Shown here: positions 1 through 64,000 of the stretch, one piece after another
Position numbering within the stretch: the first letter of the stretch is position 1
Layout: each line of letters begins with the position of its first letter
IMG/VR virus record: IMGVR_UViG_3300025608_000006
Length of the DNA stretch: 64,000 nucleotides
DNA from: a virus
Taxonomy: Duplodnaviria > Caudoviricetes
Direction: 5' to 3' (one strand)
Notes under the pieces: model-generated
The model's database searches: none
What the model was told of the DNA's origin: nothing
The model's input: only the letters and a program-made list of their open reading frames with translations
Position numbers and translations under genes: made by a program

Positions 1-1170
1 AGCATCTTCATTGCCTACATCTTCCAAGAGTAGTAATCTTACTCCGTTGGTTTTAATTGAACTAGGATTAAAGTTAGCTGGATTAATAATGTAATCGATA
101 CTAGTACGTCCTGCAATCACAGTATCACTCGGAAAACTATCAGAGTCCCAGTTAATTAATATTTTGCCTTCATCAAACGGACTTAGTGTAAATGTTCCTG
201 TGACAGTTTTTGAATTGTCTTGACTGGTAAGGTATATTCTACTTACATCAGCAGCATATTGTCCAGGTAACGCTTCAAAAATTTCTCTCCAATTTTTATT
301 ACCAACGGCGCCGTTTGAAAATATTTGAGCACTGTCGCTATTTACAAATACACCGTAGGTATTGTAATTAACATTAGCCATCTCAGCAGCAGTATCAGAT
401 ATAGACTTTCTGCCAAATTCATTCTCTGTGATACCAGCTCGCGGCACATCATCATATGCATTCAGCACAGGAGCACTTACTCCTGATTCAATGTCGCCTA
501 ATGTTTCGTCGAACATACTTGTAATAATATTAGTAATAACACCCATCTTGCGTACTTTAGTAGGCGGACTGATATAGATAGGTACACTAAATGTAAGAGT
601 AGCAATATCAATTTCGCTGTCGACTCCTACAGGAACACTTCTATTTGACCATGTTACGTTTTCTAAATTAACAACAGTAATACTGGTCCAGTCGATAAAG
701 TTATCTGTGGTTTGCATTTCCAAACTAGGATTGAACAGAACTAGAATTTGCTCAAGCAACTGTAGCTTTTGATCAGTATTACTAGTCCATATATCTGCAT
801 TAACACGCATCATATACGGAGTTGGAATTAGTCGTTCTACTGTATAGTTTTTGCCCTGCGTATTTAGGTATTCACCTGCTTCATCGTCGTATGCACGTTC
901 TCTAATATTTGTTTTACGAGTATATGTTGAATCTGTAAGTCTGTCTTTGTCTAGTTCAAGACCTGTTAAGTAAACAGCAATGCGTGGCGCACTGGGCAAT
1001 TTGTTTTCGCTGTTTTCTCTAATAATATTAGCAACTTGACGAGTTAAATCTCCGTAAGTAACCGGAACATCTTTTTGCACACCCTTTCCGTCTTGTACAG
1101 GAAAGTTTGCAAGTATGCGCATCATTTGTGTAAGATATCTTCTTACTTGTCCGTCATAAAAATGTTGCAT
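1..1170 (-). CDS. T4 gp15-like tail completion/sheath-stabilising protein (partial, runs off window start)
   Basis: ATG at 1170 overlaps the upstream stop (TAATG); reads MQHFYDGQVRRYLTQMMRILANF...LPSAPRIAVYLTGLE...QILVLFNPS; both ends read in the same open frame; lies next to neck genes. Confidence 0.6.
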   Translation of the reverse strand, partial: MQHFYDGQVRRYLTQMMRILANFPVQDGKGVQKDVPVTYGDLTRQVANIIRENSENKLPSAPRIAVYLTGLELDKDRLTDSTYTRKTNIRERAYDDEAGEYLNTQGKNYTVERLIPTPYMMRVNADIWTSNTDQKLQLLEQILVLFNPSLEMQTTDNFIDWTSITVVNLENVTWSNRSVPVGVDSEIDIATLTFSVPIYISPPTKVRKMGVITNIITSMFDETLGDIESGVSAPVLNAYDDVPRAGITENEFGRKSISDTAAEMANVNYNTYGVFVNSDSAQIFSNGAVGNKNWREIFEALPGQYAADVSRIYLTSQDNSKTVTGTFTLSPFDEGKILINWDSDSFPSDTVIAGRTSIDYIINPANFNPSSIKTNGVRLLLLEDVGNEDA

Positions 1171-2330
1171 TAATTATCTGCCTTGGGTCTAAGAGCTTTA
1201 CTAAGACTTTGTCTTTCATCAACAGTTTCGCCGTCGATTTCGTTAGTATTAGTATTATTAATAAATGTCGTTTTATAAGTTTGACGCTCGAGTGTATTGC
1301 TCAGTGTCATTCTAATATCGTCTTGAACTTTAACCCAACGTGATCCGTCATAACGGAACATTCTATTAGGTAAAAAGTCTGTACGTAAAAAATAGTCGCC
1401 TTCTTCATTGAGTATCGGAAACGATATTCCAAAACCAAACGGTGCTCCATTTGGTGCAGCATCTCCAGTTCCTACTAGGTATCCAGTATACCCTTCTCGT
1501 TCGGGTCTGCTAGTAATTTCATCAACTGTTCTGCCTATATTACTTGCTTCGATGTCAGTATCGTCAGCTGTTTGTAGTGCAACACTACCGTCGTCGTTTG
1601 TACTTACTGTGTAATAATGACTAATGTCGTATCCGCTTTTTGGAGCATCTGCTTCAGCTTGTGCAACTACGGCATTTGAAATTTGCATTTCTTTTTCGTA
1701 TGTTGACAGCATGTCACGTAATGTATCGTCGCTGCCTTCTTCTGCAGGCAAGTCTAATATTTCATTATATTCTTGTCCATCATATATTTGTTTTAGTTTT
1801 AAGCGATATAAGTGTGGATACCAAGTTTGGCTGAATCCTTCTGCTGCACGGTTAACGTCTTCTACAACATAGAATCTTTTAAGTGCAACACTATAATCGT
1901 TAAGTGCATATTCGTCTTTTAAATGAGGCAATTCGATTACATCGCCACTTATAATTTTTCTGCCCAGTGTTTTAACACTTGAATTAATATGTATAGTTAA
2001 CATAAGTGTGTCATTGCTTAAAAATAAACCAAACGCACTGAGATCGAAGTCTATATCTTGAACATTATAAATTCCGCGAATGTTATAAACATCAGGATCG
2101 TACTTTCTGTCTCTATTTTCTAAGAACAGTAAGTCTTGTATGTTAGTTTCTGCAACAGCATCGTATGTAGGCTGATCAGCCGTTCCTTCACCTTCTTCTG
2201 GATTTACTGCTCCAAGAAACTTGTGAATATTGATATCAGTGCCGCCAATGGTAAACATCTCTTGGATTTGTTTGTCCAAAAAATGATAATCATTACCGCG
2301 TTCCGGTTTGTATAATGATAAGCGAGGGAT
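1170..2330 (-). CDS. T4 gp14-like neck/head-closure protein
   Basis: ORF track 1170..2279 extends in frame 17 codons to (M)PRLSLYKPERGNDY, with AGGAG upstream of an ATC codon at 2330; divergent from the gp13-like gene. Confidence 0.6.
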   Translation of the reverse strand: MPRLSLYKPERGNDYHFLDKQIQEMFTIGGTDINIHKFLGAVNPEEGEGTADQPTYDAVAETNIQDLLFLENRDRKYDPDVYNIRGIYNVQDIDFDLSAFGLFLSNDTLMLTIHINSSVKTLGRKIISGDVIELPHLKDEYALNDYSVALKRFYVVEDVNRAAEGFSQTWYPHLYRLKLKQIYDGQEYNEILDLPAEEGSDDTLRDMLSTYEKEMQISNAVVAQAEADAPKSGYDISHYYTVSTNDDGSVALQTADDTDIEASNIGRTVDEITSRPEREGYTGYLVGTGDAAPNGAPFGFGISFPILNEEGDYFLRTDFLPNRMFRYDGSRWVKVQDDIRMTLSNTLERQTYKTTFINNTNTNEIDGETVDERQSLSKALRPKADN

Positions 2331-2354
2331 AGCTCTTCTCCTATTCGTTATATA

Positions 2355-2375
2355 TATTTATCCGACGGATAAATA
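2355..2375. promoter_or_regulatory. Back-to-back late promoters (TATTTATCC-GAC-GGATAAATA)
   Basis: Perfect 9-bp inverted repeat placing ATAAATA (T4 late promoter-like) on both strands between divergent neck genes. Confidence 0.65.
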
Positions 2376-2391
2376 CTATTGGAGAACCAAT

Positions 2392-3150
2392 ATGGCAGAT
2401 TTAGCGACACAAAAACAAGAAGTATTTGACTATGTAAATGCAATGCTCGGCGGGGGCATGGTTGATGTTGAACTTGACCCGATACATTATAATACTGCAC
2501 TTACAAAGGCGCTAACACGCTTTAGACAACGCAGCGATAACGCAGTCGAAGAAAGCTATATGTTTTTAACTACAGTTGTAGATCAAAACGAATATGTGTT
2601 ACCTAATGAAGTTATGGAAGTACGTAAACTATTTCGTAGAAGTATTGGTTCACGTACTGGCGGCGGAGACGGCGGCAGTTTGTTTGAACCGTTTAACATG
2701 GCTTATACAAATACATATTTGTTGTCAGGATCTAAACTTGGCGGACTAGCAACATACGATATGTTTGCGCAACATCAAGAATTAGTTGGCAGAATGTTTG
2801 GTAGCTTTATTGAATTTAATTGGAGTAATACCAGCAAGAAGCTAACACTGCTACAGCGCCCGAGAGCAGAAGAAGGATTATTACTTTACTGCTACAACTA
2901 TCGTCCTGATAGTGAACTATTAAATGACTATCTAGCAGTGCAGTGGATCAAAGATTATACGTTAGCAGCCTGTAAATATATGCTCGGAGAAGCACGTAGT
3001 AAATTTGCTACTATTGCAGGTCCTCAAGGCGGATCAACACTTAACGGCGACACACTAAAAGCTGAAGCACAAGCTGAAATGGAAAAACTTGAAGTTGAAG
3101 TTAGTATGGCTGTACCAGGCGGCACGGGCTATGGATTCTTAATAGGTTAA
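2392..3150 (+). CDS. T4 gp13-like neck protein
   Basis: MADLATQKQEVFDYV...WIKDYTLAACKYMLGEARSKFATIAGPQGGSTLNG; GGAG RBS before ATG 2392. Confidence 0.75.
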   Translation: MADLATQKQEVFDYVNAMLGGGMVDVELDPIHYNTALTKALTRFRQRSDNAVEESYMFLTTVVDQNEYVLPNEVMEVRKLFRRSIGSRTGGGDGGSLFEPFNMAYTNTYLLSGSKLGGLATYDMFAQHQELVGRMFGSFIEFNWSNTSKKLTLLQRPRAEEGLLLYCYNYRPDSELLNDYLAVQWIKDYTLAACKYMLGEARSKFATIAGPQGGSTLNGDTLKAEAQAEMEKLEVEVSMAVPGGTGYGFLIG

Positions 3151-3217
3151 AAAACACCCGAGTTTACGCTAACATTTACATATGCTGTAAATACAATATA
3201 ACAAAGGAGTTACTATT

Positions 3218-3448
3218 GTGTGCAGTCCGTTTGTAAGAAAAGAAGCCAACCGCTTTTACTGGATAGTAAAAGGTTCATTAATCCCCCAATCATGGTCCGA
3301 CAAAGATGTAGAAGGAATATACGATAGCTATATGAAACGCATCTGGGGCAATCACGAAAATTGTGTTCATGAAAAAGGATTCCCTGCTGCTTGGGCAGAA
3401 AGAGAAGCAGAAGAAATAAACCGAGTTGCAGTATTAGGTTACGATTAA
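3218..3448 (+). CDS. hypothetical protein
   Basis: 76 aa ORF, GTG start with AAGGAG RBS. Confidence 0.5.
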   Translation: MCSPFVRKEANRFYWIVKGSLIPQSWSDKDVEGIYDSYMKRIWGNHENCVHEKGFPAAWAEREAEEINRVAVLGYD

Positions 3449-3450
3449 GG

Positions 3451-3478
3451 TTGACAAATACATAAGTTCTGTTATAAT
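3451..3478 (+). promoter_or_regulatory. sigma70-type promoter
   Basis: TTGACA-16 nt-TATAAT upstream of the kinase gene. Confidence 0.7.
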
Positions 3479-3500
3479 AATATAATTATAGGAGAACAAT

Positions 3501-4025
3501 ATGAAACTAAAACTGCTAGTTATAGGTCACGGACGTCACGGTAAAGACACTGTATGTGAAATGCTTCGCGACAAATATGGTTATAGTTTTGAAAGCAGCA
3601 GCAAGTTCTGTAGCAAGTTGTTTATCTATAATGATCTAAAAGACAAGTACGGATACACTGACGAAGAGCAGTGTTATGCAGATAGACATAACCATCGTCA
3701 AGAATGGTATGAAGCTATCTGTGATTACAATGTACCCGATGCAGGTACACTGGGTAGAGAAATATTCAAAGCACATGACATCTATTGCGGCTTGCGTAAT
3801 AAGCGTGAATTCCATGCTATGAAGAATACTGGTGTATTTGACAAAGCTATTTGGGTAGATCGCAGTGATCATCTTCCTCCCGAAAGCAAAAACTCAATGA
3901 GCTTAGAACAGTGGATGGCAGATTATACTATTGACAATAACGGCACACTTGAAGATTTAGAGTTTAACTTGGCTCAACTTATTGAGCACATTGATCCTTA
4001 TAGTGTATCAGAAGTCGGGAGTTAA
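3501..4025 (+). CDS. deoxynucleoside monophosphate kinase (T4 gp1-like P-loop kinase)
   Basis: N-terminal LLVIGHGRHGKDT P-loop; C-terminal DYTIDNNGTLEDL typical of dNMP kinases. Confidence 0.7.
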   Translation: MKLKLLVIGHGRHGKDTVCEMLRDKYGYSFESSSKFCSKLFIYNDLKDKYGYTDEEQCYADRHNHRQEWYEAICDYNVPDAGTLGREIFKAHDIYCGLRNKREFHAMKNTGVFDKAIWVDRSDHLPPESKNSMSLEQWMADYTIDNNGTLEDLEFNLAQLIEHIDPYSVSEVGS

Positions 4026-4343
4026 ATCTCCTTGCTTCCATTTAACTCCTTCTTTTTGTAAAGTACGCTGACAGTTAGCACATATAGTTTTTAGATTATT
4101 GTGACGGCAATTATTTAAATCGCCGTCTATATGAAACACATTAAACACTTCTATATGCTTGCTTGAAAAATTACATTTTTCGCAAGTATTTTTTTTCTCA
4201 TACCCTCGTTGTTTCCACTTAGGAATTCCGTGTCCTTCACCGTTGCGTAAACAAGTCTCGCATAGTTTACGATAGTAGGTTTTATTACCTTTTTTGTAGT
4301 TTATTGCTGCTGGACGCTGTTTACACTTGCATAATGGTCTCAT
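4008..4343 (-). CDS. Zn-finger/HNH-like protein
   Basis: CxxC pairs and HIDGDLNNCRHNNLKTICANC HNH motif. Confidence 0.65.
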   Translation of the reverse strand: MRPLCKCKQRPAAINYKKGNKTYYRKLCETCLRNGEGHGIPKWKQRGYEKKNTCEKCNFSSKHIEVFNVFHIDGDLNNCRHNNLKTICANCQRTLQKEGVKWKQGDLTPDF

Positions 4344-4411
4344 ATTGTATTTAGCTCACCTTTTCGGTCCCTTTTTCGGGGTGTTATAACAGGTGTTTTA
4401 CTATGAATATA

Positions 4412-4418
4412 ATAAATA
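4412..4418 (+). promoter_or_regulatory. Late promoter (ATAAATA) of tail sheath gene; representative of many copies
   Basis: Similar (A/G/T)TAAATA boxes lie just before starts near 7855, 8615, 10675, 12031, 13572, 13930, 15530, 36432, 56002, 56275 and 63621; resembles the T4 gp55-dependent TATAAATA. Confidence 0.65.
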
Positions 4419-4456
4419 CTGTATAGAACACACTAACATCCAACAGGAGAAATAAC

Positions 4457-7400
4457 ATGGCATTAGTATCACCAGGCGTAGAGGTCAATGTAATTGACGA
4501 ATCATTCTACACCCCAGCAGCAGCTGGAACGGTACCTATGATCTTTGTTGCTACTGCGACTAATAAAACTAAAAGCAGTGGCACAGGAACAGCAGCAGGT
4601 ACAACAAAAGCAAATGCGGGAAGACCTTATTTGATCACCAGTCAGCGTGAGCTTGGTGAAACATTTGGCGACGCATTATTTTATAGCGACAACAACGGTA
4701 ACATGATTCACGGCGGAGAGCTTAACGAATATGGCTTACAGGCTGCATACTCGACACTGGGTGTAAGTAACCGTGCATATGTTGTTCGTGCAGATTTAGA
4801 TTTAGCAGAATTAACAGCAAGTGCTACAGCACCAGGCGGAGAGCCAGCAGACGGTGCATACTGGATGGATACATCTACAAGTAACTACGGTATCCTTGCA
4901 TGGAATTCAGCAGAAATTTCAACGTCAGGCGGACAGAGTTTTACTGCACAAGATCCACTTGTTATTACTGTAGTCACAGACTTAGTCGGAAACACAGAAG
5001 GTAATTATCCAAAAGAATCAATTGGTTCAATTGGGCAATATGCAGTAGATGCAAACGACAATATGAATAGACTGTACTTCAAATCAGCTGGTAACACAGA
5101 AGCAGGCGTCGATGCAGGCGAATGGGTTGAAGTAGGTAGCGATGCATGGAAAAACAGCCACGCAACACTTACTACTGCAAAACTTTCTACAACAACACTT
5201 ACACTAGGCGACACACTTACTATCAACGGTTTGACAACTACACCAACAACTGGCACTACAATGGCCGACGTAGTTACTGGTATTAATGACAGAGCTATAG
5301 ACGGTATTACTGCTGCACTAGTTGACAATCAGGTAGAAATTTATGCAGATAGTACTGCAATGTCAGATGGTGCAACTGCCGACGGCAAAATTGCAATTTC
5401 TGCAGGCACAGGTGATTTGCTAACAGACTTAGCGTTAACAGCAGGAACATACAGTTCGCCTAGAGTTGCAACAGCACCGCATACTAATGTTCCAGAATTT
5501 AAAGACAGTGATGACAACCCAGCCCCAACAGGTTCAGTTTGGATCAAAACAACTACTCCAAACGGCGGCGCGAAGCTTAGTATTAGACAGTATAACGCAG
5601 CTACACAGCTATGGTCTTCAGTAACAACACCAATTTATACAACTTCAGAAGGTGCTATCTATGGTCTCGATGCAGCAGGCGGCGGCGCAAATCTTGCAGC
5701 AGGCGCCCTTTATGCTAAAGTGAATACAGAAGAGCTAACAAATCCAATTGTTAACTACAAAGTGTTTACAAGAGCAACTACAGGCGCAACAACTGTTACT
5801 GGTAGTGTTATTTCTAATCAGTTTACTGCGGCTGCCACTTATACATTTACGCTTCAGGAAACTAAAGTAGCATCTAATTCATTATCAACTTCGTCTGGAG
5901 TTAGTATTACTGCTGCTGGTGACTCATCTGATTCAGAAACAATAGTAGCAGCAATTAACGCACTGGGCATGACAAATGTCGTAGCACTAGTTGATTCACA
6001 AAATAGAATTGTTATTTCTCATAAGCTAGGTGGCGATATTAAGATGATCGATACAGATGGAGGTCTGGCACTAGCAGGATTTGTTCCAGCTTCGGTTGCT
6101 AACCTTTACAATGGTCCAGATAGTGACAATGACGATGCTGCAGATACTGCTGAAGGTATTGTTGCTTCTAACTGGAAACCTTTAGTTTATACAGCATCAG
6201 GCACAGAGCCACTTAACTTACCTGCACAAGGTCAGCTATGGTACAATAGTGTTGTTGACGAAGTTGATCTCCTAGTACACAACGGCGAAGCTTGGGTAGG
6301 ACTTGCATATGACGGCGCAAGCGGTTTAAGTGATATTGCTAGCCCATACAGCGGCACAGATCCAGAAGGACCAATTGTTGCTGCTTCAGAACCTACCAAA
6401 CAAGCAGATGGTACAACTGATCTAGTTAATGGCGATATTTGGATATCAACTGCAGATATTGAAAACTATCCAGCAATTTACAGATATAACGGCACACTAA
6501 GTGAGTGGGTATTACTTGATAAAGCAGACCAAACTACTGAAAACGGAGTGTTATTCGCAGATGCACGTCAAGGCGACACTGGTGGAACAGCAGATGATGC
6601 ACCAAGTGCGACTATTGCAGAATTAATGCTAAGTGATTATGTAGACACAGACTGTCCAGATCCTGCTCTATATCCAAAAGGTATGTTGCTATGGAACCTA
6701 CGCAAGAGTGGATTTAACGTTAAGCGTTTTGAGCGTAACTATGTAGATACAGCAGAGAAAAACATTCGTCAAGGCGGAGTTGATGCTGGCGCTTCAATGG
6801 CAGCTTACTATCCACACCGTTGGGTTACTGACTCAGGTAACCAAGCAGACGGTTCGGGTAGCTTCGGACGTCACGCACAGCGTAAGAGTGTTGTACAAGC
6901 ATTACAAGCAACTGTTAACAGCAACCAGGATATTCGTGACGAAGAAAGTCGTCAGTTTAACCTAATTGCTACTCCAGGTTATCCAGAGCTAATTGGCGAA
7001 ATGATCACACTAAACTATGACAGACGCTTAACAGCATTTGTTATTGGTGATACACCATTCCGTTTAACACCAGATGCAACTTCATTAAACGAATGGGCAA
7101 CTAACGTTAAACTAGCACTTGAAGACAACGACAATGGTGCAGTTAGCTTTGACGAGTACATGGCTATGTATTACGGTTCAGGTTTCACAAGTGATAATGC
7201 AGGAAACAACATTGTTGTTCCACCAAGTCATATGGCACTACGCACTATCGTACTAAATGATCAGGTTGCTTTCCCTTGGTTTGCGCCAGCAGGCACAAGA
7301 CGAGGCGGCGTGAGCAACGCTACAAGTTCAGGATATATTACAAGTGAAGGCGAATTTAAGTCTGTAGCACTTAATACTGGACAGCGTGATACACTATATT

Positions 7401-7810
7401 CAAACGCAATTAACCCAATTACGTTTATTAGTGGCGCAGGACTTGTTGTATTTGGTCAAAAGACTCGTGCAAGAAATGCAAGTGCATTGGATCGTGTGAA
7501 CGTAGCACGTCTAACTGTTTACTTACGTGGACAGCTTGAGCTATTGGCTAAGCCATACTTGTTTGAACCAAATGATAAGATCACAAGAGATCAAGTCAAA
7601 GCAGCAGCAGATGCATTGCTACTAGAGCTAGTAGCACTAAGAGCACTATACGACTTCCTAGTAGTGTGTGATGAATCAAACAACACACCATCAAGAATTG
7701 ATCGTAACGAGCTTTACTTAGATATTGCCATTGAGCCAGTTAAAGCAATTGAATTTATCTACATTCCATTGCGTATTAAAAACACAGGCGAGATTGCAGC
7801 ACTAGGTTAA
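4457..7810 (+). CDS. contractile tail sheath protein (gp18-like) with large internal insertion domains
   Basis: MALVSPGVEVNVIDES N-terminus; C-terminal WFAPAGTRRG, INPI, LDRVNVARL, CDESNNTP, IEPVKAIEFIYI sheath motifs. Confidence 0.95.
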   Translation: MALVSPGVEVNVIDESFYTPAAAGTVPMIFVATATNKTKSSGTGTAAGTTKANAGRPYLITSQRELGETFGDALFYSDNNGNMIHGGELNEYGLQAAYSTLGVSNRAYVVRADLDLAELTASATAPGGEPADGAYWMDTSTSNYGILAWNSAEISTSGGQSFTAQDPLVITVVTDLVGNTEGNYPKESIGSIGQYAVDANDNMNRLYFKSAGNTEAGVDAGEWVEVGSDAWKNSHATLTTAKLSTTTLTLGDTLTINGLTTTPTTGTTMADVVTGINDRAIDGITAALVDNQVEIYADSTAMSDGATADGKIAISAGTGDLLTDLALTAGTYSSPRVATAPHTNVPEFKDSDDNPAPTGSVWIKTTTPNGGAKLSIRQYNAATQLWSSVTTPIYTTSEGAIYGLDAAGGGANLAAGALYAKVNTEELTNPIVNYKVFTRATTGATTVTGSVISNQFTAAATYTFTLQETKVASNSLSTSSGVSITAAGDSSDSETIVAAINALGMTNVVALVDSQNRIVISHKLGGDIKMIDTDGGLALAGFVPASVANLYNGPDSDNDDAADTAEGIVASNWKPLVYTASGTEPLNLPAQGQLWYNSVVDEVDLLVHNGEAWVGLAYDGASGLSDIASPYSGTDPEGPIVAASEPTKQADGTTDLVNGDIWISTADIENYPAIYRYNGTLSEWVLLDKADQTTENGVLFADARQGDTGGTADDAPSATIAELMLSDYVDTDCPDPALYPKGMLLWNLRKSGFNVKRFERNYVDTAEKNIRQGGVDAGASMAAYYPHRWVTDSGNQADGSGSFGRHAQRKSVVQALQATVNSNQDIRDEESRQFNLIATPGYPELIGEMITLNYDRRLTAFVIGDTPFRLTPDATSLNEWATNVKLALEDNDNGAVSFDEYMAMYYGSGFTSDNAGNNIVVPPSHMALRTIVLNDQVAFPWFAPAGTRRGGVSNATSSGYITSEGEFKSVALNTGQRDTLYSNAINPITFISGAGLVVFGQKTRARNASALDRVNVARLTVYLRGQLELLAKPYLFEPNDKITRDQVKAAADALLLELVALRALYDFLVVCDESNNTPSRIDRNELYLDIAIEPVKAIEFIYIPLRIKNTGEIAALG

Positions 7811-7821
7811 TATGCGCATAT

Positions 7822-7849
7822 AATGAGTGGAGAATAATCTCCACTCATT
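7822..7849 (+). other. Perfect hairpin between sheath and tube genes
   Basis: AATGAGTGGAG-aataat-CTCCACTCATT, 11-bp stem. Confidence 0.6.
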
Positions 7850-7879
7850 TAAGCATAAATACTGTATAGGAGATTAAGA

Positions 7880-8524
7880 ATGCCAATCACAACATTACAA
7901 AATATTAGTGTACCTACAGAAGGTGCTGGATCTAACTCGTCATTATTGATGCCTAAGTTACAGTATCGCTTTAGAGTATTACTAGACAACTTCGGTACAA
8001 CTGGTGGACCAGACGGTACAAGAGAAGTTTCAAGACAAGTAGTAGACGTAACTCGTCCAAACGTAAGTTTTGAGCAAATGACAATTGAAGCTTACAACTC
8101 AAGAACATATCTTGCTGGTAAGCATACATGGGAACCAATTACACTTACACTACGCGAAGATGCAAACAACAACGTACAAAAAGTTGTTGGACAGCAGCTA
8201 CAAAAGCAGTTCGACTTCTTCGAACAGTCCAGCGCAGTATCAAGTGGTACTTACAAGTTCCAAACTAGTATCGAAATACTAGACGGCGGCAACGGCGCAA
8301 ATGGTGCAAACATAATTGACCGATTCCGCTTAGTAGGTTGCTATATTGAATCGGCTAATTATAATACATTAGCATATGCTACTAACGAAGCAGTTACTAC
8401 TTCATTAACTATTCGTTATGATAACGCTATCCAATTTGGTGCAGACGAGTCATTCGAAGGCATCGGCGAAGCAGTTACAAGAGCAGTAGCAGCAGGCATC
8501 GGCGGCACAACTGTAACTGGCTAA
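7880..8524 (+). CDS. tail tube protein (gp19-like)
   Basis: PKLQYRFRV, VTRPNVSFE, YLAGKHTWEPITLTLRED; follows the sheath gene. Confidence 0.85.
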   Translation: MPITTLQNISVPTEGAGSNSSLLMPKLQYRFRVLLDNFGTTGGPDGTREVSRQVVDVTRPNVSFEQMTIEAYNSRTYLAGKHTWEPITLTLREDANNNVQKVVGQQLQKQFDFFEQSSAVSSGTYKFQTSIEILDGGNGANGANIIDRFRLVGCYIESANYNTLAYATNEAVTTSLTIRYDNAIQFGADESFEGIGEAVTRAVAAGIGGTTVTG

Positions 8525-8553
8525 TACGTTTAGTTAAGGTTGGTGTTTTATAT

Positions 8554-8593
8554 AGAAAGCGGAGATTGTTAATTCAGTCTTCGCTTTTCTTTA
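8554..8593 (+). terminator. Rho-independent terminator after tail tube
   Basis: AGAAAGCGGAGA...TCTTCGCTTTTCT followed by T-rich tail. Confidence 0.55.
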
Positions 8594-8627
8594 TATATGC
8601 ACATTATACATAAGGATAAATATTAGT

Positions 8628-9854
8628 ATGAGTTTAAAAGATGCATTCCTGTTCAACCTACAATCAGAAACACACTTGCGTGATGCTCGTCATGCGAACC
8701 AAATTTATACTCAAAATAATTTTGCCTTTTCGCCTAAAACAAAATACATGTATCATGTTAGGTTTGAACCTAACGAAGAAGTCGGCAACAGTGCTACATC
8801 AAATGTATTTAGATTTCAAAAAGAAATAGGTATACTTGTTAAAAGTGCAGATCTGCCAAGTTTTAGAGCAAGTGTAGAAAACAAACAACAGTACAATCGT
8901 AAAAAGAATGTACAAACTCGTGTTGATTATCAAGACTGTAGAATTGCATTTCATGATGATAATACTGGAGTTACTAGAGCGTTATTGGAAGAATACTATA
9001 GATACTATTTTGTTGATGCTAATCAAGCAACAACTGGAAGTAATGGTGCATACGTACCTAGAGACAAGTATTTTGAAAAAGTACCTTCGTACGGATTAGA
9101 TAACGGCAAAAGAAATCCGTTTTTTAAATACATCACAATATATCAATTATCACGCAGAGAGTGGGTAGCTTATACACTAGTTAATCCGTTACTTACAGCG
9201 TGGGATCACGGTAGTGTTGAGTCTAGCGGCACAGACTTTAACGAAAACACAATAAGTGTTGCATACGAAGCAGTTCAATATACTAGTGGAACAGTTGCAG
9301 GAGATACACCAGCAGGGTTTGCAGACGCAAACACAGGTTACGATGTAGAACCAAGTCCACTAGGGTATCTCGATAACGCAATGATTCAAGGTAATGACGG
9401 CGGCAAAGGATTACTTCCTTCGATATTAGGCTTGGGAACATCTGCATTATTAAACAAGGCTTTTGGCAATAGCAATAGTCCAAGTAAAAATATAATTAAA
9501 CAAGTGGCAACTGGTGTAATAGGCAGCGTAGTGTCTAACGTAATATCACAAAATCGATTACCGGTGCCTGATCCGCAAAATCAACAAGAAGCAGCAACTT
9601 CGCAATCGGATAATTCAAGATCGTTAAGAGCATCCACTATCAATACGCTATTGTCAAATCCTGCTATTGCAAGTCAAGTAAATCCTGCATTAATTAATAG
9701 TGGCGCTCTTCCCAACGTAAGTATTAACGATTATAATAATGCATCAGCTTCGCAAAAAGCATCATACGATGCACAAATATCGACTAGTATTGCTAATGGT
9801 GACCAAAAGTTAACACAAGTCGCATCAAATACGTTAAGTAAATTAGGTTATTAA
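8628..9854 (+). CDS. tube-like baseplate/tube junction protein (gp19/gp54-like fold)
   Basis: KSADLPSF...QYNRK...IAFHDDN pattern of tube-fold proteins; position after the tube gene. Confidence 0.5.
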   Translation: MSLKDAFLFNLQSETHLRDARHANQIYTQNNFAFSPKTKYMYHVRFEPNEEVGNSATSNVFRFQKEIGILVKSADLPSFRASVENKQQYNRKKNVQTRVDYQDCRIAFHDDNTGVTRALLEEYYRYYFVDANQATTGSNGAYVPRDKYFEKVPSYGLDNGKRNPFFKYITIYQLSRREWVAYTLVNPLLTAWDHGSVESSGTDFNENTISVAYEAVQYTSGTVAGDTPAGFADANTGYDVEPSPLGYLDNAMIQGNDGGKGLLPSILGLGTSALLNKAFGNSNSPSKNIIKQVATGVIGSVVSNVISQNRLPVPDPQNQQEAATSQSDNSRSLRASTINTLLSNPAIASQVNPALINSGALPNVSINDYNNASASQKASYDAQISTSIANGDQKLTQVASNTLSKLGY

Positions 9855-9864
9855 GGAACATCAT

Positions 9865-10239
9865 ATGTCTAAGTCTGTATCAGATAGTACAAATATTAAT
9901 AGTAATTTAGAACTAACACCTGAATATTTTAATAATTTTTATAACATAGAAATAAGTTATAATCCTGGTGAAGTTGATGCAGTTATTGGTTATTTCCTTA
10001 AAAGAGGTTTTGAAAAAACTGCTGCAATCAACACAGCAAGTGTACTATTACAACAGGCAAAAATAGACAATCTAAATGTTCAAACACTAATTGATACATT
10101 AAAAGGTGTAACAGACGTACAACTAAGTTTAATTGTCGCTCAGATACTTAATTTTAATAGAGCTAAAACTAGTGTATTAGGGTTTAGAGACAGTAATACT
10201 CAGCAAGAATTGTTCGAACAAAGAAACGTTGTAATATGA
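9865..10239 (+). CDS. hypothetical virion-module protein
   Basis: 124 aa ORF with AAGGA RBS in the structural operon. Confidence 0.6.
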   Translation: MSKSVSDSTNINSNLELTPEYFNNFYNIEISYNPGEVDAVIGYFLKRGFEKTAAINTASVLLQQAKIDNLNVQTLIDTLKGVTDVQLSLIVAQILNFNRAKTSVLGFRDSNTQQELFEQRNVVI

Positions 10240-10240
10240 C

Positions 10241-10678
10241 ATGTCTAGATTTGCTCAAGGTAAATTCAATCTAAAAAATCCAGAAAAATATATAGGTAAT
10301 AAGGCACCTACATATCGTTCAGGATGGGAATTTACTTTTATGAAATTCTGTGACGAGCATCCTGCAATTGAACAATGGGCAAGTGAAGCAGTACGTATTC
10401 CTTATCGTAATCCTCTAACTGGCAAACAGACTATCTATGTACCTGACTTCTTTATTTCTTATGCAGATAAAAGTACTAAAAAACGTGTAGAACTTATTGA
10501 AGTTAAACCTGCTAATCAAGCAATGAGAGAAAGATTAGGCAAATCAAAACATAATCAAGCACATTATGTTGTTAATCAAGCCAAATGGGAAGCCGCAAGA
10601 GCATGGTGCAAGCAAAAAGGAATTACATTCCGTATCGTTACTGAAGATGATATATTTCATACTGGGCGCAAAAGATAA
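10241..10678 (+). CDS. head completion nuclease (T4 gp4-like, TnsA-type)
   Basis: NPEKYIG, YRSGWE, WASE, YVPDF, IEVKP, NQAKWEAA motifs. Confidence 0.85.
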   Translation: MSRFAQGKFNLKNPEKYIGNKAPTYRSGWEFTFMKFCDEHPAIEQWASEAVRIPYRNPLTGKQTIYVPDFFISYADKSTKKRVELIEVKPANQAMRERLGKSKHNQAHYVVNQAKWEAARAWCKQKGITFRIVTEDDIFHTGRKR

Positions 10679-10707
10679 ATAATAGTAGCATATAATGGAA
10701 GGCTACC

Positions 10708-11217
10708 ATGACTAAGAAATTAGAAGATTTATTGAACTTGCCTGATTCAAAAGAAATTATTGAAGATGCAGAAGTCCAAGAAGCAGAGCAAAAGAAATAC
10801 GAAATTGATCAAGCTGAAACATTTCGTGATATTGAAGAATTTGATAAAATTGCAAGTGCATTGCCTAGTGTAAGAGGACTGGGACAAAAAGCAGACGAAG
10901 AACTAAACGAAATTGCCGACAAGGCAATGCAAGCATATGACGACTTAATGGACCTAGGCATGAACGTCGAAGCACGATACAGTGGTAGAGTATTTGAAAC
11001 TGCTGGCGGCATGCTTAAAACATCTCTAGATGCTAAAGTTGCAAAGTTAGATAAAAAACTTAAGATGGTAGAATTGCAACTTAAAAAAGAGAAGATGGAC
11101 AAAGATAGTACAGCACCCGGCGACGGCGACATTGTTAACGGAGCAGGGTATGTTGTTACTGACCGTAATAGTTTATTAGAGAAGCTCAAAGGTCTAGATA
11201 GTAGCGATAAAAAATAA
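10708..11217 (+). CDS. possible small terminase subunit (gp16-like)
   Basis: Helical 169 aa protein with DLMDLGMNVEARYSGRVFETAGGMLKTSLDAK segment reminiscent of gp16; upstream of large terminase. Confidence 0.4.
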   Translation: MTKKLEDLLNLPDSKEIIEDAEVQEAEQKKYEIDQAETFRDIEEFDKIASALPSVRGLGQKADEELNEIADKAMQAYDDLMDLGMNVEARYSGRVFETAGGMLKTSLDAKVAKLDKKLKMVELQLKKEKMDKDSTAPGDGDIVNGAGYVVTDRNSLLEKLKGLDSSDKK

Positions 11218-12038
11218 TGCTAATATATGGATCGTATGCTTTAAATTACTGGTTTGACGACTATTATAAATCTCCAACAGATATTGATGTAGTTGTATAT
11301 GATTCAAAATTATACAACTCCGAAATAATTAATGAATTAAAAGCTACAAAATTACCAGTTGAAATAACAGATTCGAGTGAGTCATATTTTTTTAAAGAAC
11401 TAGAAAATATGATAGAAGATTACTATCTAAATCCAACTGGGTTGCTCACTGTAAAAATGTCTCATGCAATGTATAATTACAACTTAGACAAAACAGTAAA
11501 CGATATTATATTCTTGCAGCAAAAAGGCGTGACATACGATTTAGAAATCTTAAATATGCTACGTACACATTGGAAAGAACGTTACAAAAATTTTAGAGAG
11601 ACGATGAATTTTAATTTACCTCCTGAAGAGTTTTTTAATAGTTCAGTTAGTCGTTATGTTGAACACGACGAATTACATGATATATTAAAATTAGATAGTA
11701 TTCCTGCGTATAAGAAAATATTAGACAACGATGTAACTGTAAAAGTATCTCGAAAAAAGTTTGATGCACTTAGTCATGAAGAGCAAATGGCAACTGTTAT
11801 TGAAGAAATATCTGTATTAGCATGTGAACGTTATTTTTATATTTTAGACGCAAAGACTGCGTTTATTCAAGCAGCGCAAGATTTTCTTACACGAATGACA
11901 TCAGGCTGGTATAATATTTTTCTGTTAGAAAATATTCAAGCAGTATTTAATTTTAATAACGTCTCGCATTTTAATACTATGAAACAGATTATGCAGTTTA
12001 TCAGACGTGAACAATATCAACACAACGAAGATAAATAA
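11217..12038 (+). CDS. nucleotidyltransferase-like hypothetical protein (AT-rich insert)
   Basis: N-terminal IYGS...PTDIDVV (GS/DxD pol-beta-like signature); HDELH motif; visibly lower GC than neighbours. Confidence 0.45.
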   Translation: MLIYGSYALNYWFDDYYKSPTDIDVVVYDSKLYNSEIINELKATKLPVEITDSSESYFFKELENMIEDYYLNPTGLLTVKMSHAMYNYNLDKTVNDIIFLQQKGVTYDLEILNMLRTHWKERYKNFRETMNFNLPPEEFFNSSVSRYVEHDELHDILKLDSIPAYKKILDNDVTVKVSRKKFDALSHEEQMATVIEEISVLACERYFYILDAKTAFIQAAQDFLTRMTSGWYNIFLLENIQAVFNFNNVSHFNTMKQIMQFIRREQYQHNEDK

Positions 12039-12065
12039 TACATATAGAACAGGGATCATTGCGCA

Positions 12066-12623
12066 ATGAGATCATTTACAGAAATACTTACAGAGTCTAA
12101 AAAGACTTATGAATTTAAAATTGGAGTTGCTGGACCGTTACCAGAAGGCTTTGCAGACTCTATGGAAACATCACTTAAAAAGTTTAATGTTTCTAATATG
12201 ACGTCAGGAAAGAAAACTCCAATTCAAGAACGTCCACTAGATTTCCCACAACTACAAAATATGGAAGTAACATACTTTGAAGTTGCTGTTGAATATCCAA
12301 CTACAAGTCAAGTACTACAAGAGTATGTAGGTAAATGCTGCGGCGTTGATCAGGCATACATTATTGTACGCAATGCAAACGATCCAAGAGAAGAATATCA
12401 AGAAATGAAAGACGATACTCCGTATGAAGCTATGTTGACCAAAGAAGACATGGGCGGAGAAACTGCACAAGAAGATGTAGCAGGCAATCGTGTAATGAGT
12501 TTATTAAAAGAATTAGAAACTGCTCGCAAGGAAAATGAACACAGTGGTGCAGAAGGTGCTCCAGTTGGAGAATCATCTGATATTGGTGATGCAGAGAATA
12601 CTAAAGCAGTTGTAGGAGGCTGA
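12066..12623 (+). CDS. hypothetical late protein
   Basis: 185 aa ORF after an ATAAATA box; acidic C-terminus. Confidence 0.65.
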   Translation: MRSFTEILTESKKTYEFKIGVAGPLPEGFADSMETSLKKFNVSNMTSGKKTPIQERPLDFPQLQNMEVTYFEVAVEYPTTSQVLQEYVGKCCGVDQAYIIVRNANDPREEYQEMKDDTPYEAMLTKEDMGGETAQEDVAGNRVMSLLKELETARKENEHSGAEGAPVGESSDIGDAENTKAVVGG

Positions 12624-12627
12624 AATT

Positions 12628-13521
12628 ATGGATATGAAAAAACTTTTAGAATCGATGGATCACATTGAAGAATGTGGAATGACAGAAATGCCAGCAGCAG
12701 CACTACCTGCACCAGAAATGGACAAAGGCAATCCAGTAACAGTAAATGTTAGTATGAACGCAAGTGGTAAAGAACATGTTGCAGATCTACTAGACATGAT
12801 GAAAAATGCAGGACTAGGTGGTGCAGAACCAGTAGGTGCTAAAATGCTTTCACCACGCATGGACATGGAACGTTTGTCAGCAATGATGGATGAACCAGGC
12901 TTTGACGATAAAGAAATGCCACTTCCTAGCGGCGCTGAAGCAGATATGGAAGAAGTCGAAGAAGGCCAGTACGACGGTAAGAGCCGTGAAGAACTGTTGA
13001 AAATGAAAGCCCAAGCTGAAGCTGGTATTAAGAATATGCAATCCAGCGGCGACGGCGCACACGAAAAATTTTACGATGAAACACAGATGATGATGGCGCA
13101 ACAGCATCTTGACGACATCAACAATGCACTAAAGAAAGCAGAAGAAAGCGTTGAAGAAGAAGATTATGCTAACGAGCCTGATCCACAATACGGTGACATG
13201 CGTGACGCTATCCCAGACGGCAATGATCTAAACCGTAAAAAGAAATCATATGCTGCTACACAAGATGGCGACAATCCAATGGCTGTTGAAAATATCAAAG
13301 CAGCATTGTATGCAGCATTAACTGAAAAGAAAAAGACTATGGTCAAAGGCCCAGATGGAAAAATGGTGCCAGACTATGCAGCAGACGGCAAAGGCAAAGA
13401 CGATCTCGGCAAAGGTAAAAAAGATACCAAAACTACTGAAGGTCGTGGCAAAGTAATGGCTGGACGCGGACGCGGCAAAGACAAGCTAATGGCTGGCAGA
13501 GGCCGCGGCAAGAAAAAATAA
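12628..13521 (+). CDS. acidic putative internal head protein with basic GRGRG tail
   Basis: E/D/M-rich body; C-terminal GRGKVMAGRGRGKDKLMAGRGRGKKK. Confidence 0.55.
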   Translation: MDMKKLLESMDHIEECGMTEMPAAALPAPEMDKGNPVTVNVSMNASGKEHVADLLDMMKNAGLGGAEPVGAKMLSPRMDMERLSAMMDEPGFDDKEMPLPSGAEADMEEVEEGQYDGKSREELLKMKAQAEAGIKNMQSSGDGAHEKFYDETQMMMAQQHLDDINNALKKAEESVEEEDYANEPDPQYGDMRDAIPDGNDLNRKKKSYAATQDGDNPMAVENIKAALYAALTEKKKTMVKGPDGKMVPDYAADGKGKDDLGKGKKDTKTTEGRGKVMAGRGRGKDKLMAGRGRGKKK

Positions 13522-13540
13522 ACTACGGTGGGGTTACGCC

Positions 13541-13566
13541 AAATAGGACCTTCGGGTCCTATTTTC
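13541..13566 (+). terminator. Rho-independent terminator with UUCG loop
   Basis: AAATAGGACC-TTCG-GGTCCTATTTT. Confidence 0.8.
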
Positions 13567-13582
13567 TTGAGTAAATAACTGT

Positions 13583-13933
13583 ATGACACAACACGATATT
13601 GATTGGTCCGCATATTTTGATAGTATAAAACCTGTTTGTCCATGGAGTGCAGCAGCATGGAAAAAGAGCGAAATTAAAATTACTCAATGGACAGGCGAAT
13701 GGGAACACTTGGGCAACAATCAAGCTATTGTGTATATTGTTCCTAACTACAATCGTAGACGTTTAAAGAAACTGTGCAGCAAATTAGATGTTAGTTTAGA
13801 ATACGAATGGCTGTGGAGCGAACCAAGATACGGCGAGTATGCTGCACCTACACACATCTTAATTCAACAAGATCGCCGTAGACTGTTCGACCTAAGATTC
13901 GACACTGGTTATTACGACGATATAATAGGTTAA
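13583..13933 (+). CDS. hypothetical protein
   Basis: 116 aa ORF after a TAAATA box. Confidence 0.55.
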   Translation: MTQHDIDWSAYFDSIKPVCPWSAAAWKKSEIKITQWTGEWEHLGNNQAIVYIVPNYNRRRLKKLCSKLDVSLEYEWLWSEPRYGEYAAPTHILIQQDRRRLFDLRFDTGYYDDIIG

Positions 13934-13940
13934 ATACAAT

Positions 13941-15521
13941 ATGGCAGCATCATTGGACGGCGTCTTAATTAAGAAGGCCAATAAACAAGAAACATATACA
14001 AACGAGCAAGTTGAAGACTTGATGAAATGCATGGATCCCAATGAAGGATACTTGTACTTTGCTCGCAAGTTTGCTTTTATTCAACACCCCGTTAAAGGCA
14101 AGTTGTTGTTCGATCCGTTTGAGTATCAGTTACGATTGATGCACAGCTATCACAACTATCGCTTTAATATTAACATGATGCCTAGACAAACAGGCAAGAC
14201 CACATGTGCAAGTATCTATTTGGCATGGTATGCTATGTTTAATCCAGATCAAACTATTCTTGTTGCTGCACACAAGTACACAGGTGCGCAAGAGATTATG
14301 TCACGCATACGTTTTGTATATGAAACTTGCCCTGATCATATTAGAGCAGGTGTTACAAGTTACAACAAACAATCAATTGAATTTGAAAATGGATCACGTA
14401 TTGTAGCACAGACTACAACAGGCAACACAGGACGCGGCATGTCAATCTCGCTACTATACTGCGACGAGTTTGCATTTGTGCAACCTAACATTGCCGAAGA
14501 GTTTTGGACTTCAATTTCGCCTACACTAGCAACAGGTGGTCGTGCTATTATTACTAGCACACCTAACAGTGACGAAGATACATTTGCTACTATTTGGAAA
14601 CAAGCAGAAGAAAAGTTTGATGCACATGGCAACGAACAAGAACTAGGATCAAACGGCTTTCACAGTTTTGTTGCACAGTGGGACGAACATCCTGACAGAG
14701 ACGACAAGTGGAAAGAAGAAGAGATTGGACGTATTGGTGAAGAAAAGTTCCGTCGAGAATACGGTTGCGAATTCCTAGTATTTGACGAAACATTAATCAA
14801 CAGTTTAAAACTTGCTGTTATGGAAGGTGCTTCGCCTATACTCAACATGGGACAAACACGTTGGTATAAAAAGCCAAGTCCACAATACACATATGCTGTT
14901 GCATTAGATCCTAGTATGGGCACAGGCGGCGATAATGCTGCTATACAAGTGTTTGAATTACCGTCATATGAACAAGTAGCAGAATGGCAACACAACCAAA
15001 CTGCTATTCCAGGTCAGGTAAGAGTGCTTGCAGACATATGCAAATACCTACAACAAGAAACTAATAACACAAACGGTATATATTGGAGTGTAGAGAACAA
15101 CGGCATCGGTGAAGCATGTTTGCTGGTTATTAACGACTTCGGTGAAGAAAACATTCCAGGCCTGTTTGTAAGTGAGCCTATGCGTAAAGGACATGTAAGA
15201 AAGTTCCGCAAGGGATTTAACACTACACATGGTACTAAAATCACAGCGTGTAGTAGATTAAAAACTATGATTGAAAACGACAAAATGACTATTCATAGTA
15301 AACCATTATTATCAGAACTAAAAGGATTTGTTGCAACAGGTTCAAGTTATCAAGCTAAAAGTGGAATGGGAGACGATCTAGTGAGTGCTACACTATTGGC
15401 ACTGAGAATGATGGCTGTACTCAAAGACTGGGATCCACGAATCTATAATACCTTTACACAAGCAGAAGATCAAGAAGATTATGAAGCACCTATGCCTATC
15501 TTTATAAGCACAAACTTTTAA
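13941..15521 (+). CDS. terminase large subunit (gp17)
   Basis: MPRQTGKTT Walker A, LLYCDEFAFV Walker B, ITSTPN motif, nuclease LDPSMGTGGD and GDDLV. Confidence 0.97.
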   Translation: MAASLDGVLIKKANKQETYTNEQVEDLMKCMDPNEGYLYFARKFAFIQHPVKGKLLFDPFEYQLRLMHSYHNYRFNINMMPRQTGKTTCASIYLAWYAMFNPDQTILVAAHKYTGAQEIMSRIRFVYETCPDHIRAGVTSYNKQSIEFENGSRIVAQTTTGNTGRGMSISLLYCDEFAFVQPNIAEEFWTSISPTLATGGRAIITSTPNSDEDTFATIWKQAEEKFDAHGNEQELGSNGFHSFVAQWDEHPDRDDKWKEEEIGRIGEEKFRREYGCEFLVFDETLINSLKLAVMEGASPILNMGQTRWYKKPSPQYTYAVALDPSMGTGGDNAAIQVFELPSYEQVAEWQHNQTAIPGQVRVLADICKYLQQETNNTNGIYWSVENNGIGEACLLVINDFGEENIPGLFVSEPMRKGHVRKFRKGFNTTHGTKITACSRLKTMIENDKMTIHSKPLLSELKGFVATGSSYQAKSGMGDDLVSATLLALRMMAVLKDWDPRIYNTFTQAEDQEDYEAPMPIFISTNF

Positions 15522-15540
15522 TCAAGCGGATAAATACATT

Positions 15541-17460
15541 ATGCAAGAATTTGACTTAATAGGCGAAGACCTTTTTAATAAAATTAGAGGACGTTTTCCA
15601 GAAGTTACTATAGGTGACGAAACTGGAACAGTTACCAACGAGCCGACTATGGCACGTTTCTTTGATTTTGACTATAATGGACTAGGTAAAGTAAGTGTAA
15701 GTATTTCAGAAGATGAAGGCCTAACTGTTATCTATAGCAAAGACTTTATGGAAGATCAAGACGAAATGACACAAGATGCGTGGTACGATTTCCTAAAAGA
15801 ACTACGTGTGTTTAGCAAAAAGCGTATGTTAGACTACAGCGTAAGAGATATTACAAAGTCAAATTTAAATAAAAGAGATTATAAATTCTTAGCGAAAACT
15901 CCTGAGGACGGACAAATGACAGAATCAAAACTATACGGCACAAGTAAAATTAGTTACCAAAAAGTAGGCGAAGCACGTATTGTAATTCAACATACTGAAA
16001 ACATCAATCAAGAAAGTGCAACAGGACGCACACAAAAAATTGGTAAGATTTACATTGAAAGTGCAGACGGCGAAAGATTCCGTTATCCATACAAGCATCT
16101 AAGTGGTGCAAGAGCAATGGCACGTCACGTAGCAGAAGGTGGCAACACATATGATGACTTTGGTAAGCACATTGTAGGCCTATCAGAAGAAATGGGCAAA
16201 CTACGCAAGTTTAAAAACTACATGGGACGCAGTGCTGTAATGGCAGAAAGTCTCGCAGGGTATGTAGATGTTGTTAAAGAGCGTATTGCTACAGTTAAGA
16301 AAACAATTGAGTCACTTCAAAAGCCAGCATACTATGCAGAAACTGTTGCAGCATTTGAAACACCAATGATGGAAGATGTACCAGCAGATGTTAAAGAAAA
16401 CTGGATTGACCAATTAACTATCAAACAGTTTAATGAAGAACTAGCAGATGTATTTCCATACATTTACAAACTAGTTAGTGAAGCAACTAAGGCCAAAGAA
16501 CTAGGACCAAATGACTTAGTGTCAGAAGATAGTAAAGACGAAGAAGTAGACGAAACAAATAACAGCAAAACAACACGTACTAAAGAAGAAATTGCACTTG
16601 AGCAAGGCTTTGAAGAAATGATGGGTCAGTTTGCAGAAGCAAAAGAGTGCGAAGAATGTAATTGCGCACCTTGCGAATGTGACACAAACGAAGGCAATGT
16701 ACAAGAAGCAATGATTAAGACAAGCAAAGACGCCAGTGACGCACTAGGTGTATTACGTGGTAAAGGCAAAAAGATCGAAACAGGTGACGGTGAGTATGAA
16801 GGCAACCTAGCAAACGAGTATGCTAATGAAGTATGGGATGTTTATTCTTGGATTGAAGCAAGAACAAGCGGATTTCAAGGTATAGATCCAAAGTTTCAAG
16901 AAGCAATCGATGCTATGATGGCATTGCGTAAAGAAGCAAAGAAATTAGAAACTCAACCAGGCTCAGGCAAAAATGCACGTTTTGGTAATCAAATAGTAAA
17001 CACATTATATCCTGTAATGCAGTATATAGATGCACACGACTTTGATAAAAAAGAAGACGACGGCACTGAAGAGCCAAAAGAACAAAAAACCCCAATCGGT
17101 GAGTTTATACTAAGTTACTTTGATAGAGAGACAGGCGTGTTTCCTAAAGGCGAAACAGCAGTACTAACAATGATTGAAAAAGATTATGGCGAGCAGTTCA
17201 TAGAACCTGCTAAGGCATTTATTGAACAAATCACAGCAAAGTTTGACGAGTGGCAGATGCGCTCACAGCCACAGCAAATGGAAGATGAAGTAGACGAAAA
17301 CTTTACACAGGCAGCAGCGGCAGCAGCAAGAGCACACAAAACAGAATTTGAATATCCCAAAGGATCAGGCAAAATGCATCCTGTAAAAATGGACAAAGGC
17401 ACTGCACACGAAATAAATGACGATTACGACAGAATGAGAGAGTTAGCAGGTTTACGTTAA
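15541..17460 (+). CDS. large acidic hypothetical late protein
   Basis: 639 aa after an ATAAATA box; GERFRYPYKHLSGARAMARHV conserved-looking block; CxxCxCxxCxC cluster. Confidence 0.7.
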   Translation: MQEFDLIGEDLFNKIRGRFPEVTIGDETGTVTNEPTMARFFDFDYNGLGKVSVSISEDEGLTVIYSKDFMEDQDEMTQDAWYDFLKELRVFSKKRMLDYSVRDITKSNLNKRDYKFLAKTPEDGQMTESKLYGTSKISYQKVGEARIVIQHTENINQESATGRTQKIGKIYIESADGERFRYPYKHLSGARAMARHVAEGGNTYDDFGKHIVGLSEEMGKLRKFKNYMGRSAVMAESLAGYVDVVKERIATVKKTIESLQKPAYYAETVAAFETPMMEDVPADVKENWIDQLTIKQFNEELADVFPYIYKLVSEATKAKELGPNDLVSEDSKDEEVDETNNSKTTRTKEEIALEQGFEEMMGQFAEAKECEECNCAPCECDTNEGNVQEAMIKTSKDASDALGVLRGKGKKIETGDGEYEGNLANEYANEVWDVYSWIEARTSGFQGIDPKFQEAIDAMMALRKEAKKLETQPGSGKNARFGNQIVNTLYPVMQYIDAHDFDKKEDDGTEEPKEQKTPIGEFILSYFDRETGVFPKGETAVLTMIEKDYGEQFIEPAKAFIEQITAKFDEWQMRSQPQQMEDEVDENFTQAAAAAARAHKTEFEYPKGSGKMHPVKMDKGTAHEINDDYDRMRELAGLR

Positions 17461-17506
17461 TCTGCTAGCACTCATAAGTTTTTATGTTTTTTCTTTCAAA
17501 AAAGAC

Positions 17507-17535
17507 TTGACGAACGTTGTAGACGGTGTTATTAT
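17507..17535 (+). promoter_or_regulatory. sigma70-type promoter for ssb
   Basis: TTGACG-17 nt-TATTAT. Confidence 0.55.
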
Positions 17536-17618
17536 TAATACTGTGCTATAACATATAAAGGCACAGAGCAACATAAGTTGTTCTACACATAGGCATAACA
17601 TTTAGGAGAAAAGGCACT

Positions 17619-18602
17619 ATGGCATCATTAGCAGAAATCCGAGCAAAGCTCAAAGAACAAGAAGCCCGCACAGGCGGCAACCAAGGTCCAACTGGTCCAA
17701 ACCCAATTTACCCATTCTGGAATATCAAAGAAGGTGAAAGCGCAACTTTCCGTTTCCTTCCTGATGGCAACCAAGACAACACTTTCTTTTGGGCAGAACG
17801 TTTGATGATCAAACTTCCGTTCGCTGGTATCAAAGGCGAAACAGATTCACGTCCAGTACAAGTACAAGTTCCGTGTATGGAAATGTATGGCGAAAGCTGT
17901 TCTATCCTACAAGAAGTACGTGGTTGGTTTAAAGATCCTTCACTAGAAGACATGGGTCGTAAGTATTGGAAAAAGCGTTCATACGTATTCCAAGGGTTTG
18001 TAACTGACAATCCGTTGACTACAGATGAAGCGCCTGAGAATCCAATTCGTCGCTTTATTATTGGTCCACAAATCTTCCAAATTATCAAAGCAGCATTGAT
18101 GGATCCAGACATGGAAGAACTGCCAACAGATTATACTGCTGGTGTAGACTTCCGTCTTAACAAAACATCAAAAGGTGGATATGCAGACTACGGCACATCT
18201 AACTGGGCACGTCGTGAGCGTCCTTTGAATGATGCAGAGATGAATGCTGTTAACACACATGGTCTTTTTGATCTAAGTGAATTCCTTCCTAAAAAGCCAG
18301 ACGCAACTGCTGTAAAAGTAATGCAGGAAATGTTTGAAGCGTCAGTAGATGGCGAAGCATATGATGCAGAACGTTGGAGCAACTACTTCCGTCCTGCAGG
18401 CATGCAAGCACGTACAGGCGATCCGCAGAAAGAAGCAAGCCCACAAGCTACTGCTGTAAGTCAAAGCGCACCTGCTCCAGAAGCACAGCCTGCACCAGCG
18501 GCAGAAGCAGCACCAGCACCTGCTCCAGCGGCAGAAGCAGCACCTGCAGAAGGTGGCGGCGCACAGGACATTCTTGCAATGATCCGCTCACGTCAAGGTT
18601 AA
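17619..18602 (+). CDS. single-stranded DNA-binding protein (gp32)
   Basis: ATFRFLPDG, KYWKKRSY, IRRFIIGPQIF, GGYADY motifs; Ala/Pro linker and short C-terminal tail. Confidence 0.9.
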   Translation: MASLAEIRAKLKEQEARTGGNQGPTGPNPIYPFWNIKEGESATFRFLPDGNQDNTFFWAERLMIKLPFAGIKGETDSRPVQVQVPCMEMYGESCSILQEVRGWFKDPSLEDMGRKYWKKRSYVFQGFVTDNPLTTDEAPENPIRRFIIGPQIFQIIKAALMDPDMEELPTDYTAGVDFRLNKTSKGGYADYGTSNWARRERPLNDAEMNAVNTHGLFDLSEFLPKKPDATAVKVMQEMFEASVDGEAYDAERWSNYFRPAGMQARTGDPQKEASPQATAVSQSAPAPEAQPAPAAEAAPAPAPAAEAAPAEGGGAQDILAMIRSRQG

Positions 18603-18611
18603 GGGCAACTG

Positions 18612-18645
18612 AAAAGGGTTGCTTTTGCAGATTGCAACCCTTTTT
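18612..18645 (+). terminator. Terminator after ssb
   Basis: AAAAGGGTTGC...GCAACCCTTTTT. Confidence 0.7.
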
Positions 18646-18671
18646 ACTTTACAGCTTTATAGGAGAATTTA

Positions 18672-19766
18672 ATGGCTAAATCGTTTGATGTTAGTAAGTT
18701 CCGCAAGGACTTAACTAAAAGTATCTCAGGCATGAGTGCTGGATTTAACGATCCTACTGATTGGATTTCAACAGGATCATATGCACTAAACTATCTTATC
18801 TCAGGAGACTTTCACAAAGGTGTTCCGCTAGGTAAGGTTACTGTGTTTGCAGGTGAATCAGGAGCAGGTAAATCATATTTCTGTTCAGGTAACATTGTAA
18901 AACACGCACAGGATCAAGGTATCTTTGTTGTACTAATTGACTCAGAGAACGCACTTGATGAGAGCTGGCTACAGGCTCTTGACGTTGACACAAGTGAAGA
19001 AAAACTTCTTAAACTTAACATGTCAATGATCGATGATGTAGCAAAAACTATCTCAACATTTATTACAGACTTTAAAGCAATGGACGAAGAAGACCGTCCT
19101 AAAGTATTGTTTGTAATTGACAGCTTGGGCATGTTGCTAACACCTACTGATGTTGATCAGTTTAACAAGGGTGATATGAAAGGTGATATGGGTCGTAAGC
19201 CTAAAGCATTGACTTCACTTGTTCGTAACACAGTTAACATGATCGGCTCATTGAACGTTGGACTAGTATGTACTAACCACACATACGCATCGCAAGATAT
19301 GTTTGACCCAGATGACAAGATTAGTGGTGGTTCAGGCTTTATCTATGCATCAAGTATTGTTGTTGCAATGAAGAAGCTGAAACTAAAAGAAGACGAAGCA
19401 GGTAATAAGATCTCAGATGTTATGGGTATCCGTGCTGGTTGTAAAGTAATGAAAACACGCTATGCTAAACCGTTCGAAGGTGTGCAGGTTAAGATTCCTT
19501 ATGAAACTGGTATGAATCCGTACAGTGGTCTTATTGAATTGTTTGAGAAGAAAGGCTTGTTGACAAAGCAAGGCAATCGACTCAAGTATGTAAATCTTGC
19601 AGGCGAAGAAGTTCTTGAATATCGCAAGGCTTGGATGCAAGGCGATAAACTTGATTTGATTATGTCGGAATACGAGGAAAAAATGACTCCTGTGGTAAAT
19701 ACCGATGAAGTTGACGATGAAGAAGCAACTGTTGATCAAATTGAGGAAGCAACTACAAATGAATGA
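18672..19766 (+). CDS. uvsX: RecA-like recombinase UvsX
   Basis: ISTGSYALN, AGESGAGKS Walker A, IDSENALD, VIDSLGML, TNHTY, ISGG. Confidence 0.95.
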   Translation: MAKSFDVSKFRKDLTKSISGMSAGFNDPTDWISTGSYALNYLISGDFHKGVPLGKVTVFAGESGAGKSYFCSGNIVKHAQDQGIFVVLIDSENALDESWLQALDVDTSEEKLLKLNMSMIDDVAKTISTFITDFKAMDEEDRPKVLFVIDSLGMLLTPTDVDQFNKGDMKGDMGRKPKALTSLVRNTVNMIGSLNVGLVCTNHTYASQDMFDPDDKISGGSGFIYASSIVVAMKKLKLKEDEAGNKISDVMGIRAGCKVMKTRYAKPFEGVQVKIPYETGMNPYSGLIELFEKKGLLTKQGNRLKYVNLAGEEVLEYRKAWMQGDKLDLIMSEYEEKMTPVVNTDEVDDEEATVDQIEEATTNE

Positions 19767-19986
19767 AGAACACATCAGTGACATCTGGACAATGTTTAAA
19801 GAATATACAGACAAGAAACAAATGGAACTTGTTGCCGAAAAGTATGTTGATTTATTAGCAGACTACGGTGTTAGTGATGAAACTTTTAAGGAAGTTATTG
19901 GTACAGATTCTTATCTAGATGAAGCAATTAGCTACTATCTAGATTTAGATAATGTGGACGATGACGACGAGGATTGGGACGAATAA
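19759..19986 (+). CDS. hypothetical acidic protein
   Basis: MNEEHISDIW... overlaps uvsX stop and uvsY start. Confidence 0.6.
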   Translation: MNEEHISDIWTMFKEYTDKKQMELVAEKYVDLLADYGVSDETFKEVIGTDSYLDEAISYYLDLDNVDDDDEDWDE

Positions 19987-20441
19987 TGGGATGGTATAGC
20001 GAGGTATCTCGTGACATTAGTAAGATTCCTGGTGCTGTACAGTTCTTCGAAGATGAGCTAGTTAATGCTCGCGTCGAAGTTAAACTCAAAGGCAATGTTG
20101 AACGTGCTGCCGCAGAAATGCCAGGCATTGTTGAACATCGTTTCAATCAGCTTCAAGAGATTGAAGCAATTCTCAACTACTTAAACATCGAGCTGCGTAG
20201 GTTGCGCAGCTCGTACTTTAAGAAATATCTTGAAAACTATCAACGAGCTCTGTCAAGCCGTGACGTTGAAAAATACGTTGACGGTGAGGCAGATGTTGTT
20301 GACTATGAAAAGATTATTAATGAGTTTGCACTAATGCGCAACAAATGGCTAGGTCTACTAAAGGGTCTTGATCAAAAGCAATGGCAGATTACAAACGTGG
20401 TTAAACTACGTGTAGCAGGAATGGAAGATGCAAGCTTATGA
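19986..20441 (+). CDS. uvsY: recombination mediator UvsY
   Basis: MGWYSEV..., ALSSRDVEKYVDGE, LKGLDQKQWQITNVVKLRVAG. Confidence 0.85.
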   Translation: MGWYSEVSRDISKIPGAVQFFEDELVNARVEVKLKGNVERAAAEMPGIVEHRFNQLQEIEAILNYLNIELRRLRSSYFKKYLENYQRALSSRDVEKYVDGEADVVDYEKIINEFALMRNKWLGLLKGLDQKQWQITNVVKLRVAGMEDASL

Positions 20442-21163
20442 TAGATTTTTATTGTATACATAAACAAGGCGATAAAGAGACTCAGGAACCAGTTAACGAT
20501 GCAATCGAATCTGGAAAGCAATATGGCATAAATGTAATTCCGTACAATGGCATATATGAAAATATCGATAATATCATTGATAAAGAAAAATTATTTGTAA
20601 ATCCCGCTGGATCACATAAAATTACACGTCGTGGTAAAGGAGTACTAGGATGTTTTTTATCTCATTATTTTTTATGGAAAATGTCTAGCGAAAGAAATAT
20701 TCCTATAGGAGTATTAGAATACGATGCAATCTTTACTAAAAAACTCCCAGATGACATATTATCCAAATTTGATGATTATCTAAATTTAGATTACACTAGA
20801 CATACACATCTTGGGTTATCATCTAATGGTAGCGAATATTTAAAGCAAATTAAATTAGAAGAAAATAATAAGATAGAAATTAAAAGTATTGTAGAAAATA
20901 CAAAAACTAAACACAAGCATCACTTTAAGTATATTAACAATAATCATATCAAAGGTGCATTCGGATATATTATTAAGCCTTCAGGTGCTAGCAAATTAAT
21001 CAGTGCAACTATACAACATGGAATATTGCCAGCTGATGTTCAACCAAATTTATTATACTGCGATATGAAGTATGTCACGCCTAGTATTGTTATGTTAAAC
21101 CCAAAAGGTTTATCCAACAGATACGGCGGTTCTCATACTAATACAGGACGACTATCTTCATGA
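20438..21163 (+). CDS. glycosyltransferase family 25-like
   Basis: GVLGCFLSHYFLW, VLEYDA, GAFGYIIKP motifs. Confidence 0.8.
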   Translation: MIDFYCIHKQGDKETQEPVNDAIESGKQYGINVIPYNGIYENIDNIIDKEKLFVNPAGSHKITRRGKGVLGCFLSHYFLWKMSSERNIPIGVLEYDAIFTKKLPDDILSKFDDYLNLDYTRHTHLGLSSNGSEYLKQIKLEENNKIEIKSIVENTKTKHKHHFKYINNNHIKGAFGYIIKPSGASKLISATIQHGILPADVQPNLLYCDMKYVTPSIVMLNPKGLSNRYGGSHTNTGRLSS

Positions 21164-21885
21164 TTACATCTTATTTAAAATGGCCTGGAAATAATTTTGG
21201 CGATAAACTTAATGATATAATATTTCAAAGTCTAGGAATTGAACAATGTATTCCCTACAAAAAACCAAATTTATTTGATCTTAAAGAAGATACAGCATTA
21301 GGCCTTGGCACATTACTATCGCACAAAGTCAAATCGCCAGTAACAGTACTTGGGTCTGGTGCAGATGGTGTACGCAAGCCAACTATTCCGTTAAATTACA
21401 AATTTGTAAGGGGAAAGTTAACAGCACACTATTTAAACTTGGATCCTTCTCTGGCAGTAGGAGATACTGCGTATTTTTTAAAAGAATACATACAAAATTT
21501 TCAAACAGAATACAAAGAATACGAAATAGGCATTATTCCGCATTATGTAAACAATACAGTATTACAAGGAGATAATATTATATCTCCAACTTTGCCTATC
21601 GATGAATTTATTATTAAGGTTAGCAAGTGTAAGGTAATTTTAGCAGAAGCAATGCATGGTGCAATATGTGCAGATATACTAAGAATACCATGGGCACCTA
21701 TAAGTATCGATCCGGTTAGATATCCTATACAATATTTTAAATGGAATGATTTTGCAAGTATGTTTAATTTAGATTTAGAATTTGGTACTACAAAAACTTA
21801 CAAAAAATACTTATCAGGCGATAATATACTAGACACAGTGTCAGATAATGTACATAGTCAATTGTTAGCTGTTGTAAACAAATAA
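21160..21885 (+). CDS. polysaccharide pyruvyl transferase (ExoV-like)
   Basis: NNFGDKLN, GLGTLL, VRGKLT, VGDTAY, GIIPHY, AMHGAICADILRIPW. Confidence 0.75.
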   Translation: MITSYLKWPGNNFGDKLNDIIFQSLGIEQCIPYKKPNLFDLKEDTALGLGTLLSHKVKSPVTVLGSGADGVRKPTIPLNYKFVRGKLTAHYLNLDPSLAVGDTAYFLKEYIQNFQTEYKEYEIGIIPHYVNNTVLQGDNIISPTLPIDEFIIKVSKCKVILAEAMHGAICADILRIPWAPISIDPVRYPIQYFKWNDFASMFNLDLEFGTTKTYKKYLSGDNILDTVSDNVHSQLLAVVNK

Positions 21886-22506
21886 CATATCAGCCTCGAT
21901 AGTTTCTACGTATTTGTAATTTAACGAATTTAATAAGTCGAGTATTTTATTCTTAGGATAATTAAATTGTTTGCCCAATCCGTTTACTTCTAAACATATA
22001 ACAGGTTGAAATTTTTTAATGGTATTAAGCGCACCTTCTAATGCATATCCTTCGTAACCTTCGATATCTAAATGTATTAAATCACAAAATTCTAAATCTA
22101 TAGAGTCAATAAGAATCATCGGAATATTTCCTTCTCCTGAAACTTGATATGTGCCTACATTAATGCCTTTCTTTTCGGTTGCTTTTTTTGGTAATTTAAC
22201 ATCTACAAACTTCGATTGGTTTCCTAAACAAGCGTTCTTGAAAACAATGTTATCTTCCGTAATGTTCTTTTTTAAGCAATAAAAATTTAATGCTTCCGGT
22301 TCAAATGTGTAAACTTTATTAAAAATTTTAGAATACAATATAGGGTATGTTCCGCACCTGCCGCCTGCTTGTACAACAACATTATGATTTTTACAATGTT
22401 TTGAAATTAATAAAGGATTTTTAATTTCAAACTGACCGTCTCTATAATTAGTGTCTTTTTTTGGCCACCATAACCCACTGGGCTTTTGTTCTATTAAATT
22501 TTCCAT
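21865..22506 (-). CDS. FkbM-family SAM methyltransferase
   Basis: VVQAGGRCG, YTFEPE, LIHLDIEGYE motifs. Confidence 0.8.
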   Translation of the reverse strand: MENLIEQKPSGLWWPKKDTNYRDGQFEIKNPLLISKHCKNHNVVVQAGGRCGTYPILYSKIFNKVYTFEPEALNFYCLKKNITEDNIVFKNACLGNQSKFVDVKLPKKATEKKGINVGTYQVSGEGNIPMILIDSIDLEFCDLIHLDIEGYEGYALEGALNTIKKFQPVICLEVNGLGKQFNYPKNKILDLLNSLNYKYVETIEADMLFVYNS

Positions 22507-23270
22507 TTATCTACAGCTTTCATAAAATCAGCGCCAAATTTTTTAGATCCCTTGCCAGTTATTACAAATGATTTTCCTTTAGAATGATTGCAGTATTCTC
22601 TCGTAATACTTTGTGTTTGATAGTTTTTGGATAAAGAAATAAATGTATTTTGATCCATAAATCCAAAACTAATTTTATTAGTTTTATAATAATTTAGTTG
22701 CGTACCCCAGTCTCTTAATAACTGCGAATCATTTTTAAACGCAGTAAGACTAGTTACGAATCTTCCTTTTATATCAAGACAACCTTGAGACTGTTCTATT
22801 ACATTTTCTAAATCAAATGACCCAGTACATACTGTGTCTACATCGTAACACAGTATAGTACTTTTGCCAGACCATAATTTATTCATTTCGATAAATCTTC
22901 CAGATCTATAATTTTGCCCATGTACTAATTTATGTAATTTCTCATCTAATGTAGGAAGATCTTTTAAAAACCTAAAAGCAGAATTTAGTCCAGAAATTAA
23001 AAATTCGTCAGTTTTGTTTTCCAATACTTTTTTTAGATTTTTGATAGTTTCTAATTTTAAACTATCGTCTGTATAACTAACAGAATAATTACAAGGAAGA
23101 TTTTTTAATAATACGATATCTTGATCCAGTGGATCTATAATATGAAAATGTATATCCGTAGCTGGGTTAAAGCAAGCAAAACTTTTAATAAATGATATAC
23201 CGTATGTATTAAAAAATACACTGTCGGCAGATGTAAAAATACAAGGATCCGTAATTGTTTGTTGCTCCAT
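22494..23270 (-). CDS. glycosyltransferase-like protein (GT-A)
   Basis: TSAD, CYDVD (DxD), FMDQ motifs; within the glycan island. Confidence 0.5.
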   Translation of the reverse strand: MEQQTITDPCIFTSADSVFFNTYGISFIKSFACFNPATDIHFHIIDPLDQDIVLLKNLPCNYSVSYTDDSLKLETIKNLKKVLENKTDEFLISGLNSAFRFLKDLPTLDEKLHKLVHGQNYRSGRFIEMNKLWSGKSTILCYDVDTVCTGSFDLENVIEQSQGCLDIKGRFVTSLTAFKNDSQLLRDWGTQLNYYKTNKISFGFMDQNTFISLSKNYQTQSITREYCNHSKGKSFVITGKGSKKFGADFMKAVDKWKI

Positions 23271-23321
23271 AATTATATTTATGCATTAAGTATGTATATA
23301 AATATCAAGTAGGAGATTATA

Positions 23322-23867
23322 ATGAAGCCCTGGCACTTTAAAAAATTTAAACAAGTGATGGCTGAGATCCAGCCATGTTCTATTGCAGAAATTGGCACTC
23401 ACGATGGAAGAACAGCTACTCAAATGGCAAATTATGCCTTAGAAATATCTGAAAAAAATATTAGCTATACAGGTTATGATGCATTTGATACTATATCGTT
23501 ATCTGAAAGCTTAAATGATGAAATTAATGGAAAAGGCCTCGGCAATAAAAACGAAGCCGAACGATGGCTCAATAAAGTTAAAAAAAGAAGTGCAGGGAGA
23601 TTTGAATACGAATTAATTAAAGGATATACTTCTGATACCCTTACAGTGCCGGTATCGTATGACTTTATCTATGTCGACGGCGGCCACAGTTATGAAACAG
23701 TTAAGCATGACTACACTATGGTTAAAAACAGTAAGGCTATTATATTCGACGATTGGTATATTCCAGAAGTTGCACAATTCCTTAAAGAATTAGAAAGTGA
23801 GCATGATATAGAATACGTTGAATTATCTGACGACTCTAGGCAAGTAGCTATTTTGAGAAATTATTAA
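23322..23867 (+). CDS. class I SAM methyltransferase (Methyltransf_24-like)
   Basis: AEIGTHDG, YTGYDAF, DFIYVDGGHSYE, IIFDD. Confidence 0.8.
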   Translation: MKPWHFKKFKQVMAEIQPCSIAEIGTHDGRTATQMANYALEISEKNISYTGYDAFDTISLSESLNDEINGKGLGNKNEAERWLNKVKKRSAGRFEYELIKGYTSDTLTVPVSYDFIYVDGGHSYETVKHDYTMVKNSKAIIFDDWYIPEVAQFLKELESEHDIEYVELSDDSRQVAILRNY

Positions 23868-23868
23868 T

Positions 23869-24642
23869 ATGGGCAGAGTAGTATTAGTAACAGGAGGTTT
23901 TGATCCTCTGCACTCAGGACATATTGCCTATTTTAAATCAGCACGAGAACTAGGCGATCACTTAGTAGTAGGTGTTAATTCAGATGAATGGCTTACACGC
24001 AAAAAAGGTAGACCCTTTATGCCCTTTGAAGAACGTTGTGCAATCATTAAAGAACTTGCATGTGTTGACGAAGTTATTGGATTTAACGATGACGATGATA
24101 GTGCGTGTAACGCTATTATGCAAGTGCTGTCAACTAAAGGCACTAGCTGGAGTGTTGTGTTTGCAAACGGTGGTGATAGAATAAACACCAACACACCTGA
24201 ATACAAAGTATACGGCGAACATACTGATGTTGAATTTAAATTTAAAGTAGGCGGCAGTAATAAAGCTAATTCAAGCAGTTGGATACTTGACGAGTGGAAA
24301 ACACAAAAGACTGAGCGAGACTGGGGCTATTGGCGTGTACTCGACGATGTACCAGAAAAAGGATACAAAGTAAAAGAACTTGTAATCTATCCAGGCAAAA
24401 GTTTAAGTGATCAAAAACATTTCGAACGTTCGGAACAGTGGCAAGTATTGCAAGGTATTGTTAAAATGGATACTGAATATAATACAATACAAAATATTAC
24501 ACACTTAGAATCGCACTCTCGTCCGTATGAAATTGGTAAGGAAGTTTGGCATAAAGCAAGCAATCCGGGAACAGAAAACGCACATATCCTCGAAATACAA
24601 TGGGGCGTGTGCTACGAAGAAGATATTGAAAGAAGAGATTAA
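23869..24642 (+). CDS. cytidylyltransferase (RfaE2/TagD-like) fused to mannose-6-P-isomerase-type cupin
   Basis: TGGFDPLHSGH, VGVNSD, FANGGDR; C-terminal ERDWGYWRVL...LSDQKHFERSEQW...ILEIQ. Confidence 0.85.
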   Translation: MGRVVLVTGGFDPLHSGHIAYFKSARELGDHLVVGVNSDEWLTRKKGRPFMPFEERCAIIKELACVDEVIGFNDDDDSACNAIMQVLSTKGTSWSVVFANGGDRINTNTPEYKVYGEHTDVEFKFKVGGSNKANSSSWILDEWKTQKTERDWGYWRVLDDVPEKGYKVKELVIYPGKSLSDQKHFERSEQWQVLQGIVKMDTEYNTIQNITHLESHSRPYEIGKEVWHKASNPGTENAHILEIQWGVCYEEDIERRD

Positions 24643-25316
24643 TGAAAGTATTTGTAGGTTACGATCCAAGAGAAGACATTGCATACCAAGTGTGCAAGCA
24701 TAGTATTTTAGCAAAACAACCCGATGCTGATGTACGTCCTCTTGTACAAAAAGAACTACGGGATGCAGGCTGGTACAAGCGTCCTGTGGATAAGTTGGCA
24801 AGTACAGAATTTACATTTACACGATTCCTTGTACCAGAACTTGCCAACTTTAAAGGATGGGCAGTGTTTATGGATTGTGATATGATCCTTACTACTGACA
24901 TTAAAGAATTGTTTGATCAAGCAGACGACAAGTATGCTGTTATGTGTGTACAACACGATTACACACCTAAAGAAGGTATGAAGATGGATGGACAAAAACA
25001 AACAGTTTATCCACGCAAGAACTGGTCAAGTGTTGTGCTGTTTAACTGCGCACACCCTAGTAATGCTAGACTTACACAAGACATGGTAAACGATCCAGAA
25101 CTAAACGGTGCATACTTCCATCGATTTAGTTGGCTCAAAGACGAAGAGATTGGCAAGTTAGACCATACATGGAACTACTTGGTAGGTGTGTATGACGATA
25201 TCAAAACACCAAAACTAATACACTACACAGAAGGCGGACCGTGGTTTGAAAATTATAGAAACTGCGAGTTTAGCGGACTTTGGAAAAACGAACTACAGGA
25301 AATGATGAATGGGTAA
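24642..25316 (+). CDS. glycosyltransferase (GT8-like)
   Basis: VFVGYDPRE, STEFTFTRF, FMDCD, YPRKNWSS, LIHYTEGGPW. Confidence 0.85.
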   Translation: MKVFVGYDPREDIAYQVCKHSILAKQPDADVRPLVQKELRDAGWYKRPVDKLASTEFTFTRFLVPELANFKGWAVFMDCDMILTTDIKELFDQADDKYAVMCVQHDYTPKEGMKMDGQKQTVYPRKNWSSVVLFNCAHPSNARLTQDMVNDPELNGAYFHRFSWLKDEEIGKLDHTWNYLVGVYDDIKTPKLIHYTEGGPWFENYRNCEFSGLWKNELQEMMNG

Positions 25317-26109
25317 GGTAGCAAAAATACAAGCTTCTGTTATAAACCAAATGCATTTTGACGACTTTATACGAAGTATGTTAATGGGCATTAATAAATT
25401 TAATATCGAAGAAGATATTGAAGATACTTTAATTATACGAGGCCTAGGCGGCGGAAGTCAAAAAGCAATTAAACGATGTTGGTCCAGCGGACTGCCGTTT
25501 TATGCCATCGACACTGGTTATTTTGGAAATGGCAAACATAAAATATGGCATCGAATCACATATAATGCCCTGCAAAATATGAATCAAATTTCTAACTGCA
25601 ACGAATCTCGTCTTACACAACAACTTGGACAATGGAATCAAATATATAAAAAGTTTACGACTGGAGACAAAATATTAGTATGCCCGCCGAGCGACAAGGT
25701 AATGAATTTGTTTGGACAAGGTACTGCTCGAGAATGGACATCTAATCTAGTAAAACAGATTGAAACACTAACAGACCGGCCTATAGAAATTAGAATGAAA
25801 CCTAGCAGAAGTGCTCGTGTAACTGATAGTACTATTCAAGAAGCTCTGCATGATAATGTGCATTGTTTGATTACATATAATAGTATCGCTGCCACCGAAG
25901 CACTATTAGAAGGCAAGCCTGCTATTACACTAGGTCCAAATGCAGCACAGCTGATTTGCGAAACAGATCTTGCTAATATCAATAATCCTAAAATTCCTAC
26001 AGAAGACGAGATGTTTAACTTTCTCAAACATCTATCTTATTCTCAATTTACACAAGAAGAAATGAAAAATGGAATTGCATGGAAAATATTACAGGAGACA
26101 CAGGTATGA
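25309..26109 (+). CDS. capsule-synthesis (KpsS/KpsC-like) GT-B protein
   Basis: IDTGYF, LVCPPS, CLITYNSIAATEALLEGKP, YSQFT; paralogous to the CDSs at 26106 and 27858. Confidence 0.55.
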   Translation: MGKVAKIQASVINQMHFDDFIRSMLMGINKFNIEEDIEDTLIIRGLGGGSQKAIKRCWSSGLPFYAIDTGYFGNGKHKIWHRITYNALQNMNQISNCNESRLTQQLGQWNQIYKKFTTGDKILVCPPSDKVMNLFGQGTAREWTSNLVKQIETLTDRPIEIRMKPSRSARVTDSTIQEALHDNVHCLITYNSIAATEALLEGKPAITLGPNAAQLICETDLANINNPKIPTEDEMFNFLKHLSYSQFTQEEMKNGIAWKILQETQV

Positions 26110-27038
26110 CCATCACCGTAGCATCTTACTTAATGGGTATTCCTCCTGGTAATAAAAACCCAGAAAAACCACAAATTATTGTAAACTTTATTGAAGGTGT
26201 TTGGGCTAGTGGAGACAAAGGTCAGATCGTATGTGACTATACTCCTGTTGACTCTGACGTAGCAGTAGTGCAAGGATTTGTGCATCCTGGAAGTAAAAAA
26301 GGCGAACATTTAACTCTAAGAAAAAACGTATTTGAAAAACAACAGCGTGACAACAAACGTAGTATTATTGTAGATAGTAATTTATTTTTATACGCAGATC
26401 CAGGTAATTCAAAAAAGTTTCTACGCTACAGCTATGACGGCATATTTCCAAGCACAGGCGAATATTGCAATGATACTCCTGATCCTGCAAGATGGCAAAA
26501 TATTAGTCAACAGTTGGGAATTAAATTAAAACCGTGGAGAAAGTTAAATGAGAATATTTTAATTTGTTGCCAAAGAGACGGCGGCTGGAGTATGGACGGC
26601 AAAGCATTAATGCCTTGGCTTGTTTCTACTATACAACGAATTAGAAAACATAGTGACAGAACAATTATAGTCAGATTTCATCCTGGCGACAAAAACATTT
26701 TAAATCATAAAAGGCAGTTGGCTAGATATCGATTAAAAAATGTAGGTGTAAGCCACGCTCAAAATATACTACAAGACTTCCAAAGTTGTTATTGTGTTAT
26801 AAATTATAATAGTAGTCCGACAGTTGCAGCAGCGATAGAAGGATTGCCTACAATAGTATTAGATCCTAAAAATAGCCAGGCGGCGGAAGTATCGCATCAT
26901 AGTTTGTCGGATATTGAAAACTTAAAAGAGTTTGACAGAGAAAAATGGATATACAAAATGGCCCAAATGCATTGGTCATTAGGCGAATTAAAAGACGGAA
27001 CAGCATGGAGGCACCTAAGAAAATGGGCAATCAAATAA
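26106..27038 (+). CDS. capsule-synthesis (KpsS/KpsC-like) GT-B protein
   Basis: ICCQRDG, VRFHPGD, YNSSPTVAAAIEGLP motifs. Confidence 0.55.
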   Translation: MTITVASYLMGIPPGNKNPEKPQIIVNFIEGVWASGDKGQIVCDYTPVDSDVAVVQGFVHPGSKKGEHLTLRKNVFEKQQRDNKRSIIVDSNLFLYADPGNSKKFLRYSYDGIFPSTGEYCNDTPDPARWQNISQQLGIKLKPWRKLNENILICCQRDGGWSMDGKALMPWLVSTIQRIRKHSDRTIIVRFHPGDKNILNHKRQLARYRLKNVGVSHAQNILQDFQSCYCVINYNSSPTVAAAIEGLPTIVLDPKNSQAAEVSHHSLSDIENLKEFDREKWIYKMAQMHWSLGELKDGTAWRHLRKWAIK

Positions 27039-27868
27039 CAGTAGTAACAACATTTCATCCAGCAGGATTAGTAAAATACGGACAGCGATTCTTGGATAGC
27101 TTTGCTGCAAGAGTAGACAAGCGTATCAAACTAATTGTATATGCAGAAGATTGTAAACCTGTAAATCCAGATCCAAGTCGTATCGAAATATTAGATGCGC
27201 ATGTAGCATTGCCTAAACTAAATGCGTTCAAAGACAAGTGGGGCAATGTTCCTAAAGCCAATGGCGACATTAGCAAAGACCCTGTGCGCAGCAAACGCAA
27301 GGATTGGAACAAGGCTTTTAAGTGGGATGCTATACGGTTCGCTAACAAGACATACGCTGTGTATGACGCTGTACAGCGCTCTAAGGACTGGTGTGTGTGG
27401 ATGGATGCTGATACGTTTGTACATAGTGATTGGAGTTACGAAGACTTTATAGAACTACTTCCTAACAATGCATACATTACATATGTAGGTAGAGGCAAAG
27501 GATCACAGACATGGCCAGAGTGCGGCTTCTACGGATTAAACTTAAATCATCCTGTGTGCCACGAGTTCCTCAAAGAGTTTGAACGCATGTATGAAGATGC
27601 AGAGAACGGAATGTTCTTGCTAGATGAATGGCACGACAGTTACATCTTTGGTGAGATACTAAAAAAGTATAAGGAATTTCCATCACATGATTATAGCGCA
27701 GACATGTATTTGCGCGAAGCTAAGAGTGGAGGAGGCGGACATCCTTTGATCAACGGACCACTAGGCAAATGGATTGATCACATGAAAGGCGGACGCAAAG
27801 ACACAGGCAGAAGTCTTAAAAAAGATATTATGGTTAAACGGACAGAAGCATATTGGAATGAAGTTTAG
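27023..27868 (+). CDS. glycosyltransferase (GT-A, DxD)
   Basis: VVTTF, DAIRFANKTYA, WMDAD, EWHDSY, DHMKG. Confidence 0.7.
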   Translation: MGNQITVVTTFHPAGLVKYGQRFLDSFAARVDKRIKLIVYAEDCKPVNPDPSRIEILDAHVALPKLNAFKDKWGNVPKANGDISKDPVRSKRKDWNKAFKWDAIRFANKTYAVYDAVQRSKDWCVWMDADTFVHSDWSYEDFIELLPNNAYITYVGRGKGSQTWPECGFYGLNLNHPVCHEFLKEFERMYEDAENGMFLLDEWHDSYIFGEILKKYKEFPSHDYSADMYLREAKSGGGGHPLINGPLGKWIDHMKGGRKDTGRSLKKDIMVKRTEAYWNEV

Positions 27869-28703
27869 TTTATGGACACACAACGGTGCGCTTAACAGTA
27901 GACCAGTTTTTGATGCCTTTGATAACAGTCTTGTGGATGCTGGGCATGATGTTCTTTATAATGATATTAGCGCTGACGTTAATGTTATTTGGAGTGTTCT
28001 TTGGAATGGTCGAATGGCTAGGAACGAAGCTGTATGGAATCAAGACAAGCCTACTATAGTATTAGAAGTAGGCGGAATCAAGAGGGGAACGACTTGGAAG
28101 GTAGGATTGAATGGTATTAATAGAGATGCTTACTTTGGCGATTATATGGGCCACGACAGTAGCCGTAGTGATTTACTTGAACTCAAAGTAAAGCCGTGGC
28201 GCACAGACGGCGAGTATATTCTAATATGCGGACAGCATGATAAAAGTTTGCAGTGGAAAAATATGCCACGCATGAGCAATTGGTTTCTTCAGACATACGA
28301 CGAAATACGCAAGCACACAGACCGTCCTATTATATTCCGCCCACATCCACGTTGCAGACTGCCCCATATAGAACGCGGACTCAAACACGTATACAGACAG
28401 GAACCACAACATGTTACTAACACTTATGACGACTTTGATATGGGCTTCAATAACGTTCATTGTACTATTAGCTATAGCAGTAATCCTGGCATACATTCTG
28501 TTATGGCCGGTGTACCTAGTTTTGTTAGTACTCATAGTCTCGCTTATGATGTGGGCAATGACATTGACTTCTTGCACGACATTGAACAGCCAATTATGCC
28601 AGACAGAACAGAATGGCTCAACAACTACGCATACACTGAATACACAGTAGACGAAATTGCACAAGGCATTCCACTAAAACGATTGACAGATAAGTTAATT
28701 TAA
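27858..28703 (+). CDS. capsule-synthesis (KpsS/KpsC-like) GT-B protein
   Basis: LEVGGIKR, ICGQHD, FRPHPR, SYSSNPGIHSVMAGVP. Confidence 0.55.
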   Translation: MKFSLWTHNGALNSRPVFDAFDNSLVDAGHDVLYNDISADVNVIWSVLWNGRMARNEAVWNQDKPTIVLEVGGIKRGTTWKVGLNGINRDAYFGDYMGHDSSRSDLLELKVKPWRTDGEYILICGQHDKSLQWKNMPRMSNWFLQTYDEIRKHTDRPIIFRPHPRCRLPHIERGLKHVYRQEPQHVTNTYDDFDMGFNNVHCTISYSSNPGIHSVMAGVPSFVSTHSLAYDVGNDIDFLHDIEQPIMPDRTEWLNNYAYTEYTVDEIAQGIPLKRLTDKLI

Positions 28704-28711
28704 GTTATACT
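28683..28711 (+). promoter_or_regulatory. sigma70-type promoter
   Basis: TTGACA-17 nt-TATACT upstream of 28718. Confidence 0.6.
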
Positions 28712-28717
28712 ACATGT

Positions 28718-29890
28718 ATGATTATAAACTTAGAAGATTGCTTAGAGTATCTCACAGGCTTGCGCCAAGCACCTGTTGAATTCACTGTCGAGAAAACTGA
28801 TGCAACTATTATCAATAGTATTGCAAGACAAGTTTTTAAAGGCACAGCTTTAACTGACAGACAGTCTGCGCTTATGCATGAAAAATTGCAAAAGTACAGA
28901 GATCAATTTATTAATTTAGATTGGGACTTTGATTATGCAGTTAATCAATTGCGTCAACCCTTGCGTCATATTGATCGCAGTAAATATATCAAACTTGCGG
29001 ACAACGAAATCAAAATAAGATTTCCTTTTAGAAAAACTGAGATAATGTTGGTGCAGGAAGTTGCAAACACGGCACAAGATAATTATCGTCATGAAAAAGG
29101 ATCACACACTCATTATTTTGAATGTAACGAAATCAATATATTAAATTTGTTAGACAGATTTAACAATAAAGAATTTGAAATAGACAGAGAACTTGTAGAG
29201 TTGTACGACAATATAAAAACTGTTCATAATAATCCACAAGAATATTTGAGTGGATTTTTAGATAAGAATTTATTGAATGTTAATCCTGCTCTAATGCCTG
29301 CTATTCAAAATGAACTTGGCGAACTGAATAACAATTCGTTAACACAATTCTTTGATCGCAGATTTAGATATGGATTTGATTTAACAGATGTTATTCCTAA
29401 TAATACACTTGCACAGAAAATTGCACATCGTAAAGATGCACAATATCAAAGCAAGCCCAGTGCAGAAACATCGAGCGAAGTACTAAATGCATTATGGAAT
29501 CTAAACAGATTTCCTATGCTAGTAATTTTAGAAGAAAACAATGCAGAAGATCAGTTGTATGAGTTTGCAAACCATTACAGAGATATTTTAAATCCAGAAG
29601 AACAGAGTGTACTGTTTCGTTTAGAAGATAAAGATGCAGGCTTTAACCAATTGATTAAGGACAGAAAATTAAACAATTGGGTTGACAACACTACAAAGAT
29701 AGTGTATATTAATAAGAGTAAGTTACCAAAGTTGCTTGTAAACAATGAATGGAAGCCTAGTGCTGCATTTTGTTTTTCAAGTGCAATGGACCGTTATGTG
29801 AATAGTTATGTTTCATTTAACTGTGACTTAATTATATATAGAGAAGAACACATGAGTCCATTTAGGAGACATTCAAGATACTATGGCTAG
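28718..29890 (+). CDS. hypothetical protein preceding UvsW
   Basis: 390 aa ORF overlapping the helicase start. Confidence 0.65.
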   Translation: MIINLEDCLEYLTGLRQAPVEFTVEKTDATIINSIARQVFKGTALTDRQSALMHEKLQKYRDQFINLDWDFDYAVNQLRQPLRHIDRSKYIKLADNEIKIRFPFRKTEIMLVQEVANTAQDNYRHEKGSHTHYFECNEINILNLLDRFNNKEFEIDRELVELYDNIKTVHNNPQEYLSGFLDKNLLNVNPALMPAIQNELGELNNNSLTQFFDRRFRYGFDLTDVIPNNTLAQKIAHRKDAQYQSKPSAETSSEVLNALWNLNRFPMLVILEENNAEDQLYEFANHYRDILNPEEQSVLFRLEDKDAGFNQLIKDRKLNNWVDNTTKIVYINKSKLPKLLVNNEWKPSAAFCFSSAMDRYVNSYVSFNCDLIIYREEHMSPFRRHSRYYG

Positions 29891-31346
29891 TTGTAAACTA
29901 ATAATTGAAGACGAAGTAAACATCAAGTTAGAAGGTCTTGAAGTTGACATTCGACGTAAACTTGCAAATGCACTAAAGTTTGAAGTGCCGTATGCAAAAC
30001 ACATGCCACAGTATAAACTAGGTCGGTGGGATGGCAAAGTTGCTTTCTTTGGCATTGGTGGCACAGGATACGTCAATCACCTTGATGTTGTTAGTGAAGT
30101 ACTAGCAAAGAACAATGTACAGATTGTAGACATTGAAGATAGACGTCATCCTATTAAATTAGAATTTAAACCAGTAACAGAACGCTACTGGGCAGATCAA
30201 GGTGTTGTTTGGCCAGAAGGTCATCCAGCAGAAGGCGAAGATATTATTCTTCGTGACTATCAAGTTGAGGCAATCAACAATTTTATTTCTAATCCACAGA
30301 GTCTACAGCAAATTGCTACAGGCGCAGGCAAGACAATTACAACTGCTACGTTATCACACATCAGTGAACCTTACGGGCGTAGTTTGGTTATTGTACCTAA
30401 CAAAAGCTTGGTTGAGCAGACAGAAGAAGACTATATCAACTGTGGATTAGACGTAGGGGTGTACTTTGGAGACAGAAAGCAACTAGGTAAGACTCACACA
30501 ATATGCACTTGGCAATCCTTGAATATCTTGGACAAGAAGCATAAAGATGGCTCAGCAGTGTTGTCACTGGCAGAGTTTTTAGAAGGTGTAAGCACTGTTA
30601 TTGTTGACGAAGTACACATGGCGAAAGCAGAAGTTCTTAAAAACTTGCTTACTCGCAACCTACGTAACGCTCCTATTCGCTGGGGACTAACTGGCACAGT
30701 GCCAAGAGAGAAGTTTGAATTTGAAAGTATTCATGCATCACTTGGTCCTGTTATTGGAGCAATTACAGCAAAAGAACTACAGGACAAAGGTGTGTTATCA
30801 GCATGTCATGTTAATGTAGTACAACTAATTGATACAGTTGCACATCGTGATTACCAAAGCGAACTAAAGTATCTAACATCAGATACAGCACGTTTAGAAT
30901 ATATTGGTAAGATGATGAACACAGTATCTCAATCAGGCAATACTCTAATTCTTGTAGATAGAATTAGTGCAGGCGAAACATTAGCAGAACTTATCCCAGG
31001 AGCCACGTTTATTAGTGGAAGTGTAAAAGTAAAAGATAGGAAAGAAACTTACGATACAATTCGTGAAGGAACTAACGAAGTAATTATTGCAACATATGGG
31101 GTTGCAGCAGTTGGACTTAACATTCCTCGTATCTTTAATCTTGTACTACTCGAGCCAGGAAAAAGTTTTGTAAGAGTAATCCAATCAATTGGTAGAGGCG
31201 TAAGAAAGGCAAAGGACAAAGACTTCGTGCAAATATGGGATCTTACAAGTACGTGTAAGTTTGCGAAGCGACATCTAACTCAGCGTAAAAAGTTTTACAA
31301 AGAAGCAGAGTATCCCTTTACTATCGAAAAAGTGGATTGGAATTAA
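29883..31346 (+). CDS. uvsW: SF2 DNA helicase UvsW
   Basis: LRDYQ, ATGAGKT, IVDEVH, GLTGT, QSIGRGVR. Confidence 0.92.
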   Translation: MASCKLIIEDEVNIKLEGLEVDIRRKLANALKFEVPYAKHMPQYKLGRWDGKVAFFGIGGTGYVNHLDVVSEVLAKNNVQIVDIEDRRHPIKLEFKPVTERYWADQGVVWPEGHPAEGEDIILRDYQVEAINNFISNPQSLQQIATGAGKTITTATLSHISEPYGRSLVIVPNKSLVEQTEEDYINCGLDVGVYFGDRKQLGKTHTICTWQSLNILDKKHKDGSAVLSLAEFLEGVSTVIVDEVHMAKAEVLKNLLTRNLRNAPIRWGLTGTVPREKFEFESIHASLGPVIGAITAKELQDKGVLSACHVNVVQLIDTVAHRDYQSELKYLTSDTARLEYIGKMMNTVSQSGNTLILVDRISAGETLAELIPGATFISGSVKVKDRKETYDTIREGTNEVIIATYGVAAVGLNIPRIFNLVLLEPGKSFVRVIQSIGRGVRKAKDKDFVQIWDLTSTCKFAKRHLTQRKKFYKEAEYPFTIEKVDWN

Positions 31347-31853
31347 ATGAGAATATTAACCTTAGATAACGAGTGTTTTAACCTAGACGATTTACCAGAA
31401 CAAATTGAAGACGATGTACGTTTTAGTGTACTAGATAATAGTGATCCTAAAAATCCTGACTTTTTCTTTGTACCGTTAATTTTCTTAGAAAGTTTTAGTG
31501 CACCTGCAATGGTGCTGGACATTGGAGGCAAAGAAGTTACTATGCCTGTAGATTGGAACATTGCAGTCGGATGTTCCGAAAGTGGCAATGATTTAGAAGT
31601 ACTGCCTTTAACAAGTATTAACGATAGAGGGTTTGAAGCATTTTTGTTTAATCCTCTCACAAGTTTTAAAACTGATTTTGCTGAAATAAAAATTACAAAT
31701 TTTTATACAGATGTAAAATGGTACTTTCCTAAAATGAAAAATGGACAACTATTAAGTGTTCCAATTACAGACGGAAAAGATCCGTTATGTGCATATTTTG
31801 TTAAAGATATAAGCAGACAGAGCGAAGTAATAGAATATAGTTTGTTAATGTAA
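31347..31853 (+). CDS. conserved hypothetical protein
   Basis: 168 aa beta-rich ORF abutting uvsW. Confidence 0.6.
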   Translation: MRILTLDNECFNLDDLPEQIEDDVRFSVLDNSDPKNPDFFFVPLIFLESFSAPAMVLDIGGKEVTMPVDWNIAVGCSESGNDLEVLPLTSINDRGFEAFLFNPLTSFKTDFAEIKITNFYTDVKWYFPKMKNGQLLSVPITDGKDPLCAYFVKDISRQSEVIEYSLLM

Positions 31854-31863
31854 AGGAAAACAA

Positions 31864-32232
31864 ATGGGAATTAAAGCAGGTAAGGTATGGGGGGCTACTG
31901 AGCTCATTCATGCAAACGGTGTACTAGAGTTTCATCGCATTGAATACAAAGCAGGATACAAGTGTAGCGAACACGAACATCAGTTTAAATGGAATGGATT
32001 TTTTGTTGAATCGGGCAAGATGATTGTTCGAGTTTGGCAAGATGATCAAGGACTAGTTGATGAAACTATTCTTGAAGCTGGCGACTTTACACAAGTCAAG
32101 CCCGGCAAGATTCATCAGTTCGAAGGACTAGAAGACGGTGTCGCTTTTGAACTGTACTGGGCTGAATTTAATCACGATGACATTGTAAGACGTACAAGTG
32201 GAACAGAAGTTGGGAAATCTAAAACCAAATGA
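31864..32232 (+). CDS. cupin-domain protein (sugar isomerase/epimerase-like)
   Basis: KVWG, CSEHEHQFK, FFVESG, PGKIHQF. Confidence 0.75.
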   Translation: MGIKAGKVWGATELIHANGVLEFHRIEYKAGYKCSEHEHQFKWNGFFVESGKMIVRVWQDDQGLVDETILEAGDFTQVKPGKIHQFEGLEDGVAFELYWAEFNHDDIVRRTSGTEVGKSKTK

Positions 32233-32467
32233 AGCACTGATATACGAGCGTAGCAACGGTGTTGTGTACGCTCGTTATCGTGACAAGCCTGAAATAGAAC
32301 GTTGGATCATAGGCGGCGACCCTGCATCAGTTGCACAAGCAAATGGCGACTTATTACACTACGCAGAGTGGCAAGAATTGTGCGAACTAGCACAAGAGTA
32401 TCCTACAATAAAAAAGCTCTTGGATCAGCTGGTTACGACTTATTATATGGTAAAGGAAAATAAATGA
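32198..32467 (+). CDS. hypothetical protein
   Basis: 89 aa ORF, YERSNGVVYAR. Confidence 0.55.
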   Translation: MEQKLGNLKPNEALIYERSNGVVYARYRDKPEIERWIIGGDPASVAQANGDLLHYAEWQELCELAQEYPTIKKLLDQLVTTYYMVKENK

Positions 32468-33240
32468 GAATTATTGCAGGACCGTGTCAACACGAATCAC
32501 TAGCACAGAGTTCAAAAATTGCACGTGAGTGTAAACGTGTGTGTGATTTTTTTGATATTGATTATGTATTCAAAGCTAGTTTTGACAAAGCAAATCGAAC
32601 AAGTGTAACCGGCGAACGTGGCGTTGGCTTTAAAAAAACCATGGAAGATTTTAGAGAACTAAAAACTGGCTTTACAAATCTACAAATACTAACAGACGTA
32701 CATGAAAAAAATCACATTGACCTAATACAGACAGTATACTGGGACGCAGTTGATGTACTACAAATACCTGCTTTCCTTTGCAGACAAACAGATTTAATTC
32801 AGCATGCATGTGCTACTGGCAAAATAGTTAACATCAAGAAAGGTCAATTCCTTGCACCGTGGGACATGGCAGGAGTGCTAAGTAAGTGTGCAGACGCTCG
32901 TGAAGTCTGGATAACTGAGAGAGGTACTAGCTTTGGTTACAATACTTTGGTCGTGGACTATACTGGTATGCAGTATATGCTTGATAACTTTGACTGTCCT
33001 CTGGTGTTTGACGCTACCCACAGCGTACAAAAGCCAGGCGGCAATGGAAGTAGTAGCGGCGGGAATCGCGCTTACGTTCCTGGGATGGCTCGTAGTGCCG
33101 CCGCTTTGGGTGTTACTAATTTCTTCTTAGAAGTACATGCTGATCCTGACAACGCACCCAGCGATGGTCCTAACATGCTGCGCTTAGAAGATTTTGAGGA
33201 GGTAGTCAGTGACATCCACCGCTATTCTTATACCCGCTAG
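32464..33240 (+). CDS. kdsA: 3-deoxy-D-manno-octulosonate 8-phosphate synthase
   Basis: IAGPC, KASFDKANRTS, QIPAFLCRQTDL, NIKKGQFL, ERG, FDATHSVQ, LEVH. Confidence 0.95.
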   Translation: MRIIAGPCQHESLAQSSKIARECKRVCDFFDIDYVFKASFDKANRTSVTGERGVGFKKTMEDFRELKTGFTNLQILTDVHEKNHIDLIQTVYWDAVDVLQIPAFLCRQTDLIQHACATGKIVNIKKGQFLAPWDMAGVLSKCADAREVWITERGTSFGYNTLVVDYTGMQYMLDNFDCPLVFDATHSVQKPGGNGSSSGGNRAYVPGMARSAAALGVTNFFLEVHADPDNAPSDGPNMLRLEDFEEVVSDIHRYSYTR

Positions 33241-33898
33241 ATACGGCAGCACACGCTTTCCAGGTAAACCATTAGCTAAGTTAGATGGCATACCTATGAT
33301 AGAACGTGTGTATGACGCTTGTACAGCGTCTAAGATACCAACATACGTTCTTACCGACGACATGCGTATATACGAATTGTTTGGTTCTAACAAGTGCTGG
33401 ATCGAGCAAGTAGATTATGCCAACGGCACAGAACGATGCGCTGGCGCGATACAAAATGACTTCTTCAAACAGTATGATCAGTTTATAAATGTACAAGGTG
33501 ACATGCCCGATGTAACAGTTGAAATGATTGAAAAGTGTGTTGAAAGTTTATCCTATAACTATTCAGTAAGCACAGTGTACACAGACATGCCTCCTTGTAT
33601 GCAGAACGATCCTAACTCAGTTAAGATGATACATGCCTATCCCAATCAAGCACTATGGTTTGGTAGAGGACTCACAGGTTATGGCGAATGGCATCTAGGT
33701 GTATACGGATACAAGCGCCATGCACTAGTAGCTTACCCTAGTTTAAAAGTTACACAAGAAGAAACTGTTGAATCGCTTGAGCAACTGCGTTGGTTAAAAA
33801 GTGGTTGGCAAATTGGCGCACAGAGTGTATACTTTAATGGAGTAGAGATTAATACCCCGGAGGATGTTGAAACGTGGCAGCAGAAAAACTTGCAATAA
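33209..33898 (+). CDS. kdsB: CMP-Kdo synthetase
   Basis: IPARYGSTRFPGKPL, NGTERC, NVQGD, HLGVYGY, LEQLRW; GTG start with GAGGAGG. Confidence 0.92.
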   Translation: MTSTAILIPARYGSTRFPGKPLAKLDGIPMIERVYDACTASKIPTYVLTDDMRIYELFGSNKCWIEQVDYANGTERCAGAIQNDFFKQYDQFINVQGDMPDVTVEMIEKCVESLSYNYSVSTVYTDMPPCMQNDPNSVKMIHAYPNQALWFGRGLTGYGEWHLGVYGYKRHALVAYPSLKVTQEETVESLEQLRWLKSGWQIGAQSVYFNGVEINTPEDVETWQQKNLQ

Positions 33899-34341
33899 AA
33901 GAAATCCTCAGTTGGATTGACAATGGCGAAAGTGAGATTTGGAATCACTTGGAAGATGATCACAAGAAGCAGATCAGCTTTTGGTTGTTGAATAGATATG
34001 TCAGTGGCGTACAAGGCAGTCGTGAAAAGCAGGAACTTGCTGTATTCAAAACCAACGAGTACTACAATAAAAACTTTAATGACATTGGTGTAGGCAAAGA
34101 TACTGGACATCAAAAATTAATGTGGCAGTTGTTGTGCATGTGTGGCAACACAGGCAAGAACGAATTTCATCCTTGGATTGGTTTTAAGAAACGTGACGGC
34201 AGTACAGGCAAAGCAATGCAACTGCTGGAGAAAATATATCCACATCTAAAGACAGACGAGGTTGAAACACTTGCTAGAATATCTACAAAAAAAGAACTCA
34301 AACAACTTGCAGAAGAGCATGAAATTGCAGTCAAACTCTAA
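33874..34341 (+). CDS. possible clamp-loader small subunit (gp62-like)
   Basis: FWLLNRYVS and HPWIGFKK segments resemble gp62; in the replication block. Confidence 0.45.
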   Translation: MAAEKLAIKEILSWIDNGESEIWNHLEDDHKKQISFWLLNRYVSGVQGSREKQELAVFKTNEYYNKNFNDIGVGKDTGHQKLMWQLLCMCGNTGKNEFHPWIGFKKRDGSTGKAMQLLEKIYPHLKTDEVETLARISTKKELKQLAEEHEIAVKL

Positions 34342-35014
34342 ACCATACAAATGTGAATACTGCGGCAGCAGTTATGTAAAAGAGTCAACTCTTATGGCGC
34401 ATCTGTGTGAAAAGAAAAGACGTGCCTTGCAAAAAGACGAAAAGCGAGTACGCCTAGGGTTTTATGCGTTCAATCAGTTTTACAAACTAAGTGCAGGTGC
34501 AAAGAAAGATAAAACATATGAAGAGTTTTGCAAAAGCAGTTACTACAATGCGTTTGTAAAGTTTGGCAGTTTTGTATCTAATGTAAAACCGTTGTATCCT
34601 GAGAAGTACATCAACTATGTTGTAACCAGCGGAGTTAAACTTGATCATTGGTGCAAGGAAGAAATGTATGAGAAATATGCAGTTGAGCTAATTAAAAAAG
34701 AAGGTGTTGAAACTGCACTCGAACGTAGCATTGAAACTATGGTCGAATGGGCTGCTGAAAACAACAGTGTATGGAATCATTACTTCTTGTATGCATCGCC
34801 TAACAGAGCGGTATGGCATATCAAAGATGGAAAGATCAGTCCGTGGCTTATGCTTAATTGTAAAAGCGGAAAAGAAATGCTTGGCAATTTTAACGACGAG
34901 CAATTGAGTATGATTTATAATATTGTAGATCCGAAACACTGGGGTGTTCGATTTAAACGACAAATAAAAGATGTTGAACTTGTAAAGCAAGTTGTAAAGG
35001 AAAGCAAACTATGA
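34319..35014 (+). CDS. hypothetical protein with N-terminal Zn finger
   Basis: YKCEYCGSSY...MAHLC. Confidence 0.6.
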   Translation: MKLQSNSKPYKCEYCGSSYVKESTLMAHLCEKKRRALQKDEKRVRLGFYAFNQFYKLSAGAKKDKTYEEFCKSSYYNAFVKFGSFVSNVKPLYPEKYINYVVTSGVKLDHWCKEEMYEKYAVELIKKEGVETALERSIETMVEWAAENNSVWNHYFLYASPNRAVWHIKDGKISPWLMLNCKSGKEMLGNFNDEQLSMIYNIVDPKHWGVRFKRQIKDVELVKQVVKESKL

Positions 35015-35508
35015 AACTAATTAAATATCCAAACGAAATACTAGAACGTGAAGTTAAAGATGTAGACCTAGACAATCCAGGGTTTGATCCTGTCGAACTC
35101 AAAAAAGAAATGGTTGAGTTTATGATTGCAAACAACGGCATCGGACTAAGTGCAAATCAAATCGGTCTTGATGCTAAAGTGTTTGTGATGGGAGATAGTG
35201 TAGAGAATAGTACAATGTGTATTAATCCGACAGTGCTACAATATACATCAGATACACAAGATGATATTGAAGGTTGCTTGAGCTTCCCCAATGTGTTTGT
35301 TAAGATCAAACGCCCAAAAGAAATACTTGCAAAGTACTGGAACGAAAATCTAGAAGAGTGTACAGTCAAGATTGAAGGCTACAGTGCCAAGTGCTATTTG
35401 CACGAACTAGATCATTTGCTGGGCATTACATTCAAAGATCGTGCAAGCAAACTCAAATGGGACATGGCTCAGAAGAAAGCACGTAAACTGGAGAAACAAC
35501 TTGCCTGA
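35011..35508 (+). CDS. def: peptide deformylase
   Basis: GIGLSANQIG, EGCLS, HELDHL: all three PDF motifs. Confidence 0.93.
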   Translation: MKLIKYPNEILEREVKDVDLDNPGFDPVELKKEMVEFMIANNGIGLSANQIGLDAKVFVMGDSVENSTMCINPTVLQYTSDTQDDIEGCLSFPNVFVKIKRPKEILAKYWNENLEECTVKIEGYSAKCYLHELDHLLGITFKDRASKLKWDMAQKKARKLEKQLA

Positions 35509-36061
35509 TATTGATATAGATTTTGGCGACAGAGACGTTATACTATCTCGACTAACTCATAGAGTTGCCAAACTCCCTACTGGCAAAAAACACAACACAG
35601 GAGTCTATGCTACTGAGATTCCGCACAATCCTATTGATAATTTATCTACAATTGAACACAAAGAAGCAGATGAACGCGGCTACTTTAAACTTGACTTTCT
35701 CAATGTGAGTATCTACAAAGACGTTCGTGATGAAGCACATCTAACAGAACTAATGGAAAGGACTCCACTATGGCAGTTACTAGAACACCAAGAGTTTTCA
35801 GATCAGGTATTCCATCTAAACGGACACAACGAATTATTAAAAAAATTAAAGCCACAATCAGTAGAACAGTTAGCAGCAGTGTTGGCGATGATACGTCCTG
35901 CGAAACGCCATCTTGTCAACGAAACTTGGCAAACGATCAACGACAGCGTTTGGACAAAGCCAGAAGATGGAGCATACTACTTTAAGAAAGCACATGCTAT
36001 TTCATATGCTATGGCGTGTGTAGTTCATATGAATTTACTGTGTGAGAAACTTAGCTCTTAG
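35501..36061 (+). CDS. minimal DNA polymerase III alpha (DnaE)-like catalytic core
   Basis: TTG start with GGAG RBS; PDIDIDF, HNTGVY, GYFKLDFLN, AMIRP, FKKAHAISYA. Confidence 0.75.
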   Translation: MPDIDIDFGDRDVILSRLTHRVAKLPTGKKHNTGVYATEIPHNPIDNLSTIEHKEADERGYFKLDFLNVSIYKDVRDEAHLTELMERTPLWQLLEHQEFSDQVFHLNGHNELLKKLKPQSVEQLAAVLAMIRPAKRHLVNETWQTINDSVWTKPEDGAYYFKKAHAISYAMACVVHMNLLCEKLSS

Positions 36062-36422
36062 GTTTTCTCACTAGTTGAACGTTTTTACGTTTGACTCGTT
36101 TAATAGATAGATTATTTAAATTAACACACGGCCCTATTGTTACTCTTACATCTTTTGAATTCATTGTTGTTATGCAATATTTAAAAGGCTCAATTTCTCC
36201 TCGCAAGAATATATTAATAGGAATCATTCGATTAGATTCCCACCACCATGCGTCGCCAAGTTCTAAAAAAGCCTTTTGTTCTAATTCAGTCCTAATATCA
36301 GTATATACGTACATGCTTGTAACTGTCGCATCTTGATTGATAATGATGCCAATGTACTCCTGCCCACCGTATGTTACTACGCTAAGGAATGGAAAATTTT
36401 CTTCTATATTTTTTGTTAACAT
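36051..36422 (-). CDS. hypothetical protein
   Basis: 123 aa ORF, WWWESNRMIPINIF. Confidence 0.6.
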   Translation of the reverse strand: MLTKNIEENFPFLSVVTYGGQEYIGIIINQDATVTSMYVYTDIRTELEQKAFLELGDAWWWESNRMIPINIFLRGEIEPFKYCITTMNSKDVRVTIGPCVNLNNLSIKRVKRKNVQLVRKPKS

Positions 36423-36462
36423 GTAATTCCGATAAATACTTTATTAATAAGGATCCTGCTTA

Positions 36463-37254
36463 ATGCAACTTATACCAAGATATTTAGTCAATAACAGAAT
36501 AGAGGTTGTATCAAACGATACAGGATTTATAACGGAGTATAACCCAGTGTATAGCAGACAAATAAAGATATATAAAGGAATAGATAATACTGTTCAATTT
36601 AGGTTTTTAAACGCAGATCAAAAACCAATTGATGTATCTAATGAAACTATTAAATTTGTTGCATACGATGAAACATCTAAAAAAGTATTAGATCTTACAG
36701 TAGATGCATCTGCAACTAAAGGTCTAGCAAATCTAACAATAGGCAACTCGTTATTAGAAGATTTGCCTCAACAATACTTACGATACAGCGTGTACTTTGA
36801 CGACGAATCTGCAGGTCAAACTTTAACATACGCTGATAGTCACTTTGGTAATAATGGAACAATATATCTAGATGCTAGTGCATTTCCTGCACCTAGAGCA
36901 GATGTTGAAATGTTTTTTACAGATGTTGCATCTTCTATTATACCTGATGATGATACTACTGATTCTATAAATTACTGGGCTACAGATTATATTACTGCAA
37001 CACCAAGTGGCGAAATATTTGCATTTGAAAATGCCATCATAGTTACTCCGGCAATTGATAGTTCTGAATTAACAATACAATATACCACTGATAGATCTGT
37101 TTCGACAGGATCAAAATGGGTTAACATTACGCCTAGTAATGCTAGCAGCGATTCTACGGAGACACAAATTGAGTTTGACGGAACGTATAACTATTTGAGA
37201 GTTTTTACTACAATAGATCCTACAAACATTACTTCAATTAAATTAAGAAACTAA
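36463..37254 (+). CDS. hypothetical late protein
   Basis: ATAAATA box upstream; IYKGIDNTVQFRFLNADQKP. Confidence 0.6.
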   Translation: MQLIPRYLVNNRIEVVSNDTGFITEYNPVYSRQIKIYKGIDNTVQFRFLNADQKPIDVSNETIKFVAYDETSKKVLDLTVDASATKGLANLTIGNSLLEDLPQQYLRYSVYFDDESAGQTLTYADSHFGNNGTIYLDASAFPAPRADVEMFFTDVASSIIPDDDTTDSINYWATDYITATPSGEIFAFENAIIVTPAIDSSELTIQYTTDRSVSTGSKWVNITPSNASSDSTETQIEFDGTYNYLRVFTTIDPTNITSIKLRN

Positions 37255-37282
37255 TTGACAAATCCTATACTGATGCTATAAT
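37255..37282 (+). promoter_or_regulatory. sigma70-type promoter for primase
   Basis: TTGACA-16 nt-TATAAT with a TG just upstream of the -10. Confidence 0.7.
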
Positions 37283-37288
37283 AGTAGT

Positions 37289-38269
37289 ATGAGTATTGTA
37301 TCTGACACAATTACAGCACACTTGCCTTCAAAGCGAAAGACAACTCCTAGTGGGTGGACCAGCTTTAACGCACCCTGCTGTCATCACAACGGCAACACTG
37401 CTGACACTAGAGGACGCGGCGGACTTATTAGTGAAGGTGATACAGTTAGCTATCATTGTTTTAACTGTGGATACAAAGCAAGCTGGCAACCAGGTAGACC
37501 GGTGTCTAACAAGCTACGTAAGCTTCTACAGTGGCTGAACTGTACAGATGATACAATAACACGGCTAACCTTTGACGTCATGCGCTTAAACGAAGGCGTT
37601 GAGGTAGCAGAGCGCAAGATAGAACTGCCCACATTTGAAACTGTACCACTGCCTCCAGATGCAATTAAAATTACTGATATTACTGATTTCAGCAAATTTA
37701 GTTTGTCTATATTAGAATACATGGCTGCACGTAATCTAAACTTAGATGATACTGATTACTATTGGAGTGCAAGTTTAGCATATCGTGATAGACTTATTAT
37801 TCCGTTTTACTATGAAGGTAGAGTAGTAGGCTGGACAGCTAGAACTATCACAGCAGATAAAAAGCCCAAGTATCTTACAGAAACACAACCTGGCTTTGTG
37901 TACGGACTTGACGCACAAGGCTATGACAAAACGTTTGCTATTGTCTGTGAAGGGCAAGTAGATGCTATTCATGTAGACGGCTGTGCGCTCGGCGGCAGTG
38001 AAATTAATGATGCACAAGCGTTGCTGATCAACAAACTAAACAAAGACATTGTTGTAGTGCCCGACAGAGACAAAGCTGGTAGTAAACTTGTAGAACAAGC
38101 CATTGAACAGGGTTGGGGAGTTAGCTTACCAGAGTGGCCCCAAGATGTTAATGATATTGGCGATGCAGTAGATAAGTACGGAAGACTATATACACTATAC
38201 AGCATTGCTAGTGCTGCTGAAACTAGCCCACTTAAAATTAGATTGAGAGCAAAAAAATGGTTCATATGA
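37289..38269 (+). CDS. DNA primase (gp61-like)
   Basis: Zn-binding PCCH...HCFNC; RLIIPF, GWTAR, KYL, CEGQVD and PDRD TOPRIM motifs. Confidence 0.88.
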   Translation: MSIVSDTITAHLPSKRKTTPSGWTSFNAPCCHHNGNTADTRGRGGLISEGDTVSYHCFNCGYKASWQPGRPVSNKLRKLLQWLNCTDDTITRLTFDVMRLNEGVEVAERKIELPTFETVPLPPDAIKITDITDFSKFSLSILEYMAARNLNLDDTDYYWSASLAYRDRLIIPFYYEGRVVGWTARTITADKKPKYLTETQPGFVYGLDAQGYDKTFAIVCEGQVDAIHVDGCALGGSEINDAQALLINKLNKDIVVVPDRDKAGSKLVEQAIEQGWGVSLPEWPQDVNDIGDAVDKYGRLYTLYSIASAAETSPLKIRLRAKKWFI

Positions 38270-38394
38270 TTAAAAAAGTATTAACAAAGATTTGGGATGT
38301 GGTTGCATGGCCCTATCGTAAAATCAAAGCAGAAATTAAATTCCGTAAACGCATGAAAGAGCTACGGGAAAAGGACCCGTTTATCTATAAATGA
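38266..38394 (+). CDS. small basic hypothetical protein
   Basis: MIKKVLTKIWDVVAWPYRKIKAEIKFRKRMKELREKDPFIYK; overlaps both neighbours. Confidence 0.5.
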   Translation: MIKKVLTKIWDVVAWPYRKIKAEIKFRKRMKELREKDPFIYK

Positions 38395-39377
38395 TTACTT
38401 GGGGAATAGTTGGCAATAGTCACGATGCCAGCATAGCCGTTTTTGATGACACAGTCAAAGGGTTAGGTATAAACCGTCCTACACGACTCATATGGGCAGG
38501 TCTTGCAAAAGACTTCTCGGGAGTTCCTAATGACCCTGATCTCAATGATGCTATTGTAGAACACGCACTACAGTACGGCAAGCCTAACAAAGTTGTATGG
38601 TATGAACGTCCGTTCTTAAAGACACTGCGACAATGGCGTGCAGGACAGGGTTGGCTACGTAAAGAGAATGATATTAGAGCCTATCTCAAACGTTGGAACA
38701 TTGGGTGTAAGATAGAGTATACCCAGCATCATTTGAGTCATGCAGCCTACGCATACTACACCCAACCCTATGTAGACTGTGCTGTAATATGCTTAGACAG
38801 TATAGGAGAGTTCGAGACCCTAACTGTATGGCATGGTACAGAACGAGGCCTAAAGAAAATACACAGTCAAGGGTACCCACATAGTCTTGGATTATTCTAT
38901 AGTGCTATGACACAACGTATGGGCCTACAAGCACAACGTGATGAATACTTAGTAGCCCAATGGGGTGCTAAAGGCGACCCACATAGATTGTTTATGCCTA
39001 TACTTGAAGAACTGGTAGAAACACGTGGCATGGGTAATGACCCTTATATACGCATGCGAGAGAACATGCACAGAGGCGTAAGCTGGTGGAGACCAGAGCT
39101 GACTACTGAACAGGACATGTATGATATTGCAGCAGCTACACAAAAAGTGTTTGAGTATTGCTTGCTTAACTTAGCAGCGTGGACCAAAAGAAAGACAGGT
39201 TCTAAGAACTTAGCACTTGCAGGTGGAGGCGCACTTAACCGTCAAGCAGTTGCATTGTTAACCAATTGGAGCACAGTACACGTTCCCAAGAATCCAGGTG
39301 ACCCGGGCAGTTGTATAGGAGCAGTATTAGCAAAGACCAAGGACAGAACAACACTTGACAACAAATGGCACAGGTAG
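38391..39377 (+). CDS. carbamoyltransferase, N-terminal (Kae1-like) domain only
   Basis: HDASIA, QHHLSHAAYAYY, LDSIGE, SLGLFYSAMT, EYLV, LAGGGALN, PGDPGSCIGA. Confidence 0.8.
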   Translation: MITWGIVGNSHDASIAVFDDTVKGLGINRPTRLIWAGLAKDFSGVPNDPDLNDAIVEHALQYGKPNKVVWYERPFLKTLRQWRAGQGWLRKENDIRAYLKRWNIGCKIEYTQHHLSHAAYAYYTQPYVDCAVICLDSIGEFETLTVWHGTERGLKKIHSQGYPHSLGLFYSAMTQRMGLQAQRDEYLVAQWGAKGDPHRLFMPILEELVETRGMGNDPYIRMRENMHRGVSWWRPELTTEQDMYDIAAATQKVFEYCLLNLAAWTKRKTGSKNLALAGGGALNRQAVALLTNWSTVHVPKNPGDPGSCIGAVLAKTKDRTTLDNKWHR

Positions 39378-39383
39378 TATAAT
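39355..39383 (+). promoter_or_regulatory. sigma70-type promoter for helicase
   Basis: TTGACA-17 nt-TATAAT. Confidence 0.7.
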
Positions 39384-39389
39384 AAACAC

Positions 39390-40811
39390 ATGAGCACAAG
39401 ACAAAACACAGACTATGGGTATGATATACAAAAGGTATATCTTGAGATGATGATGAGCGATGCTGAGAGCTTTGTTCGTTGTCAAGCAGTATTTGACCCT
39501 CAAGCATTTGATAGACGCTTGCAGGAAGGTGCAAAGTTTCTCACAGACTATGTGACAGAACACAACGCACTGCCCACATTCGACATGATCAATGCTGCAA
39601 CCAAAGCAGACCTCAAAGATCCTGGACAACTACAGGAGAATCACTATGATTGGCTGTTGAATGAGTTTGAAACATTCAGCAAGCACAAAGCACTGGAAGC
39701 AGCTATTCTCAAGAGCGCAGATCTGCTGGAGAATGGTGATTATGGAGCGTGTGAGGATCTAGTCAAGAAAGCTGTGCAGATTGGTCTACAGAAAGACTTG
39801 GGCACAGACTACTGGGCTGATCCAAGAACACGTCTAGAAGGCATCAAGAGCACAAACGGACAGGTCAGCACTGGTTGGGCTGCTATGGACAAGAAACTGT
39901 TTGGCGGATTCAACAGAGGCGAGCTGAATATCTTTGCAGGCGGCTCGGGTGCAGGCAAGAGTTTGTTCCTAGCCAACATCGGCGTTAACATGGCTGAGAA
40001 GGGCATGAACGTGATGTACTTGACACTGGAACTTGCAGAGAGCTTGGTTAGTATGAGAATTGACAGCATGGTCACAGGCATCAGCACACGTGATGTGTTC
40101 AAGAGCATTGATGATGTTGAGATCAAAGTCAAGATGATTGGCAAGAAGAGTGGTGCATTCCAAGTCAAGTACATGCCCTCAGGCAAGACTGCAAACGATG
40201 TGCGCAGCTATATCAAAGAGTATGAGATCAAAACAGGCAAGAAAGTAGATGTGCTGTTGATTGACTACTTGGATCTATTGATGCCAGCTGGTACAAAGGT
40301 GAGTGCAGAGAACCTGTTTATCAAAGACAAGTATGTGAGTGAAGAACTGCGTAACCTAGCAATGGAACTCAATACAGTGTTTGTTACAGCGGCACAGCTG
40401 AATCGTGGTGCTGTTGAAGAAATTGAATTTGATCACTCGCATATCTCAGGCGGTCTTAGTAAGATTCAAACAGCAGACAACGTGTTTGGTATCTTTACCA
40501 GCAGAGCAATGAGAGAACGTGGACGCTATCAACTACAGCTGATGAAAACACGTAATAGTAGCGGCGTAGGACAAAAGATTGATCTGGGCTTTGATCTAGA
40601 CACACTGCGCATCATAGACTGTGACGAAGATGAAGATGACAACTACACATCAAGCGGTGCAAGCTCAGGCGCTAGTAGTATTGTAAACAACCTCAAACGC
40701 ACCAACACAGCCAGCGAAGATCCCAGTGAAGGAGCAGCAGCACCCAAGATACGTGCTGAAACAGACAGCACCAAACTGCGAGCATTCCTCAACAATCTTG
40801 GTGACGAATGA
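39390..40811 (+). CDS. replicative DnaB-like helicase (gp41)
   Basis: AGGSGAGKS, YLTLEL, LLIDYLDL, TAAQLNR, QTAD, MKTR. Confidence 0.92.
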   Translation: MSTRQNTDYGYDIQKVYLEMMMSDAESFVRCQAVFDPQAFDRRLQEGAKFLTDYVTEHNALPTFDMINAATKADLKDPGQLQENHYDWLLNEFETFSKHKALEAAILKSADLLENGDYGACEDLVKKAVQIGLQKDLGTDYWADPRTRLEGIKSTNGQVSTGWAAMDKKLFGGFNRGELNIFAGGSGAGKSLFLANIGVNMAEKGMNVMYLTLELAESLVSMRIDSMVTGISTRDVFKSIDDVEIKVKMIGKKSGAFQVKYMPSGKTANDVRSYIKEYEIKTGKKVDVLLIDYLDLLMPAGTKVSAENLFIKDKYVSEELRNLAMELNTVFVTAAQLNRGAVEEIEFDHSHISGGLSKIQTADNVFGIFTSRAMRERGRYQLQLMKTRNSSGVGQKIDLGFDLDTLRIIDCDEDEDDNYTSSGASSGASSIVNNLKRTNTASEDPSEGAAAPKIRAETDSTKLRAFLNNLGDE

Positions 40812-41449
40812 AGCTGTGGATATTTGGTGACAGTTATGCACAAGATCACGCGGATGCAACACAGTGGCAGCATCTACTGGCAGATCATTATCAGTGCGAT
40901 ATAGAATTTGATGCAGCAGCAGGACGCAGCAATGAAAGAATACTATGGGGACTGCAACAAGCAGAGGATCGCATACAAGCACAGGACGCAGCAGTGGTGG
41001 TCACCACTGACTGCTTTCGACGATGGTTCTGGCAGGATTATCCTCAATACGCCAACTACTACAATTTAAAAGAAATCGATATGCCCAACACTGCTGCCAA
41101 CTGGCATGCATTGGAACAGTACACACGCTATCTGGTGAACCCCACAGCAGACATCATCAACTATGAATGTCACCTGGCATGGCTGAACAGTCGAGATTAC
41201 CGCACTGTGATTGTTCCCGGATTTAGAAATCTGCCCACAGAACAAGCACTCACTGAGTGTGTGAGCGAACAGGAATTCTTGGACCATCAACATCGCACCA
41301 TGTGGTATCGCAGAGGAGTAGACACTAGACTGAATCATATCAGCAGCTACAACCATGTGATACTAGCAGACAAAATACGCCAGGTGTTGGACGGCGAAGG
41401 TGAGTTGGATCTCACCACAGATTTTCAACAGAAGTTTCTCGCAGCCTAG
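40808..41449 (+). CDS. hypothetical protein, SGNH-hydrolase-like
   Basis: IFGDSY N-terminus, AGRSNE, late NH. Confidence 0.45.
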   Translation: MKLWIFGDSYAQDHADATQWQHLLADHYQCDIEFDAAAGRSNERILWGLQQAEDRIQAQDAAVVVTTDCFRRWFWQDYPQYANYYNLKEIDMPNTAANWHALEQYTRYLVNPTADIINYECHLAWLNSRDYRTVIVPGFRNLPTEQALTECVSEQEFLDHQHRTMWYRRGVDTRLNHISSYNHVILADKIRQVLDGEGELDLTTDFQQKFLAA

Positions 41450-41596
41450 ATCCGAAAGAGCGCGAAGCGCCCTGCGCCAGATTTTCCAAGAAGCCGCGAA
41501 GCGGTATGCGCTTTTTTAGATACTAGCGTATACCCAAAGCACCCAATACAAATGGTGTCTAGCAAGCTCACAGCAGCCCGTACACACACGGTAATA

Positions 41597-41869
41597 CTAA
41601 CTGCGAGTCAACGTAAACCTAGTGTCCGAACACAGTGCTAACTGCGCAACTGTACAGTGCAAGTCTGACTCAAACACTAGTGAATCTTCTGTTGGCTGAA
41701 AACACTTTATATTATTGTTGATGAACAGTTCTATTGACAGTGCATGCACTAGCGCATCAACAGCAACACTGTTGGTAATAGTATGAAAGTTGAATTTGAG
41801 CGTGTGCTGTTGAGTGTTCATACAGTATTTACACAGTAGACTTACAGTGTGCTCACAGTAGTTGTACAC
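41597..41869 (-). CDS. doubtful small ORF
   Basis: 90 aa ORF in otherwise non-coding DNA; no early promoter module. Confidence 0.3.
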   Translation of the reverse strand: MYNYCEHTVSLLCKYCMNTQQHTLKFNFHTITNSVAVDALVHALSIELFINNNIKCFQPTEDSLVFESDLHCTVAQLALCSDTRFTLTRS

Positions 41870-42183
41870 TAGGAGTGAGGTTCGTTTAAGCTACACTAGG
41901 ATGTACTGTGTACATACACGCTCGTTAGCACTCACGTGTGTGTTCGCTTCGCGAGTATAACAGTTGGAAAAGGGTTCTAGCAGATTAAAAAAATTTCTGC
42001 GCAAAAAATTTTGAGATTGATTTCTATTGTGTGTGGAGGTTTTGCACACTAGCGAAAAAGGTTCTTGTAGAGTAGAAAATCTGCGCTGCGGTTTCATTAA
42101 GCATAGTACTTATAGTTTCAACCAGGTGATTTCTTAACCCCCACCCCCCGATGAAAAATTTTTTTTATTTTTTTTTATTTGAC

Positions 42184-42218
42184 AAAAAGAAAAAAGGAAC
42201 AGTGCGAACACTGCTCCC
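42184..42218 (-). terminator. Rho-independent terminator closing the early array
   Basis: Minus strand GGGAGCAGUG-UUCG-CACUGUUCC followed by UUUUUUCUUUUU. Confidence 0.85.
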
Positions 42219-42246
42219 TCTCTTCACTTCCATCCCGAGAAGTTAG

Positions 42247-42612
42247 TTAGTCTGCTCTACTGCCTGCGTAAGCTGTGAAGCCTGCTGCTGAGAACACCTT
42301 AGCTGCTGCGTATGCACCCTGCTCCTTGGTGTACATACACTGTGTGCCTAGCCCACTGGGGTTCCATATGCTGTATGCTCCTGAGTAGTCCTTCTCAAAG
42401 CCTGCTGCCTTCATACGCTTGCCCAGCTTGGTGTTGCCTTTGATGCCGTAGATGTTAACCCAAGCAAAGCCACAGTAGCCTAGCTCACCGTTAGCAGCAA
42501 TGCTGGCTTCAGCTGCATCACGTGCATGCTGTAGTGCCGCAGCCTTAATAGTTTGCAGGTCCTCTACAGTGAGGTCGTTGAGTACAGTAGTTGATGTGTT
42601 GATAGTAGTCAT
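42247..42612 (-). CDS. early hypothetical protein
   Basis: Own promoter module; GYCGFAWVNIYG. Confidence 0.7.
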   Translation of the reverse strand: MTTINTSTTVLNDLTVEDLQTIKAAALQHARDAAEASIAANGELGYCGFAWVNIYGIKGNTKLGKRMKAAGFEKDYSGAYSIWNPSGLGTQCMYTKEQGAYAAAKVFSAAGFTAYAGSRAD

Positions 42613-42674
42613 TTGCTATGCTCCTTAGCGTTAATGTATATACAGTATAGCACCTGTGTGCTGTGTGTCAACCT

Positions 42675-42947
42675 CTAATATTCGTATACAGTTGGCATTG
42701 TCAAGCCCTGGCCTGCACAGTAACGATCCAGTTCCTTGATCACTCTGCCATAGTAGTTGTACTTGTTCTGTGCTTGTGTAGCTGAGATCTCTCCATCGCA
42801 GTGTAGGTTCTCTGGGCTTAGGTCACTGTCTAGGCTACGTGCTAGATCGTTTACTTGTGTTTGGCTAAGTGGGAAGTTGATCTGCGGTGAGTTAAAGAAG
42901 CTACCCCAGGTGTTCTTCTGGTCGATGTATGCTTGTAAGTTTTTCAT
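42675..42947 (-). CDS. early hypothetical protein
   Basis: Own promoter module; LSPENLHCDGEIS. Confidence 0.7.
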   Translation of the reverse strand: MKNLQAYIDQKNTWGSFFNSPQINFPLSQTQVNDLARSLDSDLSPENLHCDGEISATQAQNKYNYYGRVIKELDRYCAGQGLTMPTVYEY

Positions 42948-43012
42948 AGTGTGCCCTCTTTGTTTAACTTATAATACTACTATAACACCAGTTGTTGAGT
43001 TTGTCAACCGTT

Positions 43013-43798
43013 TTAGTAAGAAATTTTTGCCTCATCCAAGCGAGCAGTGATAGCATCGCCGAACTGCCAACCTTCTGGCATAGTGGTGCGCCATCCCAGC
43101 TCAGTGTCAAGACGCAGTGCATCCTTGGGATCGATATAAGCAATAGCAAGATTGTCTTTGAGCATCTCTGCAACTTGTTCTACACTAGCTCCTGACTGAA
43201 ACATTTCAACACTATGCTTGAACAGTAGATCACAAGGTACAATGTGCTCACGGTATGTGCGAACATCTGTAGGTTCATTAATAGTAATATACCGATCCAC
43301 GCAGTCGAACAAGTGACGATGTAGCAATATTGTATTACCATGTTTAGTCACATCTTCAATAAACCTTGCTACGATTTCAAAGTATGGTTTGCCAGCACTA
43401 TCAAATTTCTTCCAACTGCTGGCACCAGCTGGATCCAACAAGTCACAGTCGCTGATCAATTCATACAGTGCAAGGAAGTCATCATCTAGATTGTCGGTTT
43501 CGTAGCGCAGGTTCTTTTGTGAATCGTCTACAGCAAACCCATTATCAGTTAGGTACTCGACTACAATTGGGCGACTCTGATCACCTTTGCCTCCTGGTAG
43601 TCCAACTCCAATCATCAATCGATTGCGAATGTAAAGAACTTCCAATACAACACCTGATTTAAGTGTTTGAGTATAGCAACGCTTGCCTTGACGGTCTTGT
43701 TTACCGCTACCTTCTACTCCTTCGATACTAAATCGGATACTGCTATCCTTTTGATTGATACGAGCGATAAAATCTTTGATACGTTCTTGAGGAGTCAT
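43013..43798 (-). CDS. early hypothetical protein
   Basis: True start MTPQER at 43798 behind a promoter module; C-terminal REHIVP. Confidence 0.65.
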   Translation of the reverse strand: MTPQERIKDFIARINQKDSSIRFSIEGVEGSGKQDRQGKRCYTQTLKSGVVLEVLYIRNRLMIGVGLPGGKGDQSRPIVVEYLTDNGFAVDDSQKNLRYETDNLDDDFLALYELISDCDLLDPAGASSWKKFDSAGKPYFEIVARFIEDVTKHGNTILLHRHLFDCVDRYITINEPTDVRTYREHIVPCDLLFKHSVEMFQSGASVEQVAEMLKDNLAIAYIDPKDALRLDTELGWRTTMPEGWQFGDAITARLDEAKISY

Positions 43799-43864
43799 CT
43801 TGTTGCCCTTTGCCCTAACTGTTATATACAGTATAGCATCTATCTGCTGATTGTCAACCATTAT

Positions 43865-44120
43865 TCAAAAGAAAAAGCCCGGAGCGTATTGGACGAGGGC
43901 ACATCCTGCTCCGGGCTATCCTAAAGGTTATAGAGCGTGAGGGCATACGCTGTTCTATAACCTGTTACCGCACTGTTCTTGGTGACAGCTTCGGCTTATT
44001 GCAGTCTAGGGACGAGGGCACATCCTTCGACTGTTTGAGCTAGCGCGAACGAGGGCACATTCGTTCTAGCTCAGGTTGGACTGCACCGCAGGGTGCGCTA
44101 CAGTCCTACAGTGTTGCGGA
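43865..44120 (-). ncRNA. Putative multi-hairpin regulatory RNA with UGCCCU(C) loops
   Basis: Four hairpins with different stems share one loop (plus-strand GAGGGCA at 43895, 43939, 44014, 44051); the last hairpin is followed by a U-tract on the minus strand. Confidence 0.6.
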
Positions 44121-44123
44121 GCT

Positions 44124-45125
44124 CTATGCTCGACGCATCACCGTATTCTCTGCCATCGCTTCCCACTTGTCGGGGAAAGCGCCAGCTAGGTCTGCTACCT
44201 TGAGCACTGTGCGCAGCGATAGCTCACGCAGCTTGCTCTTGTTGATCTCTACGAAATCCATGATCTCCGTCTTGACTTCTTCTGACAGTTTACGGTCATC
44301 CAACATGCCATCTTGTACCACTTGCTTGATGCGCAGTACTTTGTCCTTGTCACTATCAATAGTCAAGTCCATGTAGTGACAGCGGCTCTCCAGTGCTTCC
44401 AAGTGCTCACGCAGCTTGCCTTTTACCTTATCGAACTTCAAGTTAGTGATAAAGATAGCACTAGCTTCGAACTTGAACTTGTCTGGCACACCTTCGTTGC
44501 GCAGCTTGAAGCTGTCAGTGTTCCAGTGGATCCAACGATTCTTCTTTGAGTCCAATGCTGCTTTCAAGATGTTCAAGCTTAGGTCATCTTGGAAGATGCT
44601 GTCACAGTCATCGAACACCACTACCTTGCCTTTGTCTGCCATGTTGAACAGTTTGCAGTAGAGTCCAATTGGGCTCATAGCGCCTTTGATAACTTCGTGT
44701 GTCTTGCCTGCACCTAGTGTTTCCATAGTTGCATAGCGATCCAGCACTTCTTCAACACCATGGCTCTTGCCCACGCCCGGAGGACCTGAAACGATCATAG
44801 CGCGAACGTTTCCTTTCTTTACCGCTTTGGTCATGTCTTTGAGCATATCAAAACGTTCGCGGATGCGCTCTACAATCTCAGCGTCTGACTCCTCAGGCAA
44901 ATCGTTCTTCTCTGCTTCACCGACCAACTCGTAGTCCTCCGGGCTGCTGCATTTGATCTTGATGTTGCGGTTGGGCAAGCCTGTCACAGGAGTTGCGTCA
45001 ACTGTGACTGCGCCGCCGCTGGTTCCCATAGTAAACTCTTTGGCCATTGGGAATACAATACCGCTCATGTCTGTTTCTTTTCCACGTAGTCTATAAGTAC
45101 CATTTACAATCTTAATGTTCTGCAT
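44124..45125 (-). CDS. AAA-family P-loop ATPase
   Basis: SGPPGVGKS Walker A, VVVFDDCD Walker B, FITN sensor, ALESRC arginine finger. Confidence 0.85.
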   Translation of the reverse strand: MQNIKIVNGTYRLRGKETDMSGIVFPMAKEFTMGTSGGAVTVDATPVTGLPNRNIKIKCSSPEDYELVGEAEKNDLPEESDAEIVERIRERFDMLKDMTKAVKKGNVRAMIVSGPPGVGKSHGVEEVLDRYATMETLGAGKTHEVIKGAMSPIGLYCKLFNMADKGKVVVFDDCDSIFQDDLSLNILKAALDSKKNRWIHWNTDSFKLRNEGVPDKFKFEASAIFITNLKFDKVKGKLREHLEALESRCHYMDLTIDSDKDKVLRIKQVVQDGMLDDRKLSEEVKTEIMDFVEINKSKLRELSLRTVLKVADLAGAFPDKWEAMAENTVMRRA

Positions 45126-45193
45126 GTGTTTGCCCTCATGTGTTTGTTTAACTTATATACAGTATAGCATCAATCTAACGTTTGTCAACCACT

Positions 45194-45370
45194 TTATGTA
45201 AATATTAGATAAAGAATTCCAAGTACTGCAATCACCACAGCAGGTGGTACCAGTGTGAAGATCAAGCTGTGAACACACTGTTCCCAAAAGCCCACGTACT
45301 CGTTGCAGTTGTGACACTGTGGAGCAAAGAAGTTCTTATCCATTTGATGACAGTTTGGACATACGCTCAT
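45194..45370 (-). CDS. small Zn-ribbon membrane protein
   Basis: MSVCPNC...QCHNC followed by a hydrophobic C-terminal helix; AGGAG RBS. Confidence 0.55.
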   Translation of the reverse strand: MSVCPNCHQMDKNFFAPQCHNCNEYVGFWEQCVHSLIFTLVPPAVVIAVLGILYLIFT

Positions 45371-45371
45371 C

Positions 45372-45509
45372 TTATAATACTCCTACAAAGGATGGTTGAA
45401 GGACAGCACCTGCCCACATAAGTCCTGCGCCAAGCCATATCAGTATTGCACTCAGCAAGCCTGTTTGCCACAGCACCAAAAGGATTACTAGTTTGATCAG
45501 CGTTCCCAT
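45372..45509 (-). CDS. small membrane protein
   Basis: MGTLIKLVILLVLWQTGLLSAILIWLGAGLMWAGAVL. Confidence 0.5.
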   Translation of the reverse strand: MGTLIKLVILLVLWQTGLLSAILIWLGAGLMWAGAVLQPSFVGVL

Positions 45510-45510
45510 C

Positions 45511-45786
45511 TTAGCGATCCTTGCGATCAATAGTGATCGTTCCCTGCATCCATGATACAATCAACTCACGGTCTTCATCTGAGAAGTCTTTAGCAGTTGT
45601 ACCAAACGTAGCGCCAAAGTGTGTGAGCGCATTGCCCACATGGCTTAGGTTGTTGAGTGTGCGCAAGCCATCTTCAGTCACAGGGCCAAGTCCGTGAATC
45701 TTACCGTACTCTTCTGAGTAGTTCATCATCTCACGTCCGATAGTAGCCAGTTGCTTCTGTTCAGTTGTTGCTTCGAAAAATGCCAT
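45511..45786 (-). CDS. early hypothetical protein
   Basis: Own promoter module. Confidence 0.65.
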   Translation of the reverse strand: MAFFEATTEQKQLATIGREMMNYSEEYGKIHGLGPVTEDGLRTLNNLSHVGNALTHFGATFGTTAKDFSDEDRELIVSWMQGTITIDRKDR

Positions 45787-45896
45787 TGTGTTTGCCCTTT
45801 ATCTAATTGTTATATACAGTATAGCTTCACTTGCGGAGTTTGTCAACCCCTAATTTGGAAGTCCGCCATTCCAGTCATCACAGGGATCATCATACA

Positions 45897-46115
45897 TTAT
45901 TCGTCCTCCTGTTCACGACCTTGTGCAAAGTCCAACAAGTCTGCTGCCAATGCTGCTGCTTGTGCGCGAGTCAACTGCACCCAGCTAAACGGGCCGCCTT
46001 CGCTCCAGCTGCCTACTTTGCTCTGTGTCAATTGCACACAAGTGCCTCGGTCGCTGCCTCCAAAGAAGCGTGTCATTGTTACGCCTTCTGCGTGTGTTTT
46101 CAATTCTGTTGACAT
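45897..46115 (-). CDS. early hypothetical protein
   Basis: Own promoter module; RFFGGSDRGTCVQLTQ. Confidence 0.65.
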   Translation of the reverse strand: MSTELKTHAEGVTMTRFFGGSDRGTCVQLTQSKVGSWSEGGPFSWVQLTRAQAAALAADLLDFAQGREQEDE

Positions 46116-46180
46116 CGTGTGCTCCTCTAATGTCTAACTTATACATACACTATAGCACCACTGTGCTAGTTTGTCAACCA

Positions 46181-46345
46181 CAAAAGTAGCAGGAGGAGTA
46201 CTTTTTTTGATCGAGGGCACAATCAAATGTTCCTCTACTCCTGCTATTTGTCCGGGCTCTGGGGCAAGTCTATTAATAGTCCCCAGCGCCGACAGTCGCT
46301 ATGTGATCTGTGCTTCACGGTTATTAGCACGAGCGCTGTCTACTC
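46181..46345 (-). ncRNA. Putative structured RNA 3' of the tRNA cluster, ending in a UGCCCU-loop hairpin
   Basis: Stems GACAG/CTGTC, GTGCT/AGCAC, CTGGGG/CCCCAG and TAGCAGGAG/CTCCTGCTA enclosing TTTGAT-TG-TGCCCT-CG-ATCAAA. Confidence 0.5.
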
Positions 46346-46349
46346 AGTT

Positions 46350-46426
46350 TGGCCTCCCCTGCAGGATTCGAACCTGCGACCCACAGCTTAGAAGGCTGTT
46401 GCTCTATCCAGCTGAGCTAAGGAGAG
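46350..46426 (-). tRNA. tRNA-Arg(UCU)
   Basis: CTCTCCTTAGCTCAG...ACAGC-CTTCTAA-GCTGT...GGTTCGAATCC...GGCCA; encoded CCA. Confidence 0.95.
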
Positions 46427-46430
46427 TATA

Positions 46431-46507
46431 TGGTGGGCCCACCGAGACTCGAACTCGGAACCTACGGATTATGAGTCCGGTGCTCTAACCAATTGAGCTA
46501 TAGGCCC
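46431..46507 (-). tRNA. tRNA with CAU anticodon, probably Ile2 (lysidine) rather than Met
   Basis: GGGCCTATAGCTCAATTGG...CTCATAA...GTTCGAG...GGGCCCACCA; acceptor stem resembles bacterial tRNA-Ile2. Confidence 0.85.
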
Positions 46508-46513
46508 TGTCTT

Positions 46514-46598
46514 TGGTGCTCCCTGTCGGACTTGAACCGACATGCCTTGCGGCGACAGATTTTAAGTCTGTTGTGTATACCTATTCCACCAAGGGAGC
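46514..46598 (-). tRNA. tRNA-Leu(UAA)
   Basis: 85 nt with long variable arm; ACAGA-CTTAAAA-TCTGT; encoded CCA. Confidence 0.93.
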
Positions 46599-46612
46599 GA
46601 ATTCTGTTTTAC

Positions 46613-46771
46613 TTATGCCCCATCATCCATTTCTAATTCAAACTCTGAAGCCATATCTTCTTCAATAGCTTCAGCAAGTGCTTCATACTTGGCTCGCAGT
46701 TCGCTTACCTGCCGCAGCGACAGCACACGATCCAAGTCTTTGATAACATCTTGTAGTGTAATATAATCCAT
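46613..46771 (-). CDS. small acidic hypothetical protein
   Basis: MDYITLQDVIKDLDRV...; TAATG coupling with the upstream gene. Confidence 0.55.
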   Translation of the reverse strand: MDYITLQDVIKDLDRVLSLRQVSELRAKYEALAEAIEEDMASEFELEMDDGA

Positions 46772-46968
46772 TACTGCACCCATACGTGGTTGAATTTGGT
46801 TGGAAGGTTATCACAGCTGAAGATCTCATCTGTGTAGTTAACGACTTTGACGCACTCATTTGTTGCGTAGCTAACATGGACATCTGGCGCACTCAACGCT
46901 GAGTTCATTGCGTATCCTAGTCCTGCTAACATAGTCCCTGCAAACGCGATAGTAAAAACTGCTTTCAT
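46771..46968 (-). CDS. early membrane-anchored hypothetical protein
   Basis: Own promoter module; N-terminal hydrophobic helix; CVKV...C. Confidence 0.65.
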   Translation of the reverse strand: MKAVFTIAFAGTMLAGLGYAMNSALSAPDVHVSYATNECVKVVNYTDEIFSCDNLPTKFNHVWVQ

Positions 46969-47042
46969 TGTCGTTGCCCTTTTGCTTAACTGTTATATAC
47001 AGTATAGCGCCGAAACGCTATACTGTCAACACCTAATTTGCC

Positions 47043-47291
47043 TTATTCAGCAAAAACTTTTGCACGTGATCCTGTGATGTCACGAGCACTTACTGCATAG
47101 CGAGCCTTGCCCGTTGTAGCAGTGTCCACACGCACGTTCAATCCAGCAGCTCGCAAGTCGCTGATTCGTGCAGTTAGATTTTGGATTCCGAAACGTGCCT
47201 TTGCATCAGCAGCAGTGATTGTCTTGCCAGTGCCACGCAGGTAAGTTTCAAGGAATGCAGTTTGGTTTGATTTAATAGTAGTAAAGCTCAT
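47043..47291 (-). CDS. small helix-turn-helix DNA-binding protein
   Basis: LETYLRGTGKTITAADAKARFGIQNLTARISDLRAAG winged-HTH-like pattern. Confidence 0.65.
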   Translation of the reverse strand: MSFTTIKSNQTAFLETYLRGTGKTITAADAKARFGIQNLTARISDLRAAGLNVRVDTATTGKARYAVSARDITGSRAKVFAE

Positions 47292-47390
47292 AATATGTAC
47301 CCTTTAGAAAGTTTAGTTTAAAGTTTGCCTATCAACACTTTTTGCTCCAGTGTCTATATAGTATAGCACCTTTGCGGGATATGTCAACCC

Positions 47391-47585
47391 CTAATTGAAC
47401 ATATCGTCCCAAGCATCTTCAGTGATGCCAGTCTTGATGAACTCACGCTCACCAGCTGTTAGTTGGGGGAATGCATCCTGTACCAACAGTTTGCCTTCAA
47501 AGTAGGCTTCAACCTGCTCGTAGGTTACGTCAAGATCCATGGTGTTCTCTTGGCCGTTGAATGGATTAGTACGTGTGATTTTCAT
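47391..47585 (-). CDS. early hypothetical protein
   Basis: Own promoter module; QDAFPQLTAGEREFIKTGIT. Confidence 0.7.
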   Translation of the reverse strand: MKITRTNPFNGQENTMDLDVTYEQVEAYFEGKLLVQDAFPQLTAGEREFIKTGITEDAWDDMFN

Positions 47586-47650
47586 AGTGTTTGCCCTTTT
47601 CCCTAACTGTTATATACAGTATAGCATCAATTGAGGATTTGTCAACCTCT

Positions 47651-47848
47651 TTATGCAGTTTTAGTGCCAGTCTTTAGATTATATTCAAAGCGCAGACCGC
47701 CCAGTACATCACGACAGCGGATGTAATCATAGTAGCCTTGTGCCTTCATTGCTTGATGAACAGCCTTGCCATCCGCAGCGTTTGATACAGTGTCTACCCA
47801 CTGCTCTGCACCACCGTCTTTGATTCCGAATATTTTGTAGCTTCTCAT
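47651..47848 (-). CDS. early hypothetical protein
   Basis: Own promoter module. Confidence 0.65.
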   Translation of the reverse strand: MRSYKIFGIKDGGAEQWVDTVSNAADGKAVHQAMKAQGYYDYIRCRDVLGGLRFEYNLKTGTKTA

Positions 47849-48062
47849 CGTATTGCCCTTTGCCCTAACTGTTATATACAGTATAGCACACTCTACGGAT
47901 TTGTCAACCCCTAATTGTCACTAACAATAAATTCACGCTCTTCTGGCAGGTATGCTATCAGCACATCTTTGGGCACTCGTTGCAGCATCTCGTAGAGTGC
48001 AGTTGTGTCCCGATCTTCGAGGTCGTTCTCTATCTGGTGAATCACTTCGTCCCACAGGTCCA

Positions 48063-48344
48063 TCATAGCGCATACTCCTTATTGGATTTCAACTGCCACT
48101 TCTCTAACACAGGCAAGCCGTATTCATCTTCGTCCACAACCACATAGGCAACTGTCTTCTTGACTGTGCCATAACGGTAGCCAGTCATGCCAGCAACACC
48201 GCCACCACCTACCCATATCTTGTGCAGCGTGTCCTCATTGCAGTTGTTCAACGGATCATCGTTGACACTATACTCGAAGTAATTGCCTGTGTCCTTCTCA
48301 ACGAAGCAACCTATTGGATCTTTGGTGTAGGTGTAGTATGCCAT
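48063..48344 (-). CDS. early hypothetical protein
   Basis: Own promoter module; TVKKTVAYVVVDEDEYG. Confidence 0.65.
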   Translation of the reverse strand: MAYYTYTKDPIGCFVEKDTGNYFEYSVNDDPLNNCNEDTLHKIWVGGGGVAGMTGYRYGTVKKTVAYVVVDEDEYGLPVLEKWQLKSNKEYAL

Positions 48345-48443
48345 GTCTTGCCCTCATTGCCTAACTGTTATATACAGTATATGCTCTAATAGGGGATCTG
48401 TCAACCATTATTTGGAAAAAAGATCCCCTTTAGAATCAATAGC

Positions 48444-49010
48444 TTACAAGCCTGTGGGTGCTAGGTTTACTTCTTCGTCTTCATCCTCTTCTTCTTCCAT
48501 TTCCTCATACTCTGCAAGACGCTCGTCTAGAGCATATTCGTCCACAAGATACTCTGGGATCATGTTGCGAACAGTGTCTGAGGTTGCACCTGAATAGTCA
48601 TAGTGGTCGTCAGCACCTTCTGAATCCCAGTAGCCAACGAAGCACATACCGCCTTCTTCGTAGTATGCTTCTAGGTATACGCCGTCCATGTCATCACAGA
48701 ACGCTGAGTAAGCGTCAATGGGCGGGCTCCAAGCCGAATCAAACCAACCTGTGATCTCACTAGTGCCGTCACCGTTGTCTGTGAACTCAAGACCTTCAGT
48801 ATCAACATCCCACTTGGTCCCCCAGTTAGTGACACACCAGTCATACCAGTTAGGCCCGTCACTAGGAGCAGTTGTCCCTTCTAGTTCCTTAGGCATAGGA
48901 ATCATTGCGTTCAACAAGCCGCTGCCTTCTTGATTAGCGTCTTCCCACAGTTCCTTGATAGTCTCTGTGGAACCTTTGATTGTGATTGAGTTGTTGCACC
49001 AGTTAGGCAT
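48444..49010 (-). CDS. MPNWC-type (DUF1281/YubB ferredoxin-like) protein
   Basis: MPNWCNN, WYDWCVTNWGTKWD, FDSAWSPP, YYEEG. Confidence 0.7.
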   Translation of the reverse strand: MPNWCNNSITIKGSTETIKELWEDANQEGSGLLNAMIPMPKELEGTTAPSDGPNWYDWCVTNWGTKWDVDTEGLEFTDNGDGTSEITGWFDSAWSPPIDAYSAFCDDMDGVYLEAYYEEGGMCFVGYWDSEGADDHYDYSGATSDTVRNMIPEYLVDEYALDERLAEYEEMEEEEDEDEEVNLAPTGL

Positions 49011-49161
49011 AGTCAGTCTCCCCCATAAGTTCTGTATCTACAATATCGGAATGTTCAAACGAGTAATCACACTCGCTCATGATGTCCTGGATGTCAGCGT
49101 CCCTAAGGACCTCCAACGCCACTGTGACATAAACTGTCTTGGTGTTGTCAGCGCCTGCCAT
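49003..49161 (-). CDS. small acidic hypothetical protein
   Basis: MAGADNTKTVYVTVALEV...; coupled to both neighbours. Confidence 0.5.
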   Translation of the reverse strand: MAGADNTKTVYVTVALEVLRDADIQDIMSECDYSFEHSDIVDTELMGETDYA

Positions 49162-49379
49162 TAGCAGTCCTCCCCAAATGCGTCATACAGTTCTGTCAAG
49201 TAATCAACGTCTGGCTCATCGTCTTCGAAGAACCGCTCGCTCAACTCATTACAGTCAAGCATATCCTCAACGTCATCGTTGCTCATATACTTGAGCGCCA
49301 TAGTCAGCATGTCTTCTGCTGACACCATGCCGTTCTCAACCAACTCAAGTGCGATATCTCTGTAGTTTGTCATTTGCAA
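49161..49379 (-). CDS. early hypothetical protein
   Basis: Own promoter module; LKYMSNDDVEDML. Confidence 0.65.
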   Translation of the reverse strand: MQMTNYRDIALELVENGMVSAEDMLTMALKYMSNDDVEDMLDCNELSERFFEDDEPDVDYLTELYDAFGEDC

Positions 49380-49447
49380 ATGCCCTCTGCTTTGTTTAAC
49401 TTATATATACACTATAGCACCGAATGCGCTATGTGTCAACCTCTTTT

Positions 49448-49651
49448 TTAAGCTATAGCTTCTTCTTTTGTTTTGCGATGATAGAACGCTTCCAAGTCTA
49501 CGCAGCCGTCTACTTCAAGACCTGCGAGCAGCTGGGTGCGTTCTTGTTCATCGAATGCTTGATGATATTCATCCGGAGTATATTCACTAGCAGCGCAGTA
49601 GTTGGCGCCTTCCCAAACTAGTACAAAACGGTTGAAACGTACTTCTGACAT
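49448..49651 (-). CDS. early hypothetical protein
   Basis: True start MSEVRF behind a promoter module. Confidence 0.6.
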   Translation of the reverse strand: MSEVRFNRFVLVWEGANYCAASEYTPDEYHQAFDEQERTQLLAGLEVDGCVDLEAFYHRKTKEEAIA

Positions 49652-49723
49652 AGCAGTAATCCCTCTGCGTTTGTTTCTATACAAGTAGTATAACACAGCC
49701 CGAAGGCTGTGTCAACCTTTTTT

Positions 49724-50206
49724 TTAGATGTCGTAGCCTTGTGCTTTGAGGCGTGCCACTTCAAGTGTTACACGAGTCTCCAAGTCGTCAAAGATTGGAA
49801 AGCCAAGTGCGTCCGAACCTGCATTGTAACGGTCATGCACAATCCAACCTGCGGCAGTGTGCAAGTAAAAGTATTCGCAGCCGCTGCCTGTGTAGTATTC
49901 AACAAACTCCTGCACAGTGTCAAACTCGACTGCTTCTGTGTTGCTTTCGCCTCTGTCACGTCCGTAGAATACAGTAACGCCTTCCTCTGGAGTTGCAAAG
50001 CTGTGTCCGCTGCCTGGCATTGGAAAAATTTCTTCTGCCATGTAGCTTTGATCGCCTAGCTCTACCATCTGTGCAACTTTGCGAGCTTGCTGGTAGTGCT
50101 CCTGCAACGTGCGTCCTGCGCCTGCTACATAGCCATCATAGTGTGAATACTTTGCACGGATTTTGCCTTCTGGTGTTTTGTAACCAATTGCTGAACGAGT
50201 TCCCAT
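49724..50206 (-). CDS. early hypothetical protein (MGTRS-type)
   Basis: Own promoter module; MGTRSAIG...HYDGY...YGRDRGE...EYFYL. Confidence 0.7.
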   Translation of the reverse strand: MGTRSAIGYKTPEGKIRAKYSHYDGYVAGAGRTLQEHYQQARKVAQMVELGDQSYMAEEIFPMPGSGHSFATPEEGVTVFYGRDRGESNTEAVEFDTVQEFVEYYTGSGCEYFYLHTAAGWIVHDRYNAGSDALGFPIFDDLETRVTLEVARLKAQGYDI

Positions 50207-50285
50207 TGCATATGCTCCTTATGCGTTTGTTTAACTTATACATACACTATAGCACCTGAATGCTATAGTGTCAACCTTTTTCTGC

Positions 50286-50561
50286 CTATGCCTCCAAACT
50301 TTTTAGCATGCTGGCTGTGACCTTCCACTTGCCCTGCGTGGGCGAGTTTACAATCACTGTCTTGCGATTGATTTTCTCAACCATTCCCGTCACAGTGCGT
50401 CCACCGCGTCCTGTGAAGCTTACAGCATCGCCTACAGTGAGTGAACGTGCTGTAGCTCGTGCGTTGAATGTGCGTTGGAGTTTGATTGCTTCAACCACTT
50501 GGTTGATCTCATCGTTGTTCATGTTGCGGATTGCTGTGATTGCGGTTTGTACGTTGTTCAT
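50286..50561 (-). CDS. early hypothetical protein with SH3/KOW-like C-terminus
   Basis: Own promoter module; LTVGDAVSF...GMVEKINRKTVIV...WKVTASML. Confidence 0.7.
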   Translation of the reverse strand: MNNVQTAITAIRNMNNDEINQVVEAIKLQRTFNARATARSLTVGDAVSFTGRGGRTVTGMVEKINRKTVIVNSPTQGKWKVTASMLKSLEA

Positions 50562-50604
50562 CTTGTAGCCCTCTTTGTTAACTTATACATACACTATAGC
50601 ACCA

Positions 50605-50823
50605 CTATGCTAGAATGTCAACCTCTTTTTCAAACTTTTCTACAGTTTCTTCAAATTGTTTTGCAAGCGATACCAAGTTCATCATAGCAAACTCAGCTTC
50701 CATGCTGCCTGCTTCTGTTGTGTCCAGTATGCGGATGCGCTCTGCCATCATGCCTGCGATTGCTTTATATGCACCGCACTCACGTGCTGTCTTCATGCTT
50801 TGATCAAAAAATGTATCGTTCAT
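50605..50823 (-). CDS. early hypothetical protein
   Basis: Own promoter module; C-terminus overlaps the next promoter. Confidence 0.65.
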   Translation of the reverse strand: MNDTFFDQSMKTARECGAYKAIAGMMAERIRILDTTEAGSMEAEFAMMNLVSLAKQFEETVEKFEKEVDILA

Positions 50824-50887
50824 CTTGTTGCCCTCTTGCTTAACTTATACATACACTATAGCACCAGTCGTGCTAGTTGTCAACTCC

Positions 50888-51280
50888 TTATTGCAAGAAA
50901 TCTTCCTTTAGGATCTCCAGCATACGAACTGCTTCTGTACGTGCTTGATCAATAGCTTCAATTGCCATGCCGTTGATAACGCCGTCTGTTTTGTCATCTT
51001 GTGCCAGCCAATCTGCAGGTGACTCTGCTACAATTGAGCCTAGGTAGCTCTCGCCCATAACCTTGCCGTCATACTTGGCTTGCACACGAACGATCATGTG
51101 CTGCCAAAAGCCCGACTCCAAGTTTTCAATCAACTCAGGGTAGTAGTCTGCCTCAGTGTCAAACAACAGATCCAACTGAGTGTCGTCTGGAGCGAACGCA
51201 ATCTCTACTGTGAACTGCTCGTGGTCGAACTCTTCCTCTACGTAGAAGTTGTCGTTGTTTTTGAAAAATGCGTGTGTCAT
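50888..51280 (-). CDS. early hypothetical acidic protein
   Basis: Own promoter module. Confidence 0.65.
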   Translation of the reverse strand: MTHAFFKNNDNFYVEEEFDHEQFTVEIAFAPDDTQLDLLFDTEADYYPELIENLESGFWQHMIVRVQAKYDGKVMGESYLGSIVAESPADWLAQDDKTDGVINGMAIEAIDQARTEAVRMLEILKEDFLQ

Positions 51281-51429
51281 GTGCTTGCCCTTTGTTCTAA
51301 CTATACATACACTATAGCACAGGTGTGCTGGGTTGTCAACCTCTAATTTAAACTTTTTTCTGAGGACCCAACAGCGGGGCCTACAGGTGTGTACACTATA
51401 GCACAGTGTGCGCTATAGTGCAAATTATT

Positions 51430-51675
51430 TTATAGCTGCTCTAGTGCAGCTTCTATTATATTATGCGCACAGCTGTCTGTTGCAAAGCCCTCCTCTTGTG
51501 CAAAGTCGACGCTGCTGCTGCACATAATAGTGTCTGTGTTTACATTAACGTTGTTTGCTGTAAACAGTGCTGCAAGTTGTGCTGCTGTGTATGCAGCGCC
51601 TACAACTGTGTTGTTTACTGTTACAACAATTGCAGCGTCTGTTGCGTTTAGGAATACGTAGTTTGTGTTTTGCAT
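51430..51675 (-). CDS. early hypothetical protein (GA/TC-poor segment)
   Basis: Own promoter module; CSSSVDFAQEEGF. Confidence 0.6.
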   Translation of the reverse strand: MQNTNYVFLNATDAAIVVTVNNTVVGAAYTAAQLAALFTANNVNVNTDTIMCSSSVDFAQEEGFATDSCAHNIIEAALEQL

Positions 51676-51804
51676 AATGTGCTCCTCATATGCTTGTTTA
51701 ACTTATACATACACTATAGCATATGTATAAGCAGTTGTCAACTGAAAGTAATTGTTGGAAAACAAGCACTTAGCATTTTTTTACTAAGTGCTTGTTTTTG
51801 TTGG

Positions 51805-52074
51805 TTAAATTGCGCAATGTACAATGCGCAAATAACGTGCTGTGCTAGGCATAGCGTATGCAAACGTTTTAGTTGCGTGTACACATTTAACGTTTAGTGC
51901 TTGCTGCAACTGCTGCAATACACTAGGAGGCATGCTGCTTACAGTAAAGCACAAGTTGCGCAGTTTAGGATTTACACACATATTTGTATAAGTGTGCTTG
52001 CTTACAGCAATATTGTTTTGCTTTAGGATGTTACGTACAATGTTACGTGCTGTTTTAGTAGTAGTATTTTGCAT
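51805..52074 (-). CDS. early hypothetical protein lacking Asp/Glu/Gly/Trp
   Basis: True start MQNTTTK behind a promoter module. Confidence 0.55.
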   Translation of the reverse strand: MQNTTTKTARNIVRNILKQNNIAVSKHTYTNMCVNPKLRNLCFTVSSMPPSVLQQLQQALNVKCVHATKTFAYAMPSTARYLRIVHCAI

Positions 52075-52165
52075 ATAAAGCCCTCTATGCTTGTTTACGT
52101 TATATACACTTATAGCACAAGTGTGCGCTGCTGTCAAGTGTTTTTTTAACAGCAGCACAACTTTT

Positions 52166-52369
52166 TTACAAGTACTTGCTTTCGTTTACCTCGTCGTTGC
52201 TGTAGCGTGTAGCTGCTACAATTGCAGCATAATCGGAGTTTGCCGCTAATAGCTGCTGCATAACAGCAACAAGCTCCTCTGCTGTGTCTATGCACAGTGT
52301 TTGCGTTTGTGTTACGTACTCGAGTTGTTGTGCGCAGTGCTGTAGTGCTAGTGCTTGTGTAATTTGCAT
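52166..52369 (-). CDS. early hypothetical protein
   Basis: True start MQITQ behind a promoter module. Confidence 0.55.
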   Translation of the reverse strand: MQITQALALQHCAQQLEYVTQTQTLCIDTAEELVAVMQQLLAANSDYAAIVAATRYSNDEVNESKYL

Positions 52370-52461
52370 AGTTTGCCCTCTATGTTTGTTTACGTTATAA
52401 CTTAATATAGCACAAGTGTGCGCTGCTGTCAACTGAAAAATGCTAACAGCAGCAACTTTTT

Positions 52462-52755
52462 TTATGCAACTTGCATACTTGTAATAGTGTCTGCATAGTA
52501 GTGCAGCATGCTATACATGCATTCTCTAACAGCAGTATCCGCAGCACTGTTTAAACAGGCAGCTGCTAAACTGTTTACTGTTGTGTGCTGCATGTAGTTG
52601 TCGTATAAAAATTGCATTTTATAGCAGTTGTCTAATATGCAGTAGTCGTTTGCTTCCGCTACGCTGTCATGTGCAGCGTGTGTAATTGCTTCCGCATAGC
52701 TTGCAATTGCGCTTGCTACTACTTCCGCATAAATTGCTTGTTGTGTGTTTTGCAT
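52462..52755 (-). CDS. early hypothetical protein
   Basis: Promoter module with a TAGACA -35 variant. Confidence 0.55.
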   Translation of the reverse strand: MQNTQQAIYAEVVASAIASYAEAITHAAHDSVAEANDYCILDNCYKMQFLYDNYMQHTTVNSLAAACLNSAADTAVRECMYSMLHYYADTITSMQVA

Positions 52756-52892
52756 AGTAATGCCCTCTATGTTGTTAACTTATACATACACTATAGCATA
52801 TGTTTGTGTGTTTGTCTAGCGAAAAGAAGTGTTGGAAAACAAGCACTTAGCATTTTTTTTGTAAGTGCTTGTTTTTGTTAATTAAATTATTT

Positions 52893-53126
52893 TTACGTTT
52901 GCCATGCAACTACACTGTCATTTTGTATAGCAACACGTACATTTTCTAATGCGCCATTTGCTGCACTACGCTTTGCAAAAAAGTGCATAATGTCTCCGGC
53001 ACTGTGTTTTGTTTTGTTGTAAAAATTAAAACTTGTGTATACACACTTGTCTACTGCACAGTAAGCAACAGCAGTTGCGTTAGTAGCAAGGTCGGATACA
53101 TTATTAGCATTTGTGTAACGTAGCAT
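52893..53126 (-). CDS. early hypothetical protein
   Basis: Own promoter module. Confidence 0.55.
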   Translation of the reverse strand: MLRYTNANNVSDLATNATAVAYCAVDKCVYTSFNFYNKTKHSAGDIMHFFAKRSAANGALENVRVAIQNDSVVAWQT

Positions 53127-53309
53127 ATTATAGCCCTCTATTTTGTTAACTTGTACATACAGTATAACACAAACAGCACAGTTGTCAACTGAAAAATGAA
53201 CAAAAATGAACAGCTAAGTCATTGACTGCCAACAGTTTTAAATTTTATTTTAGCCAATACAATCAAACACTTAGCAGCACCTCGGGCACAAATGTGAACA
53301 CAGTCGGCA

Positions 53310-53642
53310 CTACATGCTCCAGTATGCCTCACTAGCTGGGCTCATATAGTTGGGAGTGTTGACCGACTCAGTATACAGTGTGTTGCTCATCATATTTGTG
53401 CGTGTGCGACTCTTCTCAATAGTACTATGGAAGTAGTTGGCCTCTGCTATGCCATAACGGTACTGAGGATCGTTGACTGAGTCCTTGAGGTCTGCTCTAT
53501 AACGTTTGCTCATCTTAGTAAGAGCAGCTTGGGCAGCACTCATGGTCTTGTAGCTCTTGCGGTGATCTGGACGAACCTCGCCCGAACGTGTGTCCATCTT
53601 GCCCATGATGTAAGTTGACGATTTTTCATAAATGTAATACAT
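53310..53642 (-). CDS. early hypothetical protein
   Basis: Own promoter module; ESVNTPNYMSPASEAYWSM. Confidence 0.7.
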   Translation of the reverse strand: MYYIYEKSSTYIMGKMDTRSGEVRPDHRKSYKTMSAAQAALTKMSKRYRADLKDSVNDPQYRYGIAEANYFHSTIEKSRTRTNMMSNTLYTESVNTPNYMSPASEAYWSM

Positions 53643-53701
53643 AGTGATCCCTCTACGTTTGTTAACTTATAATACTACTATAGCACCATACTGCAGGCTT
53701 G

Positions 53702-53917
53702 TCAACCTTTTTGTTTGAGGCGCCGCCTTCTTTGAGCAGCCACCTGGGGTCTGAATTGTTCTTTTAGTGTGCTCAAGTTCTCGCTCACAAACTCTTCAAA
53801 TGAATATGGTTGAACCTGACGGAAGCCATCATACTCATCTCGATTCTCCCAGTAGCGATTGGTACAGAACACTCTGAAACTTCTTGGACGATGATAGCTT
53901 GAATGTGAATGACTCAT
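53702..53917 (-). CDS. early hypothetical protein
   Basis: True start MSHSH behind the first promoter module of the array. Confidence 0.6.
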   Translation of the reverse strand: MSHSHSSYHRPRSFRVFCTNRYWENRDEYDGFRQVQPYSFEEFVSENLSTLKEQFRPQVAAQRRRRLKQKG

Positions 53918-54025
53918 GTTATAGCCTCTGATCAATTAACCTATACACTAACTATAACACCAACAGTTGCGTTTGTCAACCTCTGATTCACAAACTCAAC
54001 AACAAACAACAGAACCTAAACCCCC

Positions 54026-54632
54026 AACAGCGGGGCCTTTACAGCACAGTGTACAGTATACTAGTAGTAGAGTCAATAGTAGTAGAGCTGAGTGTGAACA
54101 GTATAGTAATAGTAGTAGTAGAGCACAACCTATACAGCATAGTAGTAGCAGTAGTAGTTGAGCTAGAGTTGACACTATACAGTCAGTCAGGTGCTGTACT
54201 AGTAGTAGAGCTCTACGAGGAAGGTGCCAACAGCGGGGCCTTTGACAGCATACACGGTGTCATACACGGTGTCAACACCATCAAATGTGGTTTTCTTGGT
54301 TGATTTTGGGTGAGTAGATGTTATAATATAACAGTTCTCTTCACGGTTTGCACCACTATATATAGTATGAAAAAAATTCTTGCGCTCGGTCACGAGAGGC
54401 ATAGTTCAAATACTTTTGCAGGTTTGCATTCTACAGTTTACACCTTTGCAATTTGCAACTCACACTCGTTAACAGCGGGGCCTTTGTGTGTGTACGTTGG
54501 TTGTATAGGCTCAATAGCTCCGCTCAACTACTACTACTACTACTAGCAGTATCACTACTACTACTCATACTACTCATACTCAAGATGGATAGGCTCTTCT
54601 ACTCCAGTAGATTGTTCAACAGCGGGGCCTTT
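54026..54632 (+). repeat. Four direct copies of AACAGCGGGGCCTTT (fifth, partial copy at 51370)
   Basis: Exact 15-mers at 54026, 54229, 54471 and 54618 within low-complexity (TAG)n/(CTA)n DNA. Confidence 0.85.
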
Positions 54633-54717
54633 GTGTGTTTGCTACTACTACTATAGTCCGTGTATACGCATATGCCTTTTATGCTTGACAGAGTGTATAG
54701 TGTGTGCTATATAGTAG

Positions 54718-54987
54718 ATGTATTTGTATTGTATAAGTGATGGTTCATTGTGTAAGTTTGGTTATAGTGTGGATCCTCAACGTAGATTGCGTAGTTTACA
54801 AACGGGTAGTAGTAGTCAATTAGAGTTGGTTCATAGTATACTAGTAGATGTAGATCAGGGTAGGGTATTAGAGCGTACATTTCATCGTGAGTATGCTCAT
54901 CGTCGTGCTAGAGGGGAATGGTTTCGTTGTACAGTAGAGGAAGCAGTAGTGTGGTTAACGTGGTTTGAAATACACTATGTTAACTAG
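54718..54987 (+). CDS. T5orf172/GIY-YIG-like protein
   Basis: YLYCI...KFGYSVDPQRRLRSLQTG...LERTFH...GEWF; TTGACA promoter upstream. Confidence 0.75.
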   Translation: MYLYCISDGSLCKFGYSVDPQRRLRSLQTGSSSQLELVHSILVDVDQGRVLERTFHREYAHRRARGEWFRCTVEEAVVWLTWFEIHYVN

Positions 54988-55195
54988 ATTTCTTGCCCAT
55001 TAGTCGAGCTTTGTATTCATCAGCTGCTGACTGTTTGGGTTGTTCTCGTTGAGTGGGTTCAGGGTCTTCTACTACTACACTAGCGGGTTCAAGGTTTGTG
55101 TTTGTGCTGTTGAGTTCTAGTTGTGCTCTTAGACGCTCGATGCGAGTTCTTAGTTCTTGTACTTTTTGATGTATATCCATTGGGTGCGCTTTCAC
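54980..55195 (-). CDS. hypothetical coiled-coil protein
   Basis: 71 aa ORF in the minus-strand cluster. Confidence 0.5.
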   Translation of the reverse strand: MKAHPMDIHQKVQELRTRIERLRAQLELNSTNTNLEPASVVVEDPEPTQREQPKQSAADEYKARLMGKKSS

Positions 55196-55302
55196 TAGTG
55201 GTGTCTACACCTTCCACAGTCATGTAGTGCAGCAGTTGCAGTAGACTTTCTCTAGTGTGACTGTTGAGTGTGCTGTTGTTGAGTTGTAGTAGTATTTGTC
55301 GT

Positions 55303-55683
55303 TTATTCATCTGTTGTGCTTGGGGGAGGCTGATTGTTGCCTGAGAGTCTCAGTTTGGGTCTTCCTTTGGTGCGGATTACTCCGGGTATGGGTGTGGTTC
55401 TTGGCTGTGGGGGTTGTTCACCTTTGACTCTAGTGGTGTAGCTGCCGTCCTCGTTCTCTTCTGTGATCATTTCTGCACGTTCGATGTTGAAGTATGCTGC
55501 CACTAGGTCACACACCAAGTATACTTCTTCAGCAGCAGCGTCAGTGGTCTGTAGTTCTGCTACTAGAGCGCTCCAGTTCAACAGTTGATTCACTGCTTCC
55601 AGTACTGCACTTTGAATTTCGTCATCGCTCAAATCATCATCATCATAGTTGTCGTCGTTCATACTCAGCTTTCCTCCTGCCAT
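55303..55683 (-). CDS. hypothetical acidic protein
   Basis: 126 aa ORF. Confidence 0.55.
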   Translation of the reverse strand: MAGGKLSMNDDNYDDDDLSDDEIQSAVLEAVNQLLNWSALVAELQTTDAAAEEVYLVCDLVAAYFNIERAEMITEENEDGSYTTRVKGEQPPQPRTTPIPGVIRTKGRPKLRLSGNNQPPPSTTDE

Positions 55684-55946
55684 TCTATGGTGTCCACATC
55701 CCAGCAGTCATCAAATGCTACAGTAAACTGTTGTAGGCTCACTGTGTCCTGCAGTTGTACCAAACTCTGCTCCATGTCCCTCACCTGTATAACGCCTATG
55801 CTTTCGTACACCTCGGGTGTGCCTGGATGAGCTTGACCCACTTGTAGACCACTTGCACTCACTGGTGTGCCTGTTTCGTCCACAAAGGTCACTGTTCGAA
55901 ATCTGCAGGCCCAGCTTTCGCCCACTGGTATGTCTTGAATTTTCAT
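55665..55946 (-). CDS. hypothetical protein
   Basis: 93 aa ORF with AGGAGCA RBS. Confidence 0.6.
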   Translation of the reverse strand: MKIQDIPVGESWACRFRTVTFVDETGTPVSASGLQVGQAHPGTPEVYESIGVIQVRDMEQSLVQLQDTVSLQQFTVAFDDCWDVDTIEWQEES

Positions 55947-56049
55947 CGTTGTGCTCCTGTGCGTTTGATATACTATTACTTATACCAACACAGTCTAGCA
56001 GATAAATATTTGTGACTAGCTAGTATAGTCCACAACAGGAGAATTTCCC

Positions 56050-56271
56050 ATGAGTACACTACGTAACCTAAACGTCAATCTAGAGATAGGACAGACTATC
56101 CTAGTGGGCCAGAATCGCGAGCCAGCTACCATAACCAAAATAGAGTTTCACGAGAGAAGTGGAGAAATTTCAATCAATACAACCAAGGGACCTAGAAAGG
56201 CTCTTACATTTAGTTTGTGTGAGCAGAGTGATCAGCAGGACTACTCTAACATAGCTGACAAGTACCGCTGA
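56050..56271 (+). CDS. small SH3/KOW-like hypothetical protein
   Basis: ATAAATA box and AGGAG RBS; LEIGQTILVG...ITKIE. Confidence 0.6.
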   Translation: MSTLRNLNVNLEIGQTILVGQNREPATITKIEFHERSGEISINTTKGPRKALTFSLCEQSDQQDYSNIADKYR

Positions 56272-56287
56272 AAGTATAAATACTAGC

Positions 56288-56548
56288 ATGAGAGTAGATG
56301 AACTATTAGAATCAGAACAAGATCTTGATGATTGGGCAGCAAGTCGCAGTCTATGCAAGAGTTCAAAGCCCAACAGCGCATTGGGTGCCAGCGCACTAGC
56401 CAGCTGCAAGAGTCAGGGCTATAGACGCAGAACACACAAGCGCAAGTTCAAGCTGAGTGCCAAAGGCAAACGTCAAGGCGTTGAAGGCAAGAAGGTCAAG
56501 GGCAAGAAGTATGGTGGTCCTCTACCTGACTATGGCAGCGGAAGCTAG
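56288..56548 (+). CDS. small basic late protein
   Basis: Perfect TATAAATA upstream; K/R-rich C-terminus. Confidence 0.6.
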   Translation: MRVDELLESEQDLDDWAASRSLCKSSKPNSALGASALASCKSQGYRRRTHKRKFKLSAKGKRQGVEGKKVKGKKYGGPLPDYGSGS

Positions 56549-56550
56549 CT

Positions 56551-57084
56551 GTGCAGATCAGAGCGGGCAGTCTACTCATAGCACATCCAGCTCATGCTAG
56601 AGCACACCGTGCCAACAGCGTGGTGCTCATCACTGAAAGCAACAACTACAGCACCCTGGGTCTAACACTCAATGCACTCAGCAGCTATGATCTAGCTGAA
56701 CTGATGGCTCAGCATGACATAGACTGGCAGGGTGCTGATAGACTGTATGTGGGCGGCAACTACAACAGCACAGCACTGGTGATGCTGCACTCAGACGAAT
56801 GGTACAGTTCAAACACCATGAATATTGATGGTAGATTCAGCATAAGTTCAGATAGACTGATGATGGAAAAGCTGGAGATGGGCAACACACCTGATTGGTA
56901 TCAGATGTTTATCGGCTGTGAAGCATGGGATGCAGATGATCTAGAACATCAGTTGCGCAGCGCCAAACCCAAATGGTTGTTGTTGAGCCGACCCAGTCAA
57001 GCACTGATAGAACTAGCAGACGAACATCTTTGGCAGAGTGCTGTTGAGGAATACAGCCAGGATGTGTTCTCCAACTATATTTGA
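56551..57084 (+). CDS. YqgE/AlgH (DUF179) family protein
   Basis: GSLLIAHP, SVVLI, LGLTLN, YVGG, MFIGCEAW...LEHQL. Confidence 0.7.
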   Translation: MQIRAGSLLIAHPAHARAHRANSVVLITESNNYSTLGLTLNALSSYDLAELMAQHDIDWQGADRLYVGGNYNSTALVMLHSDEWYSSNTMNIDGRFSISSDRLMMEKLEMGNTPDWYQMFIGCEAWDADDLEHQLRSAKPKWLLLSRPSQALIELADEHLWQSAVEEYSQDVFSNYI

Positions 57085-57112
57085 TATATAATTATATAAC
57101 AAGGAGAAGTAA

Positions 57113-57442
57113 ATGCTTAGATCAGTATCAGCGTTTGCTATATGGATCTCACTACTTGCTCCAACAGCAAATGCACAACAAACAAAACAATTTATAACAG
57201 CACAGCCCTGTGACAACGTGATCATCATAACAGATAAAATAGTGTCTGAGTATGGTGAAGAGCCACTATTTCAAAGCACAGGCAATCAACTGAGTGCAAG
57301 AGATGGCAACTGGTACAGCAGCAGTATGATGTACTTTGTTAATCAAGACAGCGGCACTTGGAGTTTGGTTAGCTTATACCCAGATGGTACAGCTTGCATG
57401 GTAGCAGCAGGCACTGACTTTGAACCGTTTGTAGGCTATTGA
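57113..57442 (+). CDS. hypothetical secreted/periplasmic protein
   Basis: Signal-peptide-like N-terminus (LLAPTANA/QQ); two Cys. Confidence 0.6.
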   Translation: MLRSVSAFAIWISLLAPTANAQQTKQFITAQPCDNVIIITDKIVSEYGEEPLFQSTGNQLSARDGNWYSSSMMYFVNQDSGTWSLVSLYPDGTACMVAAGTDFEPFVGY

Positions 57443-57467
57443 CAAAGCATAAGTATTGTTGTATAAT
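57439..57467 (+). promoter_or_regulatory. sigma70-type promoter
   Basis: TTGACA-17 nt-TATAAT. Confidence 0.7.
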
Positions 57468-57495
57468 GCTAAAGATATAACAAGAGGATAACCAC

Positions 57496-58005
57496 GTGGG
57501 ACAAGTCCTACTATTAAATGCAGACGCTCAACCAGTATCATACCTTCCGCTAAGTGCTATACAGTGGAAAGAAGCTATCACCTACATGTGGCTTGACAAA
57601 GTCACAGTACTGGAATGGTATGATGATTGGATGGTGCGTAGTTCTACATGGGAAACTCGAGTGCCCAGTGTTATTATGCTCAAAGAAATGCAGCGGCGAC
57701 GGCGTAAACCGAGATTCTCCAAACACAATCTTTATATTCGCGACCTCTACACTTGCCAGTACTGCAACACTCCCTATTCCAAATCTAATCTAACACTTGA
57801 CCATGTTGTGCCTATATCAAAAGGCGGCAAGACATCATGGACCAATATTGTTGCGGCATGTGGCCCGTGCAATGGACGCAAAGGCAATAAAGCGCACATG
57901 AAGCCAATCAAAACTCCATATGCGCCTGACTATTATGATTTGGTCAACAAACGCAAACAACTAGATATGAGTATTGCACATCCTAGTTGGACAGCTTATT
58001 TGTAG
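57496..58005 (+). CDS. HNH endonuclease (McrA-like)
   Basis: VLLLNAD, RDLYTCQYC, TLDHVVPISKGG...WTNIVAACGPCNGRKG. Confidence 0.9.
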   Translation: MGQVLLLNADAQPVSYLPLSAIQWKEAITYMWLDKVTVLEWYDDWMVRSSTWETRVPSVIMLKEMQRRRRKPRFSKHNLYIRDLYTCQYCNTPYSKSNLTLDHVVPISKGGKTSWTNIVAACGPCNGRKGNKAHMKPIKTPYAPDYYDLVNKRKQLDMSIAHPSWTAYL

Positions 58006-58565
58006 TCATTAGCTAATAGATTAAGATCTTCTATACCGTACATGTACAATGCATATCGAGTTGATTCTTGATTTTCAACACTATGTATAGTAGATACACT
58101 TAATTGATGCCACATATCTTCTTCTAGATAATGACTTTCAACTTCGTCTAGATACGAGTAAGGTATTCCTGTATTAAAAGGAAATTCAACATGCTTGTAC
58201 TCGTCTTTTAATTTATACCATACATTTTTAATATTGTCTCCTCCTGATTTTAATACATATAGTATTATTGGAGAAGTTCTCATACTGGGGTCGTCTACGT
58301 GCGGAAAAAATCGATTCGACCCAGTAATTGCTTGTAGTATATAACCTACACTGCTATTTTTGGGAATATTATAAAAGTTATTAATCTTTAATACAGTATC
58401 AGAAGGTAATGCCCAAGTATTAAATGATGAAGATTCTTTATTATCATCGACGCCAAAAACAATTCTTTCAACATTGTTTTTTAAACATGTTTCTCCGTAT
58501 TGAATACATTCTTCTTTTAAATTATCAGGCAATGGCCTAAGGTTATCAAATTTTTTATAATTCAT
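57996..58565 (-). CDS. 2OG-Fe(II) oxygenase-like protein
   Basis: FFPHVD (HxD), distal IHSVEN and RYAL. Confidence 0.55.
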   Translation of the reverse strand: MNYKKFDNLRPLPDNLKEECIQYGETCLKNNVERIVFGVDDNKESSSFNTWALPSDTVLKINNFYNIPKNSSVGYILQAITGSNRFFPHVDDPSMRTSPIILYVLKSGGDNIKNVWYKLKDEYKHVEFPFNTGIPYSYLDEVESHYLEEDMWHQLSVSTIHSVENQESTRYALYMYGIEDLNLLANDYK

Positions 58566-58572
58566 TTTTAAT

Positions 58573-59220
58573 TTACCAATCTGTTAAAGCAAAACGTTTC
58601 CATATTGATGAAGTGCCGTTGTAATCAGCTGTACAATAATATAGATAGTTTTCGTCTATTGCAATGTCACCCTTTATATCATCTTCTGTACCAACAGGTG
58701 AAGCAATTGTATTAGGAGGTATGTTTGGCTTTGTTAAATAAGCCCTATTGTCTTCTAGTGCAAACGGAAGATGAGAAGAGATATTTTCGTCATCATAAAC
58801 ACAAGATTTGAATATTAATGCTTCTTTATTAGTAGCAGGATTTATTGCAACCGAAATCTTAAAAGGTTGAGTATTATCTTTTATCTTTGAGTCAAACCCT
58901 AACCAATCTTGTATAGTTGATCTCTTTAGCAATGCTTGACTTTTTGCTATAATTAAGTCTGCATTTAGTGCTGAAGTTTGTGTATTTTCACTAATAATAT
59001 TAGTTGATTTAATTAATTCTAAAATGCTGTGTCCGTCGATGGTGATATCATCGCTGACAATATTATTAGCTGTTAGTGTAGTTGTTGATATATCAATAGA
59101 TTCTAAAGTAGCAGTATTAGATGTAATAAAAATAGAATTTTCAAGTTCGCTAACAACAATGTTAGAAACTCCAATTAATTCTCTTCCATCTCTTAATATA
59201 ATTTTATTGTTCAATGACAT
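58573..59220 (-). CDS. hypothetical virion-type protein
   Basis: C-terminal GTEDDIKGDIAIDENYLYYCT...WKR repeat typical of tail-associated proteins. Confidence 0.5.
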   Translation of the reverse strand: MSLNNKIILRDGRELIGVSNIVVSELENSIFITSNTATLESIDISTTTLTANNIVSDDITIDGHSILELIKSTNIISENTQTSALNADLIIAKSQALLKRSTIQDWLGFDSKIKDNTQPFKISVAINPATNKEALIFKSCVYDDENISSHLPFALEDNRAYLTKPNIPPNTIASPVGTEDDIKGDIAIDENYLYYCTADYNGTSSIWKRFALTDW

Positions 59221-60148
59221 TTTGTATTTTTATTGTTTTTCTAACTAAGTTCTCGTGAATTAGTTTGGCTAGTTTTGTTCTAGAACCTAAGTCTATATGA
59301 AATTGGCTGAACCCCCATTTGTGATTAGCATCAATAAAAACAGGCTCGTTTAATTTAATTACATCAATATCTGATTTATAGTGATGTCTAAACTTGTTCA
59401 TAATGATATTACTCAATCTTTCAGCATATTTGTGATCAGTAGGATCTGATATTACTTTTGTTTGTCTATAGAACATCAAGTTGTCTGGACCAACTTTAAT
59501 ATTTTTAATAGTATGATCTTTTGAAATAACAAAATCAGATAGATGTGTCTTGACTAATATTACTCTATCTTGAAAAATTTCGTAGATGTCTCGTGCAAAG
59601 TCTACCATAAGATCAAAAGACCATTCAAGCGATTCTTTAGTATCAAATGGCAACTGGTACTGATCTTTAGAAATGTATTCCTTCCAAAGCCAATTTAATG
59701 GATTTTTAGGATCTCCTAGTTTACTAAATTGAGGCACACACGTAAAACATTCTTTACCTTTAATAAACTTTGTATATAGCTCTGGGCTGAAACTGATTAA
59801 TATATAGTCATTGGGTCCTGCATTTTTTCTATAGAAATCTAACCAAGGAAATTTTACAATTTCGTCATACAATGTTTTGTTTAATATAACGTCTCTAGAT
59901 TTCCCTGTGGCTAATGTTTCTAATACACGTTGGGCGATGTCGCCTGGTTCTGAATATAGTGAAATAACACTTGTTCCAGCGTTTGGCACACTGTGTTTTG
60001 ATAAATCAAGTTGTTTATTATCAATTTCATTAGGATTCTCGGCTGCATAGTCAATAATATCAAAGTCTTTTTTCAAAACATCAATCATCATATCCTGTAG
60101 ATCGCAACCGCCATATAAAAATACTCTAGGTTTAGTTATCTCGTTCAT
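59204..60148 (-). CDS. hypothetical protein
   Basis: 314 aa AT-rich ORF; YGGCDL, HKWGFSQFH. Confidence 0.6.
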   Translation of the reverse strand: MNEITKPRVFLYGGCDLQDMMIDVLKKDFDIIDYAAENPNEIDNKQLDLSKHSVPNAGTSVISLYSEPGDIAQRVLETLATGKSRDVILNKTLYDEIVKFPWLDFYRKNAGPNDYILISFSPELYTKFIKGKECFTCVPQFSKLGDPKNPLNWLWKEYISKDQYQLPFDTKESLEWSFDLMVDFARDIYEIFQDRVILVKTHLSDFVISKDHTIKNIKVGPDNLMFYRQTKVISDPTDHKYAERLSNIIMNKFRHHYKSDIDVIKLNEPVFIDANHKWGFSQFHIDLGSRTKLAKLIHENLVRKTIKIQNVIEQ

Positions 60149-60217
60149 TAAAATATTTATTAAACCTCTTTTTCAGTTAAGTGTAAATTGATTATTTTTC
60201 CTTGTAACTACTAATAA

Positions 60218-61189
60218 TCAAACTCGACCATTTTTATAATCTTTGAGGCTAAAGTTTGTACCCAACATATAATCAGTACTAGCAGATTTATCGTTACTCC
60301 AAACCAATACTTCTGGATCTTCATACAAGAAGTCACAGTTTTTACAATAATCAATACTGTCAAAGTCACCCATCTCATGTGCTTTGCGTAGTTTGTTGTA
60401 TTCCTCGCCATGCCATATTTCTTCTAGGGTTTGGTTCTGTGCATGACCCAGCACACTTTTACTTTCGTTGGGCGGTCCCATTGTTTGACAGCAAGGAGTA
60501 ACTGCACCTTTCAGTCCGTTGACGCCTCCACTACGTATGGTTATCTCAGGAGCAAAGGGTCTGCCACAAGTTCTACGTTTGCTGGCATCTCTTACATAGT
60601 CTGGGTCGTAGTTTCCGCTCCAATTGTGCATTTTCCATATGTAGCCTATTGATCCAGTTGGTCCAATAAAGTTATTTCTGTACTGTTCTACTTCGTAGTC
60701 AATTTGGTTGTTGTCCAATATCAAGTGATAGCTGCTTATTAGGCAATTGCTATTGGATTTTTTGATATATTCCTTGGCTTTGACAACATTGGTCTTGAGC
60801 AAATCAAAGTTGTCAACAGCCATCCATTCTTTGTACTTGTCTTTGTTATAACCAATACAACTAAATCTAGCAAAGCTTAATCCTGCATCCACACAGTCTT
60901 GCATAAAGTGACCACTAAAGAAACTGCCGTTGCTGTACATAAAGCTAGGCAAGCCACGTTTAGTACATGCTTCGATATAACGAGGTAGATCCTTTGCCAT
61001 AGTAGGCTCGCCTGAACCTTCTAAGTTGATTACAGGAGTGCCAGGAAGTTGATCTAGTATGTTCTCAAACATATCAAACGGCATCTTTCGTGTCCAGTCT
61101 TTGCCTCTGCCAGTTGTTTGTGGACACATCTGACACTTGTAATTACAGCCACCAAACACTTCAACTACTGCTCTTTCTAGATTTTCCAT
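60218..61189 (-). CDS. radical SAM/SPASM domain protein
   Basis: CNYKCQMC (CxxxCxxC), GSGEP; SPASM C...PCC...CxxC; likely start MENLER at 61189. Confidence 0.88.
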   Translation of the reverse strand: MENLERAVVEVFGGCNYKCQMCPQTTGRGKDWTRKMPFDMFENILDQLPGTPVINLEGSGEPTMAKDLPRYIEACTKRGLPSFMYSNGSFFSGHFMQDCVDAGLSFARFSCIGYNKDKYKEWMAVDNFDLLKTNVVKAKEYIKKSNSNCLISSYHLILDNNQIDYEVEQYRNNFIGPTGSIGYIWKMHNWSGNYDPDYVRDASKRRTCGRPFAPEITIRSGGVNGLKGAVTPCCQTMGPPNESKSVLGHAQNQTLEEIWHGEEYNKLRKAHEMGDFDSIDYCKNCDFLYEDPEVLVWSNDKSASTDYMLGTNFSLKDYKNGRV

Positions 61190-61190
61190 A

Positions 61191-62027
61191 TTATAACCGT
61201 CCTTTTTGATGCCCAACTGATAAATGTTCGTCTGTATAGTTATTTCCACTTAAAATTAAAAGAGATGCCTTTATTTGGTCTTTTAACGAAGGACTTTCGT
61301 GCTTGAAGTGAACAATTGTAGATGCGTCGTCTTGCTGTGATACTTGCCAGTTTGAAAAATGTTTTAGTTCGAAATTTGAAAATATTTTATAATTAGAATT
61401 AGAAAGTCTAGCTTTGTATTGATTGTGTGAATTGATCATTGCTTGGGGCAGCGCATCCACGCCCGGCATGCGCAAAATATGAGGAATAAGTGTTCCGTGA
61501 TCAGGCACTAGGGCTGTGTGGTACTCTTTATTCATAAAAAACTCATTGATATTAATTTTCTTCATTTTTTTTAAAAACCTAAATTTTATTCCACTGGTAT
61601 TAAAATAAAATGTTTTAACTGGACCTTGATGGAAAAGATCTAAAATAACTTGCCTAGTACCACCTGGATGCACCACATTTTTCGCCCATCTAGGGTTGTA
61701 ATGAGAGCAGATTGGATCTTTGAATGATTTAGATTTTAGATAAGCATCTAATAAGTAGCAGGCTTTGCTTACCAATTCAATATGAAGCATAGAACCCGAA
61801 TTAACCTCAATAGCTTCGATATCGAATTTGTATCCATCTTCGGTTATAAACTTTTTTAGAAGAGGCTCAAAATTTTCAGAGCCTGCCAAGTGTAACAGTT
61901 CACTATCAATATTGCCAATCCATAAACTCTCATTGAAGTGTGCCCAATGTTTACTTGCTAGTTTTAAACGTTCTGATGAACTAATTTGTAGTTCATCAAG
62001 ATAAAATGGCCTGTCTATTTTAACCAT
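61191..62027 (-). CDS. hypothetical protein
   Basis: 278 aa AT-rich ORF; VVHPGGTR. Confidence 0.55.
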   Translation of the reverse strand: MVKIDRPFYLDELQISSSERLKLASKHWAHFNESLWIGNIDSELLHLAGSENFEPLLKKFITEDGYKFDIEAIEVNSGSMLHIELVSKACYLLDAYLKSKSFKDPICSHYNPRWAKNVVHPGGTRQVILDLFHQGPVKTFYFNTSGIKFRFLKKMKKININEFFMNKEYHTALVPDHGTLIPHILRMPGVDALPQAMINSHNQYKARLSNSNYKIFSNFELKHFSNWQVSQQDDASTIVHFKHESPSLKDQIKASLLILSGNNYTDEHLSVGHQKGRL

Positions 62028-62428
62028 GCAATACGCTTGCCGTCTCGAACACGGCGCTCCTGTTCTTCAACTGATCCTGGATAACGCCATGCCCATATTG
62101 CAACAAGCGCCATAAATCCACCACTCCATAACACAGCTTTGACATTGCCTGTGCTAAACCAAAGGAATGCAAGTGAACTACTCATTACAGCAACCATTGC
62201 ATATTTTCCCCAAGTAGGAAATACTTTCTTTTCTACCCAGTTGGTTAAAAACGGACCAAAGTATTTGTGATTATACAACCATGCATGCATCCTTGGTGAA
62301 CTCTTGGCAAAACAATATGCTGCGAATACCAGGAATATTGAAAACGGAATGCCTGGAACAATCACGCCAATGTATGCCATGCCAAGTGATAGGAAGCCAA
62401 GAGCCATCCATAAGTATTTTTTAATCAT
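62015..62428 (-). CDS. YbaN (DUF454) family membrane protein
   Basis: [37 protein letters not shown]...FGPFLTNW. Confidence 0.85.
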
Positions 62429-63608
62429 TTAGTATCTCTTTCAGTGCTTTTATTAGATCCTCAATCATACCGTCAGTATGATACGGCGTGGGAGCAAAGC
62501 GTAATCTCTCTGTGCCTTCGGGTACCGTAGGATAATTAATGCTTTGTACATATATCCCATAGTCGTTAATAAGTGCATCACTTACAGCTTTACACTTTAT
62601 AGCATCACCTATAAACAATGGAACGATGTGTGTTGTGCTGCAATCCATAGGCTGTAAACCAGCAGCGATTAATTCTTGTTTGAGCTTTTGAGCACGTTCT
62701 TGATGCTGTTGTCTAAGCTCATTATGATCTCGCAAGTATTTGACACTTGCAAGAGCACCAGCAGCCATTACTGGACTCATACTGGTTGTAAAAATAAAGC
62801 CCGAAGCAACAGAGCGGATTGCATCTATGATGTCAGCGTCCGCTGCTATATATCCGCCCTGCACTCCGAAGGCTTTGCCTAGCGTACCGTTTACGATATC
62901 CACATTATCCTGCAGGTTTAGTTTCTGTAAATAGCCTGCTCCCTGTTCTCCGTATAATCCTACGGCGTGAACTTCATCAATGTATGTAATCGCCCCATAC
63001 TTGGTCGCTAGGTTGCAAATGTCGAGGATAGGTGATACGTCTCCATCCATGCTATACACAGACTCGAACACAATACATGGTGTTCCGTTGACAGCTTTCA
63101 ACTTATCCTCAAGGTCACTCATATCATTGTGCTTCCATATGACCTTGTCAGCACCACTGTGTCGTATTCCTTGGATCAAACTTGCGTGATTCTTATCATC
63201 GCTTACGAACACAATGTCGGGAATGATTTGTTTTAGAGCAACCAAACTCCATTCATTTGCAACATACGCTGACGAGTACAGTAGCGCACTACCCTTGCTA
63301 TGCAGGGACGCTAATTCTCCTTCCAGCGCAACATGATAGTGTGATGTTCCGCCAATGTTTCGGGTGCCACCACTGCCAGCGCCAGTCTGATCCAATGCAG
63401 TATGCATTGCATCTATGACAATTTTGTTCTGGCCCATTCCGAGGTAATCATTTGAGCACCAGTTTACAATCTCTTTGATTGAATACTTTCCGTACCAAAT
63501 AGCTTTAGGAAACTTTCCGCGCTCTCTGAGTATATCATTGAACACACGGTACTTGCCTTCCTGTTTCAGCTGTGCAAGTTTTTGTTGGAATGGTTTTTTA
63601 TCTATCAT
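62421..63608 (-). CDS. hemA: 5-aminolevulinate synthase (Shemin pathway)
   Basis: [72 protein letters not shown]. Confidence 0.92.
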
Positions 63609-63645
63609 GCGTATATTTAACTAAATATTGTATAGGAGAACACAG

Positions 63646-63948
63646 ATGCGAGCAACAGATATAGTTAGACAGGTATTAGACCTACTAGATCAAGTAGAAG
63701 GCCAACATGATATACAGCCTGGAGTTATTCCTGATGACACTTGCGGAGCAGAACAAGGCGAACCGATAGCTGGACGTTTCAAACAAATCTTTGCAATGCT
63801 AGATGCACCTAGCACTAGTCCACTTGCTAATTCACCTAATGAAGTAGTTGCAGGCGTAGATGCTGTTACCACACTAGCAGGCGGCGGAGTAAACGGTCCT
63901 AAAGATCCTGCAGACATTAGAGTAAAAGATCCAAGAGGATTTGAATAA
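63646..63948 (+). CDS. hypothetical late protein
   Basis: TAAATA box and AGGAG RBS; MRATDIVRQVLDLLD...NGPKDPADIR. Confidence 0.6.
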   Translation: MRATDIVRQVLDLLDQVEGQHDIQPGVIPDDTCGAEQGEPIAGRFKQIFAMLDAPSTSPLANSPNEVVAGVDAVTTLAGGGVNGPKDPADIRVKDPRGFE

Positions 63949-64000
63949 TGCCAGACATCACACTCAACTATAGAGGACTCACAGGCAAGCGTGGAACAGT
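63948..64000 (+). CDS. partial CDS (5' end)
   Basis: TAATG coupling; MPDITLNYRGLTGKRGT runs off the window. Confidence 0.45.
   Translation, partial: MPDITLNYRGLTGKRGT

Follow-up and report, generated by a model that had tools for sequence, protein, structure and literature searches.

A UGCCCU-Loop Hairpin Behind a Phage tRNA Operon as a Candidate Arm of an Anti-Shine-Dalgarno RNA Acting on Early Genes

The tRNA Operon and Its Non-coding Trailer

The DNA studied here is a 64,000-nucleotide stretch (IMG/VR record IMGVR_UViG_3300025608_000006), called the window below, from a marine myovirus that has not been cultured and shows features of both T4-like and jumbo phages. Genes in the window include those for a tail sheath, a large terminase, a UvsX-like recombinase and a DnaB-like helicase. 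The closest cultured relatives are PA5oct-type phages, with protein identities of only 27–46%, and the tRNAs were the sole matches when 45000–47500 was compared with cultured phages by megablast. The sequencing runs that contain the window, DNA as well as RNA, are marine or estuarine metagenomes. Small early genes are arrayed on the minus strand from about 54 kb down to 42.6 kb, each early cassette having its own near-consensus sigma70 promoter, with 12 promoters at 11/12 consensus positions in 6 kb. This early region is made up of repeated modules that clearly exchange sequence, and most early ORFs near the loop hairpins described below are without known function.

The locus of interest lies within this array and comprises the following features, given in their order on the minus strand:

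46514–46598, minus strand: tRNA-Leu(UAA), first of a three-tRNA operon (ARAGORN; Rfam tRNA, 60 bits)
46431–46507, minus strand: tRNA-Met(CAU) (ARAGORN; Rfam tRNA, 72.2 bits)
46350–46426, minus strand: tRNA-Arg(UCU) with encoded CCA, the trailer following from 46349 (ARAGORN; Rfam tRNA, 66.6 bits)
46247–46345, minus strand: conserved two-hairpin RNA element (fold, alignment with the related phages L003 and L074, covariance model R1)
46180–46251, minus strand: hairpin C, a long putative terminator hairpin with a hexaloop (MFE and centroid folds; homologues with covarying outer stems)
46214–46219, minus strand: the hexaloop UGCCCU, extended by the closing C at 46213 to UGCCCUC, which is complementary to GAGGGCA
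46181–46186, minus strand: CUUUUG, a short U-tract right after the stem (sequence)
46149–46177, minus strand: next early promoter, TTGACA-17-TATAGT, 11/12 consensus positions, extended TG (sequence)
45897–46115, minus strand: first gene of the next cassette, 72 aa, with leader AGAGGAGCACACG

A transcript from the promoter at 47029 would contain, in order, two small ORFs, tRNA-Leu, tRNA-Met, tRNA-Arg and a non-coding trailer of ~170 nt, in which (46181–46349) no minus-strand ORF of at least 40 aa was found. The minus strand from 46349 to 46170 folds at −58.3 kcal/mol (z = −3.78), and the trailer consists of three hairpins, A and B at 46340–46255 and C at 46251–46180. No promoter or terminator was found on the minus strand between the tRNAs and the trailer element, the nearest upstream promoter being the one at 47029. 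The sequence is consistent with the trailer being co-transcribed with the tRNAs, and also with its release by tRNA 3′ processing, both of which had been suggested in the initial annotation of this DNA. Further, the trailer lies between the last tRNA, which ends at 46350, and the putative terminator hairpin, which ends at 46180, without a promoter of its own, a placement that fits the 3′ETS type. The tRNA cluster is conserved in relatives, with permuted gene order.

At the gathering threshold only the three tRNAs pass an Rfam scan of the whole window, and a permissive scan (E ≤ 10) of 43800–46700 returned nothing on 46181–46349 or on 43868–44123, the second region being the 3′UTR array introduced below. 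The scan used Rfam 15 and covered c4 (RF01695), RsaE and manA (RF01745) among all families; the element is not a member of any of them, whereas a match to an unrelated family would have counted against the functional loop proposed in the initial annotation. The metatranscriptome material over 42500–48500 (X18, X20, X21, X22) consists of assembled contigs, which carry no ends, strand or levels. Assembled cover of 46118–46318 is thin and comes partly from a ~90%-identical relative. Short contigs over the four-loop array (43938–44137) have a higher k-mer depth than their neighbours in two studies, which is no more than a weak hint.

Hairpin C and Its Place at the End of the Operon

The initial annotation had described a long stem (TAGCAGGAG at 46187–46195 and CTCCTGCTA at 46238–46246) with an inner stem (TTTGAT at 46206–46211 and ATCAAA at 46222–46227) that presents the 10-mer CGAGGGCACA at 46212–46221 and is followed by a short U-run. 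All of these coordinates are correct, and the U-run is CUUUUG (46186–46181). Written as RNA, the outer stem of hairpin C is UAGCAGGAG/CUCCUGCUA and the inner stem UUUGAUUG/CGAUCAAA. The UGCCCU hexaloop is open in the ensemble, with an opening cost of 0.0 kcal/mol in all five hairpins of the window.

The next promoter begins 3 nt past the CUUUUG of hairpin C. Because the U-tract and then this promoter come directly after the stem, hairpin C is positioned as an operon terminator, that is, as a putative terminator of the tRNA operon that abuts the next promoter. The hairpin is long and stable, but it has 4 U only and its stem is interrupted, and for this reason a consensus terminator scan did not list it. 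Relatives show ACUUUUUCGG or AUAUUUUUUG in the place of the U-tract, and homologous hairpins have 5–6 U.

A Conserved Two-Hairpin RNA Upstream of Hairpin C

The nested stems that had been noted at 46253–46345, upstream of the loop hairpin, are real and conserved. However, they form a module separate from hairpin C rather than a part of the same structure. The module comprises hairpin A (~46340–46291) and hairpin B (~46290–46255), the latter with the invariant loop ACUAUUAAUAGACUUG; this loop of 16 nt (ACUAUUAAUAGAYUUG) contains the palindrome CUAUUAAUAG. In L003 and L074 the element is situated between tRNA-Arg and tRNA-Leu; an alignment of the three phages has 25 consensus pairs, of which 7 show compensatory changes. 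The covariance model R1, which was built from these three sequences, scores 98.9 bits here and 111–113 bits in L003 and L074. According to this model L083 and L084 contain the complete element as well (44.9 bits, E about 1e-7), whereas only marginal matches were obtained in L090 and L100. The immediate 3′ neighbour of the element in L083 and L084 is a manA-RNA match that falls short of the gathering threshold (47.3 against 55.2 bits), and a permuted tmRNA gene is ~0.6 kb away. Rfam has no match to 46345–46247.

T4 encodes two stable RNAs, C and D (rnaC, rnaD), which are small structured non-tRNA RNAs from within or behind its tRNA cluster and are co-processed with the tRNAs; no function is known for them. 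They are the best analogue of the element at 46345–46247, which lies between tRNAs in L003 and L074, although the element here has its own invariant loop. Since it is flanked by tRNAs, the two-hairpin element would be excised as a discrete RNA of ~100 nt, by analogy with T4 RNAs C and D. Neither the distinctness of this element, nor the putative terminator role of hairpin C, nor the complementarity between the loop and an early GAGGGCA box that is described below had been noticed in the initial annotation.

The Same Loop on Unrelated Stems

The 10-mer CGAGGGCACA occurs exactly at four places on the plus strand, 43894, 44013, 44050 and 46212. The earlier view that hairpin C is a separate instance of this loop, borne by a stem unlike the others, is supported. 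With at most one mismatch there are 7 matches against 1.79 expected, a number that none of 100 shuffles reached. The core GCCCUC has only 5 sites on the minus strand in 64 kb, all five at hairpin tips; the four besides hairpin C fall in 44070–43870, within a sister element:

43868–44123, minus strand: sister element in the 3′UTR of an AAA-ATPase gene (45125–44124), with four hairpins that have the same loop (fold, conservation)

This element folds at −111.4 kcal/mol (z = −7.17). Three of its loops read UGUGCCCUCG and one reads UAUGCCCUCA; its last hairpin is a putative terminator that is followed by a promoter, and the other three of the four loops are not in terminators.

The AAA-ATPase gene has 51 related loci in IMG/VR, and the comparative set consisted of ~45 related marine phage contigs. 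All relatives with at least 65% AAA-ATPase identity have 1–4 hairpins with a (U/A/C/G)GCCCUC loop past the stop codon of this gene; in most cases the last of them is a terminator with a promoter behind it. RUGCCCUCR is found no more than 1–4 times per relative contig of 100–275 kb, and in G001 (= L010) and G002 (= L002) most of its sites lie just downstream of the AAA-ATPase gene. In local folds, 116 of the 149 distinct GCCCUC sites on transcribed strands are in apical loops, compared with 26 of 149 random sites (Fisher p = 1e-26). Two pattern scans also gave chance matches: those to GGATGTGCCCTCGTCC in L053, L054, L055, L063, L064, L073 and L077 fell in coding regions of unrelated GC-rich phages and were discarded, and matches to GACTATTAATAGAYTTG were mostly chance ones in AT-rich coding DNA.

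Behind the tRNAs, a GCCCUC-loop hairpin comes first after the last tRNA in 10 of 25 distinct trailers, whichever tRNA is last. Post-tRNA homologues that keep GCCCUC were found in L003, L009/L030, L012, L016, L018, L032, L065 and L074. The outer stem of hairpin C is visibly homologous to those of L003, L018, L012 and L032, with compensatory pairs (UAGCAGGAG/CUCCUGCUA, UACAGGGAG/CUCCCUGUA and UACGGGGAG/CUCCCCGUA), and the outer stems of the homologues covary (CAGGGAG/CUCCCUG, CGGGGAG/CUCCCCG, GCGGAAG/CUUCCGC); in L009, L016, L065 and L074, by contrast, the post-tRNA loop sits on unrelated stems. The comparison of tRNA-downstream regions that the initial annotation had called for thus finds the loop kept on stems that covary or differ. 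Because the loop is kept, the stems differ or covary, and apical loops are in excess in the relatives, it is well supported by these comparisons that selection acts on the loop rather than on the stems, as had been proposed from the single sequence, and the post-tRNA homologues retain GCCCUC even where their stems change with compensation.

The initial annotation had also held that loss of the loop from homologous regions in which the stem is kept would speak against such selection. One relative, L017, is an informative exception: after a tRNA rearrangement, tRNA fragments and a relocated tRNA-Arg stand in place of the loop and of the stem's 5′ half, and the 3′ half and the U-run remain. Since L017 retains the 3′ stem half and the U-run without the loop, the terminator does not need the loop. 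The post-tRNA copy is, moreover, absent in several close relatives (L001, L005, L010, L013 and others), and this absence, together with the loss in L017, indicates that the post-tRNA copy is dispensable or redundant, presumably because the 3′UTR array is retained.

These observations bear on the simplest account of the hairpins, namely that they are ordinary intrinsic terminators or 3′ stabilisers, the loops of which are alike by descent or by gene conversion between cassette boundaries and have no sequence-specific function. Such an account would be in keeping with the U-tract and promoter that hairpin C abuts, with an early region of repeated modules that exchange sequence, and with the terminator that L017 has kept without the loop. 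However, descent or conversion would also preserve the stems, whereas 6–10 nt of loop are kept between dissimilar flanking stems in phages in which the neighbouring protein is only 65–90% identical. Loop sequence is irrelevant to termination, and a proportion of 116 apical loops in 149 is far above background. We consider this account very improbable.

A Complementary Box in Early Leaders

The complement of the loop is found in front of early genes. AGGGCA is over-represented on the minus strand, almost always 3–8 nt before an ATG that follows a promoter, and 11 of the 12 minus-strand GAGGGC sites of the window are in this ribosome-binding position, 3–8 nt before a start codon. The candidate targets are as follows:

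42950–53140, minus strand: ~20 promoter-proximal early leaders with (G/A)AGGGC(A/U) 3–8 nt before ATG (sequence)

The box is doubled in two of the leaders (43816/43809 and 47866/47859), and the match to the loop extends to 9 nt in the leader at 42957 (GAGGGCACA). We counted k-mers, with no motif presupposed, in 257 distinct promoter-proximal leaders of the window and its relatives, each of them lying behind a TTGACA-N16-18-TAYANT promoter. The top 6-mer is GAGGGC (141) and the top 7-mer is GAGGGCA (106), and the commonest loop word, UGCCCUC, is the exact reverse complement of that 7-mer. After AGGG, C is conserved at 83% and A at 72%, though neither pairs with the anti-Shine-Dalgarno sequence of 16S rRNA. 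Internal cassette genes have canonical GGAG or UAGGAGA sites, and the same holds for replication and structural genes on the plus strand.

The complementarity is specific to this class of genes. The median duplex energy of the loop 10-mer is −12.7 kcal/mol with 25 early initiation regions and −4.0 kcal/mol with 31 plus-strand genes (MWU p = 3.6e-10). The leaders that contain the target boxes are short (~25 nt) and open, and opening a target site costs 0.8–3.2 kcal/mol. Opening and duplex energies were combined for these comparisons, and dimer folding of the RNAcofold type was avoided, since a loop-to-linear kissing interaction is a pseudoknot there. The sequences hence contain what an anti-Shine-Dalgarno seed consists of, a single-stranded loop and complementarity to the ribosome-binding region of a defined target set.

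Loops and GAGGGCA leaders also co-occur across phages: both are present in all relatives with at least 65% AAA-ATPase identity and both are absent at 45–49%, which is effectively one evolutionary event. A search of the 45–49% clade for an alternative pair of loop and box found none, the phages of this clade having plain terminators and AT-rich leaders with neither motif. Within phages, no covariation was seen between the base 5′ of GCCCUC (U/A/C/G) and the base 3′ of GAGGGC. Because the early leaders belong to paralogous promoter-leader cassettes, the conservation of GAGGGCA is possibly due in part to shared descent or to a translational requirement.

Instead, the GCCCUC loop might be recognised by an RNA-binding protein of phage or host, whatever stem carries it, and its complementarity to the ribosome-binding box would then be incidental. 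As candidate binders one may think of a translational repressor of the operator-binding type, a processing enzyme, or a termination or antitermination factor. A kept loop on freely varying stems is also the mark of hairpins that proteins recognise, such as the MS2/PP7 operators and lambda boxB. The sites are clustered and lie at transcript 3′ ends and terminators, and an unrecognised binder could be among the nearby early ORFs, most of which have no known function. What recognition by a protein leaves unexplained is the exact reverse complementarity between the loop 7-mer and the commonest 7-mer of the 257 leaders, a coincidence of ~1 in 16,000 for one motif pair. Further, a Pfam scan of 18 early ORFs revealed no RNA-binding or RegB-like domain, finding only AAA ATPase, one wHTH and one DUF1281_C. 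Three of the four loops of the 3′UTR array, moreover, are not in terminators. A protein reader of the loop, of whichever of these kinds, seems to us fairly unlikely.

The box lies at about +10 to +20 of ~20 early promoters, and an HTH protein (47291–47043, PF14090) is encoded in the early array. One could suppose from this that GAGGGCA/TGCCCTC is a double-stranded DNA site bound by a phage protein at early promoters, and that the hairpin copies are decoys or cruciforms. Yet strand specificity is strict, with GAGGGCA in leaders and UGCCCUC at hairpin tips, which a double-stranded site would not need, and the fixed spacing of 3–8 nt to the ATG points to translation. A function at the DNA level is extremely improbable.

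The loop could also act in cis. On read-through of the terminator it would pair, in the same RNA, with the ribosome-binding box of the next cassette ~60–90 nt downstream, and the downstream gene would be translated only from the transcript of its own promoter. The layout invites this interpretation: both loop hairpins that bear a U-tract (43.9 kb and 46.2 kb) come directly before a promoter and leader, the same layout is found in relatives, and the weak 4-U tract suggests leaky termination. The leaders concerned contain AGGGCAAAGGGCA or GAGGAGCACA, with pairing energies to the loop of −11 to −14 kcal/mol; behind hairpin C, the leader AGAGGAGCACACG of the 72-aa gene pairs with UGUGC-CCUC via one bulge at −14.4 kcal/mol. 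However, three of the four loops at 44 kb do not adjoin a leader, and in L009, L012, L016, L030 and L032 over 150 nt separate the post-tRNA hairpin from the next promoter, and other elements intervene. Several loops per RNA better fit a multivalent molecule that acts in trans. We regard insulation of the downstream gene in cis, and with it the dependence of that gene on its own promoter, as decidedly unlikely.

A Possible Anti-Shine-Dalgarno Switch

We propose that hairpin C probably forms one arm of an RNA switch by which the translation of early genes is silenced. To the more specific statement, that an anti-Shine-Dalgarno RNA carried in the tRNA trailer and in the 3′UTR represses the early gene class, we assign a probability of roughly 0.5 from the sequence comparisons above. 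Hairpin C would then have two roles, as the terminator of an early transcript with two small ORFs and three tRNAs and as an anti-Shine-Dalgarno arm, one of five such arms that the phage would place at the 3′ ends of early transcripts. In almost all early promoter cassettes, the leading gene would have the (G/A)AGGGC(A) box as its weak Shine-Dalgarno sequence; the open loop UGCCCU(C) would base-pair with the box and block 30S binding, and translation of the early class would be turned down or later shut off. We infer pairing in vivo, and repression as the direction of the effect.

The ~170-nt trailer (46349–46181) might be freed from tRNA-Arg by ordinary tRNA 3′ processing and persist as a stable structured RNA beside the four-loop 3′UTR (44123–43868). 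Canonical UAGGAGA sites pair poorly with the loop, so that the remaining genes would escape. Such a system could provide class-wide negative feedback, or a shut-off once early transcription stops. Since the loop RNAs would come from the same early promoters as their targets, the timing must be assumed, through accumulation of the stable RNA. It is also possible, at a little below even odds, that in a clade of marine T4-like jumbo phages the stable multi-loop RNAs of the tRNA trailer and the 3′UTR serve as a decoy anti-Shine-Dalgarno sequence and switch off the entire early class post-transcriptionally, via its private GAGGGCA box.

Comparison With Known Systems

RNAs that pair with ribosome-binding regions are known from other settings. 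The c4 RNA of phages P1/P7 is matured by the tRNA-processing enzyme RNase P. Its loops pair around the ribosome-binding site (PMC12197685), and pairing of the loop at the ribosome-binding site is likewise what is proposed here. However, c4 acts on the single operon icd/ant in the immunity of a temperate phage, with two defined loops in one conserved fold, whereas the element described here has no RF01695 match and displays one short motif on unrelated stems, with ~20 early leaders as its presumed targets, in a lytic T4-like jumbo phage.

Among the Firmicutes, C-rich-loop sRNAs (RsaE/RoxS, RNAIII hairpins 7/13/14, LhrC) use several unpaired UCCC loops to pair with the G-rich Shine-Dalgarno sequences of numerous mRNAs, and the seed may lie in a terminator hairpin. 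These sRNAs are host-encoded, serve metabolic or virulence regulons and have family-specific folds, none of which was matched in Rfam; by contrast, the phage loops display GCCCUC on a tRNA trailer and a 3′UTR, and the candidate targets have a dedicated non-canonical box.

For the genomic position of the trailer, the counterpart is 3′ETS-leuZ of E. coli, which Lalaouna and co-workers reportedly described in 2015 as the RNA that separates an operon's last tRNA from the intrinsic terminator; it is said to be released by tRNA processing and to act by base-pairing. It differs in that it sponges host sRNAs (RyhB, RybB) rather than binding ribosome sites of mRNAs, has no repeated loop motif and is unrelated in sequence.

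The likeness to regulation in T4 is of another kind. The T4 endoribonuclease RegB cuts GGAG in early Shine-Dalgarno sequences (PMC9409239). RegB and the repressor RegA resemble the proposed system in bringing about a class-wide post-transcriptional shut-off of early genes via a signature in translation-initiation regions, but they are proteins, while the effector proposed here is an RNA and the signature GAGGGCA. Display of one short loop motif on many hairpins with different stems is seen in CsrB/RsmZ, in which the motif is related to the ribosome-binding site (PMC4005645). The CsrB/RsmZ loops, however, carry the Shine-Dalgarno-like GGA and titrate CsrA/RsmE, whereas the phage loops carry the complement of a Shine-Dalgarno sequence and would bind mRNAs directly.

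In the open literature that we searched, there is no precedent for an RNA of a lytic phage that is complementary to a private Shine-Dalgarno box of the phage's own early class. We tentatively class the element as a base-pairing anti-Shine-Dalgarno RNA because its proposed mechanism resembles that of c4 and the C-rich-loop sRNAs, with neither an Rfam match nor a precedent in that literature. As such it would be known in kind, and the temporal switch of a whole early class, to which we give slightly less than an even chance, would be the new part.

Implications for Phage Gene Regulation

If the pairing is real, a lytic phage would time a whole gene class by a small RNA motif instead of a protein. 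The early class would have its own ribosome-binding “address,” the complement of which would be expressed on stable hairpins. Such a system would correspond to T4 RegA/RegB but consist of RNA only. It would also be the first RNA switch described from a lytic phage that acts on a whole temporal class, and it would add a new layer to the early-to-middle transition of T4-type phages. It would likewise explain the conserved non-canonical box in the early leaders of this clade. The pair itself, a 7-nt box and a complementary loop, is compact and portable, and could serve as an orthogonal translational off-switch. The role of non-tRNA RNAs in phage tRNA clusters is a largely unexplored question, for which this system offers a concrete, testable example, and, if the proposed mechanism is true, it would give tRNA trailers and 3′UTRs in phage genomes a function.

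The two-hairpin module and the tRNA cluster

A conserved RNA module of two hairpins with the invariant loop ACUAUUAAUAGAYUUG, for which a search of Rfam returned no matching family, is present in the window and in loci of related marine phages (L numbers):

46247-46345, minus strand: two-hairpin module in the window
L003, 4136-4236: relative copy
L074, 66-166: relative copy
L083, 11283-11392, minus strand: relative copy
L084, 9942-10051, minus strand: relative copy

The module is flanked by a tRNA on both sides in L003 and L074, and in L083 and L084 it lies immediately 5' of a sub-threshold match to manA-RNA (RF01745; 47.3 bits, where the gathering score is 55.2), with a permuted tmRNA gene close by.

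Comparison of L003, L005, L009, L010, L012, L016, L017, L018, L020, L030, and L032 gave at least five different orders of the Leu-UAA, Met-CAU, and Arg-UCU tRNAs, and tRNA 5'-half fragments are also present in L017 (5218-5290). The sequence comparison therefore argues that the tRNA cluster is a recombination hot spot.

Surroundings of the GCCCUC hairpins

About 60-130 nt past the post-tRNA hairpin with GCCCUC in its apical loop, a second conserved non-coding block, ...CAUCA(G/A)UYYAUUAUAACAY...GUUGUCAACC, was found in L009, L012, L016, L030, L032, and L065; it is not present in the window. In many relatives (L065, L074, L080, and others), the AAA-ATPase homologue ends inside the first GCCCUC hairpin, its stop codon forming part of either the stem or the loop (e.g., AACGUUAAGCCCUCAACGUU); judging from this arrangement, a ribosome that terminates there would be positioned over the first of the loops.

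In the metatranscriptome studies X18 and X21, the 3'UTR with four such loops (window 43938-44137) was recovered in short contigs of 165 and 197 nt, at a k-mer depth of 33-54 vs. 2.5-10 for adjacent coding pieces, which could reflect a stable RNA, although contigs cannot prove stability.

Box variants in early leaders

The ribosome-binding box of early genes (GAGGGCA/AGGGCA) is doubled in tandem (UUAGGGCAAAGGGCAA) in two leaders, and a minority carry a hybrid box, (G/A)AGGAGCA(CA):

43809-43821, minus strand: doubled-box leader
47859-47871, minus strand: doubled-box leader
51675, 50206, 46115, and 42612, minus strand: hybrid-box leaders
43013-43861, minus strand: ORF, with its longest-ORF start at 43861

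The hybrid box still pairs with UGUGC-CCUC, via a one-base bulge, at a computed -9 to -14.6 kcal/mol, so the GCA(CA) tail is common to both box types. The 43861 start falls within the preceding unit's terminator and promoter, and the true start is probably the ATG at ~43801, which comes after the promoter (43857-43830) and the doubled AGGGCA box. With two boxes in tandem, a leader would lend itself to bivalent binding of an RNA with several loops.

Follow-up and report, generated by a model that had tools for sequence, protein, structure and literature searches.

The window analyzed here, a 64,000-nt stretch of DNA from an uncultured marine giant phage, carries at 51400-53200 on the minus strand five complete small early-gene cassettes that are poor in the dinucleotides TC, CC, GA and GG. 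The first cassette's promoter and the last cassette's stop codon bound this island, and each cassette consists of a promoter, a ribosome-binding site, a small ORF and a terminator. Taken from the higher coordinates downwards, with all genes and promoters on the minus strand, cassette E has a sigma-70-type promoter (TTGACA-16-TATACT, 53161-53188) and a gene of 77 aa (52893-53126) whose sense strand holds one TC, three CC, six GA and three GG. It is followed by a hairpin terminator (52838-52878) with A and T runs on either side and no GG, CC, GA or TC, which lies in a 114-nt repeat with a second copy at 51698-51811. In the family C cassette, the promoter TAGACA-17-TATAGT (52790-52818) precedes a gene of 97 aa (52462-52755) with no TC and a single CC on the sense strand, and with GA confined almost wholly to Asp and Glu codons. 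The promoter of cassette X (TTGACA-17-TATATT, 52404-52432) sits inside a stem-loop, and its gene of 67 aa (52166-52369) had no relative among the fetched loci. The family B gene (51805-52074, 89 aa), with no GA, no GG, three TC and five CC, is preceded by a promoter at 52109-52137 (TTGACA ... TATAAG) that was read from the sequence and not listed by the consensus scan; behind the gene lies a second hairpin terminator (51760-51800), flanked by A/T runs and free of the banned dinucleotides. The last cassette has the promoter TTGACA-17-TATAGT (51713-51741) and the family A gene (51430-51675), which encodes 81 aa with the motif SSSxDFAxEEGF. Repeat families (D1-D7), promoters of the TTGACA-N17-TATAGT type before each ORF and hairpins are present. 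The island cassettes and their neighbours carry the same promoter and ribosome-site modules, and neighbouring cassettes of the same promoter type are not purged.

In 51400-53200, GA/TC and GG/CC reach only about 0.28 of their expected frequency, whereas the rest of the window has values of 0.8-0.9. In symmetrised odds, GA/TC stood at 0.28 in the island versus 0.89 elsewhere, GG/CC at 0.27 versus 0.81, and GC at 2.37 versus 1.29. The GA+TC count per 300 nt has a window-wide mean of 31.4 (sd 6.3), and the lowest 18 counts, with values of 4-13, all fall inside 51300-53300. The summed GA+TC+GG+CC count averages 50.5 (sd 10) and drops to a minimum of 11 in the island, and 51401-53300 is the sole stretch of the window with 22 or fewer per 300 nt. 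An earlier sequence-only reading of this DNA had called the depletion sharply local, and this was borne out: there is no second such stretch within the window, and seven neighbouring genes are normal. The counts that it gave for the plus strand of 51781-52080 (300 nt) were also reproduced, i.e., three GA (at 51927, 51969 and 52027, each within TAGGA) and no TC, and the rarity of GG and CC that it noted there amounts to six GG and no CC. Its description of the DNA as alternating purine-pyrimidine needs correction: AT is low, AA/TT and AG/CT have normal frequencies, and the missing words are those with a purine after G or a pyrimidine before C. Literature searches returned no published description of such an island.

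The ban goes beyond codon usage. Expected counts were obtained by synonymous resampling with the window's codon usage. Each of the five island genes holds 8-16 banned dinucleotides where 20-25 are expected (p from 0 to 0.024 per gene), whereas the seven neighbouring genes were normal in the same test; the depletion thus persists after codon correction. Codons and codon junctions were counted in 29 island genes (7.7 kb). At the junctions, GA is found 0 times against about 108 expected, TC 11 times (o/e 0.10) and CC 6 times (o/e 0.08). Serine is encoded by 162 AGY and 9 TCN codons, the codons ATC, TTC, GTC, GCC and ACC are almost missing, none of 19 Pro codons is CCA (49% in the background), and 11 of the 15 Gly codons that survive are GGC. 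GA is retained in 205 Asp/Glu codons and in GAGGGC/GAGGAG boxes. Among these Asp codons the GAC:GAT ratio is 84:28, and T precedes GAN, which gives TCA on the other strand, in 14% of cases in the island against 31.5% of third positions. In the untranslated and spacer DNA of the window's island, GA and GG are restricted to the –35 and ribosome-binding boxes. A bias from tRNA supply or codon preference was rejected, as the ban peaks at codon junctions and between synonyms read by the same tRNA (ATC/ATT, TTC/TTT). Avoidance of words resembling Shine-Dalgarno or anti-Shine-Dalgarno sequences, or of CsrA GGA sites, was likewise rejected: the survivors favour GGA, GAG and AGA, and TGA and GAT are the most avoided.

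The encoded proteins are altered accordingly. Pooled, the five contain 1.0% Gly, 1.0% Pro and 0.2% Trp, compared with 7.0, 3.8 and 1.4% in long genes, in agreement with the shortage of these residues noted in the sequence-only reading. The family B gene has neither GA nor GG and its product therefore lacks Asp, Glu, Gly and Trp, as had also been noted. Family B is a real protein, with 53 homologs, a dN/dS of about 0.3 and a structural model of pLDDT 93; for family A there are 562 metagenomic homologs and a model of pLDDT 94. Searches of Pfam and PHROGs returned nothing for any island protein, and a protein atlas placed them in unnamed viral clusters only, with scores below 0.8. The fold search with family A gave no PDB or BFVD match at E <= 0.001, and that with family B gave only a generic two-layer alpha/beta arrangement (Z < 8). 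In Rfam, the one hit was a chance miRNA match below threshold, to a terminator hairpin.

Across the clade, the trait is a ban on 5'-YC of the message-sense strand, and it is strongest on YCA. Sense YC density is 0.7% in the purged zones against about 8-9% elsewhere, and many whole genes have exactly zero sense YC, which fits a one-hit agent better than an agent that needs several sites. In relatives only TC and CC of the sense strand are banned, over up to 3.5 kb; in the window's five cassettes, YC is also banned on the complementary strand, i.e., GA and GG on the sense strand. That the same context rule holds on both strands points to one reader that sees both, and it is improbable that two independent readers would yield banned sets which are exact reverse complements of each other. 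In families B and D the polarity is reversed: GR is missing, and YC is reduced but not absent. Cassette F is inverted in L072 relative to L049 and L025, and its own sense strand holds 0 TC and 0 CC in all three. The ban therefore follows transcription, and a bias of replication direction or entry direction was rejected. In the window, the remaining sense YC is enriched in spacers, which hold 11 of the 31 occurrences in 13% of the length (p = 0.001); the relatives have no such enrichment, and so this feature cannot separate a reader at the RNA level from one at the DNA level. An antisense transcript was considered but is not supported: the only plus-strand promoter candidate at the island edge (51390-51419) is a weak 9/12 match, and the palindromic element at this position is common in many promoters.

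The composition of the island is a derived, selected and actively maintained state. The density of banned words in family A homologs is normal (0.18-0.21) at identities up to 46%, intermediate (0.09-0.10) at 50-54% and purged (0.05) at 58% or more. The invariant Ser-Ser of family A is encoded by TCN in four of five normal homologs and by AGY in all purged ones, and the essential DFAxEEGF motif is preserved. With dN/dS at 0.2-0.4 and dS ranging from 0.35 to saturation, the ban is present in every lineage. The order and orientation of families A-F vary among relatives (L003, L005, L010, L048, L049 and L072), and the ban moves with the reordered and inverted cassettes, which speaks against a first-entering end of fixed position and against any cause tied to a fixed strand. 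In the 275-kb contig of one relative, the counterpart of the island is the only comparable stretch; a second low stretch there (176.1-176.8 kb) is a Thr/Asn-rich coding repeat of low complexity and is unrelated to the islands. Among cultured phages, neither a near-identity DNA search with 50000-56000 nor tblastn with family A gave a match, and there is therefore no cultured model. The nearest cultured relative is PA5oct (TerL 54%), in which a scan of 235-285 kb found two 300-nt low windows only and no comparable island.

The near-absence of TC, CC, GA and GG suggests that some factor in the infected cell reads or attacks those words. For a ban with this strand logic, selected and conserved as it is, we tentatively prefer, with somewhat less than even confidence, the explanation that the island has been selected to escape an enzyme that hits YC, or YCA, on single-stranded nucleic acid. 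Such an enzyme, active in the infected cell, would cut or chemically modify C-containing single-stranded nucleic acid at YC, and its targets would be mRNA and the DNA strands opened by transcription. It might be a nuclease, an ADP-ribosyltransferase, a deaminase or a glycosylase, and it might belong either to a defence of the host or to the phage itself, as a weapon for host shutoff. Every YC site would then be a possible disabling hit, and the immediate-early cassettes would have been recoded under ongoing selection to drop 5'-YC-3' (TC, CC). Genes needed while the enzyme is active, e.g., those for its inhibitors or for other first responders, would shed all dispensable sites, and the sites left would be those that function requires: the –35 box, the ribosome-binding box, Asp/Glu codons and a few Pro/Gly codons.

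A single-strand specificity of two to four letters has precedent in phage defence, since CmdT acts at GA in ssRNA (10.1101/2024.02.24.581662) and DarT2 at TNTC in ssDNA (PMC11543638). CmdT resembles the proposed enzyme in being a dinucleotide-specific defence enzyme that acts on single strands, and GA is among the banned words of the island. In contrast to what CmdT-type targeting of GA would predict, the island keeps GA in the ribosome-binding box and in Asp/Glu codons, TC, CC and GG are banned too, and the ban on sense TC/CC is stricter than that on GA; furthermore, the authors of the CmdT study regarded escape via site loss as implausible (10.1101/2024.02.24.581662). It is possible, at a lower level of confidence than the escape itself, that marine bacteria or these phages themselves deploy a new enzyme hitting YC(A) on ssRNA or transcription-opened DNA, that its pressure has sufficed to make jumbo phages recode their earliest genes as far as the amino acids, and that the small acidic and basic island proteins are inhibitors of it or first responders. 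Several points count against an enzyme. To our knowledge no prokaryotic enzyme recognises TC as well as CC; the analysis yielded no candidate gene, and a macrodomain is missing from the 275-kb relative contig. Because neighbours with the same promoter type are unpurged, an extra assumption is needed, namely that only some genes act first. The reversed polarity of families B and D is explained only via amino-acid needs, and the island proteins have no recognisable function. The sequence by itself fits a reader of RNA and a reader of DNA alike.

Among the alternatives, proofing against Rho is the strongest, and we hold it only somewhat less likely than an enzyme. Rho is near-universal, and transcripts free of YC would escape capture by it, so that early genes would be transcribed fully even when ribosomes lag behind the polymerase. 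Rho binds 'up to six CC or UC dinucleotides' on nascent RNA (PMC13323073), YC dinucleotides have been described as its ligand (PMC5314796), and its avoidance shapes coding-strand composition (PMC13323073). The pair banned on the sense strand, CC/UC, is exactly this ligand; the ban is specific to the sense strand in relatives, tracks the inversion of cassettes and covers leaders and terminators as well, and host polymerase reads the early genes from sigma-70-type promoters. However, the ban on GA/GG, including the complete loss of junction GA, would be left unexplained, and the antisense strand of the window's island is also YC-poor. On the sense strand of this island C is unchanged at 20.4% and G falls from 25.9% to 18.5%, the opposite of the expected G-rich, C-poor bias. 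As Rho needs several YC, there should be little gain in losing the final one or two; nevertheless, many genes are entirely free of YC, Pro is nearly gone, conserved Ser codons have changed family, and the cassettes are short, translated and closed by intrinsic terminators. The published Rho-avoiding composition, a purine bias under runaway transcription (PMC13323073), is like the island in its CC/UC loss, its specificity for the sense strand and its constraint on codons. It differs in that the ban of the island is absolute, is confined to a few phage cassettes, alters proteins and, in the window, removes GA/GG. The purine/G-rich, C-poor sense strand of Rho avoidance, with its pyrimidine-rich antisense counterpart, is found only in the YC-only cassettes of relatives and not in the window's island.

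Another alternative, which we regard as improbable, is an island free of base modification: the phage would mark G in GR or C in YC, and the cassettes would enter plain and be readable by host polymerase at once. A ban on sense YC is equally a ban on GR in the template, where a bulky base would hinder the polymerase. DpdA-type insertion of 7-deazaguanine at GA and GGC in phages CAjan and 9g is a precedent, and the window encodes a SPASM radical-SAM protein and an aminotransferase. On the other hand, no gene for TGT/DpdA, QueC or an N6/N4 methyltransferase was found in the 275-kb relative (77% complete), whose thymidylate-synthase homolog fits the canonical profile (337 bits). The preference for GGC among the surviving Gly codons is the opposite of what a GGC target predicts, and other early cassettes with the same promoters are unpurged.

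The avoidance of short words at the cost of amino acids, as proposed in the sequence-only reading, stands. Its further suggestion, of a first-entering or exposed genome end cleared of restriction- or DarT-type sites (GANTC, GATC or TNTC), is highly improbable. The genes are early, the island holds 0 GATC and 0 GANTC, and T5 and T7 avoid restriction sites in the DNA that enters first. The logic is also similar, with early genes free of a target that the rest carries and the antidote delivered first, as in the T5 first-step-transfer region and the T7 leading end. But the ban acts at the level of a degenerate dinucleotide and not of a 4-6 bp site, with GG/CC banned as strongly as GA/TC, and the trait is on mobile cassettes, not at a genome end. 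Outside the island GATC is over-represented (237 versus 162.5 expected) and GANTC mildly low (145 versus 176.5), and other palindromes are plentiful in the islands (TGCA o/e 5.5, GCGC o/e 2.8; also ACGT and GTAC). The cassettes shuffle and invert among relatives and the trait goes with them, cassette F keeping the ban on its own sense strand; the three closest relatives (marker gene, 90% identity) have no island in the syntenic 6-10 kb.

We give as little credence to a mutational footprint, in which repeated C-to-U deamination at YC on both strands of this segment, with no selection for escape, would have produced the composition. TC and CC are classic APOBEC-type contexts, the GC content of the island lies 5-18 points under that of its flanks, and AA/TT is slightly up (1.13 versus 1.02). 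Against this, the dinucleotide most enriched is GC (2.37), not TT, many of the replacements require transversions or double changes, as in the switch from TCN to AGY at the invariant Ser, from GGT to GGC and from Gly and Pro codons to Ala, the reading frames are undisrupted (dN/dS 0.2-0.4), and there is no mechanism to restrict hypermutation to mobile cassettes. A by-product of odd protein composition, of low-complexity DNA or of import from a like-composed donor is contradicted: the island proteins are indeed rich in Ala, Asn, Thr, Val and Gln, and the relative's low stretch at 176.1 kb is merely a low-complexity coding repeat, but the ban is seen in synonymous resampling, at codon junctions and in non-coding parts, distant family A homologs have normal composition, promoter and ribosome-site modules are common to island and neighbours, and a whole genome without Gly, Pro, Asp and Glu is impossible.

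Escape from a YC-targeting enzyme can also be compared with systems beyond bacterial defence. Eukaryotic viruses suppress CpG against ZAP and UA/UU against RNase L, and TC under APOBEC3; APOBEC3 enzymes prefer TCA and CCA-type contexts. The likeness lies in recoding to evade a host reader of single-stranded nucleic acid, but these are moderate genome-wide biases, whereas the island is a near-total ban in less than 1% of a phage genome. Endonuclease IV of T4 (denB) cuts single-stranded C-containing DNA 5' of dC and prefers TCA; T4, unlike the island phage, protects itself by having all cytosines modified, and not by site loss. The PeSL cassettes of T4-type phages, i.e., small early ORFs with a repeated early promoter and a stem-loop terminator, are shuffled between genomes (PMC2839356, PMC4122927). 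The island cassettes share the promoter/stem-loop modules as well as the shuffling, gain and loss between relatives; PeSLs account for the mobility of the cassettes, but not for their composition.

A near-total ban on four of 16 dinucleotides is an unusually clear footprint of selection, which strips Gly, Pro and Trp, and in one protein also Asp and Glu, from real folded proteins and has been retained through saturating sequence divergence. From sequence alone, this footprint gives the specificity of the reader: YC, worst as YCA, in single-stranded and transcription-linked form. Should Rho be the reader, no stronger example of its influence on gene composition would be known, and the island would provide a simple rule for writing Rho-proof genes. 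If it is an enzyme, the footprint would point to a defence or shutoff activity of a new class and would contradict the published view that site loss cannot evade dinucleotide-specific attack on phages. The island also singles out the few genes whose expression the phage needs while the reader is present, and these genes are good candidates for counter-defence or host-takeover proteins.

Per 300 nt, GA and TC together number 31.4 on average in the window (sd 6.3) and 4-13 in the island at 51400-53200, where the dinucleotide counts of the sequence-only reading proved exact on recount. With GG and CC included, the count averages 50.5 (sd 10) in the window and drops to 11 at its lowest in the island, and no further stretch of the window falls to 22 or fewer of these four banned dinucleotides per 300 nt. 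The symmetrised odds ratios in the island, relative to the rest of the window, were 0.28 versus 0.89 for GA/TC, 0.27 versus 0.81 for GG/CC and 2.37 versus 1.29 for GC. The trait is not an alternation of purines and pyrimidines as such, as had been proposed; what is missing is G followed by a purine (GR, i.e., GA and GG) and C preceded by a pyrimidine (YC, i.e., TC and CC). In a 275-kb relative fetched in full (contig G001), the four-dinucleotide mean is 49.2 (sd 8.5) and the homologous island, with a minimum of 5, is the sole comparable stretch. A second low spot in this contig, at 176100-176800 (locus L060), was rejected as an unrelated low-complexity coding repeat of 700 nt in which Thr, Asn and Ser codons abound; in the four-dinucleotide count it looks like a depleted island. 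Outside 51400-53200, GATC is over-represented in the window (237 versus 162.5 expected under a first-order model), and GGCC (48 versus 84.6) and CCGG (26 versus 51) are under-represented.

The window derives from an uncultured marine jumbo myovirus whose large terminase shares 54% identity with that of Pseudomonas phage PA5oct, and which has a tail sheath, UvsX-like recombinase and DnaB-like helicase of the T4-like kind. No near DNA match was found among cultured phages, and no cultured phage searched carries the island genes. Single-gene early cassettes are arrayed on the minus strand from about 42.6 to 54.0 kb, each with its own TTGACA-N17-TATAGT promoter, GAGGGC-type ribosome site and hairpin terminator; this array of promoter/ORF/hairpin units has the PeSL architecture known from T4-type phages (PMC2839356, PMC4122927). 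The depletion spans exactly five of these cassettes, from a promoter at 53188 to a stop codon at 51430, with the minus-strand genes E (52893-53126), C (52462-52755), X (52166-52369), B (51805-52074) and A (51430-51675). Nearly all of the unrelated island proteins (window 51430-53126 and related islands) start with MQNT, MQT or MQK (ATGCAAAA...), which is not seen in the proteins of neighbouring cassettes, and the island cassettes seem to have a common 5' module extending into the first codons. The motif AACAGCGGGGCC occurs four times in the window, first at the island's left edge (51370-51394) and then three times (54229-54253, 54471-54495 and 54618-54642) in an ORF-poor region at 54.0-54.7 kb that also holds a 36-nt tandem repeat (54077-54148). 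Further along, a minus-strand block of low GC (58573-63608; 31% GC at 58-60 kb) encodes a SPASM-domain radical-SAM protein (60218-61249), a class I/II aminotransferase (62421-63608) and proteins without known family, and may be part of the genome's tailoring chemistry.

The island genes are real genes: families A and B have 562 and 53 metagenomic homologs, dN/dS is 0.2-0.4 in five families, and the predicted folds of A and B have mean pLDDT values of 94 and 93. Family and fold searches gave no hint of function for the island proteins. That the depletion goes beyond codon usage was upheld by synonymous resampling with the window's codon usage, which gave an expectation of 20-25 banned dinucleotides per island gene where 8-16 were observed (p from 0 to 0.024 per gene); seven neighbouring genes were normal. 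Codons were also pooled from 29 island genes of nine phages (7.7 kb). At codon junctions, GA was absent where about 108 were expected, and TC and CC numbered 11 (observed/expected 0.10) and 6 (0.08); at codon positions 2-3 there were 5 GA, 9 TC, 3 GG and 15 CC. Ser was encoded by 162 AGY versus 9 TCN codons, ATC served for 3 of 136 Ile, TTC for 3 of 98 Phe and GTC for 2 of 232 Val, and none of the 19 Pro codons was CCA. In the window's untranslated island DNA, GA/GG is confined to the –35 box and the ribosome-binding box. The proposed cost in amino-acid usage likewise held, with Gly at 1.0%, Pro at 1.0% and Trp at 0.2% of island proteins, and Ala, Asn, Thr, Val and Gln raised. Thus, the depletion is a matter of neither codon usage nor protein composition.

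Family A homologs were fetched from viral contigs and their composition compared with identity to the window's copy. Composition follows relatedness: homologs at ≥58% identity lie inside islands (density of banned dinucleotides about 0.05), those at 50-54% are intermediate (0.09-0.10), and those at ≤46% are normal and without an island (0.18-0.21). The essential motif DFAxEEGF is retained throughout the alignment; outside it, the purged proteins have Asn, Ala, Thr, Val and Gln where the normal ones have Gly, Glu, Asp and Ser. An invariant Ser-Ser pair is encoded by TCN in 4/5 normal homologs and by AGY in all purged ones, and codons shift from GCC to GCA/GCT, ATC to ATT/ATA and GGT to GGC. As such changes require transversions and codon-family switches, they reflect selection and not mutational drift from C to T alone. 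The purged orthologs differ at synonymous sites by 0.35 up to saturation, yet the ban is retained in each lineage and is thus actively maintained. The ban is a derived, selected state. In family B (window 51805-52074; locus L010:6347-6616), ATCCTA and AATCCT stand at identical codons in two phages, where YC-free synonymous spellings exist; these are the three TAGGA of the sequence-only reading, and may have a function as RNA or DNA words, perhaps through pairing with the ribosome-binding box.

When the strands are separated, what the clade shares is a ban on TC/CC in the sense strand of its early cassettes; 23 of 69 related loci show it, over 0.3-3.5 kb (219651 to 222950 in the 275-kb relative). 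Many whole genes have zero sense-strand YC and yet a high content of Asp, Glu, Gly and Trp. Layered on this, some cassette families (A, B, C, D, E, F and X) also ban GA/GG, with the emphasis reversed in B and D, where GA/GG is absent and TC/CC merely reduced. All five window cassettes are of the double type, so that the depletion had appeared symmetric. The trait moves with the cassette, since relatives differ in cassette order, and cassette F, found in opposite orientations in different phages, has its own sense strand YC-free every time. The ban is thus tied to transcription, which argues against strand-fixed causes, among them the direction of replication and DNA entry. Four consecutive small genes with zero sense-strand TC/CC and no counterpart in the window (L010:4848-6275) encode very acidic proteins (20-23% Asp+Glu), a make-up typical of DNA-mimic or anti-defence proteins. 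Another related locus carries, in an island otherwise with zero TC, CC, GA and GG, a GC-rich insert of about 85 nt and normal composition (L049:6745-6830), flanked by direct repeats of ACTTAACATGTTAA and without a match in Rfam; either a small mobile element or a structured RNA is possible.

Surviving sites have a context. GG is nearly restricted to the position just ahead of a retained GAN codon: in island genes, 33 of 43 junction GG lie there, compared with 10 of 584 before other G-initial codons; T preceding GAN is under-used (14% versus 31.5% of third positions), Asp is encoded by 84 GAC versus 28 GAT, and GGC makes up 11 of the 15 surviving Gly codons. With the survivors read as YC on either strand, YCA is the worst context, and G is tolerated two bases upstream. 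Because this rule is the same on both strands, and the banned sets YC and GR are exact reverse complements, the pattern suggests one reader seeing both strands, rather than two unrelated pressures.

The window shows a selected, transcription-linked avoidance of 5'-YC on both strands. For its cause, we infer a ranking in which escape from an enzyme precedes avoidance of Rho, then a modification-free island, then the rest. The first, which we favour at somewhat less than an even chance, is that a putative enzyme would cut or modify single-stranded nucleic acid at YC, and that the cassettes would escape by losing sites. It is favoured because the ban is all-or-none per gene and overrides amino-acid choice, and because the complementary strand obeys the same context rule and G, not C, is lowered. 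Against it, no enzyme is known to read both TC and CC, and this analysis found no candidate enzyme for YC. Rho recognises nascent RNA by CC and UC, and its avoidance shapes coding-strand composition (PMC13323073, PMC5314796); cassettes proofed against such capture would fit the sense-strand layer very well, but the GA/GG ban, the unchanged C with lowered G and the loss of the very last sites are left unexplained, and we consider this possible but rather unlikely. A modification-free island is improbable: no TGT/DpdA, QueC or N6/N4 methyltransferase gene was found in the 275-kb contig of a relative (77% complete), its thymidylate synthase is canonical, and GGC is favoured, not avoided. The proposal of first-entering DNA was not borne out and is very improbable, since the trait moves with its cassettes, cassette F is inverted yet sense-strand YC-free, and a ban that follows cassette orientation argues against DNA entry. 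Equally remote are a pure mutational footprint, given the transversions and codon-family switches needed, and a compositional by-product, given that resampling, codon junctions and untranslated DNA all show the ban.

Our literature search found no published description of such islands. For the favoured escape from an enzyme, precedents for short-word action on single strands are CmdT, which acts at GA in ssRNA (10.1101/2024.02.24.581662), and DarT2, which acts at TNTC in ssDNA (PMC11543638); the proposed reader would act likewise, but at YC. The authors of the CmdT study deemed escape through loss of such sites implausible (10.1101/2024.02.24.581662), which makes the footprint in these islands notable.
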